Of a stretch of 64,000 bases of DNA, positions 1 through 64,000 are shown piece by piece. Location of the stretch: the NCBI GenBank assembly GCA_010909165.1, contig MU008185.1:620001-684000 (forward strand), in the 5' to 3' direction. Both the position numbers and the translations under genes were made by a program. Each line of letters starts with the position of its first letter. Within the stretch, counting starts at the first letter, position 1. The notes under the pieces are model-generated. The model was not told the origin of the DNA and made no database searches. It saw only the letters and a program-made list of their open reading frames with translations. Origin of the DNA: Anthoceros angustus (Eukaryota > Plantae > Anthocerotophyta).

Positions 1-1329
1 GCCACTGCCACGCTACTCGCAACAAAGCGTGTGGTGTGCCCCACTCACGGATGGGGGACGGGCTGGGCTGGGCTGGGTTGGGTTGGCCTGGGAGACATGG
101 GAATGGCCTTCATTTGCCACCATTTCCGACTTGCTGCCATTTTGCCCGCGCCGGCATCGCACCGGCAGGCATGCTGCATGCGCCGCGCGCACTTTACTGC
201 ACTCCCACAGGCAACTGGGCATGGCAGTCGGACTCCCGCCGATGCGCCCGCCTGGATAGGATATGGTGCAGACATTTTGTTTGCAGTTGCAGTTGCAGTT
301 GCAGTTGCGGTTTGGCTATCCAGTCAACTAGTTGCAGCACGCAGCTCGTGCCCTACGAGCTGCAGCACCACGCCCCGCGACACCGGGAGCCAAACCAGGA
401 ACCCACCATTTCAAAATCACCATCAAATGGACCACGCACCTCCTGCCCTGCTGCCCACAAGCACCTCTCCGACTGCTACTACTACTACCACCTCGTGCCC
501 CACACCATACCACGCTAGCCTCCAGCTTAAAAGCTCTACACTCTACTGTGAGTAGCCTCTCTTGTCACGTTCCCACAACAGGGGGGGCCTGGGGGGCCAA
601 CAACTTCCGACTCCAACCGCAATGGCCAAATCACATGCTTGCTGCACCCTACTTGTGTAGTATGTACAGGGGCAGGCCATTGCACAGCTCCATTTACCAC
701 CTACAAACCAAACCTCCTCCTCCTCCCTACATCATGGGATAGCATGCCGGGCTGTCTCCCACTCGCACAGGTATGCTACGTATGTCGTGAGTGCTCATTA
801 ACCATCACCAAGCCCGTCTCTACCTGTGTCATACTGGCTCTTTGCAATTCAAACACTGTCGGCCAGACTAAAGGTAATACAACCAACGACACTCGGTTAC
901 CCATTCTCAAGACGGAAAACAGAGAACGATGACAACCACCTGCACACCACCACGTGCATGTCTCACCACGTTACATATGAAATCAACAGCGGGGCAAAGG
1001 CAACAACAGAGACTTCACCGACAGCCTGTAAATGCATCACCACAAATCTTAAACTTCACATGAGATATCAACAAAACCAACGTTGAATCGCTTGGCTTGC
1101 TATTCACCAACCTACCCACTGCTCCCCCCTCCTACTCTAACCTCGAGGGCTGTGGCAGGACTCGGGAGTCCATACCCACGACAGCACCATGTTACACTAC
1201 ATCTGTATACTTCACAAGGACGAGACTCGCCTCGCCTCGCCTCGACTCAGAGAGGCTAAATCAGCCCGTCCTGGGGTCTGCCCCTCAGACTAGCATCCGT
1301 GCTCTTCGCAAGAGGGTTCACATCTTGCG

Positions 1330-1590
1330 TTACGGTTGCTCGGGCGCGTATGATGATCCGGGCAAATATGACACAGACATCAGATTCCGCCTGTACCTCT
1401 CGGTTTCATCGTCCAATTTCACCTCTGCAGGCTTCGCAGTCTCAGCAGCGGCCTGGATGCTCGACTCCTCGGACGCCAGCGAGATGTTGAGCAGGCGGGA
1501 TCGCGCCAGCTGCTCCTTGTCAGCCGAGATTGGCTTCTCCTGCTCCTTGGCAATTCCACGCCCTCTGCCTTGCACTTGCTCATCGGCCAT
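1330..1590 (-). CDS. Small uncharacterised conserved plant protein (86 aa)
   Basis: ATG at 1590 (MADEQ...). Two related motifs, LARSRLLNISL and ERYRRNLMSVSY, resemble a small plant family with R-x-x-L-[IM]-x-[IV]-S-Y repeats. Confidence 0.6.
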   Translation of the reverse strand: MADEQVQGRGRGIAKEQEKPISADKEQLARSRLLNISLASEESSIQAAAETAKPAEVKLDDETERYRRNLMSVSYLPGSSYAPEQP

Positions 1591-3116
1591 AGCACGTTCA
1601 GAATCCAAACAAGTCCAAAAGGCCAAAGCTTTCCTTCCCGGTGCTCGTCTTCCGGCGCAGAAAAGCTCTACCCTAGAAACTCTGCCACTTCACAGTACTC
1701 TGCCTCAGCAAGCCCCTCCTCTCTCGCTTTTATTGAGGTTCAATCAACCCTGCACCAGCAATAATTTGCCTCCGCTGCCAGCTAGTTTCGCTCCTCTAAG
1801 CTCAAGGCTTGGAAACATGCACTGCCTCAATCTGCTGCCCCTGCCTCCTTTTATTGGATAGTCTTCATCATCGCGACCCTGCAATTTCCACTTCCGGCTG
1901 CTTCACGAAAGCGCGCTCCAAAAAGATCCTGATACCGATGGGAGGCTGGTCCTCTGAAAACCTGGGTTGACCACGTGCCCACTGGTGACAAAGCAAGCTT
2001 GGCAGCTGCCTCCAGCTCACGCTCCGCCCCAGGTGCACACATCTCGGCGGAGCCACAAGGCCATCCTGGGTCTCCACAGAGCTGGCACCTCCTCTCTTTC
2101 TCCTGATTCTGCGCTCCCGATCCGACAACCTGCTCTCACCACACCCAGCCCCGCCACTTGCGCCCCAACCCTTAACCACAATTGGTACTGTTCACTGCTG
2201 GAAGATGCCACAACGCCCGCTTCTCACTCGCTCAACCACCTTCAACTTGCACGTGCTATGCCTCCAAGGTCAAACAGAGTCTGCCCACTCCGCGCCTCTC
2301 CCGCATGCTTCTCCACATCCCATTCCCATGCCCACAAAACCATGGCCGACTACATCTGGCGTTGCATGCAGCGAGCCTTACAAGTTTTACGACAAATGTT
2401 TTTGCGGGCAGGATATGATACGCATAAACGTGGGGTCGTGATGTTCTTTCTCCCCATGTGGGTCCTGGGACAAAGATACACTGTACACAGCCTCCCCTTC
2501 TTTAGCTTGCTGACACTGGGTCTTGTAACCACCAGCATCCGATTCCATACCCGGGGCGAGCCAAACGCGTCATGCTTGCATATCTCATCAAGCTTTTGTA
2601 CAAACTGTCATGTTGTGCCAATCTTGTTCAAGTCAGTCAGGGATTGTACCGGCTGGTGGCAGTGATTTTAAGCATGTGTCACCGTCGTTACACTGCAGCC
2701 CACACAAAGTACAGTAGCAATTGCCACTCTCTTGTAATGAGATATGTATATGCGTACATTGTCCCCCTTGACTTCGTGCTGTCTCATCGGCCAACTGCGT
2801 GGACAGGCCCCTCTGCGTTGCGTTGCACTGTTGTAGTCGCCGACGAGCATACAAAGGGCAGCAAGCGGAGAAAGAGTGTCCTCCTCAGACACAAGGGTAT
2901 CCCAACGTGTTTCGGAACGTTGCAACACACCGAGACAGAACTTACACATCCGAAGAACCACTCTTGTCCCATCCTCCATGTCTTCTCTGCTCTGCATGCC
3001 ATAGCGTATGATTTCAGCTGTCTGCATCTTCTCTACGGAAGTTGCATAGGTACTTACCCCTTCTATCCAAAGGACAATAACGTTCTCCTCACACCATAAC
3101 CCTCCCAGGAGAACAA

Positions 3117-3117
<1 letters not shown>

Positions 3118-3147
<30 letters not shown>
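3118..3147. repeat. (CA)n microsatellite
   Basis: About 15 CA units seen directly. Confidence 0.95.
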
Positions 3148-3149
<2 letters not shown>

Positions 3150-3629
3150 ACGCACGGCCCTCAAACATGCCCCCTCCAGGTGAGGAGCTGCAGAAGACTT
3201 TCCAGCTTTTGCCACAAGCATTATGATCCAGGTCAGTGAAACAGAAGGGTCCTTTCAAGATTCAAGGAGCGATGTCAGGGCTTCACATCCAGTTGGTCAA
3301 ATTCGAAGTCCCGGAATGTGCTTCTGGTTCACTCAGAACCGCAGCTGCATGATAACACGAGCGATGGCACGGGATTATTGCAACTGTATCCGTCTGTGCT
3401 GCCAAACATCCTTCTATCCTCCTCCTGATGCACTATGAAAGAATTAACACGGAATGACATACTACCACAGTTTCCTTATTTTAGAGCGCCCCCTTTCCCG
3501 CCTCTTCCCCTGAGGAGGGAGGTGGTTGGCATTTCTGTTTTCCAATCCCGACAAGAGTAGATTAGACAACACAGTATGCATACTCCGTTCCCCTGATGTC
3601 CGTGGGGCAGCTCGAAGCGATCCTGCCAT

Positions 3630-6481
3630 ATGGACCGGTTTGTTGTCCGAGGAGCTGTTGACACTGAGTCAGATTGCTCCACCGATTCAAAACCCCTACC
3701 AAGGTATGCAATCGGAAGCCAACATTCTGCAATTCGCTAGGTCTAAGTGCTTCTTGTTGAAATTCAGTCTTCTCGTGCAAGGCGGTATGGAATGGATCTC
3801 AGTGCCCGTGAAGTCGACGGGAGATTCGACTCGTCAGCACAACTTCGGCTGCAGAATCTCTTGCTGCGGTCTTATGCAGAGGTACGTGACAAGCCACGCG
3901 TTTGTCCAGCTGCTACCTTGAAAATGCTTCTGGAGTCAGGATGCCAGGACTTCCATGTGAGTTGTGTCTTCCGTTGCAGATTGGATGTGTCCGACAGTCC
4001 TATTCTTCTATCGACCCCTCTTTCATGAGGTGAGATTGTCTTAAACCAAACTCCGTTGATCTTCCAGGATTTGGGATTTATCTGTGTATTCTTCAATGGT
4101 GACGACTATTGCAATTCGCTCGCAGACAACCAGTGAATTGGCTGGACTTCGATTCTAAGGTTGCCATCTATGAACACTGCTCCTTTTAAGAGATCACTTG
4201 GGTCCTGTTTTCCCTGGCTGGTAGGTCTATCCTCCATCAAGCACTGTGTCTTTGAATGTTGGTTGTATTGCAGGGTGTTTATTTAGCTTCTGTGGGTGAT
4301 TCTGGGTGTCTCTCCATCCATGAGTTTGACTCTATATGTACTGCTGCTAGAGGTCAGCTGAGGTCCTGAGACACCACGTTGCTTGTCTTGTTACTCTGAA
4401 ATTCGTCGAAATCGTTTGTAGTTCTTGCTGGCTACTCATAGGGGTTTGTTGTCCTTGGACGTTCAGACCCAGATACTGCTGATGTCTCTCGCTTAGCTAT
4501 TTTTCGAACGAACCGAAAATTACGTTCTGTTCTCTGGAATCCTCTGAATCAAGATGAGGTAGGCACTCTCACAACAGGGCCTAAAAGCTGATCCTCGGAT
4601 GTCTTGCTGTTCATTATTCAAGAAAAGAGTGACGTTTGATGTTCAATGGCGCTGCAGGTGGCTTGTGTGCTAGCAGCAGGAACGAATGTACTGATCTACG
4701 ACATAGCGCGCGTCTCAGACAAGCCCTCAGACGTACTTACTGACAAAAAAAACGCTTGTGCATGTCATCAGCCATGGTGTTGCCATCTGCACGGGTTTTC
4801 TTAGAACTAGCATTTTCCTATGTGCAGATACTTGGTTTAAAAGCCACACAAGTGCTAGGGGTTCTCACTGGCATATGTTTCTCCCAGTCTGGACCCTCTA
4901 GGTGCGTTTGAAGACTTATCAGCAAATATGTTTTCAGAGGATTAGCAGCTGTCTGCATACTCAGGCTGGTATGCTCTTGTGCTGCAGGATTTTGGCCTCT
5001 GGAACATCTGGCAAGATTCATTTGTGGGATAATCGAGTACGGAAGACTCCAATGGTCTCCTTTGGTGTCCCATCCCATATAGTCGCTCTGGAGTGCATTC
5101 ACCTCTCATCGGATGACCAGGTTATCTCCTTTTGTCAAATGACTGTCGTGGAAATGCTTGAGGACACAGCGATGAAAAGTTGAGCAGTGTAACAATGCAC
5201 TATAAGTGTATCTTGGGTGCATGTCTCAAGATAAACATGGCAATCTGTTTGCAGGTAGTTTACGGAGGTGGTCTTGATGGATGGATGTACTCCTGGGACC
5301 TTCGAGGAGGTCATTCTGCAGCATTTGTCAGCTCTTCCGAGGTCATAATTCATAGATGATATCCATCGCTCTTTTTCACTCCTTCTATAGTGGTCTCTTC
5401 GTTCTGATGGGCGTCGTATTGCAGGTGTATCATCCCCTTCTGGGTGTTGTGGACATTGTGACGCAAATCAAGGACAAGGGGGTAGGTGCACCATGGTGGA
5501 CATGTAGCCCTTTTGTAACATCAGGCCCCAAGATGACTGGACCTCTCACATCTGGTGCAGGGACTTCAACTCGCCAGCTTCAGTAATGGCATTGGCTCAT
5601 TAGCTGTGAACCCAGCCAATGGCCTGCAATTGGCTTTTCACCTCTGTAACGGTTGGTATGTCGGCTTCCACTATCTGGGGCTGGTGTCCCACTGAGGTGT
5701 TTCTAATGGACGGAAAGTATGCTGTCTAGTTGGTTGAAAACTTAAAAGAGTAGGTTTATCTCCATGCAGGACAGGTATACTAGATCTGGCAACCCTTCGT
5801 GTGACGCATCTGCATTCTCCCCCCACTCGCACCGGGTATGTCTTCTGTGTCACCCTGCCAGTTCGAAAGGTAACTCTGTCACTTTTCTTGGCCTCTGCGA
5901 GATCATGACAAGTTGAGTGGTCTTCATGCAGGCCTTTTCGGAATAGGAAAGGAACAACATGGCTACGTACTTCCTCTGTGAGTTAGCCTCTTGATGAAAA
6001 TGTCTTGATGACAACTCTGCTATGTTGCTCGTGATCCGAGCATACCGCTGATGTATCAGGTTTGCGTGGTTGGAGCTCCGAAATTCTCTGGCATTTACTT
6101 TCTCGATTTCACGTCTGGTCGAAATACACAGTGCATGAACACCGAGGAGGGGTAAGCTGAATTGGCCTGTCTACAGAGATCCTGTTTCCCGTCTTGCTAC
6201 TAAGGTTCGCTCTTGTGCACTTTCAGGGATGGTGTTGAAGACGTGGATGGTACGGTGTCGACATCTGAGTCCGTCGTGTCAGTTGCCGCCCATCCAACTG
6301 GAGACCACATAGTGGCTGGTACTGAGGTTAGCGTTTCTACTCTCTACCCCCTCGAGCCGGAATTGGGCCAGTACGCAGCCAAGGTGTTGAATTTTGTGTT
6401 GTGTTCGGCGTGCAGACTGGCAATTTGATCCTGGTAGGCCAAAAGAACCAGCTCTATTATGGAGCAGACTTGCCCGATTGA
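3630..6481 (+). CDS. Multi-exon WD40/transducin-like protein
   Basis: Many short GT-AG-bounded exons splice to DGRFD..LLLRSYAE|IGCVRQSY, LWNPLNQDE|VACV, SGKIHLWDNRV, LECIHLSSDDQ|VVYGGGLDGWMYSWDLRGG and VAAHPTGDHIVAGTE|TGNLILVG, ending at TGA 6479-6481. The first-exon junction is uncertain. Confidence 0.8.
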
Positions 6482-6900
6482 TTGGCTAGCCGCAAGGGCG
6501 CCTTATAACTTTCAGTTTCAAATTAAATCTCAGAAAGTATGTATAAAGCGCTTTCTGAAAGTATGTACCTTTGTTTGTATTTAACCCCTAATGGACGAAT
6601 CGACTCGCGATTGAGAGAGACTTATGCCGGAACCCAAGCTGCTCGTAAGTGTCGTGGAGTTCAAACATTCCATCATTTAAGGGTTGAGAAAAATGGGGAA
6701 AACCCCTCCGTCCATTAGGGGTGAACCTATGGTCCTCTGAATTCAATTATGTATCGATTAGGTGGATAACCTCGCCATTCGGTACTGGGAAATAGGTGGG
6801 TAATACATCTGTAGGTACTTGTGGAATTTTCCTGAGTTTATGCCAAAATGATGAATGGCGAGCGGCCTGCTGGCTCGCTTGCCAGAGCACAAGTGCAGCT

Positions 6901-7869
6901 ATGGCCCTAACTGTTGGCTGCCCGGCTCTGCGACACATTCCAGTTCCGCAGGCTGGTTGTTCTGCCTCCTATGCAGGTGCGGGTGGGTTGTCTCCAGTTG
7001 CTTCACCTGCTTCCGGTTGCGTAGCATTTAGGGGCAGATCCCATGGAATGGCATTGGCATGTGGGAGGAGGGCCGCGGTGGGCGCCTTCAGGCGATGGAG
7101 CAGCAGGAGAGCGGTAGTTGGCTTGGCCAGGGCGGCATGGAAGCAGGAGGTGCTGTGGGCGGAGGCTCCGGTTGCCGACGTCGCTTTGGCCGCAGAGCAG
7201 CTCTACCACTTTGTGCTGGACGTGGGCGGTAACAGGCAGCTGATCGATGGGTACACCAGGCCGGGCCAGTTCGTGCAGGTGCGGGTGGGAGACAGTAAGC
7301 CCGCATTCCTGGCCATCAGCTCGCCGCCGCAGCTGGCTGCCAAGGGCGTGTTTGAGTTCCTGGTGAAGGATGTCGAGGGCAGCACGGCGGCCCTCCTGTG
7401 TGGTCTGGGAAAGGGGGATAGAGTTGAGCTGAGCCAGGTGATGGGGAGCGGCTTCAACATCGCGCAGGTGTCCCCCGCGGAGGAGTATCCCACTGTCTTG
7501 CTCTTTGCCACGGGCTCCGGGATCAGTCCTATTCGTGCCCTTCTGGAGTCCGGGATTGAAGCGCACCGTCGGAAAGATGTCAGGCTCTTCTACGGTGCCA
7601 GGAATTTGGAGCGGATGGCTTTCCAGGATAGGTTTAGGGAGTGGGAGGCTTCTGGGGTGCAGATTGTGCCTGTCTTGTCGCAGCCTGCTGACGGGACTTG
7701 GGCCGGGGAGCAGGGATATGTGCAGGCGGCATTTTCCAAGAACAAGGGCATCTTGAATCCAGCACAAGCTGGCGCCGTTTTGTGCGGTCAGAAGGGCATG
7801 GCAGAGGAAGTGACCTCCTTGTTGCTGGAGGAGGGTGTTGCAAAAGAGAGGATTCTTCTCAATTTTTAG
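6901..7869 (+). CDS. Plastid FAD/NAD(P)-binding oxidoreductase, FNR-like (fruit protein pKIWI502 family), intronless
   Basis: Transit-peptide-like N-terminus; motifs YTRPGQFVQVR, FLAISSPP, LFATGSGISPIR, LFYGARN, GYVQ, LCGQKGM and terminal LLNF. Confidence 0.92.
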   Translation: MALTVGCPALRHIPVPQAGCSASYAGAGGLSPVASPASGCVAFRGRSHGMALACGRRAAVGAFRRWSSRRAVVGLARAAWKQEVLWAEAPVADVALAAEQLYHFVLDVGGNRQLIDGYTRPGQFVQVRVGDSKPAFLAISSPPQLAAKGVFEFLVKDVEGSTAALLCGLGKGDRVELSQVMGSGFNIAQVSPAEEYPTVLLFATGSGISPIRALLESGIEAHRRKDVRLFYGARNLERMAFQDRFREWEASGVQIVPVLSQPADGTWAGEQGYVQAAFSKNKGILNPAQAGAVLCGQKGMAEEVTSLLLEEGVAKERILLNF

Positions 7870-8154
7870 AATTGTGTTAAGAGCCACGGAGTCTGGCTCT
7901 CCAGATTTCTTTCCAGGCCATGTATTGCATAACCCGTAGAGACCTCTTCAGATCCGCTTTTTTCGCGAGTTCGGATTGCCTCAGGAAGCTTAGCACTGGA
8001 AAGGAAATTGTGCTGTTAATTGACAGCCCAAAATAGTCTTCCTACACTTACATTGGTTGAATGGTTCTGTTGCCTTGCGACTGCGGGCAGCAGACGCAAA
8101 TTTCTGCCTAAATCTACAGGAACCGGAGGTGCTTCACTCTGGCTCCATCATGGA

Positions 8155-8998
8155 TCAGATTGTGCTGTTCAAATAGACGAAAACTCCAATTAGGGCCGCG
8201 AGGCCCACTGCAATGCCGATAGGAAGGGCATTCCTGCCAAAATGCGAGAATGCTTAGCCTGCAGCACAGTCTGTTCACATAGGCCAAAACTGAAATGGAA
8301 AAACTCTTGACCACCAAACAAAGGACAAGGCTGTCTCGTACCCAATTGCAGCGTCTTTCTTGAGATCAGCTTTTCTTGCCTTCCGAACGGACTGATCATT
8401 CGCGTTTTTAGCTACTGGCAGGTCATAGGGCTTGAAACGCCTCTTTGGGGCACCACAGACTGCACCATGTTCCACACATTGTACAAAATAAGTCTGGCTG
8501 TGCTGGTCCTGGCACAACAATGAGACAAGTGGCGCACTTACCTGGGCAGTAAAAATCGTCGGGAAGCTTCTCAAAGGATTTGCTGCCAGTGTAAATGTAC
8601 CTGCGGTTTACACAAGGTCATAGAGACACGTCAATTCGCATACAGCCGGCAGCCATCGTTGAGAGTGATAATCCTAAGAAGCCAGGAAGTAACCTACACC
8701 ACATAAAAGTGATCAGCGGGGACGTGCAAAATACAGGAGCCACAGGCCATCACCCGCAATCCTTGCAGATGTAAGCTCCCTTGGTAGCTGTCCGCATTGT
8801 GATCCTGGGCGGGGGAGAAGAATCCGTCTCCGGCAGCGCTAAGGAGGAGCCAGCATTGTAAAATGCGCTCTTGAGGGCCATCCTATCTGCTGGAAGCCGC
8901 AGGCCGGTAGCTTGACCTGCCATCGCCTGGCCCTTGCACGAGCCTCTGCTGAGAGCGGGAAGTCCGGCAGCGGCAACATGGACAGACATCGCTGCCAT
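8155..8998 (-). CDS. Plastid rubredoxin-like protein with C-terminal TM helix, 4 exons
   Basis: Spliced YICKDCG|YIYTGSKSFEKLPDDFYCP|VCGAPKRRF..DAAIG|NALPIGIAVGLAALIGVFVYLNSTI*. Two CxxC motifs. Confidence 0.9.
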
Positions 8999-9439
8999 GG
9001 CAGAGCTCTACTGTCAGCTCCAAACCCAACCCAACCCAATCCAGACGCGAATGCTACGCCCAAATGTCTTCACACAATAGTTGCCCGTTGCTATCTGATC
9101 ACATCAATGCTGCAATCCGCAGCTTGAATTGGTGGGACGTCAAGATGGCAACCTCCCGGGTGGAACAACCTGGTTGTGGCCTGAGTTCTCTCTATCCATC
9201 TTCATTCTCGTGCTTGTCACTCGACCGGGTATTGACGGTTTCCGAAACTGGGAAGTGACCTCATCCACGGAGCATGTGGTACACACGAGCCCCGTGTAAG
9301 TTATGGTACCTAACCACGATTTATCTCATACTGTACATTTATTCATTAAGTAGGTACAAGTAGAAACACGTCACATAGAAAAAGGTCGGCAGTGTACGCG
9401 AAAGCTCGTCATGCGCAAAGCTACCAAAATAATTCACGG

Positions 9440-12400
9440 TTACACCTTCACACAGTTCAAGGTCCTAAGTTGCTTTTCAGCCAGGTCCCTTATCCCATCA
9501 ATGACCTCTCGCTGGCCACTGATCATTTTTCTCACAACCGACTGAGGACGCCACTTCGACGATGTCACCCCGTTCACAACACTAGACTGCAGGACTTGGA
9601 GAACACAACCTGGCAATGGCTGCTTCTCCGCCGCCTCTGTGTTGTTCTGTCTGAGCAGTGATAGCAGTTGTTCCGCTTCCTCCTCCTCATTCCTCTCTAA
9701 AAACTTGGTCAACCATTGACTAAGTGTCTTCAGCTCGTAAGCAAGTGAAGTCTGTGCTTTTTGGAGCACCTGTGAAATGGAGCTAAGTTTCCTGTCTGAG
9801 ATATCCTCACTTGAATTGATGCTGGCAACCCCACCCTTTTTCTTTCTCCTCACAGTTGGTTGCATGTGCTTCCTCCATGATTGCAAGCACAAACCAAGCC
9901 AAGATAACACCTCTGATGTCAAGCTCATGAGCACAGCAACAGCTGGACCAGGGGCAAGAACCTCAGGAGGATGTCCATGGGCAGCTGAGTTTGGCCTTGC
10001 GGTCATGGACTCTAACACCACCTGCAAGGTATACCCAATTGCCCTCATCAAAGTGTCAAAACTATTTTCCAGGCCGTTGTCAGGTCCGTCAGCCTGGGCG
10101 ACTTGGCTTCCAAGTTTCTGTGCAATTGAGAATACTCCAAAACTGAGGACATCAACTGCCCCGATTCCAGACCCTTTGACAAGCGTTCTTTCCTTCACCC
10201 TGTCGGATAGCCAATCATCAACGTTTTCCCATCCTACTCCAAGGATACCAGAGTATTCTTCGAGCAAAAGCCCCAAGTCGTCAGGAACTCGGTTGCTTTC
10301 AGGTGACTCACGTTCTTGCTTTGGTGAAACTGCATTCAAAGACAAGTAAAGTAAACGTGGCAGAATGCCCCTTTTCCTCAGATCTGCTTTCCAGCGCTCT
10401 TCTCTTTTCATCCTCTTGGCCTCACTATCTTCATAGTGCCAGCTAATGTGTTGTCCCAGCAAAGAGGGATCTGCTAGGTAGCACTCATCTGGGGCAGGAC
10501 TCCACCATGGCCGGGTTTGAAGGTCTTCAAGAAATGTCAAAGCTGAAAGCTGTGTCTCAGAGGACAGTCTGTAGGTCTTGCATCCCAAGTCCAACTGTGC
10601 AAGCCTGTCAACCACGCCAGCTACTGTACTTTCTTTTTTCAAAGTGAGAATTGAGTCCTCAATTCTGACCACCACATGGTGGTGGGACTGTTGCAATTTC
10701 TCCTTAAACTGTACAAATTCTAGCACTTTTGAATAAGTGCCATGCCTGTAGGCATGAATAGTAAGATCTCCGGCGTCTGCTTCATGGTCTTTATGGAACT
10801 TAATGGAGTCCTTCAGCACCACCTCCAAGTCTGACCACAGTGGAGAACCCAGAAGATAGTAAAGAATGTGGTGTGAAAGCGTGTCCAGCAAAATGTACTT
10901 GATGTCCAGCGTCTTGTACCATTGCACAGCCGACGACCCAGCAGACAGAAGACAGTACAGATTGGTAACCATGATCTTGTACTGAGAACTGTACTTCCTC
11001 GTTGACAAGCCAAATTCCAGCACAAGGATTGCTTCAATGATGTATGCAACCTCTTGGGTTCGGCGGAACAGCTCAACCAGCATGTTCACCGCCAGTACCA
11101 GCAGCTCCTCTCCGTACATGCTTTCTTTAGGATCTAAGTCCGCCGAAAGGTGCAAGTTATCCACATACAGCTGGGTAATACCAACGGCATGGCCAACAAG
11201 GTCAAGATTAGGACGTTTTGCCTTCACAGCAAGCAGCTCTTCGACTTGATAGGCACCAACCCTCCACCTTAGCAATTTCACCGCATCAATACCTCCCATG
11301 TTGGCACACATCCTTTGCAAAGTACTGGCAAGGCCTTCCTTCTCACTTCCACCTACGTATGGGATGAACCCTCTGACATCAGAGGCAAAGCTCACCATAT
11401 GCCCAAACCTCTCAAAGTACTGTACAAAATTATTGATTAGATCCCGTTCTCCAGCTACAATCCCATCTTCATCACTAAAACGCTGCTTAGACAGCAACCG
11501 CCTTTTAGCAATCTCCAGTTTTGCTAGGTACGGTCCACGTCTCAGATAATCCACTTCCATAGCTAAAAGCTCCTCAATAAATAAATGTACTCCGTTCAGT
11601 CTGCGCTCAACCTCCTCAGGCTTCAAAGCAGTTGGAGTTTCACCATTACACATTAAAGCCCTCGATTCAGAAGTGGCACCGGTCCTGGGTTCCTCCAACG
11701 TGGCAGCGACTAAGCAAAGAAAATCATCCCAGTCATCTGAGCTAAGCTTTAATACCTCCTTGAATACGTCAGCCGCTCGGTCATACTGACAGGACTCCAT
11801 CAGCAAATTCCCCTGCAATCGGAGCTTGTCAGCAGGGATACTGAACAGATTTCCTAGTTTGCCGGAAAGTGTCTCTAGTGCAGCATCAAACTTCCTCTGC
11901 TCCCTAAGAACTGTGAGATACACGAGTAAGGACTCTAAATTCCTCAGTTCGTGTGACTGCAGGCGCTTCTTAATTAAAGCCTCGGCCAGGGGAAGCAGCT
12001 GCGTACTATTACCATTCCCACAGTGAACCTGCAACTGAATGCTGCAAACAGCCCACAAAAGGTATTTCTCCTCCCCCATCATCTTGTACAGTTTGATTGC
12101 CACGTGCTGCTGTTTAATATAAATGTACTCCCGGACATAGCAGTTGAACAAGCAGATCAAAAAGTCAAAATTCTGAGGACTCTTCGAGACGGCATACTCA
12201 TAACAGAGTGTTATCTGGTCCAGTCTATCCAGCCTTTGGTAAACCATCTGCAGCGTGCTCAACGTGAGTTCATCGACAGGGGCACAGTCTTTGGCCTGCT
12301 GACACACAACCAGAGCTTCATCGACTTTACCAATTCTCTCCAAGACCAATGCCTTCAAAGCCAGGAGGTAAGCAGAGCCAGGGTGCTTCGCCAACAGAGC

Positions 12401-12499
12401 AGTGACGAGCTTCAAGGCAGACTTATACTGCCTGGAATCTATTGCATCCCATACAGGTCTCAGCTTTCTTTCAGCTACTCCGTTCTTCGTCCCCGCCAT
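9440..12499 (-). CDS. NAA25: NatB N-terminal acetyltransferase auxiliary subunit (MDM20/NAA25), intronless CDS
   Basis: MAGTKNGVAERKLRPVWDAIDSRQYK, TPR-like N-terminus, RGPYLAKLE, LDIKYILLDTLSH, YSKVLEFVQFKEKL. Confidence 0.95.
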   Translation of the reverse strand: MAGTKNGVAERKLRPVWDAIDSRQYKSALKLVTALLAKHPGSAYLLALKALVLERIGKVDEALVVCQQAKDCAPVDELTLSTLQMVYQRLDRLDQITLCYEYAVSKSPQNFDFLICLFNCYVREYIYIKQQHVAIKLYKMMGEEKYLLWAVCSIQLQVHCGNGNSTQLLPLAEALIKKRLQSHELRNLESLLVYLTVLREQRKFDAALETLSGKLGNLFSIPADKLRLQGNLLMESCQYDRAADVFKEVLKLSSDDWDDFLCLVAATLEEPRTGATSESRALMCNGETPTALKPEEVERRLNGVHLFIEELLAMEVDYLRRGPYLAKLEIAKRRLLSKQRFSDEDGIVAGERDLINNFVQYFERFGHMVSFASDVRGFIPYVGGSEKEGLASTLQRMCANMGGIDAVKLLRWRVGAYQVEELLAVKAKRPNLDLVGHAVGITQLYVDNLHLSADLDPKESMYGEELLVLAVNMLVELFRRTQEVAYIIEAILVLEFGLSTRKYSSQYKIMVTNLYCLLSAGSSAVQWYKTLDIKYILLDTLSHHILYYLLGSPLWSDLEVVLKDSIKFHKDHEADAGDLTIHAYRHGTYSKVLEFVQFKEKLQQSHHHVVVRIEDSILTLKKESTVAGVVDRLAQLDLGCKTYRLSSETQLSALTFLEDLQTRPWWSPAPDECYLADPSLLGQHISWHYEDSEAKRMKREERWKADLRKRGILPRLLYLSLNAVSPKQERESPESNRVPDDLGLLLEEYSGILGVGWENVDDWLSDRVKERTLVKGSGIGAVDVLSFGVFSIAQKLGSQVAQADGPDNGLENSFDTLMRAIGYTLQVVLESMTARPNSAAHGHPPEVLAPGPAVAVLMSLTSEVLSWLGLCLQSWRKHMQPTVRRKKKGGVASINSSEDISDRKLSSISQVLQKAQTSLAYELKTLSQWLTKFLERNEEEEAEQLLSLLRQNNTEAAEKQPLPGCVLQVLQSSVVNGVTSSKWRPQSVVRKMISGQREVIDGIRDLAEKQLRTLNCVKV

Positions 12500-13243
12500 T
12501 ATCATCTCACAATCTAAGCTCAACTGTCTCCTCGCATGCTCATGGAATTTCCTTCCGCTCGACCCATCCAGCCAATTCCAGGACAGAGAGCATCCTCAAA
12601 CCGCTTGAAGTCTCCCCTGCCATGAAGTGTCCCCTCCTTGCCACACCATCTGCCTCACGACCTGATGGCAAGCCATGAGCTGTAGGAAACAGAGTGATGA
12701 GATCCGAACACAGGTGAACCCCTAACCCTAATACAGTAGGTTGTTGCCCTAAATCCAGCTATCTCAATGCGTCATATATATACCCAGTTTGTACATAAAG
12801 TGGTCGGTATCTCCTCGCCGCTGCCTAGTGGTGTAAATAACCTCCAACTCCACTTCAGCTCTGCCGGAGGACGCCCTCGGAGTCGCGGACTCGGTTCATG
12901 AAGACGTTAAACTGAGCTAACAGCTCTCTTTCGTTTTCGATGAGACCGCGTCCGGCTGTCGGTCCTGCCCGTTTTTGTAACTCCTTCTGTATTGTGCCAT
13001 GACGCGATTCTGGGTATCACAGAGTTTTGTCCTGGATGCCGGCTCCGTCAGTCACGGTTGCTGGATAGTAGCTTCGACACATCTGTGGAAGGCTCGCGCC
13101 CGAGATCTTGTCCCTCAGGTTTCGTCTTGCTCCTGTATGTCCAGTTGTCCTCTTTCTTGCATGTACGTCATGTTTGTCACATAGCCTCACGCAACCGCAG
13201 TTTCCGTGAGTCAGGTGATCTGTGGGATTGTGTTGTCATTCAT

Positions 13244-13364
13244 GCTTTACGGGGCGTGGCCGTCTTGTCAAGGTTTGTCAGGAGGACCCGAAAAGTTTAT
13301 TGCTACTCCTACACCAACGCTTCTCTTCTGCTGAGCGGGTGTTGGCCTTTCTAGTCATACATCT
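13244..13364 (+). pseudogene. Degenerate snoRNA copy
   Basis: Retains CTGAGCGGGTGTTGG and ACA-TCT (13359-13364), but hairpin 1 is partly deleted and the guides are mutated. Confidence 0.55.
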
Positions 13365-13449
13365 CAGTGCGACACTAAGCTTTAGGGTTTCTTCTTTCTT
13401 GCTGTGATTTCAGGAGTCGTGTGATGTGAGGTTCTGTGGGGTGATTCGT

Positions 13450-13591
13450 GCTCTTGTCTGCAGAGGCGTTGCTATCTTGTCACTGGTTGCAAGGTTGGTG
13501 TCAGCAGGAGCAGAGAAAAAATAGGGCCACTTTTAAACCTATGCCTGCTATTTTTTGTTGAGCCGGTGTTGACCTGTCTACTGGTACATCT
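13450..13591 (+). ncRNA. Box H/ACA snoRNA copy 1
   Basis: Hairpin, H box (AGAAAA 13514-13519), hairpin, ACA (13586-13588)+3 nt. Both boxes lie 14 nt from the upper stem, and both pockets are complementary to 25S rRNA. Confidence 0.82.
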
Positions 13592-13676
13592 CAGTTTCAA
13601 CGTGGCCTTAAGGTTTATGGATTGTGGTCTTAAGCTCCGTGAGTCATGTGATCTGAGGTGTGGTGCGTTATTCCAT

Positions 13677-13816
13677 GCTCGTGCACAGAGGCGTTGCCAT
13701 CTTGTCACTGGTTGCAAGGTTGGCGTCAGCATGAGCAGATAGAAAATCTTGCCACTTTTAAACCAATGCCCGCTATTTTTTGTTGAGCCGGTGTTGACCT
13801 GTCTACTGGTACATTT
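13677..13816 (+). ncRNA. Box H/ACA snoRNA copy 2
   Basis: Stem GCTCGTGC/GCATGAGC, H box ATAGAA 13739-13744, ACA 13811-13813, pockets intact. Confidence 0.87.
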
Positions 13817-13902
13817 TAGTTTGAAGAAAGGCCTTAAGGTTTATTGATTGTGGTCGTAAGCCCCGTGACTCATGTGATCTGAGGTGTGGTGCGTGATTTC
13901 AT

Positions 13903-14042
13903 GCTCGTGTACAGAGGCGTTGCCATCTTGTCACTGGTTGCAAGGTCGGTGTCAGCATGAGCAGAGAGAAAATAGTGCCACTTTTTAACCAATGCCCGCT
14001 ATTTTTTGTTGAGCCGGTGTTGACCTGTCTACTGGTACATCT
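13903..14042 (+). ncRNA. Box H/ACA snoRNA copy 3
   Basis: H box AGAGAA 13965-13970, ACA 14037-14039, same fold. Confidence 0.85.
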
Positions 14043-14135
14043 CAGTCTCACGGCAAACGTTAGGAGTTCTTCTTCCTGATCTACCGTGCTGATTTCTGTG
14101 AGTTAGGTAGTCGGAGGTGTTATACGTTATTTCGT

Positions 14136-14276
14136 GCTTTTGTACAGAGGCGTTGCCATCTTGTGGAATCTTGCAAGTTTGGTGTCAGCAGAAGCGGACA
14201 GAAATTTAGTGCCAAATTTAAACCAATGCCCGCTATTCTCTGCTGAGCGGTTGTTGACCTGTCTATTGGTATAACT
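14136..14276 (+). ncRNA. Box H/ACA snoRNA copy 4 (AUA variant box)
   Basis: Stem GCTTTTGT/GCAGAAGC (compensatory), H box ACAGAA 14198-14203, ATA 14271-14273. Core guide segments are unchanged despite diverged loops and spacer. Confidence 0.75.
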
Positions 14277-14860
14277 CAATGTCTTACATCCGATATTTTC
14301 CGTTCGCTATGCCAGCGACTCGAACCGCACTTGTCCGGTCCCCAGTGTTCCACCTTGACCAAGCTTCCACGTCCCAGAGGAGTACACCTCAGTTTCTTGC
14401 TTTAGGGTGTCTTGATTTTGGGTGCTGCGCAGAGGCGTCATCACTTGGTCAGACCTGCAACGGGGTGCCGGCTGTAGTGACGATCAAACTCATCCATTCC
14501 CTAACCAGCCTGCCATTTTCCTTGGTGGTCGACCCATTTATGGATGTAGACCCTATTGTCGGGAGAATATGGAGTCCAGTTAGAGTCCTTGTTTCCAACT
14601 TCTTAGGCCCAGGTTACTGGTTGTTCAAAGATCTGGCTTCCCTTGGCTAGGCTATGCTCCAGAGTTTCTGGGACGAAATTCTGTTATTTCTTGTGGTTCG
14701 CTGCTGCTGGAATTCAGTTTTGATCAGGGGCTTGTAGGCAAATGAGAGGGGCAGCCTCTGCCAAATAGGGAGTTGTTCGCTGCTCTAAATGCTGCTGTGG
14801 TGTGGTTTGCATTCAGGTCCTTTGGTGCCATCACTTGTTCATGAGCTTGTGAAGGTTTAG

Positions 14861-16356
<1,496 letters not shown>

Positions 16357-17084
16357 TTCACTTACATTCCCTGTATTCGCGGGAGCAACTTGCTGGCCTG
16401 ATGAGATGTAAAGCCCGAGGGCAACCACAACGTGGGTCGTTTATGCGCTGGGCGTTGTTGCCCTTTCTGTTAGGATATGTCCCGCAGAAATTGTACTAAA
16501 ATAGCTCGATCCGGAGCATCAGACCTAGAGGCTAGGTTCGGCTGGGCTCGGGTAGGCTAGTCTAGGCTAGGCTAGGCTAAAAGCAGGTGTGTCGTCATGG
16601 TTGATAAGCAACGCGCGACTGTGCGACCCGGATTGGCGACCCGACCCAGGGTGACAGGATGAACAGGGTGCGCGGGAACGGGCCTAGTCACTGTTCCGTG
16701 CGCGCTTGGCGGTGCCACCAGCCCGACACGCCCGCCTTTCCGTAGGTGCCAAGAGCAGGCCGCGCGCTTGCAGCACCAGTCCGCAGGTGCCGGCTGCCTG
16801 CCAGCTTCCGGCCAGGGCAGCCGGCTGGCGCCATTGGCCTGGGCATGGAGAGCAGACCCGCGACAAGGTCAGGGGAATTCCGAAGCGGGGACGATTGAAG
16901 ATATCCGCTCATTGCGTCAGGCGGCTTCCTTTCTGTTATCCTTGCCTCTCAGAAAGGATGAGCTGGTCGAAAACAGAAATTTCCTTCAGAGATGCGCTGT
17001 CGGTTCTGGAAAGCGCGCTGTCCCATCGCTGAGCTAGCGGTAGCCAGATTTTTGTGAGGCCGTTCCCAGGCAGCCAGACCAAGC

Positions 17085-18745
17085 ATGGCACGCGTGAACG
17101 GCAACGGCAACGGCTCGCTGCCGTGGAGTCGGAACGGGAGTTGGCACGGAGATGGAGGCGATGGGAATGGCCTGCTCGCGCCTCTGGTGGACAAGCAGGC
17201 GGACGACGTAAAACTTGTTGTGGATGTTCAGGATCCGCCGCCTCAAGGCACTACATTTTTGCAAGCTCTGCTGAATGCTATCAACGTTCTCGCAGGTGAA
17301 TTTCCTGAGGTGAAGCTCGCGCCGTCTGACTTGCCTTCGCCTATCTTGGCACTAACAGTCCAAGATTCTCTGGGACTGCAGGAGTTGGAATTCTATCCAC
17401 ACCGTATGCGGTGGCGCAGGGGGGATGGCTTGGATTATCCTTTCTTTTCCTGTTTGCGGGGATCTGCTGCTACACAGGACTGCTTCTTCGCCGGTGTTTG
17501 GAGAGCAATGCTTCCCTGCGGTCCTATCCGGACATAGGACATGCTGCCTTTGGAACCATAGGCCGCTGGATAGTCTCCATTTTCTTGTATGTTGACCTGT
17601 TTCTCGTGGCTGTTGAGTTCCTCATTCTGGAAGGTGACAACCTGTCACAACTATTCCCGATACCGGATCTGAGCTGGGGTGGCGTTACAGTTGCTCCTCG
17701 CGTGCTGTTTGTGATTATCGCAGCTCTTATTATGCTGCCGACAGTGTGGTTGAGGGACCTCAGCAGCTTAGCTTATGTATCAGCAGGTGGAGCCTTTGCT
17801 TGCCTGGCCATTTTTCTTGCGGTATTCTGGGTCGGGGCGGTGGATGGAGTTGGTTTCCACCTCCGGGGCCCATTGTTGAACGTGTCTGGGCTGCCTGTTG
17901 CCGTGGGATTATATGCGTTCTGCTACTGCGGCCATGCCGTTTATCCCAGCATTTACAATTCCATGAAAGATCGTTCTCAGTTCAACAAGGTAAGCTTACT
18001 GTGCACCTCTTGTCTAAAATATGTGGATTTTGGTCCAGAACTGCCAGAACTGGATTCCAGAGTGCATGTCAGACATCACAATTGTGTTATTGAGATCAAA
18101 TGTTACAGTCACGAGGGATTCTCCTGTTGATTTGCTCCCAGAGATCTCATTCCTACTAGTTGAGGGAAGAAATGCGTTGATTGTCCTTGAAAAGCATTGA
18201 TCATGTTTGGATTGTTGCAGGTCCTTGTGGTCTCTTTTCTCATCTGCACGGCGCTTTATGCCGCTATTGGGAGCACTGGTTTCCTCATGTTTGGGAGTGA
18301 TATCCAGTCGCAAGTGACTCTCAACTTGCCAGGACGGTACGTGGCCACCAAAGTTGCAATATGGATAACACTGGTGAACCCGTTTGCCAAATTTGCATTG
18401 ACACTGATGCCCATTGCACGGGCATTGGAAGATATGCTTCCATACTCGCCAACGGAGAGGAGTCACCTTCTGTATGGAACTGCGATGAGGACCCTGTTGG
18501 TGTTGTGCACTGTGACCTTCGCGCTGACAGTTCCAGTGTTTGGGTACTTGATGGCTTTCATCGGCTCGTTCCTGAGCGTGAGCACAGCTGTTGTCATTCC
18601 GTGCGTCTGCTACTTGATCATTTTTTGGAAGGCTGGCACCACAGCAGAGGCTACTATCATTGTGGTTATTATTGTCATAGGTGCAGTGGTTGCAGTGCTG
18701 GGAACTTACGCTTCTTTGGTCGGCATTCTCAATAGCCTGCCTTGA
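17085..18745 (+). CDS. AVT1-type amino-acid transporter, copy 1; exons 17085-17295, 17382-17989, 18221-18745
   Basis: LNAINVLAG|VGILSTPYA..GGW, SYPDIG, FLILEGDNL, YAFCYCGHAVYP, SQVTLNLP, VNPFAKFAL; canonical splice sites. Confidence 0.95.
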
Positions 18746-19072
18746 TTTACAATCAATGTTCCCCTTGTTCACTCCGGTACATTTCAATACAAAGAGGGCC
18801 GACTGGTCGCGTTGAATCAGCAGCACTCACTGTACATACATTCCACATGTGGGACCGAAACCAGAGGTCAAGTCGTTGTTTAGTCCGGGGACATGCTCTG
18901 TATGTGGACTGCTACTGGCAGTCCCTTTCTCACAAGACCTCGAATGAGGGCATCGTGCATGCCAGTGGAGGTCTAAATGACTTCCTTGTCTGTGCTAATA
19001 ATGAACGTCTAATCTAACACGTTTGTTCTGGATCGTTATGAGTCAATGACCTGACTGTACCCAAACCAACTA

Positions 19073-19604
19073 CAGTCCACCCCCCCCTAATTGGGACTGG
19101 TTCGGAGTGCCTTTAGAGGTCCCATTAAGGGAGGTGTCCCGATTATATTTTCCCTATTTAAAAATAATTAAATATTATAAAATCAAAAAAATCAAAAAAT
19201 ACCCAAAAACAAAGAAAATTTTAAATTTTGATTGATAGGTTTCACTAAAAATAACTTTTACCACTTCTCTATATAGTTGTTTGAAAGCTAGCGCTTTCTT
19301 TAAGCAACATCAAAAAACCTATACCTATCATAAAGGAAAAGCTTAGCTTAAGAGTCTTCAATCACACCTAAAAGTCTATTGTGCTCAAATAATCGATTCT
19401 TTTTCTTTCTTTTTAATTTTTTAGTAAAAAATAGAAATCCCATTTAGGAGGTGAAACTAACATGAATGTATGTTTCAAAAGGTCCCAATTATCATTTAGG
19501 GAAAAATCCCATTTATTACATTGTAAACTAAAGGGAGTAGGATGGGAGGTCCCATTTAGAGAGGAATCCCATTTATAGAGTTCCCAATTAGGGGGGGCCG
19601 ACTG
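19073..19604 (-). mobile_element. pogo/Tigger-family MITE (532 bp)
   Basis: TIRs CAGTCCACCCCCCCTAATTGGGA / TCCCAATTAGGGGGGGCCGACTG, TA on both sides, AT-rich core. Ends are homologous to the element at 39005-40248. Confidence 0.88.
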
Positions 19605-19689
19605 TAGTAAAATTTGTGACGAACCTAAAAGGCCCCACGTAAACTTTTTCATAAGCTTGTGCAGTCTGGGGATGTCTTTCCTTAAAAGC

Positions 19690-22150
19690 AACAACGTCCG
19701 AATGTAGAAGAAATATAGAACACTTCAACAAACACTCAATAGACTCATTAATACATCAGGCGAGGGGCTCCATTTTTGAAGTTGTAAAGAAGGCCTTCAA
19801 GATACTTGTGTTGATTAAGCCACAACAGATAACCTGTCTCTAATAACTTGCAAACCCAGGCAGTAGTAGATCTCTCTAAGATCCTTCATCTCAAAGGCTT
19901 TGGATAAGGTACACTTGATTTCAGTCAACAAACCAAGAGTACTAGCAAATAACATGAGATCGTCCACATAAACTACAACATAAACAAAAGAACCATCCTT
20001 CACAAGCTTGTATATACTGGGGTCAGCCACATTCTACTCAAAACCATTTTGACATAGATAAAGATGAATCAACTGATTCCATTGTTGAGGAGCTTGCTTC
20101 AAGCCATACATAGACTTTTTGAGGCGACACACCAGATGCTCCTGGCTTGGTATAACATAACCCTCGGGCTGTTCCATATAGATCTACTCATCTAAATTGC
20201 TGTAGAAGAAAGCAGTTTTAACATCTATCTAATAAATTTCCTAGTCGTGCTTGGCAACCAATGCAAGAACCGAATAGAGGAAGTCTTAGACACAAGAGCG
20301 AAGGTCTCATTGAAATCAAGGCCTTCAACTTGAGAATACCCTTTAACAACCAACCAAGCCTTGAAATGTTCGATGGATCCATCTGCATGATATATGACCC
20401 TAAAGGTCCACTTACATCCAACAACACAACGGTCAGGAGGAAGAGGTATCAAATCCCAAGTGTTATTGTTGATGAGCAATGCATACTCATAATAAATATT
20501 GCCTCCCATTGCTTCCTATGCGGGGAGTCGAGCGCATCTGTGTATATTTGTGGCTCATCTATCTTATGAATAGTGAGAGTGGAAAGGGAAAATCATTTGT
20601 TTGAAGAGACTCCAAGTACTTGAGAGAGGGAGTCTGCAATCACGTGGACTGTCGGGGCAGCTGAGGGTCATCAATATTATCTTGCATCTACTCAATTTAC
20701 AATTGCTTGGACTGCCGGCGTTTACAATTGCTTGGACTGCCGGGCCGGCCGAGGGTCATTAGTGTCATTTTGCAGCTGCTCCTCATGACCATGAGAGGGA
20801 TCTCCAAGCTCAAGGTTAGCATCGGTACCATACGGCTGCTGAAAATCTTGAGGCTCTACAACGTTGGGATCCACCTCTTGAGATTCCCCCTACGGATCAA
20901 GAGCACTTACAAACCATTGCTCTTTAGATGTATCTTGGTCAAATGATGCAAAGATGTCGGAACTAGTGTCGCCGAAACTCCACACCTCATGTTTGCTGAA
21001 AACCATATCCTGACTTCGATAGACCTTACCAGAAGTAGGATCAAATATTCTATAACCCTTGGACTCGTTACAGTAGCCAACAAAGATGCCTTTAATGCTC
21101 CTTGGGTTAAACTTGGACCAAAGGTGTTGCGGAACCTGAACAAAAGCAACACAACCAAAAACTCTGAAATATGAGTACAATGATACTTGCCCGCTCCATA
21201 GCTCTTCCGGGCATTTTCCGTCTAGTGCATGGGCCTGCATAATCATGATTCAAGACATATGTTGCAGTATCTACAACCTCCACCTAAATCCTCTGCAAAA
21301 GCTTGCTATGAAGGAGCATGCATCTTGCAGTGGAAGTAAGTGATTGTTTCAGTAGCTCAGCAAGACCATTGTGTTGTGGTGAATACGGAAGAGAGAATTG
21401 TCGAGCAATGCCATGTTCTGTACAAAAGTTAACAAACATAGTAGAAGTATAGTCAGTCAAGTTCTCAACCAAAGCTTTAAAACATTTGAATTTATCTAAA
21501 ACCTGAGACTTGCGGTGTAGAAAATATACAAAAGTTTCTCTCAAGAAATCATCAATATTAATAAAAGTAACAAAAAAATTAAAAAAAAACCACGGATGGA
21601 TAGTACCCGCATGGGCCCATAGTCATTAGTATGCACAAGAGCCAATACCTCTTGAGCTTTAAAGATAGACCTTGTACGGAATGGAGTCCTACGATGCTTG
21701 GTAAATACGCAATTCTCACAAAACAAGTCAATGGCAGGCATCTCACGTATACTCCAACAAGTTTTTCGTATCTCACGTATACTCCAACAATTTGTTCGTA
21801 GCTCTAATGGTGAGAACTTGAACATGACCCATGCCAAAGCTGTAATTGCTATTTAGCAAAGTCACCAACGTAATTGGCAAAACTCTTATTAGTGATAAGA
21901 CAATAAAACTTGACCAAGCAACCCCTAGCAATAATATTTTGACATTTCAAATTCTTGATAGAGCAGCTAGTAGAGTCAAAGATGATTTGGTGCCCATGAA
22001 CGGCCAACTTGCTGACTGACAAAAAGTTTCTGGTAAGACCAGACACATAGAGAACCACAGTGAGACGGCATGCACCCTCTGTCAGCATGAGAGGCACATC
22101 TCCAATACCATGAACAAAATTATATGGCGTTGCTAAAGACTTCTCCAATA
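19690..22150 (-). mobile_element. Degenerate Ty1/copia pol (protease, integrase, RT), frameshifted
   Basis: VLYVSGLTRNFLSVSKL, CENCVFTKHRRTPF, PYSPQHNGLAE, FVGYCNESKGYRIFDP, NNTWDLIPLP..GCKW, VVYVDDLM. No LTRs recognised. Confidence 0.93.
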
Positions 22151-22543
22151 AATAATAATTATACTTCTCAAGTCTTGCCTTGCTAATAATAAATAAATGC
22201 ATGCTCATTATCACAACATAAATCAAATTTAGATACTTAGAGTCACTTTCAATGCTATTGAGAAGGTGAAAATACTAGTTGCTCATGACCCTCTACTGTG
22301 ATCTAAGAAATCATGTAAGCGAACATGTGAGCATTCACAATAAAGACACTTACAAGAACTACCAATATCACGATTGAGTCAGTAAAAAAATGAGTGGAAA
22401 ACATGTGCACTAATAATAAAAGATGTTGATAGTGACTTTCACTGTGATGATTAAGAAAGTAAAAACTTAAATGAAAGATGTGAGCCCATAATAAAAACAC
22501 ATTATGAGATGTGGATTTGTGAGAACGTGGAGACAACATGATA

Positions 22544-24941
22544 ATTTTTGAAGGGGGGGAATATAGTAACCCCCTTCGGTCGAGACAGCACCCCCTTGTC
22601 ACGATGTACACCCTTCCTGTAACAGCATATCTACCCTACTTTGATAATGCGCACACCCTTTCTGAGGTCATACCTTTGATAAAAGACGCACTTTCAAGTC
22701 TACACCCGAGAACTAGAGCAGAGTAGGGTGTGGGCCCGCCTGCGTTTTTGTAGAATGCATAGAGGGCTGCCATTTTCATATGTTTATTACAACCGAAAAC
22801 TTTTACTTTCAAGTGGTGGAACACAATGAAAACAATCTTGTACTAGCGGGAGTCTCATTTCAATGGTCGTGAGAACATTGCAACAAACAACTGCTAAAGG
22901 AGAAAGTGGTCATCAGCATCGACAATAGTCATTCAAGAGTGCGGCCTGGCGACTCATCCATGCCTTGCGCCGAAACTGAGTCAATACCACCGCCATATTT
23001 CGGAGGCGGACCATATCCTCCGCCTCAAAGTTGTCGTTCTCCTCCATTGCTAACTCGTCTTCAATAGTACCATTCTTGGGCCCAGCGTCCGACGGTGTCG
23101 ACTGCCACACAGCATCTAGGGTCTATTGACCCTCATCCAAAAGGTCGCCAGTCGTGGTCTTCAACCTTTTGGCACTCAATGCAACCACTTGGGCTTTAAG
23201 GCAATGCCATTCCCCTTAAATGAACAAAGTCGCGCCCATGGGTAGGCGGTGTGCTAGGGGAGGCGCCGGCCGCCCATGGGCAAGGTGTGCTATGGAAGGG
23301 CGCCATGGGCAAGGTGTGTGCTAGGAGAGGACACCGGCCGGCCCATGGGCAAGGTGTGCTATGGAAGGGTGCCGGCCGCCCATGGGCGGTGGCAAGGCGT
23401 GTTGGGGGCGCCGGCCGGCGCCCATGGGCAAGGCGGGGGCGCCGGCCGGCGCCCATGGGCGAGGGCGCCGGCCGCCCATGGGCGTGGCTTGGCGTGTTGG
23501 GGGCGCCGGCCGACGCCCATGGGCGGTGGAGTGTTGGGGAGCGCCACGGCGACCCATGGGCAAGGCGTGTTGGGGGCGCCGGCCGCCCATGGGCGGGCGT
23601 GTTGGGGGCGCCGGCCGGCGCCCATGGGCAAGGCGTGTTGGGGGCGCCGGTCGGTGGCGCCTCCTTAGCACCATCCTACGTGCATGCGGGTGAAGCTAGG
23701 GGGACAAGAAGGAACGGTAGGTATCCTATCACCGATGGAAGGTGTGGCCCATTTGCAGGAAGGGTTAAAAGATTTGCGTCCATAGGTGACTGTTGAAGAG
23801 TACAAGTGGTGGGAAGCCTTTTGGGTGGACCGGAAGGAGATTGCTATCATTGTGGAGAATAACATTGGGCTAGTGCTACAGCGTCCTTGGAAGTGGTTTT
23901 CACGTGCAGAAGTAGATCATACAGCCTGACCACTTCAAGTGCCGGATGAAGCTTTGCTAGATGAGGCATTATTGAGGGACCTCCTATAGCGTGATATGTA
24001 CTTGGGGGCATATCAAAATGCCGGAAGGCAACAGTGGGAATGGCGTGGATGAATGGGGACATAATTGACATCTTGAAGGGGATGTTTCTGGCAGTGCCGT
24101 GCACTATGGACACACATAACAGGCCATTCTGGATTGGGGAGAGTCATTGACGCGAAGCTAGATGCACCACGACCTCACTTTCTTATCCATTGGTATCCGA
24201 CCGAGCACACAGATGCGTACGAAGGGAGATATGTGTAAGAATACATAGTCCGTCAGAGTGCCAATCCATCTGGTCTGATGCTGAGGAAAAAAGGGAATAA
24301 GGTCCATTACCCAAAAAACATACAGGAGGTGTTTGTGAATAAAACAGCCATCCTGTATTATGGGTTTTTGTTGAACGCACGGAAACATGTGTATGCGGTG
24401 GACAAAAAAGCGATAAGGGATAAGCTCTGCGAGTTGCGCGGCTTCATACAACCTTCGAGTCAAAGTGCCGCTGAAGATAGTGATGACAATGCTGGAGAAG
24501 CTGGACCAAGTGATGACGAAGGATTGAACTCTGGTGATGAGTGAAAATGAAATCACGGTTTGTCTCGGGCTTCTAGAGTGAATGTTGAACGTTTGGTTCT
24601 AAATGTTACTATGTTTTGGAAATACCCTGTCCGTGGATTTTGTTGTGTCCTTACTAAACCACATTTTCCTCCCAAAACTGAATTTACGGTCGTCCCTTCC
24701 CGGCAGAAACGGCCTTCCTTACCGTTTCTACTTTGCATTAATCCCATAGGTTCGAGTTTGCAACCATCATTCGATAGAAACATTGCTGGATGGAAAGTAG
24801 GAACTTTAGTGGGTGACACCCTTTTTTTCGGAGATGTTCTCCGGAATGCCTTAAAAACGCAGTTTTAGGGCCCATTAAAAACCCCCTTCAGAGATTATTT
24901 ACGGAAAACCCCCTTCGAGATTATTCACCCCCTTCAAAAAT
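22544..24941 (+). mobile_element. Unclassified TIR DNA transposon derivative
   Basis: 20-bp TIR with 1 mismatch (ATTTTTGAAGGGGG[G/T]GAATA), flanks ATGATA/ATGATG, subterminal CCCCCTT motifs and a decayed ORF at 23790-24544. Confidence 0.65.
23232..23655. repeat. GC-rich palindromic minisatellite
   Basis: About 12 GCCCATGGGC-type palindromes alternating with GGCGCCGGCC and AAGGCGTGTTGGGG. Confidence 0.95.
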
Positions 24942-25018
24942 ATGATGTTAGACTTTATAAGTATGCAGAGATGGAAAGTCCTATCTACTCCTGGGTGACA
25001 AGGAACAACCCTCTAGAG

Positions 25019-25256
25019 AACCCAAGCCAAGGACTAGCCCCCAAATGTCTACCCTGAAGAGAACCCAAGCCAAAAACTAGCCCTTAAATGTCTACTATGA
25101 AGTTATCTACCCAAGCTAAGGACTAGCCCCTAAATGTCTACCTTGAAGCTATCTAGATACCCAAGCCAAGGACTAGCCCCTAAATGTCAACCCTGAAGAG
25201 AACCCAAGCCAATTACAAGGACTAGCCCCCAAATGTCTACCTTGAAGCTATCTACC
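25019..25256. repeat. Tandem repeat, ~42-50-bp unit, ~5 copies
   Basis: ACCCAAGCCAAGGACTAGCCCC[C/T]AAATGTCTACC..GAAG repeated. Confidence 0.9.
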
Positions 25257-25299
25257 GCTCTTACATTGTCGAGCCAAGTGACGTAGCTTCAGAAGTAGC

Positions 25300-25940
25300 C
25301 AAGAGGCTACTTCTGAGTCAAACCCTTGTGCGGGGCTTTTTATGTACACTTTAAGAAAATGGCAAGAGGCTAGTAAGTCATCGTAATGGCTCAATAAGAA
25401 AACGTCGGTAATTAGTAATCTAACGGGGTCTCAAGGAATGGAAACCAGTTATAGGAATTTTTGCGATAGTTTTTTTTCCCTTTAATAAGTAAGGATCATA
25501 ATTCGATTTGTTCATAAAAGTATGCTTACAGATGATAAGCGGTTTATCAATGGCAAGAGGCTACTTCTGAGTCAAACCCTTGTGCGGGGTTTTCTATGTA
25601 CACTTTAAGAAAATGGCAAAAGGCTAGCAAGTTACCGCAATGGCTTCATAAGAAAACGTTGGCAATTAGTAATCTAACGGGCCCGGGTCTCGAGGAACGG
25701 AAACCATGTTTTCTTATTGAGCCTCGTCATAGGAATTTTGACGATAGGAATTCCAGTCATAGGAATTTTTGGGATAGTTTTTTTTCCCTTTAATAAGTAA
25801 GGATCATAATTCGATTTGTTCAGAAAAGTATGCTTATAGATGATAAGCGGTTCATCAATGTATTTTTCCTTTGACAAGTAAGGATCATTATTCGATTTGT
25901 TCATAGAAGTATGCTTACGGATGATAAGCGGTTCATCAGT
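25300..25940. repeat. ~250-bp direct duplication plus third copy of a ~70-bp sub-unit
   Basis: CAAGAGGCTACTTCTGAGTCAAACCCTTGTGCGGGG at ~25301 and ~25554; AAGTAAGGATCAT..TTCGATTTGTTC..GATGATAAGCGGTT occurs three times. Confidence 0.85.
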
Positions 25941-26829
25941 GTATGCAATAGAAGAAGAATTCTATTGCAGCCCACTTGGACGGAATAACTTATTGAATCG
26001 CACCGTATGACAATGAACAAAACTGGTTCAACTTTGAAAGGATATCCGTGATGGAATATGACTCTCCTCTCAGGCCATGTTGCTAGTCTATTACATGGCG
26101 CTTGGCCTCCAGACCAAGCTTGGTCCTCCTCAAGTGTCTCCACTTGAAAATGTGCATGTACCTAGTCGTGTTGTCCGTTCTCACAATGCGGATCCAGTGA
26201 GGTAAAGGCCTGTTCTGCTTCTCTTTCTAAGCCAGGGCCTGGGCTAGCATCAGCATCTTGTTGAAGCGGCAAGTCTTTTGGGAAGGCATGACGGCCGCGA
26301 CACGCACACACACATACACACAAAGCCGAATGGCATGGTTGGTGGGGTTTCACGTGTCGCCAGCTGCTTGGGCTGGCACATCCCGGACCAGTTTTGAGCA
26401 CACATTCGTATGGTCATTGATCATCCTCGGTCGCAATTCTTCCGCAATGCATTAGGCAAAACTCATAGCCTAGCTACATATTGATGGCGGTTCGTGGTAC
26501 GAGCTAGCCAGGAAGCCCTGGTTTAATTTTGGGCTAGGAAGCCTCTTGTTTAATTTTGGGCTAGGAAGCCTCTTGTTTAATTTTGGGCCAGACGGCTCTT
26601 GGGGCAGTTTCATTGTTGGGCAGTTTCATTGCCCATGCATTGCCGAACACCAAGTAGTTGAAAGTGACCAACCTCCCCCACAAAGAGAACAAAAAGACAT
26701 GCTGCTGGAACATAGCCTTTGCTATGGCGGGACAGATGGTTATTTAACCTGAACATCGAGGCTCCTAGCAAAGCTTCGCATAATAAATCAAGAAAGCTTG
26801 GCAAAACCCTACCAAAATCTTCACATCTT

Positions 26830-27540
26830 TTTCAATTTCCACCATTGTTGATAAGAGCTTTCATGGATCCAGGTTCAATTTCTTGAGTGTGCCGATGTGC
26901 TTGCATCTGTGATGCAATTGCTTCAAGTATGATTGCTTGGCGATGCTGTCTACTTGCCTTGGTTGCCTCTTTTGCAGCCCCCTCTTGTGCTGCTTGATTC
27001 TCTCCATATTTACGTTCCCATTGCAAGTGCTTTTTATCCAACTCAATTACTACCCTTGCTACTTTGGCCAGCCTCCTCCACCTTTCAATTCACAGCCTTA
27101 ATCCCTCGTCTTCTCCTTCTCAACCAGACGATCCAGTCTCTCACACCTCTTTGCGTTCAGCGGCTGTCGCTTTCATATGTATAGCAATTTCTTTTGTCAG
27201 GTGCCATTCCACAACGATTCCCATTGATAGCCGCAAGGTACTCCTCCTTCCTTCTTTGCAAAGTTTTTGCTTGAAGGGCTTGAAGATATCAACATCGAAG
27301 GCTGAAGTGTGTGGCTTGTGTGGCTAGGCATGTAGAGAAGAATGAGACCCATTTGACGATAATAGGTGGCAACATCTGAGAAGACATGTAGCTTCGCACC
27401 ATCTATAAGCAACAAGCGCTTTCAATTGGAACCCATTCTTGCCCCAACCAATTTTTGAAAGTCTTGCAACCAGTCTAGAAATATATCGTGGGATATGAAA
27501 GTGTTTTCTTATCTACAACCAGCAGCTCCATCTTACTGAC
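26830..27540 (-). mobile_element. pogo/Fot1-type DDE_1 transposase remnant
   Basis: ISHDIFLDWL..RLLLIDGAKLH..LLYMPSHTSHTLQP, then frameshift to DVDIFKPFK; internal stops. Confidence 0.75.
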
Positions 27541-28084
27541 TAATTGCATCAAGTTTGTGGATGACAACCAATTTGAAAGTCCTTTGAAACCCTACTAGAA
27601 ATGGCAGCCCATGTTACAATTGTTCTTGCAATTTTATGTTACACTTCCAAATTATGTAACCCTAAAAGGTGCGTAACGGACATGAGGGGAAGAGAAAAGG
27701 AGGGAGGACTTGGAGCTAAACAACCCCACACCGGCGCATAGCAAACATGGGTCCGCGTAGCACAAACTCGTAGGCACAAAAGGCACTGAGTGCTCAAGGA
27801 CAAACTGGTAAACTTGGATGTGTACAAAGTATGTACGTTATCCGTGTGACGTATATACTTATTTTATACAAAATGGAATATGATCGTATATCATAGAAAA
27901 TTACCGTATAATATATGTCGCCATGAACAATACGTATATTTTACGAAGGATGTATTCATATATATGTGTATTCATACGAGTATCAGTGGAATTACTAAGT
28001 AAAATTAGGTATTCCATAGGGTACTAGAGGTTCGATACCAGGCCTCCAAAAGTGTTACAAGACTTTTCTTGTAACAGTTTATAT

Positions 28085-28140
28085 GTTGCAATCTTGTTGC
28101 AATCTTGTTGCAATCTTGTTGCAATCTTGTTGCAATCTTG
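28085..28140. repeat. (GTTGCAATCTT)5 tandem repeat
   Basis: Five perfect 11-bp units, with related TTGCAACACCA units just downstream. Confidence 0.95.
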
Positions 28141-28770
28141 AGAGAGGACAAAAGCACCTCTCACTTCATCTCAACATAATTGCAACACCATTGCAACACC
28201 ATTGCAATATGGTTGCAACAAATGCTCCGGTTTGGTTTCCAAGCCAAAGTATAACAAGAGGCCCAAAAAGAGTTACATGACCCCAAAATTGCAATAGGTG
28301 TGGTCCATGTTGCCCACGTTTAAGAGTTGCTGATTCAAACAACAATCTACATGATATAGAATGTGAGAACCACTTTTAAATTTTCTTTTGTGCCTCCTTC
28401 TCTTGCAAGATGAAGAATTAGCAAGCAAGATGAGTCTTTAAAAGGACTAAGCAAGGCAAGATGATATGAGGGAAGCCACTTTGGCATGTAGAACTCAAAC
28501 ACCCATTATGGTTAAAGTTTTTTTCCATAGTGTCTTACCACAATTCAGTCTTCTAGTACACACTAGAGACGGATAGGATTCGTAGTACAATGCGTATGGA
28601 GAATCCAAATGTAGTAAAGAAATACGATATCTCATCGTGGAAGACCTAAAAAATAGGTGAGAAACGTAACATTTCACTAAAATACGTTTCATATGTCCCA
28701 TTACACCTAAACCGCTATCGGGCACAAATCTTGTCTCGGGTCTCGTACTCCACGTGAGGGCACACAAATC

Positions 28771-28998
28771 GAAAGGTGCACTGTGCGACCACCATTCAAT
28801 TGGGACAGGAGGCTGGAGACTGGATTCAATTATTGGGTGTGGTCCTCGAAAGGGTGCGATTGGGGATACCCTGGGCCTGGAGGACATACAGAATGGAAAG
28901 GTGCGGCCACCATTCAATTGGGACTGGATACCTACTCGATTCAATTATTGTGCCTGGGCCTAGCAAGGGTGCGATTGGGGGGTACCCTGGGCCAGGAG
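28771..28998. repeat. ~125-bp imperfect direct repeat x2
   Basis: CCACCATTCAATTGGGAC..GATTCAATTATTG..AAGGGTGCGATTGGGG..TACCCTGGGCC occurs twice. Confidence 0.85.
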
Positions 28999-30899
28999 CC
29001 GCACGCGTCCGGCAGCAGGAGGCTCTGACGTTCCGTCCCTGCATGTGCCGGGGCCCGGGCCCGGGATGTGGCTCTCGGCCCCGTGGAAGCATCTTCGGGG
29101 GTTCAACCAGCGAATGTAGTCTACATTTGTGTCGAGACGAAGCCGGCTGCCGCAGCTTCGGGAGCAGTTTCTGCTTTGAAGCCCATAAAGTGTAGAACGG
29201 TGGATGCAGCTTGCAGAACTGTTTCGAGACGTACCCCCTCGATTGGAGACGAGACGTGCTCACGCGGCGGCTCCAGAGGGAGGTCTGATGCGGTCCATGT
29301 CGGGCTCTTGCAATGGACCTTGTGAGTGGCATATGCACTTCAGGTCTGGGTCCCGGTCGCGATCGGAGATATGCTAAACTGTCAGGGCACAACTTTGGTG
29401 CGGGAAAAAAAGACGGCCTGGCACATGGTGTGAAAGCTGCTCCTCTCCTCCGGATGTGAAAGCTCCTCCTCTCCTCCGGCGTTCTCAAGCCGGTGCACCC
29501 CGCGCCTGGCACCGAGCACATGGGCGGGCACGCACTGCTTTTGGTGCGACGTCCTTCAGGCTTCAACAGCACTAGCCTGGCGTTGCATAGGCACTGTATA
29601 ATGGAGACTGAAACGCGTAAAACAAAGTAGAAATTACGCTCTCAAAAAAGATGATGGGCACTAAAACAAGGAGATACGGTGTAGCGCCTGGAGGCCTCGG
29701 GCTGGAACTTGGGATGCCCGATCACACGCCTTATCAAGAAAAAGGAATGAAGATGTGCGTGTGCGCGCATATCATACGCTTAAGCCGCACGCGCACCCGA
29801 ATCTATCATTGACCCCAACGCAAACCCAACGAGTGCAACATTGCACTCTGTACGTACATGTGTACATGTACATACTGTATTTAGGGTACATATACATTTC
29901 CTACATTACTGAAATACATAATACATACAGTATGTATGAATGTACATGAAATACATACAGTATGTATGAATGTACATTGTAGGTAAGCTGTGAGAGCTGT
30001 CATTGATGAGAGAGCTCTCTGCCTTCACATCTCTTCTCTCTGCCCGGGCAGGTTCATCACCCTCATCGTTTTCATACGTACGCCACATTCTGGCTGCTTG
30101 CAACTCGCCGCGGCGAGTGGACGCGGAGATTCCGTACCATCGGTGTGGGTCGATGAATGGAAGCCACTTCGACGCTGTCTTATGTCCATGCCCTGCGACA
30201 CCTGGATGGAGCCGGGCCCCATGGGTCAATCAGTGCCATCGCCTGGGCGCCTGGGAACTGGTCTGGTCGGCATGGCATCCTTCCCCTCTCCACCTGGGCT
30301 GCCAGGCCCTTTTACTCGCTTGCTTTTCCTACAGGTACCGAAATGGCTCCTCACGTGTTTGCTTGTTAGCCCAATAAACGCGCGGTGGGCTGGTAATCGC
30401 ACTGCGGGGGGGTTCAAATGCGGCATCCCGTCCGCGCCTCCCATTGCCAGGCCCCGGCCTGCGATCGCTCCGGCATCTGCCTTTCCGACACTTCTTCTGC
30501 TCAGAACCAGAACCTGCGCGGCAGCGGCAGCGGCAGCGGCAGCGGCGAAGTTGTAGCAGCAGCGGCAGCAGCTTCCGTCTACAGATCTTGTTTCTGAACA
30601 GGCGCTTTCTTGCGACCCAGCGTGCCACGAGCTTTCTGGTCAGTGGATCGTGTCGTGAACAATCGCGTGATTTCAAAACCACCACTGGCTGCCTGCTGCC
30701 AGTGGTGGTGGTCTTCGCCAACTCCACCTGTCCCTGCCCCTGCCGATACTTGTAGTAGTGGGGTTAACGAGGACAGCATCGACATTGTTCCCATCTCCCG
30801 AAGAGACTTAGAGCTATATTTCTAGCTCCTGATATAGCAATGCCGGCGTGTTAATGTGACAGGGGAATTTCCTCTTGCCGGAAATATTCCAAGTAGGCC

Positions 30900-32495
30900 A
30901 TGGCACCCTTCAACGGCAGTGCCGTCGTTAACGTTGATGCTGGGGATGGTGGCCACGGCCTCCGAGAACCCCTGCTTCAGAATGGCAAGCAGCAGCAATT
31001 ACAATCCGACACCAAAATCATCGTCACGGTACACGACGAGAGCGCACCGGGGAGCGAGAGCGAGAGCAAGAGCAAGAGTGAATCGCATCTGCAGCAGCAG
31101 GAGGAGGGCAGCTCGTTCTTGCACGCTACCCTCAACGCCATCAACGTCCTTGCAGGTTTGTCACATTTCTTGCAACGTTCTCAGCTTTATTCTAGACTGA
31201 AATTTGGCAGGGTTCTGATTAAATTCATGGTGCTGCAGGTGTGGGGATCCTGTCGACTCCCTTTGCGGTGGCGCAGGGAGGATGGGTGGGCCTAGGTGTC
31301 CTGATCGTTTTTGCAGTGATATGCTGCTACACGGGGTTTCTGCTGCGCAGGATTCTGGACAGCAACCCCGCCATACGGAGCTACCCGGACATAGGCACGG
31401 CGGCTTACGGCGTGAGGGGAAAATGGGTGGTGTCCATCTTACTCTACATCGATTTATTCCTTGCGTCAGTGGAGTTTTTGATTCTTGAGGGAGATAACTT
31501 GGCACAGCTTTTCCCCATCCTCGACGTGCGCTGTGGGCCCATTACGCTCACGCCGCGGGTGCTGTTCGTGCTCATGGCCGCCATCCTCATGCTGCCCACC
31601 GTGTGGCTTCGCAACCTCAGCAGCTTGGCTTACGTCTCGGCCGGAGGAGCGTTCGCGTGCCTGGCCACTCTCATCGCGGTCTTCTGGGTGGGGGCCGTCG
31701 ATGGAGTAGGTTTCCGGATGCAGGGCTCCTTCCTCAATCTCGATGGGCTTCCCATCGCTGTTGGCCTGTACGCCTTTTGTTATTGCGGCCACGCAGTGTT
31801 TCCCAGCATCTACTGCTCTATGAAAGACCGTTCTAAGTTCAACCGAGTAAGTACCCCTTTACTGGAAGCTTGTAACTTCTGCACGAGTTTGCTTCGTCCC
31901 GCTGCGGCAATGCCCAATGTTCATGAGTTTAGATTACAAGCGTCATGTTGTGCTGTTCGCATTTGTGCAGGTTCTGATTATCTCCTTCACTGTGTGCACG
32001 CTTCTCTATGCAACCATTGCAACGGTTGGGTACCTCATGTTCGGGGAGGCCATCCAGTCGCAAGTTACCCTCAATTTGCCAGTACAACTCCTGGCTTCCC
32101 AGATCGCTATCTGGATAACATTGGTGAATCCTTTTGCCAAGTATGCCTTGATCCTGCTGCCTATTGCACGGGCCCTGGAAGGCATTCTTCCCTATGAACC
32201 CACCGAGAAGCGCTACGTGGTGTATGGGACTATGCTGAGAACATTACTGGTGGCCGGCACCGTCGTCTTTGCGCTTGCCTTCCCTGTTTTTGGCTACTTA
32301 ATGGCCTTCATTGGCTCATTTCTCAGTGTCAGCACGGCGATTGTTGTCCCTTGTTTCTGCTACTTGAAGATTTTTGGGAAATCCGTCGGCACGCGGGAGA
32401 CTGTTCTCGTCCTCACCATCGTGTTCATTGGCGGCGGTGTTGGAATTCTGGGGACATATGCCTCTCTGATTGGTATTCTTCAGAGCCTTTGGTGA
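30900..32495 (+). CDS. AVT1-type amino-acid transporter, copy 2; exons 30900-31155, 31239-31846, 31971-32495
   Basis: Same motifs and identical intron positions as copy 1. Confidence 0.95.
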
Positions 32496-33302
32496 ACATG
32501 TATGAGTATTAGGTAGCTAGGATTGCTTACACCGACACTGTAGGACTGACTGACTGATAGACTGATTGATTGAACTGATGTTGGCGCCCAAGGCGCTGCA
32601 GTTTTTCGGGCACAACTGTGAGACATCGCGGTTGCAAATTTCCTGTTCTAAGAGAGTAGCCATTTGTTATCACCCGGTCTTGAGCCAGAAAATTTTGCAC
32701 TTCTCGTGTGTGTCGTGATCAGGTTGGTGGGGGAGGAATCAGATCCATGTCTCGTCACCACTCACTCTGCTGTGATACTGTCCAGCATAACTCAGACAGG
32801 TGATCACTCTGTTTAAATGGCTCAGAAAACACTTCACCAAGCGACACACAGAAAAACGCCTTGTTTACCCTGTCGAAACTGAGAGGGAAGAGTGACTTCC
32901 AGCCTCTCGGTGAAGAGTTCATTCCATTCCTGGCAGCAACAGTCACCTGTGCATCACCACAATAACATCTACGTGCTGTTACCTCTGGGTCTATTTTAGA
33001 CAATTTATCTTTGTCGATTCTGGTGATATTCTATGCACTTAAACGAACGTGGAACCCCGGAAACGCCGATCAGATATCCTCGTATGTTCTCTCAAGGTTG
33101 TTTTGTATTCCAACACTGAAGCTACAACTAAACTCAAAAATCAATCTTCCACGCTCATATGTTACAGGTTCTAATCTATCGTACAATGCATGCAGGCTTA
33201 CATTCATAAGTCTCCAGCTCTTCATGTAACACCAACTCATGTTGACTTAACGGCGTCCCTGATAAGTCAAGCTACCAGGATAGAAGAGGGCTGCAGACAG
33301 TT

Positions 33303-33566
33303 GGAATTTTGCAGACAGGTCGCTGCTACCAGTACATGACCCCCGAATGCCTTTCACCTACCACCACTTGTGGCATTCATGTTTGCTCTCTTCAGTTCTG
33401 TTAAGACATCAGGTTCTGACCCAGCGCTCGAGGGCACACGGAATTTTGCAGACAGCTCGCTGCTACCAGTACATGACCCCCGAATGCCTTTCACCTACCA
33501 CCACCTGTGGCATTCATGATTGCTCTCTTCAGTTCTTCTGAGACATCAGGTTCTGACCCAGCGCTC
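33303..33566. repeat. Tandem duplication (period 137 bp) of the 3' coding end and 3' UTR of the OEP40-like gene
   Basis: 33303-33429 versus 33440-33566 are nearly identical. Confidence 0.92.
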
Positions 33567-35206
33567 CTGCCTGCACTACTTGGTGCAGGACCCCCAAAAA
33601 CCGAGGCAGACGAACTTGGGGATTTTGAATCAGCTCGATTTTCCTTTTCCTTCTTGCCCTTCGGTTCATGCTTGGCTTCAGCCTCCCTCTTGCTCGTCTG
33701 TGATTTGCCTCCCTTAGGAACATTCCCCTTTCCTTGCATATCGTCGAAGAGCTGAGACCGCAGCATGGTCTCTTCCTGCATGAGCAGATCCCCTGGATGT
33801 TTACTTGCTGGTACCCTGAACCTGCCAAAAGAGCCCCCTCTGTATTCTATTTCAACCCTGAGATCCTCCAAGGCCTTCTTGAAAGCCCTGTTCTCCGAAT
33901 GAAGATGTTGAAGCTGATGCCTCATTGAAGAAAACAGGCCTGTCATTTGATGGAGGAGCTCCTCTCTCTCATCAGGAAGAGCTGCACCCGGAAAATAATC
34001 ATAGGCGTGGGCATACCGGCTGCTGCGTGTAGGATACAAAAACCGCCTTTTAATGGGGTCCGTGCTCTCCAACGTAATCTTGTCCATCACAAGCACCGGC
34101 AACTTGGCCAGCGAAAAACTGCCCTCAAACAACTCCGTGGGCACCTTCACCCGCCACCTTACGTTTGCCACTGCTTGCTTTCCCAAGGGCAGAGAGCTAT
34201 GGGCCCTCAGGCACCATGCATCGCACATAGTTGACGCAAGAGAAGACGTTTTGAAACGTCTTCGCCCTTGCCATGTACCCCCCTCGCTGTTTACCACACC
34301 CTCCCTCCGAGTGCCGGACACCTCCAACGGGGAGTCCTTCTCCTCAAATCCGTTGACGAAGACGCAGCTGTCCTCTGACGCCTCACTGCCTGAGCTTCCA
34401 TCCCCGGGTTTCTGAACATGGTTCGACTCACCGGACACGATCCTGGCTCCGTCCAAGTGGCTCACCACAGAACCGAAGCTTCTGGCTCTCTCTACAGTGC
34501 TCGGCCCAAAGCTGCTGCCACCACCCTCCGCACCCGCAGGACTCGCAGTTGTTGATTTCAGCTGAGCATGCAGCAAACCCGAACTATCCAAAACACCATT
34601 CCGGCCATTAACGACTCCCATCTCGCATCTCCTAACAGCAATGCTACTGCGCTCGTTCCCTGCATCCTGCAACAACCCGGCGTAAGCTGCCCCGCCCCCA
34701 CTGCCGGAGTCCGTCTCCCGAGGCCTGTTCTCCTCAACCTCTCCACTCACAGCCTCAGGCAGCCAGGCATCCCTCTGCACCAGGACTAATTTCGGCTCCT
34801 CCTTGACCGGCTTGCAGTTGGCTCTCAGCACCCCTGCATTCCAATACCCCGAGTCCTTCCGCAAGCTGAAGTCCCCTACCCTCGGCTTCACCCGCAGCAT
34901 GAAAGACGGGCTCAGCTTGCCCGACAAGTTGAACTCGGCAGCCATAGCCAGAGCTGCCCCCGCCGGGGAGCCCCATACCCCGATCCCAGACTTGAGCAGC
35001 ACGGAAAAGGGAGAGTGCAGATCGTTCGGCTTGTAGGTCACCTTGACGAGCGGGCCTGCCTCCACACACGACCCCAGGTGCAGCGCAAGCTCCTCCGGAC
35101 TCCCGAGCGAAATGGCAGAAAACAGAGGAATGCCAAGAAAATTGACAGGCACCCTGGCCCTCACAAGCGGCTTCTGTCCATCCCTCAGCTTCAAAGATGC
35201 CTTCAT
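33491..35206 (-). CDS. OEP40-like chloroplast outer-envelope protein family, intronless
   Basis: MKASLKLRDGQKPLVRARVP..GPLVKVTYKPND..PFSVLLKSG..AEFNL..PSFMLRVKPRVGDFSLRK, LPVLVMDKI, C-terminal DVSEELKRAI. Matches my recollection of the At3g57990 family. Confidence 0.8.
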   Translation of the reverse strand: MKASLKLRDGQKPLVRARVPVNFLGIPLFSAISLGSPEELALHLGSCVEAGPLVKVTYKPNDLHSPFSVLLKSGIGVWGSPAGAALAMAAEFNLSGKLSPSFMLRVKPRVGDFSLRKDSGYWNAGVLRANCKPVKEEPKLVLVQRDAWLPEAVSGEVEENRPRETDSGSGGGAAYAGLLQDAGNERSSIAVRRCEMGVVNGRNGVLDSSGLLHAQLKSTTASPAGAEGGGSSFGPSTVERARSFGSVVSHLDGARIVSGESNHVQKPGDGSSGSEASEDSCVFVNGFEEKDSPLEVSGTRREGVVNSEGGTWQGRRRFKTSSLASTMCDAWCLRAHSSLPLGKQAVANVRWRVKVPTELFEGSFSLAKLPVLVMDKITLESTDPIKRRFLYPTRSSRYAHAYDYFPGAALPDEREELLHQMTGLFSSMRHQLQHLHSENRAFKKALEDLRVEIEYRGGSFGRFRVPASKHPGDLLMQEETMLRSQLFDDMQGKGNVPKGGKSQTSKREAEAKHEPKGKKEKENRADSKSPSSSASVFGGPAPSSAGRSAGSEPDVSEELKRAIMNATGGGR

Positions 35207-36078
35207 CGCATGTCGAGTGGTGGCCACTCCCTCCCTTCAATCTTTAGATTTTGGTGCCGCGTTTCACATTCCACCTCCCAGGGCTCCGCAACCGCGGAAT
35301 GATGCCAAGCATTGCATGAGAAGGGATAACATTACAAGCATACTGGCCACCTGCTAGACACCATCTCTTCGCCAACACACCTTACCGTTTCCAGTCCCAA
35401 ACTAGGTCTTGCCACGATACAACTTTTAACATTCATAGTCCGGTGATTGGTGCTTGGCATCGTAGCCCTGACCCTCCTTCATCACCACCCATTTTTGCCC
35501 CATGGACGCGTGACTGCTACGGTCCTGCAGTCACGCCCCGAGAGCCTACGCGAGGAGCGATCGATATTACCAACAATGAAGCACCTTTCCGTCCGTCGAC
35601 AAGCCCGCGTTTGGCGGAGAACGGACGGACAGCTTCCGGTGCTTCTTGGTCTCACCGCGGGCCCGCCGGCGGACACCCCGGTTCTCGTCCAACTGGTGGT
35701 GTCAGTACGTCCAGTAAAAATAGGTGTATGTCCACCTACTGTAGGAGGTTTAACAAGAGAGAGCTGCAACCGAAGTGTACAGTCCACCCCCCCTTATGCT
35801 AGGTTCCCATGTAGCCCGGACCCTCAGCGTTTTTTCCGGGGATTTTTTTCCCGGTTACATGTGAACATACCGGAACTCATGACCGACAGTTGCCAAGTGC
35901 CTGAAACGGGTCATCACCGGTTCAGTACAACGGGCTGGCCTTCGGCTGTCCGCGATCGAACTCAAGTGTCGCTATGGACTTTGACAAAGCTCGGCAAGTT
36001 TCATGCTCAACAAGCAGCTACGTTTTAGGTTGAAGCAAGCAGCTATGTTTTAGGTTGAAGCTCAAGGATTGACAATCT

Positions 36079-37186
36079 ATGGCCAATGTGGAGCAAATGG
36101 TCGTCTACGGCGTAGCCCTTGCTACACTAAGTGTAGTTCGAGACTTGTTTTATTTACTGAATTACTTTGAGGGGAATAGTGATGTTGCCATCATCGATTG
36201 CGGTCTTTAAGATCTGTGAGCATGGATGACCAGAGACTTCTAGATGATGCTCTTGATAACACTGTTCTGTCATGTCAACAATTGGAGGCTGCTCTTGCAA
36301 TTGCAGCCCGCACAGGACAATTACCAAGGGGATTTCTAACAGGCATTCAATTATCAACGTACTATGTGAAACCCCGCCTACAGGACATGTGGACTTTATA
36401 CCTTCAAGTGGCACAAGAGGATCCAAAAAGGTTTGCCCATTTCTATCAATTCCCATGGGCAACCTTTACGCAGATGTACGTTCTTGACCCGACTCCAGTT
36501 CCTGGATTTGTGAACATCCCCGGGAGGATTATCTCTGTGCAGAAACAGGTTGCCATTGCCTTAAGGAGACAGGCCACAGGTGATAGCTTTGTCTCTTTAG
36601 GTGAAAGCTTTGGAGTGGGACAGTCAACTGCCTGCACAATTACTCACCGTTTTGTCAAAGCAATCATACAGAAGGCTAGGCATCACCTTGCCTGGCCATC
36701 AGCAGGTCAATTGGAGGAAGTGAAGGCAGGATTCTTTGAACGACATGGCTTCATGAACTGTTGTGGTGCCATCGATGTGACCCATTTCCGGCTGGAACAA
36801 CCTATAGGAGAAAACCAATGGGAGTATCGAGGAAGATACAAAGATTTCACAGTCGCAATGCACGGTGTCGTAGGCCCTAATAAGAAGTTCTTAGATGTAG
36901 TAACAGGCTGGCCAGGAGCTGCAAATGATACGAGAATTCTATACAACTCAGAGTTCTATCACCATATACAACTCAGAGTTCTATCACCAAGTCAATGCAG
37001 GTGCACGGCTGAATGGACCATACAAGTTCGTGGATAACGAGGAAGTGCGAGAGTATATCATCGGAGATGCTGGCTGCCCTTTGCTTCCATGGTTGATCAT
37101 CCCCTTTCCTGGTCGAGGTTTGATGGCAGACAAAGAGTCTTTTAACTTCAAGCTATCCTCTTCTCATATGGTCGTTGAGGAAATTT
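36079..37186 (+). mobile_element. PIF/Harbinger (HARBI1-like DDE_Tnp_4) transposase, frameshifted and truncated
   Basis: QKQVAIALRRQATGDS..FGVGQST, NCCGAIDVTH, FLDVVTGWPGAANDTRIL, YIIGDAGCPLLPWLIIPF, FNFKLSS. Confidence 0.9.
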
Positions 37187-38347
37187 TATGAGTGATTACT
37201 ATGAGGGGAAAATTAATTCTTGCATAACAAGTACTAATTTATATGCTCAATCTATAGTTGATGCTTTGTGGAAGAAAATCCCTGACCTCACTAGTTTCAC
37301 TTCATGCCACTTGTTCAGTCCCAAGTACTATCCTGAAGACAACATAGAGAGGGACAAAGCAGTTGAAAGATGGGTCAAGATTTTATCAGGAAAATATGGA
37401 AAAGTCTCTAAGGACACAAATGAGAATGATGTTATATCATTTGTAGAAGAATCTTTTCATGCCACTTGTTCAGTCCCAAAGTACTATCCTGAAGACAACA
37501 TAGAGAGGGACAAAGCAGTTGAAAGATGGGTCAAGATTTTATCAGGAAAATATGGAAAAGTCTCTAAGGACACAAATGAGAATGATGTTATATCATTTGT
37601 AGAAGAATCTTTTCATGCCACTTGTTCAGTCCCAAAGTACTATCCTGAAGACAATATAGAGAGGGACAAAGTAGTTGAAAGATGGGTCAAGATTTTATCA
37701 GGAAAATATGGGAAAGTCTCTAAGGACACAAATGAGAATGATGTTATATCATTTGTAGAAGAATCTTCATGTGAGGCAAAATTATCTACTTTCATTTCTT
37801 TCATGAGGTCTTGTCATGGTTTAGGAATGTTAGCATCTTATAAGATCTACTCAACAACTCATGAGTGGATCTTTATAACCCCTTCTATTTTTCGTTGGTG
37901 GAGTTATGCATGGTAATCTCTTGTAGCATGGCAATATGTGAGAGAAGATTTTCTAAGCAAAACTTTGTTATGAACAATATAAGGACATGCTTACAGGTTG
38001 AGACTTTAGATGCATTGATGTCTTTATCTATAAATGGTCCTCCCGTCCAAGAGATCAATTGGGTTGAGATCTTTATGGCTTGGAAAGATGAAACGCTTAG
38101 GAAATAAAAACTTTATATAACATTTAAAGATATTTTACAACATTATAATATTATTTATAGAATTTTAAAGTTAATAATATGCCTGTGAAAAAGGTCCGGA
38201 CCTTTGCGAAGACTGGGAGTCTTGATTTTGCTCCGGACCTTTGTGGGGACTAGGAGTCTTGATTTTGCTCGGTCTCATTCGGTCACGGACCGGCAATCAT
38301 CCTCTCTAAACGACAATCATCCATCAAGTGTGATCGCCGAAACCCTG
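37187..38347 (+). mobile_element. hAT transposase 3' remnant (dimerisation domain) with probable right TIR
   Basis: VISCSMAICERRFSKQN..IRTCL..LDALMSLSING; ends in ..GAAACCCTG, a CAGGG-type TIR. Confidence 0.7.
37301..37771 (+). repeat. 155/156-bp tandem triplication inside the hAT remnant
   Basis: Units begin TTCATGCCAC at 37301, 37456 and 37612. Confidence 0.95.
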
Positions 38348-38811
38348 AGTCATGCCAGTTAAAATGAGGTCTTGTCGGGCCCACGGGGACCCCAAATGCG
38401 TGGAGTCCCTGTCAAAAAACCCCTAATGCGTGGAGTCCCTGTCAAAAAACAATATCCCCTCGGGATAATGAAGAGAAGGCGTAACTTGGGACCAAATGTT
38501 GCGCTTTGAAATCTTAACCTCTAAACCAAGGCAAGGCAGGAGAGATCCAAGAGAAGGAGATTTCAAAAGCTTCCTTCACCTTGTCCGCCGGCCCTATGAA
38601 GTCATATATAACTAAAGATACATGAGCTTAAAGGTGTTTTCCATTGATGGTAGATAGTCTAATCCGCATTGAAATTCTGGGATCATGCCCTTAACCATGG
38701 TTCAGGCCGGCTATGGGGTGCACTTCTGAAATGTTTTGCCTTTTATCATTCATATTCCTTCTTCCCCTCCTCTCTCCTTATGATAGCTCCCAACTTGGAT
38801 GCGAACACCAA

Positions 38812-40380
38812 AAACCATGCGGTACAGATCAAAATCGTGCCGTACTGTTTAGGATTTATCAGCCCGAAAGCCTGCGGATAAGAACCGTGCGGTACTACTT
38901 AGGGTTTATCACCTTGAAAGCCGTACGGATGAGAACCGTGCGGTACTACGGTACTTACGGTTTATCAGCCCGAAAGCCGTGCGGATGAGAACCGTGCGGT
39001 ACTACAGTCAAACCCCTCTAATTGGGACCCCTATAAATGGGAACCCCCTTTAAATGGGACGCCCGGGCTTACTCCCTTGAATGTGCTACATGCTAAATGG
39101 GAAACCCTCTAATTTGTAAATGGGAACATGTCTCCCAAACATTCAATGCAAGTACACCTCTGTAAAAGGGAAAATACATATTTAAAAAATAAAAAATTGA
39201 GGAAATCGTCTTATCGAGATTAAACCATGAGTTATTGAGATTATGTCAAGTTAAAGGCTATCGAGATTATATCATAAAACATAGACATCAGATTAATTGG
39301 GCCTATATCCGTAGTAGTTCATACACTATGCTTTGTGATCAAGCATTGTTCCTAGTACATAAGTTGTTTCATTTGTAAAAGTTGTCTTATGGTGTTGTAA
39401 GTTGTGTTATGGTGTTAAAGGCCAAAGAATAGCCAAAGAATGCAGTAAGGCTTGTGCAGAGAGAAGGCCAAAGAATAATCAAGAACCACAGCAAGCATTC
39501 TACCCTAACAAAGCAACAAAAGAAAGAGGTTTGTGAATATTATGTCCAACACTCTTGCACACTTAAGGAGTTGACTAGATGGACAACAGAGAAGTTTTCA
39601 ATAGCGACTTCTAAAAGTGCATTGTCTAGGATTGTGAATGACAAAGACAAATGGTTGGACCACCATTCGATGTTGGATATCCAACGATGACAACCAAGAG
39701 TATCCGAACTTTGAGGAGGATGAAGGATTGGAGACTACGATATTCCTACAGAGGACGAAATATGGCAAGCATTAATCCCTCCGTCACAATGAGCGGTGAG
39801 GAGAATGATACACCTGGAGACCATAGCGCCAAGACCGCGTACAACAAAGGATGCTGTAGATAATGCTATGAGGATAGTGAAGATGTTTTGGAAGAGATGC
39901 CACATAACACTCTTGATGCTTTGAAGTTGCATTCTCGCTTGGAAAAACATATTGCTAGTCATTGGATGAAAGTAACTCAAAGATCAATCAAGGATTGATG
40001 ATTATTTTAACCGCAAACTAGAATTAGGTTGATGACTATGTAGTATGAGGGAGCATTTTGGATTTTTTTGGATTGTTTTGGATTTTTTGGAAGCTTTTAA
40101 GCTCTTTCGAATTTTTGATTTAAAGGATTTTTGATTTTTTAAATATTTTTATTTTCAAAAAAAAAGATGAAAATGCCTAATCGGGAACCCCTCTAAATGG
40201 GACGATTTTTGCTACTCCCAATTGTTCCCAATTAGAGGGGTCTGACTGTACTTACTGTTTATCACCCCGAAAGCCTGCGGATGAGAACCGTGGTATACTA
40301 TGTACTTAGGGTTTATCAGCCCGAAAGCCGTGTGGATGGGAACCGAGCAGTACAACTTAAGAGGGTTTATGAATCCGAAA
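38812..40380. repeat. ~52-bp minisatellite interrupted by a pogo element
   Basis: GAGAACCGTGCGGTACTAC..GTTTATCAGCCCGAAAGCC.GCGGAT units at 38812-39004 resume at 40249-40380. Confidence 0.85.
39005..40248 (+). mobile_element. Internally deleted pogo/Tigger transposon
   Basis: TIRs CAGTCAAACCCCTCTAATTGGGA / TCCCAATTAGAGGGGTCTGACTG with TA TSD. CENP-B-like HTH remnant TLTKQQKKEVCEY..LKELTRW..SALSRIV and a terminal RIDDYF PIP-like motif. Confidence 0.9.
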
Positions 40381-40701
40381 GTTCTAGTGTCCCAACGGAT
40401 AATGACGTAGCAGTCCCGATCGTACGTGCCTGCATTAATGGCCATCGGGTATCGATTTGCAAGTCCTTCGTCAGGGGATATGATCGACTGCATTAACGGC
40501 CATCAGGTATCGATTTGTTTTTTTTGAAATCTGCCATCGACTTGCAAGTCCATCTTGGGGGTATGACCGACTGCCCGATAATCGCGCAGTCTGCTGGAAA
40601 AGCAGGGAGCTTTAATGGAAGCCCTAAACGCTTTCAAACAGAGAGGGTTTAGGGGTTTATAAGGCACGCAAGCTTGCCAGGAGAACTGAGATTCAGTCAG
40701 G

Positions 40702-41627
40702 ATGGCGTCTGGGCCTCCCTTTCCTGTCCCTAGCAAGACATTTTCGGTAACAATTCTGGTGCGTGGGGTTACAGATCCGTCAGGGAAAGCGTTTCCGGCT
40801 CTTGTTTTGCGTTATTGGAGCTTATTCTGCTGGTTTTTCAACTTCTTGCGTGCCTCATGTGTTGCCGAATTGCAGGGCCACAGCACGGATCTGGTGTTGT
40901 GCGCGTATGACGATTTTGTATATGTAAGTGTGGATCATCTTATAGTCGTCGATTTTTTGTGGACAAGCAACCTAGCCGATGTAGTTTGACATCCAACCGG
41001 ATCGGGGTGCAGGTGATGGCTACTCAGATCGGGAAGCTAGGAACTTTACTTCATGCCAAGTACGCTTGCCTGTCTTCCGAAATGCATTATTGAGCTTAGG
41101 TGTGCTGGGCAGGAAGACTCTGACGGTTTCGTTGCGCTTACAGGAAGGAAGAGGGGTATGGCGGTGCATCTGCCTACCATGTGAATGTGATCATGGGGAA
41201 GCGAGAGGAGGTAGAGCCATTGCACGATTTGCACGACTAGCTGAGTGGAATTATGTTTTTCTTCATTCCATCTGACGATAGCGTTTAAGTGGCAGCCTCT
41301 TTTGATGGCGTGTGCAAGACAGCTTGTTCAGACTATAAGGTTAGGGTGACTGTTGAGAAGCTTTGTCATATATGTCGAGTCCGTCTAGCCTGCTGACTAA
41401 CCTTCCGAGCTATGCTGAGTTGCCTGCAGCGATTCCGGCTCCTCCAGAGCACTTGTCATTGCTCTGGGGCTTAAGGACCATTCACAGGTAACTAACTACA
41501 TGGCAATCTGAATGTCTGTGATACATGGATCTGGTTGAATTTCTTCTCGTTGACAAACCTATGGTGTGACCTGCAGGAAACTCTCAAGCAGATCATCGAC
41601 CAAGTCATCGCAAACAAAGTATGGTGA
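40702..41627 (+). CDS. PSMG3: Proteasome assembly chaperone 3 (PAC3/PSMG3), 7 small exons
   Basis: Manual splicing gives MASGPPFPVPSKTFSVTIL|GHSTDLVLCAYDDFVY|VMATQIGKLGTLLHAK|KEEG..VIMGKREE|PLLMACARQLVQTIS|DSGSSRALVIALGLKDHSQ|ETLKQIIDQVIANKVW*. Confidence 0.92.
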
Positions 41628-42243
41628 TTGGATAGAGATATTTTCTCCAGCTGAAAACGTCTCAACTCATTGGCGAAAAAGAGTGGTGTTTTTGGCGCAC
41701 AGTTTTGAAACAGCGGTGGGCCGTTTCAGTGCAAATCTTGAAAATTGCAACTGGCCATCTCAACAGAGTTTTTTGTTCAATGTGTGTTATAGTTTAGCAC
41801 ATTTTTCTACTCTAAGAGAGGGGGACGATACTACAGACCGATTAATCCTCTTGCAAACCTTTACAATTCGAAACCTGCCATGCCAGCACATATATACTAT
41901 CCGACCGAGGGTAGTATCAGTTCGCGGTCAATCCGATAGTTTGTCCACTTCAATTCTATAGGATGGTCGCAACCGTCTCGCATCACCTGAGCGAAGAGGA
42001 CGAAGCAATGGCTTGCAAAAACTAATCTGTACATGTGCTAGCTGGTGGGGACACCAACTGATTTATCTACAAGTTTTGGTTGTATTTTCTGTATTGGCAA
42101 GACTCTCTTCTACCCAAACTACATATTCACAATCATCCCCTTCCAGGAATTCACAGGCAACCTTTTCAGGCTGCCGGCAGGAATATTTCCCGCACTATGT
42201 ACACCGTTGCCAAAGCGGGCTGCAATCCGGAAGCAGGCGCTTT

Positions 42244-43359
42244 TCATGCGGAGATAGCCCTGCCAGAGTTTTCCTTCTCAGGGCCATGGTCGTCCTCAAC
42301 ATCCATCAAGTCCCATTCATAGTCGTCTGCATCTCCAACATCCACACCATCCCAGCTTTCGTCGGAGTCGCTAAGCATAGCTTGGACATGCACGTCGGTG
42401 TCAGAGTGCACCGTAGCGTCCAGAATAGGATGATCTACCGCTTTGTCGCTACCTGTAGCATTGTTTCTACCTCGCCCCAGGATGCTGGCCACGAACGATC
42501 CAAACGCAGTGGTCCTCGCACCCTGATGAGCCTCAACCTCACTCAATGTGGCCATGAAGTAGTCACCATCTGACTCATCACCAGAGTCCTCCGCCACCGG
42601 CAGGCTTCGACGACCAATTGGAACACTCTCTGAAACATTGATGGAGACCTGACTGCCTTTGCCCGGGCAGCTTCCGACATGGGGCCATTCATCAGCAAGT
42701 GTAATATCACCGCGGGAGTACAAATGTTGCTGCCAATAGCCACCAACGTTGACGGCCCCGACGGTGCCAAAGCACAGGGTCTCTGGCACAGGCTCCGAAT
42801 CACTGCCAGAAGTAGCCTGGAGAGAAGACTCTCCATCAACATTTTCTGGCAGAACGAGTTCCTCCCAGTGGAGACCCTTGGCGGCGGATGCGGAGATCTT
42901 GTTCTTCAAAGCAGAACGCTTCCGTCCGGGAGGAAAAACGGTGACCGCAGCACCTCCCCAGCTAGGCTCGGTTTCTACGTCGCTATGATACACATCATCA
43001 AGGCACTCCGCCGCATCCAAACTCTCCTCACACAAATCAGGGGACTCCAAAAGATCCAAGCTGTCCTCGTAATACTTCAGAGCTGCTGTCCACACAGAAG
43101 CTGGCGACCCCACCTTAACCTTAGGCCTATGGCCACCCGCTGAATGCGAGAAAGCCTTCGCTGTTTCGCAGACCCGCCAATCGTGCATAAGATAGTTGGA
43201 GTTGATGTCACTCTGCTTCTGCTTCAACTCCCCCTTGCTTTTGCCCATCGATTTGTTCAACGGAGCGCTGTGACAGCCCCTGCAGCGAGGCGTCTTGCAT
43301 TTTCCTGTACGCCTGGTGCGGCTAGTATACTTCTCACCAATTTTCCCCTCGCGCCTCAT
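42244..43359 (-). CDS. Uncharacterised plant protein with N-terminal Cys/His motif and acidic tail
   Basis: MRREG..TGKCKTPRCRGCHSAPLNKS..K.KG..D..SN..DWRV, a motif typical of a plant-specific family. Confidence 0.8.
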   Translation of the reverse strand: MRREGKIGEKYTSRTRRTGKCKTPRCRGCHSAPLNKSMGKSKGELKQKQSDINSNYLMHDWRVCETAKAFSHSAGGHRPKVKVGSPASVWTAALKYYEDSLDLLESPDLCEESLDAAECLDDVYHSDVETEPSWGGAAVTVFPPGRKRSALKNKISASAAKGLHWEELVLPENVDGESSLQATSGSDSEPVPETLCFGTVGAVNVGGYWQQHLYSRGDITLADEWPHVGSCPGKGSQVSINVSESVPIGRRSLPVAEDSGDESDGDYFMATLSEVEAHQGARTTAFGSFVASILGRGRNNATGSDKAVDHPILDATVHSDTDVHVQAMLSDSDESWDGVDVGDADDYEWDLMDVEDDHGPEKENSGRAISA

Positions 43360-44685
43360 GGCAAACGGGCCACGCGCAAAACACAAGCAATCCCTCCCTC
43401 CCTCCCCCGAGGGAGCACCAGATCAGCTCCGCAGAGAAGCAACAAGATACAATGGCAAGATAACAGGCGCTCCGCTCAGAAGGCAGATCGGATGCCTCTA
43501 GATCCTACTCAGCAAACCTTAAAACCAAGCAAACTTCCTCCACACTTTCTAGACACCAAATGTGCTACCACAAAGCCTCGCCGGGATTCTTGGCCGTTAG
43601 ATCCAGAGGCCCTTGCCCTTCTTCCCCTTCCCCTTCCCCTCCCAGATCCCTTCCTCCTGCTGTGCCGCAGCCTGCAACAGCAGACCCTAGTCCACTCACC
43701 CCGAAACCACTGCCTCGCGTCCGCTGCCAAGACAAACACGCCCTTATGTAAGGAGCAAGCGACAGGGCGGGCAGAGGCCTGGCGCGCGGGTGCCTTGACG
43801 TGCAAGCAAAGCAAGAAAGAAACGCAAGACAGGGAGGAGGAAAGAAGAGCAAGACTAGGCCATGAAAGGAAAGACAAGGCAAGGCGCAACGGAAGAGAAG
43901 CGCAAGACGGTGGGAGATGCGAGGCAACTACACTCCTCTCTCCGCCATGGCCATGAACACGACACGGAAATGCGCTTCCCCGTCTTCCGCTGCCGTGCCA
44001 GTTACCACCGAATGCTTTTTCTGACTGTTCCGCTTCTTCTTCTCTCTTCGTCGGTTAAAGCGACATCTCTTCAACCCGAACCCAACCAACAGGCGTTATA
44101 ATTCCTTGGCGTTCCGTTGCAACCCTCCCTGGAGTGGGGAGCTTTTAGGCCGGTTCCTTTCTTCGGCAACTGCTTCCCGTCAGTTCGTTTTCATCCGGAT
44201 CCCTACAGACTGTAGCTTATATAATATCCTCTTTCTAACCACTGCCAGAGGATGTACGCCACCCGTCGGCACATGGGCATTGTCGCCCGAATGTAATCAC
44301 AAATCGGTGTAAATCCAGGTCATGTTAATCACCGTAAACTCCTGCCAAGTTATTCACGTCAATGCACGTCATGTACAGTTTCTCACCAGTCGTTGCTTCG
44401 GCTGCCACACATCCTGACCAACACAAACACTCCTAAACACGTGTTGCCACGACTCGTACATACTAAGCACTGGCCGAATTTGAGGGGTCAAGTTTAGCCT
44501 TCCGTCGCTTCCCAGCATCCACCATGCTGAAGTGTTGTGTGGGTGAGCGGCATGGTTCTGATCGAGTGAGCAGTGACAGTTTACATTTGGAGTCGTTACA
44601 GAGTTGGAACAAAAAGCTCACATTTCATATGAGATTCACTAATTACGTGGGTATTTACAATAAATAACTAAGCAGCCCTTGGTCC

Positions 44686-47277
44686 TCAAGGTCGCCCCTT
44701 ACAGCTGCAACAGCCATCCATGAACTGATGCACACGGTACGCATCCCTTACAACTATGTCTCTCTTTTCAACTCTTGACATGATCTCAGTGGAGCTGTGG
44801 CAGTCACTGCACATGCGTAGATTCTTGGTCACCAGCAGAGGTGTCCCACTCGGAGTGTTCAAGAGACCAAACGCCAAAGCCAGCTTCTCAGCATGCCCAC
44901 AAAGAGCATCTTCCTTCTCCTTCTCAGACAGTGGCTTCAACACCAACATTGTGTGTGCAACGTGACCGCCTTCCTCCTTCAGGCGTGCATTCATGCTCTT
45001 CACCTTGAGGGAAATATCACCTTTGTGCTCTCCCACCACAAATGTATGGACCTGCTTCTTCACCTCGATGCCCGCCACCGCAGGCTTCTTGTTAGCTCCT
45101 GCTGCCAGTCTCCGTGTTTCAATCCTCTCTACATCTGTCCACCTGCCTGCATCTGCATAGACATTGGCCATGAGCACATATGCGGACGGCTCCTGAGGGT
45201 CCAGTCTAACAATGCTTTCGAAACACCGCGTTGCCCTCTCTATATCCCCATGACTTCTACACGCAGTCAGTAAAGACGTTAAGCCCACGACCTTGTTTTT
45301 GCCCTCACGTGAAGAGAGCATCTTCTCTGCCTCGTCCAAATGGCCTGCACGCCCCAGAAGATCAATCATGCAATTGTAGTGCTCAACAGTAGCTTTAATG
45401 CCATGCTTCTCGACCATGGCATCGAAGAGCTTGCGACCCTCATCCACCAGTCCCTCGTGACTGCAGGCTACTAAAAGGCAAGTAAAAGTAGCATCATCAG
45501 GCTGAATACCCGCGACTAACATCTCCTCAAAACAAGCTAGTGCCTTGTGACCTTCGCCACAAGTACCACACCCAGCTATAAGGGCATTCCATGTCACCAC
45601 ATCCTTGGTGGCTAAGCTGTCAAAGACCTGGCGTGCATCTTCCAGTTTGCCACATTTGGCATACATGTCCACCAGGCAGCTGCCAACAAACAAATTATCT
45701 AGCTGTCCCTTGTCCACAATCTGTGAGTGCAGCTGCGTCCCCAGCTGTAAGGCACCAGCGCTTGCACAGGCCTTGAGAAGGCAAACAAAAGTAACGCTGT
45801 CAGCCAGAATCAGGCTCTCCTGCTCCATTTGTGCATACAGAAGAAGCGCCTCTTGACTGAGCCCATGACTTGCATACCCAGCTATCAGGGTATTCCATGT
45901 GACCACATCCTTTGTGTTCAAGCTGTCAAAAACCCTACGTGCCTCTTCCAGTTCCCCACATTTCGCATACATGTCCACTAGGCAGTTCCCCAACACGGTC
46001 TCTCTTTCTAGCAGACCTCTTTTCACCATGTCTGAGTGCAGCTGCTTGCCTACCTGTAAAGCACCTGCACCCGCACTGGCCTTCAGAAGGCAAGTAAAAG
46101 TAACATGATTAGCCAAAATCTTGCCCTCCTGCTGCATTTGTTCGTACAGAACAAGCGCCTCTTGACAGAGCCCACGATTAGCATACCCCGTGATCAGGGA
46201 ATTCCATAGTGCCACATCCTTTGTGGCACAGCTGTCAAAAACCCGGCGTGCATCGTGCATTTCGCCGCATTTTGCATACATGCCAACCAGGGAGCTGGCA
46301 ACAAACAAGTCAGGAGGAATGCCACTCAGCAGCACATCAGAGTGCACCTTTTTACCAGACTCTAAGTCGGCCGCACTTGCACAAGCTTGAAGGGCAGCTA
46401 CAAAGACGTGACTATCCGCTTTCATTCCTGAGCTGCGCATCTCGTGGTACAGCCTTATGGCATCATTAGGCTTTCCATGTTTAGCATGAGCGGCGATTAT
46501 GGAAGACCACATGAAGACACTTGGTTTCCGCACCCTGGTGAACACATCCATGGCCTCTTGTAACCTACCTCCAGATGCATACATGCGCAATATATGATTC
46601 CCATAGAATGCATTTGACTCGTAGCCAAGTTTGACAGTGAGATCATGAACTCGTCGCCCCACAACGATATCCTTCTTAGCTGCACACAGTTTCAGCACAC
46701 TGTGAAACAGAGACTGAGAAATTTGACAATCTGTCTGCGCCAACAATTCCAGGGCTCCAACGGCCTCAGCAAGCTTCCCCTGCTGGCATAACATGCTCAC
46801 GGTTACGGCCGATAAGCCCATTTCCGATGCCGCAGGCCTGCCAAGCTCAGGCTCCTCCGGAAAGCTCGACTTGGAAGGAGGCGCACCATGACCCATCTGC
46901 ATATCCAAAGCAATAAGCTGCTCATCCACCCACGCTGGCTTGAAACTGTTGTCTAACCAGAGGACCTCGCCGGACCACTTACGCCGGAAGTCAGGAGAAC
47001 GGGAGCTCTTCTTATCTCGCCTATTGTCCTCCCAGCTGGTTGGATCCAGAAAAAACTGTCGCCACAAGAGCTCCTGCTCCTGGCGACGACCATCGCTGCC
47101 AGTGGATTTTCTGGGAAGTGCTGGGTGGTTTCTTACACTGCTGCACCTCGAGGCGTGGCTGTTTGCCAGCGGCTGATTCCCTAAAGCAAGCTGAGCAGGA
47201 GCTCCTAGTAGAACCCCTGAATGCCCACCAAATTGCTGGGTCCATAAGGGATCCGGTTGCCATACTATGGCCATCAT
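44686..47277 (-). CDS. PLS-class PPR protein with E1-E2-DYW:KP (GRP-ending) domain and N-terminal PDF motif
   Basis: At least 14 P/L/S repeats, KKPAVAGIEV, HAEKLA, CSDCH, CSCKGRP*. The start codon is uncertain because the frame stays open to 47514. Confidence 0.93.
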   Translation of the reverse strand: MMAIVWQPDPLWTQQFGGHSGVLLGAPAQLALGNQPLANSHASRCSSVRNHPALPRKSTGSDGRRQEQELLWRQFFLDPTSWEDNRRDKKSSRSPDFRRKWSGEVLWLDNSFKPAWVDEQLIALDMQMGHGAPPSKSSFPEEPELGRPAASEMGLSAVTVSMLCQQGKLAEAVGALELLAQTDCQISQSLFHSVLKLCAAKKDIVVGRRVHDLTVKLGYESNAFYGNHILRMYASGGRLQEAMDVFTRVRKPSVFMWSSIIAAHAKHGKPNDAIRLYHEMRSSGMKADSHVFVAALQACASAADLESGKKVHSDVLLSGIPPDLFVASSLVGMYAKCGEMHDARRVFDSCATKDVALWNSLITGYANRGLCQEALVLYEQMQQEGKILANHVTFTCLLKASAGAGALQVGKQLHSDMVKRGLLERETVLGNCLVDMYAKCGELEEARRVFDSLNTKDVVTWNTLIAGYASHGLSQEALLLYAQMEQESLILADSVTFVCLLKACASAGALQLGTQLHSQIVDKGQLDNLFVGSCLVDMYAKCGKLEDARQVFDSLATKDVVTWNALIAGCGTCGEGHKALACFEEMLVAGIQPDDATFTCLLVACSHEGLVDEGRKLFDAMVEKHGIKATVEHYNCMIDLLGRAGHLDEAEKMLSSREGKNKVVGLTSLLTACRSHGDIERATRCFESIVRLDPQEPSAYVLMANVYADAGRWTDVERIETRRLAAGANKKPAVAGIEVKKQVHTFVVGEHKGDISLKVKSMNARLKEEGGHVAHTMLVLKPLSEKEKEDALCGHAEKLALAFGLLNTPSGTPLLVTKNLRMCSDCHSSTEIMSRVEKRDIVVRDAYRVHQFMDGCCSCKGRP

Positions 47278-47996
47278 ATAGGCACCACTCAAGGAAGATT
47301 GAGACGCAGGACGTGGCAGGATGCGGTACTGCACAGGACCATCAAACGAAACGTGAAGAAGCCACACTAGTTGATGGCCGTGGCCCCTTGGTTCCTCCCG
47401 AACCAGCGGGACATGGTCTGCAGATTGTGAAGGGACTGAAAGTTTTGATTTCGTCGTTGAGCCACCGCCTAAGCAGCAAACCGCTTCCTCGGGATCTTGT
47501 CGTGAAATGACCACTCTCTCCTCCCCTCACCGGTTACCTTCTACTCCCGGTGGCAACGGCATGTCTTCGCGGCATGGCCAGCCCTGCGAATCTGCGATGA
47601 GAATGATGGGCATGCTCAGGGTGCGATGGGGCTTCCTCAGCATGCGATGGTGCGAAGCCCTAAGTTATATAAAATTCTTCTTCTTCTATATCCTGATCTT
47701 GCATGCATGCATGCGATGGGATGAGATGGGATGGGTTGGGTCCGATACCATACCCGAAGTGAGAGTTGCGAGCATGCATGGCACCGGTGCCATGGGGACT
47801 CCATACCCTAACCCTAAAAGGAAAAATTTAAGTCGCCTTAAAAAGAATGGGTAATGAAAAAATAATCCAAGGTCCTTCGTTACATCCATTCAGGGAATGT
47901 GGAGACTTTATGAAAAGAACAAGATGGGAAATCCCATCTACCCCGAGGCAAAAGGGGACAACCCACGACGGGGCACCAGGGGAGCGTGCCCCCATA

Positions 47997-49190
47997 CTAA
48001 TCTACCCTATAACCCCCAACCGTCCCCAAGATGTCGCCGTCCAAGATAGGGAAGGGCATGCTTACCATTGGTGCTGCCGATTCCGCATCTCCAGTACTCG
48101 TGATCGTCCTAAAGATGGCGCTGGCCAGCGCTCTTTGCAGGGCGATGGAAACCCATTGCCTGAAATATGCCACAACACTGGAAAGGGGGAGGCCGACCCC
48201 ACCGCTGTCGTTGTGGTAGGCCCTTGCGCACTCCTTGATAAAACGAGAAAAAACCTTATGCAAGGCCCTATGGGTTTCAATGGCAAGGGGGGTGAAAATA
48301 TGACCACTGCATGGGCCTGTACTTGTAAATTTACTTAGTTGCGCTCCCTTCCGCCGCCCAACCTAGAGAGTTGAAAAAGACATGGTCGCTAACAGACTGT
48401 CTAGTTGGATCAATGACAACCACGTCCGCAATCAAAACCTCGTCCCCCCACATCAAGAAAGGGTCAGCCCTAATAGAGACACCATTGTGTAGAGTATATT
48501 GCCGCTCTTTGAAAGGGAAGAAACGGCTCTCCTTAGCCATCGAGAATATGACGTCTCAAACGGCGTCGTGTGTAGCAATACATTGTCCACCCATAAGACA
48601 ACGCGCTAAGTGGGCCCCAGGGTCATCGATGGAGGCCCCACAGCAGCAAGCCGGAAGAGAACAGGCTAGTGATTGGACCGACCCAGGCGAAACCTCATCG
48701 CGGTAGAAAAAGAAGCTAGTGCGATTCGGAACACCTGGATGCAAGGGCGGCCCAGGAGCCAGGAACCTACACCCTTCCCTGAGCAAGAGCGAAGGCGAGC
48801 TCTAGCGGGACGAGGAATTGAAGAATCCAGAAGAAGACCCTGCAGCACCTGCCCATAATGCTTCTCCTGGAGAGAAGCTTGCAACCCCCGGGTGTCTGCG
48901 AGAAACAAAGAAAAAGAAGGCATGGCCTCCTTGGCTAGAGGGGGTAAGTGGTCCCTAGCCGACCTTAGGGACACTTAGAAGCACCCCTCCTCAATTCCTG
49001 TGACGAAATTCTCCAAAATGCTGCTATCCCGGATAAGGAAGCGAGAGGCCAAAATTGGGACCGAGAGGGCCTAGCTTCCTAGAAAAGCCGCTCGCGTCGA
49101 GGCCTCCATGGCCAAAAGACCTGCGCCCCCAAAAATGATAGGGAGGGACGCTTGTCGCCGTCCAAGTCCTCGGCCGCACATTCGAAGGAA
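47997..49190 (-). mobile_element. RLE-type (CRE-like) non-LTR retrotransposon 3' remnant
   Basis: QASLPIIFGGAGL..AAFLGS, RLRSCSG..GSWL, CCCG..GAHLARC..THDAV, RAD..IADVVVIDP, FRQWVSIALQRALA; frameshifted. Confidence 0.8.
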
Positions 49191-49399
49191 CCTGGGCCGA
49201 AAATGTCTCCCAGAGACTGCATAACCATACATGAGTTGGAACTCCCCGGTTAAGCGTCCTTCCAACGGATCTATGCTCAGATGGGGTGCCATCTATCCCC
49301 CATCTGCATAGCCCTATAGGGCTACTTGTTTTTATCTGTTATAAAACCATCATGTCTTTGCCTATAGGGCTACCTATTTTTATTGTTATAAAAACATCA

Positions 49400-50750
49400 T
49401 GTCTTTGTCTTCGCAGCGTGTAGGGCCATCAACTGTTAATCTCCACTGCGTGCGCGGCCGCCAGTCGTTAGTATTCGCTGCATGTGGGGCCGCAAGTTGT
49501 TGGTGTCCTACGGGATTACTCCATATCAAAATCCCAGTGGCGGACTTCGATGTATGCTTTGAAATATTTATCAAGTCTTTGAATTCACTGAAAAATAATC
49601 CAAGGTCCCCATCCCAGACCTTATCGAACCATAAGGCCCTTAACCCCATAACGCTAAATCTTCTCATATTGAGTTGTTGAGCTCTCGTTTTGGGCTCCTC
49701 AATTTTTTTTACATATGTCTTTCACGTGGAACCTTTAAGCCATGTCCGTGGCAAGGGTCTAGACCATGTTGATTTTCACAACACAAAAACCAGGCCTCAT
49801 AGCAACGTCCAGACCACATCAATCACAAGGATTCTAAAAGATGCCTCTCAACCACGGCGTCTACTTAGGGTTCTTCTGAACTGGGGGCACTTGAACTGCT
49901 TTATACAGGGAGAACTGCCTCTAGGAATTGCTAAATAGGTATGTAATTCATTTGGAGGGTCCCACCTTTGAGCCTCTCGAATTTGATGAGCAACCGAATC
50001 TTGTCGGTATTCTTGGCAGGAAATTCCTTCTCAAGGATCAGATAAAACACTGCTACTAGGTCACCCACAAACGCTGTGGAAATAGTCGGTGACACACCCT
50101 GGGTAGTAGTGCCAGATCTAAAGCTGGAAGAGTAATGGAAGTAGGAGTGGGCCCTGTACCTCCATTGGCTGCATCAACAACAATAGCAGTTGCCTAAGCT
50201 ATTGACTGTGCACTTGTAATTGCTGCAACAAAGGCAGGATTGGGATTTGCAATTGTGGTAAGCAAGTTGGGTGAATGGATGCGAAATACATCCAAGGCCT
50301 CATCGGCCAACCATCTTGCCATTTGCTCAAAGGCATATTGCGGAGTAAAAGCAGCAACATGTCGCAGACACAGTTCTGAAACCAAAGTACCGTAATACAC
50401 TTTGAAGTTCCGCAAAGCCAGTGTTCCTCACCTCCTACCAAGCTTGGAAATCCTTTGATGCGAGGATTCAAGTTCCTCCATGGCAAATACTGAAGTATAA
50501 GCTAGTTGGAGGTATGCTACCTTGAAAAGTGGTAGTCTGGAATCTCCAACCTTGCGACTGTGACGCAGTGTCCTCAGCTTCATTCACAAGTCCTGGTTCT
50601 TTAACCAAAGCCTTGTTATTAACTTCCATCCCTGCTACTGTCCACAAAGGATCCAAAGTAGCCTCCACAAGACTAGGCTCTTGAGCTGCTTCATCTACCG
50701 AAGGACAAGCACATAGTCGTCATTGGCTTCTTGTCCCAGAGCCTTGAAAT
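49400..50750 (-). mobile_element. Probable decayed retrotransposon gag-like fragment
   Basis: Interrupted coding-like frames (YAFEQMARWLADEALDVF; LGLFFSEFKDL) inside a TE island; no diagnostic motif. Confidence 0.3.
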
Positions 50751-52299
50751 CTAAGAGGACCTGCTGGTTCCTCTCCTCCTATCTTAGCTTGATTACGTAA
50801 GAATTATGGAGATTTAGCTCCCTTGCCTGATATGCTCCAAGAAATCACGAGGAAACCCTCCACATGCTCACTAGAAAAAGCATATCAATGAGCTTACGCA
50901 CGAAATTATTCATTTTTCTGATTGCACCTCGAGACCAGTAGGTGGCTAAGCTACCGGTACCATAGCTGAACTGTGTGCTCCTACTCACAAAGCAAGAAGT
51001 GCAAAGAAGTTTTCAGCAAGTAAAGGCTTTGTGAAATGCCAGCAAAACTCACATTGCCTGCTAACGTAACCTTGCATACGGAGTCCAGCACAATCCTGAG
51101 ACCAGAGAGTTGCATCATGCTTATGCCCATGCATCAAACACATAGTAGAAATTACTTAGCATAAGATTGCATTCTTGAAAAGGCAAAGCCAATAACACAA
51201 AGGTCCATCCAACCAAAAGTCTGTTCAGAACTTGCTGGAACCTGTAGCCCTAGGAGTAGCGGATACTTATTTGCTACGCTCACCATCGGACCACAATCTG
51301 CCATCTTCAATTGATGCTGGAAATCCTTGCCTGTGTCTACCCGATAGCATATGGATCCCTTAATGTGCACACATCCTAATGATCCACTAAGCCATCACTT
51401 GCTTACTAGCATATATGGCTTGGACATTACAAGGCATTTACTAATCTATATAATAATAATATTATCTATTTTTAGATATTTTTTACAATTACCAATATAA
51501 AAACTAATTAATGAGAATAACTAAATACCTCAATATATGAGTATTATCAAATACGACAATCTACAACATGGTAAGTGTTCACCTCGATACCACTCCTCAC
51601 ATGGCAGCCTGCAATTTTACTAATTATCGTTCTTGCCTACTACTTGTCTTCTACTTGCTATTGTCTCTAACTTCCAGCATGTTCATCCTGCTCTCGTTGG
51701 GCACCGTGCTCCCAACTTCTCCACTTTCCATAGCCAAGTCAAAGCGTGGTCATGCCGAGCATGATGCCCCCATCCCTCTTGACTCTATTCTGTTGGTCAC
51801 TTCGCCAGCATCTCATACAATTCGAGCTGTTGATATTGCCCATATTGCATCGCCAAATGACCGTGCCAGAGGTAGGGAGAGGTGCCTTGCTTCCGACATG
51901 GAATCTCAGTTATCCATGTCCAAATTCGAACTCCCCAAAAATCCTTCAAATCCCAATGTCCTTTCTTAGCTTCATAATTCGAAGATGCAAGCATCTAGCG
52001 TGGTATTGTTGTTTGCTTTCATGTCGTCTAAATAATTATTGGCCATCATTCGTGCACGTCATCATCAAGTTCCCTCCAGCCCTCCCCATTCCCATGCGAT
52101 GTGGTAGCCCGAATTACCCCCACCACCGGTCTTGTAGAACCCAATCTCATAAGGACCTGAAGGTAAGAATGAGGACTAGCCTCTGCATCTGCCCTCCCTC
52201 CCTGCGCAAGGGCTCATCATGGACATGGATCAGCAGCCTGCCGCACCTCCTACCTCGTCATTCAACACTTCAACGTAAGCTCGTAGGCATAATGGGTGA

Positions 52300-53500
52300 A
52301 GGTTGAATTGCGCCATGTAGTACTTATCCCGTCAGCCACTCAGCTGTGCAAATAGCAAAACTAGATTAGAACGAGCAAGTTTATTTGCCTAAGCAATGTC
52401 TGAGTTGAATCACTTCATGTGCCTTAATATAGATAGGCTTGTGCACAGTACAATAATCTTCCAACCACATTCCAATAAACTTTCTAGAAGAGAAGATAAA
52501 AATATTGTAAACTTGATACCATTTCCCAGCCGCACGGCCTCATGATCGGAGCCAAAATACTCCTTGTAATCCTCTAAGCATGCTACGACTTCATCCACAA
52601 TCATATTCAACTTCGAGTTCAAATAGTTCTGGATCTTGCCTCTCAAATCATGAACGTGTATTGCAAAGTCAAATGTACTAGGATTGTTCATGAATAGAAC
52701 TATAGATGTTTAGAGGTTGGAAGGTTTCCAAAAATAATGTCCACCCGATGTTGCAATACACAACTGAATTTGCAACTAGATATCGGGCTTCGAACGACTG
52801 AATATTTCGAGATATACATCTGAACATAATAGCCTGATGACCAGGAGACAGACAACTCTTTCGAGCAATTGCAATCTCACAGTTGTGTTCTCTACTGTGA
52901 GAACACAACTAGAGAACACAGCACTAGTGAAGTGACCATGCTGTATCTTGGAAACCACTAGAGATAGACTCCCTCATTGGATAAAGTCCAAATTATATAA
53001 TAAGAAGTTCAAAGGAAAGGCGTGTTTTACCAGATTCCTGATAGCCTAAATACAAAGGCAAATGGGCTAGGTTCATTCTCCTCCTATTTCAAAAGCTTCG
53101 AAGTTTCTTCACTAACCTCACTGATGTTCTTCGGAAGATTATTCAATAATAATGCTGGTCTATTAATATACGCAGACAGATTTTGCTTGCATGGGGATGC
53201 ATATCTTCCTACAATTCACCAAGATGTTTTGAGCTGATTGTACACTTAATGATTGGTGCTTCACTTCCTACTTTTGTGGATGCTTCAACTCCTCCTCCTG
53301 ACGATGATTCACCTCATTTTTCTTCGCTGAGACCTCAACTTTCAAAATCAATACATAGTTACCGTTTTTAAAATCGAACTCAAGTGGGTTCGCGTCTTTA
53401 ATCTTTTTCCATCCTTTGGGATACGTTTTCATCAACACCACATTTGCTTGCACTCTATCATCCTCTTCTTTGATAAAAGCTTCACGTTCTTTGCACACCT
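52300..53500 (-). pseudogene. P-loop NTPase pseudogene (Crinkler-associated NTPase-like)
   Basis: PFAFVF(R)LSG[+1]SGKTRLSFELL at ~53004-53066, NMIVDE at ~52590-52607, then IIVLCTSLSI; stops and frameshifts. Confidence 0.5.
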
Positions 53501-54543
53501 AGACCTCCAACGAAATTGACAAGCATTCAAAGAATGCAAGTGCCTCTTCCACCGTCCTTGGGTGTGGCACTTTTGTAACCGGCCCCACAACCTTGCAATA
53601 GAGGGACCCCATAATTGTAGACGAGAAAGTTCACTCCTGCGTGCAACCACAATCAAAGGTTAAATGAACACTTGCTAAGAACTCTCGAAGCATATTAACA
53701 AGTGTACAAGAACCAACATCCCATATCAGCACATTCTATCTAGCTAGCAAACTCCCGCTACATCCGGCGAGCGGGAAACAATCTGCTTAGATACACATAT
53801 AGCTCAGCCCTAGAAAGTATACCCTGCTGCAGCCTTGGCGCCCTTAATAGCATCAGACTACGTATTTTGTAGCAATTCCTTTTGCGCAAGGAATAATGAG
53901 AGCGGTTAGCTTGCAACACCAGACGAGAGAATGAGCAGCGTAGTTCGCATCGCCTCTATCGAGTTTCCCGGCAGCCAGGGCTCTCTAAGGACTCGCTCGT
54001 GTGGAGGAGCTGTCCCTTGCTGGCCAGGCATGAGCCCTACCAGCTTTCCTCCAAATCAAGCTAAAAAGCTCCCATTTCTAGGTTGCCTCGCCATAAATTG
54101 TTGGAGGTGGTGAAGAGTAAGAACCGCAATTTGGAGGTTGCATGCTAATTCTAGATTAGGGACTGAACCACGATAGAGGCTTGCACGCTAATCGTGGAAT
54201 ATGAGTATATTATGTCAAAATAAATATTGACTGGTATGAATAAATCACACCCGGTATGTTAAGGAGGGAACTCTAAGGGCAAGCAAAACAATTGTGCATA
54301 CCATAGGTCCACACACATCGAGACATTTTCATTTATGTACTTTCATGATAACCTACTCAGGAAAAATCGGAAAAGACAATTGAAGACCTAACCAAGTTAA
54401 GGGGTCGCCGTGAGAACGACTGTGGCTTTCTTCTGCGACCTGCCGCTGTTGCGGCTGCCGCAATCCAGGCCTCCTTTACAAGAGCACGATCAGCTGAGGC
54501 CTAGTGGGCAGTTCTGCCTTCGTCTCCCTTGGTTTGCCACACC

Positions 54544-56667
54544 ATGGCGACCGCGCAGTTTAAGGTTCCGGAGGTGCCTGAGAATCCAGATGGTTGGGGT
54601 CCTCCGGAGAACTTGCCCCTGCAGAATCCTCTAGGGAACTTCCCGTTCGCTCCTACATCCATGTCCGAGAAGCTGGGCAGGGCAGCCGACTGGACCCGAG
54701 TTGGGGCTGCTCGCCCGCTTCCTGGCAGGGGAGCCGAGTACAGTGTTTTTGATTTTGTTTTCGACAGGGCGGAAGAGGAGACTTTCCAGCTGGTAGATGG
54801 CCGCCCCATCTCTCGGCCCAAATTTGGACCTCGCTGGAAGTACCAAAACAGGCCTCAGCTGCCTCAGCGCAAGGACGAGGAGCTCGAGTCACGGAAAAGG
54901 GAGGCTGAGAAGGAGAAGCAGCGGCGGGATCGTTTCTACTATCAGAGGAACATGCAGCGAAGGTAGGCATTTCTATGGTTTCCACATCTGAAAGGAATTA
55001 TTGTCGAAATTGTGATCTGGTTCTGATGGTGATCACCCTCGTGAATGCAGGGAAGCTTCGGTATACCGCAGCTCTGTAGACATCCAGCCGGAATGGAGTA
55101 TGCTAGAACAGATTCCGTTCAATACCTTCAGCAAGCTCAGCTTCCATGTGGGAGAACCCGAGGACCTTGTTACTTGCGGCGCACTTGAACCCTACGATAA
55201 AACCTTCGACCGTATCACACCGAAGAACGAGAAGCGCTTGGAGCGAGCTAAGAATCGAAGTTTCTACAAGGTAGGGCGTTTTGTTTCCGACTCTCAGTTG
55301 GCGATAGAGGGCTTTGTTTCTCTACCAAACTATCTCTTGTCCAGTGTAGCTCAGGCTGAAGGCAGTTGTTGCGGGTACGGGTTGTGGTAAATCTGGCAAC
55401 GGTTATCATCTGCAGTAGAGGTTGCTAACCGAGCATGGTCTTTCGTTGCGGCTGCAGGTTACAACTACTGATGACCCAGTAATTCGAAGGCTGGCGAGTG
55501 AGGACTTGGCAACAGTCTTTGCCACCGATGCCATACTGGCAACACTTATGTGTGCTCCTCGTTCTGTTTACTCTTGGGACATAGTGGTACAAAGGGTCGG
55601 GAATAAGCTATTTTTTGACAAGAGGGATGCCTCTCAGCTTGATCTGGTGGCCGTCAACGAGACTAGTACGGAACCTCTACCTGAGAATAAGGAGGACATC
55701 AACTCTGCCCACTCTCTGAGCGTTGAAGCTGCTTACATAAACCAAAACTTTTCTCAGCAGGTGAGTTTGAATGTGGCGTGATTCAATAGACATGTTTTCC
55801 CTTCGCTGTGGTTGAAGCTTGGTGAGTTGTGCCCCGGTGCTTGTGGCTGACTGAGATTGCCATCCAGGTCCTTGTCAAAGACGGTGAGAAATATGAGTTC
55901 CAAGAGCCAAACCCATTTGCCAGTGAGGGAGAAGAGGTTGCTTCCGTTGCCTATCGATATCGTAAATGGAGACTTGATTCCGAAATTTCGTTGGTGGCGA
56001 GATGTGAGCTTAATGGTTACATGCACAGCAAAGGGGCCGATTCTTTCATGGCAATCTATGCACTGAACGAGTTTGATCCTAAACTTACTGGTACATTTCC
56101 CCCTTGTGTCTGGGTTTCAGCATGTTGCTTGTATGGTGATGGACTTTTGACGTTAATTTCTATGTACAACCAGGTGTGGACTGGCGCCAGAAACTGGACA
56201 CCCAGAGAGGAGCTGTTCTTGCAACGGAACTGAAGAACAACGCGAATAAGCTTGCTAAATGGACGGCTCAAGCGATCCTGGCTGGTGCTGACGTGATGAA
56301 GTTGGGTTATGTTTCTCGCTTCCACCCAAGGGATCACTTTAACCACGCTATACTTGCTGTACAAGGGTACAAGCCCAGGGAATTCGCTTCACAGATAAAT
56401 CTCAGCACCAGCAACATGTGGGGCATTGTGAAGTCGATTGTGGAAGTTTGCTTGAAGCTTGATGAAGGGAAGTATGTCCTCGTTAAGGACCCATCGAAGC
56501 CTCAGGTTCGCCTGTATGAGGTTCCGGCGGATGCTTTTGAGAATGACTATGTGGAGGAGCCGCTGCCTGAAGAGGAACAGCTTCCCCCGCCTCCTGCCGA
56601 AGACGATACAGCTGCTGAAGCTGCGGCGAAGGCAAGTGATGAAAGGGATGTGGAGACTGAAGTGTAG
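54544..56667 (+). CDS. EIF3D: Translation initiation factor 3 subunit D; exons 54544-54962, 55051-55270, 55458-55760, 55868-56090, 56174-56667
   Basis: [64 protein letters not shown]. Confidence 0.97.
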
Positions 56668-57333
56668 GATTAACTCTCAAATTTTGGTTGTAAGCGTTTC
56701 CAGCGTGTGGGCTATCCTGGATGAAGCAACGGGTGTCTGGCGGCATCATTGAGAGCTTTTTTTTGGAGTACCCAGCCGGGTTATTTATTGGAAGAGTTGA
56801 TGGCATTGGGAGCGGCCTATAGGCAACAAGTCGAGGGCAATAACCGCCCCGCAGAGCGAAAATTTCATTCTCTTCAATAAGCATCGTCAGACTTTCTGTT
56901 CTCTCTTGCTGGGACTACGTTGTGCTTTCAAAGGACCTCCTCCCCTCTTAGGCCTCGTACATTTATCCCAACAGTTAACCTGTTGCGCCCGTTTGCATTT
57001 GCGATTTGTAACATTCGTCACAAGCAAGCAGAGCATATGAAATGGAAGTCTACAATTTTGCAACGAGAATGATTTACACAGGTACAACACAGAGAATGCC
57101 TTACTCGCCTCGTCCGGCAGAGAAACCAGAATTTTTGTTGCCACTGTTTCTTCCGAAACGAACGTTCTGTACAGAACTGCTCGTGATTACCCCACGTTAG
57201 GAGCAGCAAAGGGAAGAGCTTAGCAGTGCGGGTGAGCATATAGGTTGGAAGGTTGGGCAACCAAACCAAAAGAATGAGCAGTCACAAAGAATGACAAGCT
57301 GTTAATGACGGAAGCGGTACCAATGCAAAAAAA

Positions 57334-58784
57334 TCAAGGCAAGCGTTCAATTGCGTCCTTGATGGCCCTCTGAAACTCCTTGCTGTGAAGAATGAAGGAA
57401 GAGACATGCCCTCCTGTGACCCATCGAACCTCTGAGCCGGGCCACGCCTTTTGAAGTTCCAAGGCAGAGTGCTTTGGAATGAAGCCATCATCCTGCACGA
57501 AGGAAAACAACGAGATGCAGTGCCGAAACGAGGTCCGACCCCGCCACAGATCTATGTAACTGCCACAAAGAAAGAAGTACGTACCGTGGCAGCAACGACG
57601 ATGACGGAACGAGGACTCTTGGGGATGCCAAATCTTGTGACGTCCGTCAGGGACAAGACGGTGCGCATCCGCTCCCGAACCTGCTCCATCGTCATACCAA
57701 GATTTGTCATGCGAACCGCATCTTGCATCAGGGCATCCCAGGCCGTACCATGTTGCAGAATTCCCTCACAGAAGGCCACTGCAGCTGAGTGCGGAGCCAG
57801 CAACGGTAGCACAGCCAGTGGCTCTGGGTGCAAAGATCCCACCATTGCCGCATGCACACCGCCTGCGTCCGGTGCCGTGTCAGCGATGACCATGAGAGGC
57901 AAAACCGCACTGCAGGAAAGTCGAAAAGAGATCTCACATCCGTACCCATGCTCAGACCACAGACACCAAGCTTGGCAAACCCTGCATCTCTGTCCATCCA
58001 GTGGAGGAGAGAGCGGGCCTCTTCAATGGTTGCCCTTCCCAACAGGAAGAGGTCACTCACGCAGCGCAGTTTGGCCCCAAACTGCAGCTGGGGCCTCCTG
58101 TTCCCATAGAAGGGACTGCAACACAATACCTGCACACTCTGGTGATCCAGGCAGATCTGGAGATTGCAACAAGGAAGAACTGGCAACGGAGGCGTGGGTG
58201 AGGTTCCAACGGTATCCAGCTGTCTCACCTTTCAAGAACCATTGTGGCAATGTTATCTTTCAGCAGGGGGCTCCCAAGCCTCAAGCGGCGGTTGAAGCCA
58301 TGATCACCAGTGCCTGGAAGGCAAGAGGCGGGGGTTACAACCAGCAGTCGAATGAAGCACGCTGCTGTGACAAGGCCCTGCCCGGGCAGACTGTACCTGC
58401 CAAATGTAGCACGCAATGCGTGGTTTCTCTTGCAACATGACGTGGGGTGAGAAGCTGCACCCTGGCCAGATGGCTCTCCACAGGCAAAGCTTGTTTAAGC
58501 TGCTCATCACAGGGCGTCACGAACACGCCCTCCTCCAGCACCGCGGTCCGAGACATCCAGACGGTCCTCCACTTGGGCCGCACTGCCACCCGAGGACTTT
58601 GCGGAATGGACACTTGAGCCAGTCCGTGCGAAAGGAGCTGCCTGGTGAGCTGCTCCAGCAACACCAGATTTGAGCCTCCCCAGCCTCTAGAGAAAAACGG
58701 AGGCGCCAAGCGTAGCCTGTGCATAAACACGCCATACACATGGTCCAGCCAGTAATGGGCGGTGCCCAGATTGATGGCCACCAT
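57334..58784 (-). CDS. ABHD18: ABHD18-like alpha/beta hydrolase (DUF2048), multi-exon
   Basis: PPFFSRGWGG, HLAGTGDHGF, GVCGLSMG|GVHAAMVGSLHP, LSLTDVTRF, GGHVSSFILH..AIERLP*. Confidence 0.9.
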
Positions 58785-59568
58785 GGCTGTGGACCACGCC
58801 CCCTGACTATACCTCTGTTCCGATCAGCAGCCGTGCATGCTAGGTTTTCCGGATGCTCCCACCAAGCATGGATCTGACGCGCGGCTCGGCGCCATCTGTA
58901 AGCAGATGGCTGCAAATTGAAACGTCCTGGAAGTCGTGTTGCCGATTCCTAAAAGGAACGCAAAACCAAGCGGACTGCCTCGGACGGATGGGCCCGGGCG
59001 ATCTGCACAGGAGACCGTGGTTCTTGAGCACACGGAGGAGTCCAGGGGCTCATGTCTTAAGACTGGCGATCCATCTCCGAGCAACACGCACGGGTGGGTG
59101 ACACATTCCAGGTGGGTAGGCGTAGAGGTACAGATGATTCTACATATCCGTGCTGGCCAGATTCAAGGTGGGTCCAACCTCCAGGACGCCAGGCCGACCA
59201 GGATAAGGGAAAGTTGCACGTCACGAGTCATCCGCAAGCGTCCCTGGGGAGATAAAGTTAAAGGTAAATACACCATCCTCGGGTAATATACAGTCTCTTT
59301 CGTCTTTGCTTATTACAAACCAGGGACCGACAAGAAGGAAAGCTGCACATTATCGTGAAACCAAATACAGGATTAAAACAGCAAGGGCGGACAAACTATC
59401 ACAAACTCATCCTGCAGAGCCGCATGTCTGACAATGAGATCCCTTTCGGTGCAGAGTTCCTGACATGGTTGGCCGTGCCCCGTCCTTTTCAACAGCTCAT
59501 GGACCAAAGCATTGATAAAGCAGCTCAGCTCAGCTCGAAATCGAAATCCAGGACCACCGATCCTATCG

Positions 59569-61867
59569 TCAAGGTGTTCTAGTTGGACGTAAATCTATCT
59601 GTACATAAGGAGCTTTGGTGGATCCCTGGTGTGGGGCAGTTTTCTGCTCTTTGTGCTTGCCGTCATGGCTGCTTGGCTTCGCCACTTCACCTTGCTGTGG
59701 TCCAGATGACTCCTTTTCAGATTGCACATGCACTGCTGTGTCCTCAGGAGGGAACATACTGTGTAGACGCCTCAGTATAAGCTCAAAACTAGTGAACGTG
59801 ATGACAGCAGCAGGTGTGGTACGCAGTAAATTTGTTCCACAACCTCTGTAGAATCCTGTGATTCCTTCCTCCACAGCTATCTTTTTTATGCAATCAACAA
59901 GTCCCGCGTATCTGGGTTGTACCGCCTTTGAATGGCCTTGTTCCTGTAATCTTGTCCTTACAACCTATGTCAAAGATGTGCTTTATTAGTTGTCACACAT
60001 GGCGTGAAACACACCACAGGAAACGACCAATTGGGCTTACAACCCGAAATCAATGGGACACATATAGTCAATTACCTCATGAGGATACGTAAGTGTTGAA
60101 GCTGTGACTTTGGAGATGGATGACGCAAGGGCAACATGACCAGGACTCAGCTTATCTGATGTTGTTCCATCTGCAGCACAGGTTGTGTTCCCACAGGTCA
60201 CAAACTTTTTAAAGAAAGCTGGTGGTAGACATGAGTACACGCCTAGTTGACAGTATAAACACAGCCAGCAGGTGTCATCTCAATAACAAAAGAACCTTGT
60301 TCAGCGAGATAGTCTTTCATCTTCTCATACACAGGGAATTGTATGGCAACATGGCTGATTCCTGCTAACGCTGGTACCAGGCCGCTGCGATCATTCCACA
60401 GTAAGTGTAGATTATCAGTTGAAGCTCTCAAAGAGCAACTGGGAATCAATAACTTCTGGTGCACTCCACATCATGCTGGAAGTGGCAGCACTGGTTGCCC
60501 AAACACAAGCCCACCTGTAAAGTCCTCTTACACCCTCTTCCCTGAAAATTCGAACAAGTGCCGAAAAAGTTCCTTTGTATGGCACCAACTCTGGCCTCAG
60601 GCGCTGAGTCTGTCAGAAACGTTCAGTTGTCAACCAAAATTTTTAGAAACCACCAGCAACCCCCTCCATGGAAAGTGAAAACAACATTCGCACATTGCAA
60701 TGCAGGGGAAGACAAACATTGGCTTGAGGCATATTGCATGTGCCTCAAGCCAGAAAGCTCGCAGTCACAAAAGGAGCAAAAACTAGAGCAACAAGTTGAC
60801 ACACCGAGCACCTAACCTGATTTTGAACTAAAAACGATCACCAACCTGAAGGCGAGTCTTTACCACCCAAAGGGGATTGGTGGCAAGTATGGTGGCCGCC
60901 CCAGCACCTGCGGCAGCTAGGGCATTTGCCGGAAGAGAAAGCTTTTCGCTTTTGCCTCCATTGGAATCACCTGCAAGGCTAGTGTAAGAACGAACGCCAT
61001 GACCAAAACTTGACTTGAAATGAACGAATGAAGAGTCTGATTAGAAAACGCTGAGCTCACCATTCGTAAATGCTTCTTCTGCTTGTAATATATGCTTCAA
61101 CTGGTCATACACGGAAAAATAAACCTGGACAGCCCATGTTCCACATATCCGAATGAGAAACAGTCCACACATTCTCCTCAGAGGGGGCCTGTAAGGATAG
61201 ATCCAGATGGAAGGAAAGGAGTAGCACAGTATACCGCCCAATTCGGCAGCAATGCAACCATAGTAGGAGACAAGCCACGATAAAGACCCTTGACACCCTC
61301 ATCTCTAAAAATTTGCCCCAAATTCGCAGCAATAATCCCTCCTGCTTGGGCAGAGGAATGAAGGCAATAAGGACACTAGCATGAAAAGAATAAAAAATGG
61401 CATGTACATAGCTGCCGGAAATCCTGTCACACCTACCTTTCACTGCTGCCAACTTGGCTGGCAAGCGCTGAACTTGCAGCCGGGTTTTGACGACATCGAG
61501 AGGGCAGACAAACGTTGCCGCAATCGCCCCTGCAGGCCAAGGAAGATGATAAAATTCAGCAGCGAAGGTCAGAAATTGGAGGCAAAACCTACAAACTGGT
61601 ACACAAAACCAAGTGTGGACCTCGAACAGAGCCACCAAACGCCAACTGCCTGCTTCCATCTCCGCTCCGGGAAGGAAGGCACCCATTCAAGGCCCGTCCA
61701 CCAGGCAGCTCAAGTGCACACTAAATTTCAGTGCTCCCTAGGTGGAGAGGGGAAGGGGAGCACAGGGGCAAGCAGAAGCAGAATGACACACCCGCCCCAG
61801 CGCCCGCCGCGGCGTTGAACAGCTTGGAGCGCTGCTCATCAGGCATGTCTTCAATCCTCTTGCTCAT
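59569..61867 (-). CDS. Mitochondrial-carrier-family NAD+ transporter (NDT1/NDT2-like), multi-exon
   Basis: FNAAAGAGA|[26 protein letters not shown]|[36 protein letters not shown]|[28 protein letters not shown]. Confidence 0.93.
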
Positions 61868-62622
61868 GTGTGGGATGTCGCTCGCATCCGACCCGGCAAG
61901 CGCGTGGGTCCGAACCTGCCCCGGTGCCGCATGTATGGCTGGCTACGTGCGACGGCAGCGACGCGACACCACGGCCCGGCCACGCGCACCCACACTCCAA
62001 TTCCACGCTGCTCGGATCAAGGCGAGCCCGCGCATTGCAGCGATCTGGCCCAAATTCAGGCAGCGGAAGCTCCCGCCCCCTCCCCCGGCTACCTACAGCT
62101 GCCGCGAAGCTTCCGATGGATCGCGCGAGGCGGGCGGCACACGACAGGGCCAAGCTTGGCTTCACAGTCGCGTCGAGCCCAGTCGCCTGGCTGCAGCCTG
62201 GGAGGCGCTGCAACGCACGCTAGGGCTTGCCCGCGTACAAGAGGATGGGCACCAGGCCTAGAGCTCCCTACGGTCCCCACTCAGGTTCCTCCACAGATCG
62301 AGAGGATATAGTGTTGCGCGCCGCGATGCACTCCAGGTGGCGCCTCGAGTGCTGCGTCAGTTCGGGATTCTGGAATCCCGTCTCCGCATTGCGCGTCTCT
62401 GCTCTGTTTCATTACGTTAACGGCGAGGCGATCACTTCTCATTCCTACACGCGATTCTGTTATCCTGCAGTTTGGTTAGATTAGGGTTTGAGCGCACACC
62501 GGGTTTACGGGAAAGTGCATGTTGCTGCTGTTCTTGTGCCGTCAACGGCGCAGGGATCGAGGCGCGAATCGCGATGCGCGCCTCCGGTTAGACTGTTAGT
62601 CCAGGTTGGCGGCGGGAAGACC

Positions 62623-63425
62623 ATGGCGGCCGCAGCACCCTCGTCGCTCTTACGCTCCTCCTTCTTCGCGCTTCTGCTGCTGGCGCCGCTGCTGCTCCGC
62701 CTGCCTCGCTGCATGGCAGCCGCCGACGCCAGCTTTGCTTCACATGTGAGAAGACTCTCTCCGCCGCATGCATTGCTCTACTCTGCCTGCAACCTTCGCT
62801 TCTTCGGATCGCGTGTTCTTACAAGGAAGGCAATTTGCCATTTTCTTAGACCCGCTGTTTGCTGCCTGTCTCGCGTATGCGTGTAATGGAGGCATTTGCC
62901 TTTTCTCAGACTAGGTACTCGGTAATTGCTGCTTCAGCAGTGTGCTCACTTCCGCATGTCTCTCCTGTTCGTAACATGGAGGCAATTTGCCCTTTTCTTA
63001 GACTCGCTGCTTGCTGCCTGTCCTTATTGCATGTCTCGACTATTGGTACTAAGGAGGCAATGCTTTCAGCCTGTTGCATTTTCCTGTGTGCTGACTGCCG
63101 CATGTCTCGCCTGTTCGCACTACGGAGGCAATTTGCCATTTTCTTAGACGCGCTGCTCGCTGTCTGCCTGCTGAGAGCTTTCGGAGTGCCGCTCCGTAGC
63201 TCTTAACCGGCTGGCGGATGTTGTGTTCAGGGTGTGGAGCGAAGGAGGACAATTGAGTCTGAGATGCGGGGTCTGAAGAGTGCTCACGGTAGACCTGGCT
63301 CCAAACCACCTCAATGCCACGACGAGTGCAGGAATTGCCGCGGGGAGTGCAGCGCAAAGCCTGTCTATTTGGACAGAAACAGCGCTCACGGCCACGCTGT
63401 TTGGACCTGTACTTGTCTCTACTAG
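62623..63425 (+). CDS. EPF/EPFL secreted cysteine-rich peptide; exons 62623-62745 and 63231-63425
   Basis: Signal peptide, phase-0 GT-AG intron and PGSKPPQCHDECRNCRGECSAKPV..VWTCTC with 6 Cys. Confidence 0.8.
62824..63170. repeat. Intronic imperfect repeat, 4-5 copies
   Basis: GGAGGCAATTTGCC.TTTTCTTAGAC.CGCTG recurs. Confidence 0.8.
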
Positions 63426-64000
63426 CTGCGATCACGTCCGAGATGTGCCTTGAGGAGCTAGTACTCTACTCCGGAAGAAGTTGGGCGTGTTGACGCCATC
63501 CTGAAGCCGGCATTTCCTTGTTTAGGCCGAACCAATTTTGACAACTCTATATATACCACCTCTTCTATTGCCGTCAAAACTTTGTACATTTTCACTTGTT
63601 TCATAATTTCATGTTTAATATCTTAGGCTTTTCTGGACTACATTTGTCTCTCACTTCCGTGGTTGTTGACTATCGCTTTGCTTGCTGGCATTATCTTGTG
63701 GGGCTGCAACTTGTGCTGTTGACGATTCTGTTCCTTGTGCCGAAGCCGTCTCATCCGGGGGTTGTGGGCCAAATGGATCTTCAATATCAATCTCTTCATA
63801 TTTTTCCTCTGAACATTTTCATAATATTAGTAAGATTTTTTAGATTATAACCTATTAATATCCTGGTTTTCAAAAGCATGCAAATACCAGGCCACGGTAA
63901 AGGAGGATTTAGTTTCGCCTTCAACATTGCAGCTATTTCTTCTGGGGTTGGTCCTTCGTCTGGAACGTCATAAAGAATTAGAAGAAAAGCAAATGATTTG

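Follow-up and report, generated by a model that had tools for sequence, protein, structure and literature searches.

In the 64-kb stretch of DNA that was analysed as a whole (the window), a tandem array lies in the 2.35-kb region between two divergent genes. The gene on the minus strand (9440–12523) encodes an auxiliary subunit of NatB that is NAA25/MDM20-like (Pfam NatB_MDM20, E = 2e-56). The gene on the plus strand encodes RUVBL2, an AAA+ ATPase of the TIP49 family. Its coding exons occupy positions 14873–16356, contain the Pfam domains TIP49 and TIP49_C, and are 84–86% identical to RuvB-like 2 of land plants. The array points in the same direction as RUVBL2, and the RUVBL2 ATG (14873) is located 313 bp past the end of the array. 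RUVBL2 is a snoRNP-assembly factor gene, and its position next to the array is a curiosity. A possible promoter of the array transcript was noted at 12722–12782 of the plus strand, where a telomere-repeat-like CCCTAACCCTAA (about 12722) is followed by a TATATATA run (12775); the promoter function of these elements is putative.

Using Tandem Repeats Finder, we detected a repeat with a period of 226 bp at 13461–14050 (2.6 copies, 90% matches). Gap-free repeat finding widened this family to 4–6 copies at 13203–14451. The sequence AGAGGCGT occurs in the array five times (13462, 13687, 13913, 14146 and 14431), and ACCTGTCT occurs four times (13572, 13797, 14023 and 14257), both on the plus strand only. 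Because 226 is not divisible by three, the array is not a coding repeat. A covariance model, called R1, was built from four intact units (u1–u4). When the 64-kb window was searched with R1, just two extra matches were obtained, both weak (u0 and u5). The whole array (13203–14560, plus strand) is made up of six units, each about 226 bp long and containing a predicted snoRNA body and a spacer of about 85 nt. Thus, four good copies are present, with one decayed copy at either edge. The initial annotation had described units of about 225 bp that each hold a module of about 140 nt. The period of 226 bp and bodies of 141–143 nt agree with this description, and the statement that every unit holds the module is correct for four of the six units, u0 and u5 being decayed.

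Anatomy of the units and constraint among the copies

The elements follow each other in the same order in all intact units. Lower stem I (9 pairs) is followed by the 5' side of pocket 1 (P1), AGAGGCGUU, and by upper stem I, which has 9 pairs and one bulge and closes a 10-nt loop. The 3' side of P1 is GUCA, after which come the partner strand of lower stem I and the H box. The H boxes of u1–u4 are AGAAAA, ATAGAA, AGAGAA and ACAGAA; all of them fit ANANNA and stand in the same alignment columns. In hairpin II, the lower stem has only 5–6 good pairs. It is followed by the 5' side of pocket 2 (P2), AAAC (UAAC in u3), and by the upper stem, in which 7 + 3 pairs flank a 1 × 1 mismatch and an 11-nt U-rich loop is closed. 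The 3' side of P2 is ACCUGUCU. The 3' box after hairpin II is ACA in u1–u3 and AUA in u4. The distance from the last upper-stem pair to the H or ACA box is exactly 14 nt in both hairpins of 4/4 units. Such a stem-to-box spacing is expected for H/ACA guides, in which the target uridine lies 14–16 nt ahead of the box. This is the hairpin–ANANNA–hairpin–ACA layout, with both boxes 14 nt from the upper stem, that the initial annotation had read from the letters, and it is found in every intact unit except for the AUA of u4. The pocket letters are also as written there, including TAAC in the third copy.

All units are located on the plus strand. The intact unit u1 occupies positions 13449–13591, with the P1 guide at 13462–13470 and 13500–13503, the H box at 13514–13519, the P2 guide at 13535–13538 and 13572–13579, and ACA at 13586–13588. 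Unit u2, also intact, extends from 13676 to 13816; its P1 guide is at 13687–13695 and 13725–13728, the H box at 13739–13744, the P2 guide at 13760–13763 and 13797–13804, and ACA at 13811–13813. The corresponding positions in intact u3 (13902–14042) are 13913–13921 and 13951–13954 for P1, 13965–13970 for the H box, 13986–13989 (TAAC, one pair less) and 14023–14030 for P2, and 14037–14039 for ACA. The most diverged of the intact units is u4 (14135–14276), in which the P1 guide lies at 14146–14154 and 14184–14187, the H box at 14198–14203, the P2 guide at 14220–14223 and 14257–14264, and the 3' box, ATA, at 14271–14273. At the left edge of the array, decayed u0 (13243–13364; R1 score 32.5 bits, E = 9e-6) retains ACA. 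A part of its hairpin I is missing, mutations affect the two guides, neither lower stem is intact, and many of its pairs are non-standard. At the right edge, decayed u5 (14423–14551) matches R1 with 17.4 bits (E = 0.03). It retains only the letters of the P1 5' guide (14431–14438) and a stem resembling hairpin II, and has neither an H nor an ACA box.

The structure model contains 35 hand-placed pairs. Over the four copies, standard pairing is observed in 92% of the stem cells, compared to 34–49% after a shift of the 3' partners by 1–3 columns. The canonical fold lies 4–7 kcal/mol above the minimum-energy fold. The minimum-energy fold of u3 consists of two hairpins, of which hairpin II is canonical and hairpin I is in an alternative register that partly closes pocket 1. 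The GGC and GUC of pocket 1 are able to pair together, and the consensus structure of SNORA17 in Rfam draws these pocket pairs too. It had been expected earlier that folding would leave the guides single-stranded. Unconstrained minimum-energy folding yields the canonical shape only in part, as in hairpin II of u3, and leaves the pockets not fully open. The z-scores of the folds range from -0.9 to -1.8, i.e., the stability of the folds does not exceed that of shuffled sequences. Weak z-scores are usual for H/ACA RNAs, in which the pockets are kept open within the RNP, but they do not count as positive evidence.

We compared the variation among the four copies in different parts of the unit. The pocket-1 guide varies in 0/13 columns and the pocket-2 guide in 1/12. 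Variation was found in 11/20 other unpaired columns, 9/21 apical-loop columns and 17/69 stem columns. Taken together, 1/25 guide columns vary, compared to 20/41 columns in loops and other unpaired regions (Fisher p = 1e-4). The pairwise identity of the snoRNA bodies is 79–94% compared to 48–86%, mostly about 60%, in the spacers. This pattern of conservation is the best internal evidence that the guides are likely to matter. Double-sided changes in the stems number two, C-G to U-A and G-U to U-G, each located in the lower stem I of u4; in six further cases, a change on one side gave a wobble pair. The covariation seen in the four copies is weak and falls short of significance, since 110/500 column shuffles equalled the two double-sided changes.

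Rfam likenesses and predicted rRNA targets

At gathering scores, no Rfam family matches in the window. Below the threshold, snoR137, a family of plant H/ACA snoRNAs (RF01433; gathering score 44), was found on the plus strand of all four intact units in one register, with 34.3 bits on u2, 30.1 bits on u1, and 29.5 and 23.9 bits on the remaining two. The E-value of the u2 match is 1e-4 in a 171-nt search and 0.0014 in a search of 2.2 kb. The alignment is good over the hinge and the 3' hairpin only and includes the letters UUAAAC, ACCUGUC and GCCA/UGGU. SNORA17 (RF00560; gathering score 29) scored 17.8 bits (E = 0.17) on hairpin I of u1 and of u1 only. Both gathering scores were missed, and therefore the likenesses to snoR137 and SNORA17 are resemblances and not memberships. 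In the Infernal/Rfam comparison, suggested in the initial annotation as a check, two H/ACA families independently match in the expected register, neither at its gathering score.

To search for the targets of the pockets, we used a sample of 119 metagenomic stretches carrying the conserved site-2 sequence, three of which were verified by Rfam as eukaryotic LSU rRNA; L024, whose sample came from human gut, was excluded. The target scan covered 20 loci holding the whole LSU or more, and 13/20 of them keep the pocket-1 motif. With the conserved LSU of other eukaryotes, pocket 1 forms 4 + 9 pairs and pocket 2 forms 8 + 4 pairs. In both pockets, one of the two arms is short, with 4 pairs (3 in u3). 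The best site of pocket 2 is the expected one in 20/20 loci (12 pairs; runner-up at most 10). In the 13 motif-keeping loci, the best site of pocket 1 lies 136–155 nt past the pocket-2 uridine and has 11.5–13 pairs, with at most 9.5 for the runner-up. In an 8.9-kb rDNA locus, shuffled guides equalled the observed complementarity in 1/1000 trials for pocket 1 and in 7/1000 trials for pocket 2.

The position of the pocket-1 site was determined from its distance to the site-2 uridine. In nearly all loci, GAACGCCUCU sits 135–139 nt past this uridine. The exact pocket-1 target, UGACUGAACGCCUCU, lies 135 nt past it in one locus, 136 nt in two, 137 nt in 21 and 138 nt in two. In the 135-nt locus, the LSU ends 411 nt past the site-2 uridine, versus 410 nt in Arabidopsis. 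These spacings match the distances from 2965 to 3100 in Arabidopsis (135) and from 4522 to 4659 in human (137). Arabidopsis 25S U2965 is a mapped pseudouridine that equals human U4522 and yeast U2975 (PMC8351944, Supplementary Table 2). U3100 is a mapped pseudouridine as well; it equals human U4659, has no yeast counterpart, and its guide is given as 'nd' (PMC8351944, Supplementary Table 2). The text of this 2021 Arabidopsis compilation names no snoRNA for U3100 (PMC8351944), and our literature search found no later guide assignment for this uridine. In human rRNA, mass spectrometry showed that Psi4522 is 98% and Psi4659 87% modified (PMC6182160). For the human site, a guide is named in the part of PMC6010090 that quotes snoRNA-LBME-db, where ACA17/SNORA17 is assigned to 28S U4659.

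The predicted target of pocket 2 is the uridine of Arabidopsis Psi2965, human 4522 and yeast 2975, beside the peptidyl-transferase centre. For pocket 1, the spacing together with the SNORA17 annotation points to a uridine in helix 97 (domain VI), equivalent to Psi3100 in Arabidopsis and Psi4659 in human, as the likely target; the identification follows from these two lines of evidence and not from a direct alignment with the rRNA of Arabidopsis or human. Both targets proposed in the initial annotation as conserved LSU sequences are unique best matches in eukaryotic rDNA and mapped pseudouridines in Arabidopsis and human. Its equation of the second site with yeast Psi2975 is confirmed by the equivalence U2965/U4522/U2975 listed in PMC8351944. 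The first site had been placed at about yeast U3111. The place is right, but yeast is unmodified there, and the site is better named after Arabidopsis Psi3100 and human Psi4659.

Interpretation and route of production

In our interpretation, a box H/ACA snoRNA gene has been amplified locally into a plus-strand cluster, in which four intact dual-guide copies of about 141 nt are flanked by two decayed ones, and we estimate the probability of this reading at about 0.8. The dual-guide H/ACA nature of the repeat had been proposed before, and the hairpins, boxes, spacing and bipartite target complementarity of the four copies bear it out. At least some of the copies are probably functional. We infer that the array is expressed and that its RNAs are processed, assembled into RNPs and active in modification. 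According to the established H/ACA mechanism, each RNA would assemble with Cbf5/dyskerin, Nop10, Nhp2 and Gar1. Pocket 1 (AGAGGCGUU / GUCA) would then pair with UGAC-U-G-AACGCCUCU of 25S rRNA and present the uridine equivalent to Psi3100/Psi4659. Pocket 2 (AAAC / ACCUGUCU) would pair with AGACAGGU-U-A-GUUU and present the uridine equivalent to Psi2965/4522/2975. The RNAs should convert both presented LSU uridines to pseudouridine. This kind of gene is ordinary and well supported, and annotation would miss the array.

It could be suggested that the array is silent and consists of duplicated pseudogenes of a real H/ACA snoRNA whose working copy is elsewhere in the genome. The plainly decayed edge copies u0 and u5, the guide pair missing in u3, the AUA in place of ACA in u4 and the non-significant covariation agree with such an origin. 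However, near-invariant guides next to strongly diverged unpaired positions and spacers are unexpected under neutral decay, and both boxes, their spacing and the stems are kept in 4/4 units. We therefore consider silence of the array improbable. Still less credence, indeed very little, can be given to the idea that this is a plain tandem repeat without RNA function, which has acquired snoRNA features and rRNA complementarity by chance. The lack of an Rfam family over threshold, and folds no more stable than shuffles, would fit a chance repeat. At the same time, chance would have to account for two pockets that each have a unique best rDNA site (equalled by 1 and 7 per 1000 shuffles), for the fact that both sites are known pseudouridines in the correct 14-nt geometry, and for the match of two H/ACA family models in register.

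The RNAs of the cluster are probably excised from one precursor transcribed in the direction of RUVBL2. This precursor may be represented by one or several introns of the RUVBL2 5' leader or by an independent polycistronic transcript. In the former case, snoRNAs would be freed from spliced introns, and production of the guide would be coupled to that of a snoRNP-assembly ATPase. The array lies on the RUVBL2 strand and ends 313 bp ahead of the ATG, and the TATA run and the telomere-repeat-like element are located about 430 bp ahead of the array. GTGAGT is found ahead of three units, at 13206 (u0), 13639 (u2) and 14098 (u4), and in u0–u3 the position ACA+3 is followed by CAG or TAG. All this is consistent with intronic location. 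On the other hand, the putative acceptors stand 3 nt past the snoRNA 3' end, so that the branch point would fall inside the snoRNA, and only one of the two splice signals is present in u1 and in u4. Nor do the RUVBL2 genes of Marchantia, Ceratodon and Sphagnum contain such an RNA within 6 kb. We hold the intronic route to be possible, at somewhat less than even odds.

The same weight, a little short of an even chance, is given to an independent polycistronic snoRNA unit whose transcript is processed by endo- and exonucleases. In favour of this route, plant snoRNA genes most often form clusters of this independent polycistronic type. Most new Arabidopsis H/ACA genes, too, are listed as intergenic clusters (Chen and Wu, PMC2685112). 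A perfect telo-box on the minus strand at 13383–13390, within the spacer ahead of u1, points in the same direction. Against the independent unit, no snRNA-type element was found upstream of the array, and a search of the spacers for hairpins that RNase III might cleave gave nothing significant.

The linkage of the array with RUVBL2 was assessed in other genomes. When the protein sequence of RUVBL2 exon 1 was used as a query, no match exceeded 86% identity. Three Logan contigs (L120–L122) have the same exon structure, and the array is absent from them. Marchantia, Ceratodon and Sphagnum were examined at RUVBL2 with 6-kb flanks, and neither an R1 match nor an Rfam family was found there. Since such an RNA is absent from all these loci, the linkage is not old. 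A more far-reaching proposal combines two ideas: the array is hosted in the RUVBL2 leader, possibly with mini-exons alternating with snoRNA introns, and its 5' hairpin is the missing plant guide of the Psi3100 equivalent, related to SNORA17. We regard this combination as rather unlikely. If its first part were true, one transcript would yield both an H/ACA guide and the ATPase of the R2TP snoRNP-assembly machinery.

The locally amplified H/ACA cluster adds a well-defined candidate gene to the unannotated hornwort repertoire; no paper on hornwort snoRNAs was found in our literature search. The conserved pseudouridine of domain VI that corresponds to U3100 in Arabidopsis and U4659 in human now has a candidate guide in the array RNA.

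Comparison with known snoRNAs

Yeast snR42, which we take to be the guide for Psi2975, and Arabidopsis snoR97-2 share the target uridine of pocket 2; they are likened to the array RNA by assigned target and not by sequence. The latter, assigned to Psi2964/2965, is a separate gene of Arabidopsis, for which Chen and Wu predicted U2964 as the target (PMC2685112).

The closest likeness of the 3' half is to snoR137. It has the same P2 letters (UUAAAC / ACCUGUC), the same GCCA/UGGU in the lower stem, a U-rich apical loop and an AUA/ACA 3' box, and its length is similar (146 nt versus 141 nt here). The 5' hairpin is unrelated: pocket 1 of the array RNA is directed to 25S rRNA, whereas pocket 1 of Arabidopsis snoR137 has been assigned to 18S Psi1208 (PMC2685112). 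Moreover, snoR137 is listed in Arabidopsis as a single intergenic gene, in contrast to the tandem array described here. Since the snoR137 consensus has the same pocket-2 letters, Psi2965 may also be a target of snoR137 in Arabidopsis. The opposite pattern is seen with human SNORA17 (ACA17), which resembles u1 in the letters of the 5' pocket (AGGCxUU ... GUCA) and in the position of the H box and has an unrelated 3' hairpin. This likeness may reflect common descent or convergence on one target. A SNORA17-like and a snoR137-like hairpin within one RNA illustrate the evolutionary recombination of H/ACA hairpins.

Plant snoRNA clusters, including those with duplicated members, are already familiar. 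As in the clusters of Arabidopsis and rice, several genes stand here near one another on one strand and presumably share one precursor. The usual plant cluster combines different snoRNAs, mostly of the C/D type, whereas the array is built of copies of a single H/ACA gene, arranged in a regular 226-bp repeat.

Splice-site-like and promoter-like motifs in and upstream of the array

The 226-bp tandem repeat carries the predicted dual-guide box H/ACA snoRNAs. In most of its units, the hexamer GTGAGT, a consensus 5' splice site, lies about 37 nt 5' of the snoRNA (positions 13206, 13639 and 14098). In the decayed edge copy u0 and the intact units u1, u2 and u3, the predicted snoRNA 3' end (ACA+3) is followed at once by CAG or TAG (13365-13367, 13592-13594, 13817-13819 and 14043-14045, respectively). 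Judged from these motifs, the repeat could be read as mini-exons of about 45 nt alternating with introns of about 180 nt that bear the snoRNAs. It may also be that GTGAGT and CAG/TAG are present in the units merely through inheritance of the repeat.

The spacer preceding u1 contains a perfect plant telo-box, AAACCCTA, on the minus strand (13383-13390). A telomere-repeat-like CCCTAACCCTAA is located on the plus strand at about 12722-12735, and 50 bp 3' of it, at 12775, there is a run of TATATATA. Telo-boxes and telomere-repeat-like elements are typical of promoters in plant ribosome biogenesis.

Neighboring genes

The NatB auxiliary-subunit gene (NAA25/MDM20-like; 9440-12523, minus strand) reads as a single uninterrupted ORF of 1027 codons, which is uncommon among plant genes that large and may indicate an intron-poor or retroposed copy. 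Some kilobases 3' of the TIP49-family ATPase gene RUVBL2, ORFs on the minus strand (20225-22226) resemble Ty1/copia-type integrase and reverse-transcriptase fragments, and their appearance suggests a retrotransposon.

Ribosomal DNA and the snoR137 family

In one metagenomic rDNA locus (L003), a 5S rRNA gene (600-718) is linked to the LSU gene on the same strand, about 150 nt past the LSU 3' end.

The plant H/ACA family snoR137 (Rfam RF01433) has a consensus 3' pocket, UUAAAC / ACCUGUC, that matches the 25S uridine equivalent to Arabidopsis U2965. Chen and Wu assigned snoR137 an 18S target only (PMC2685112), and a 2021 compilation credits snoR97-2 with guiding U2965 (PMC8351944). From the pocket match, snoR137 may also guide Arabidopsis U2965 and have been overlooked in that role.
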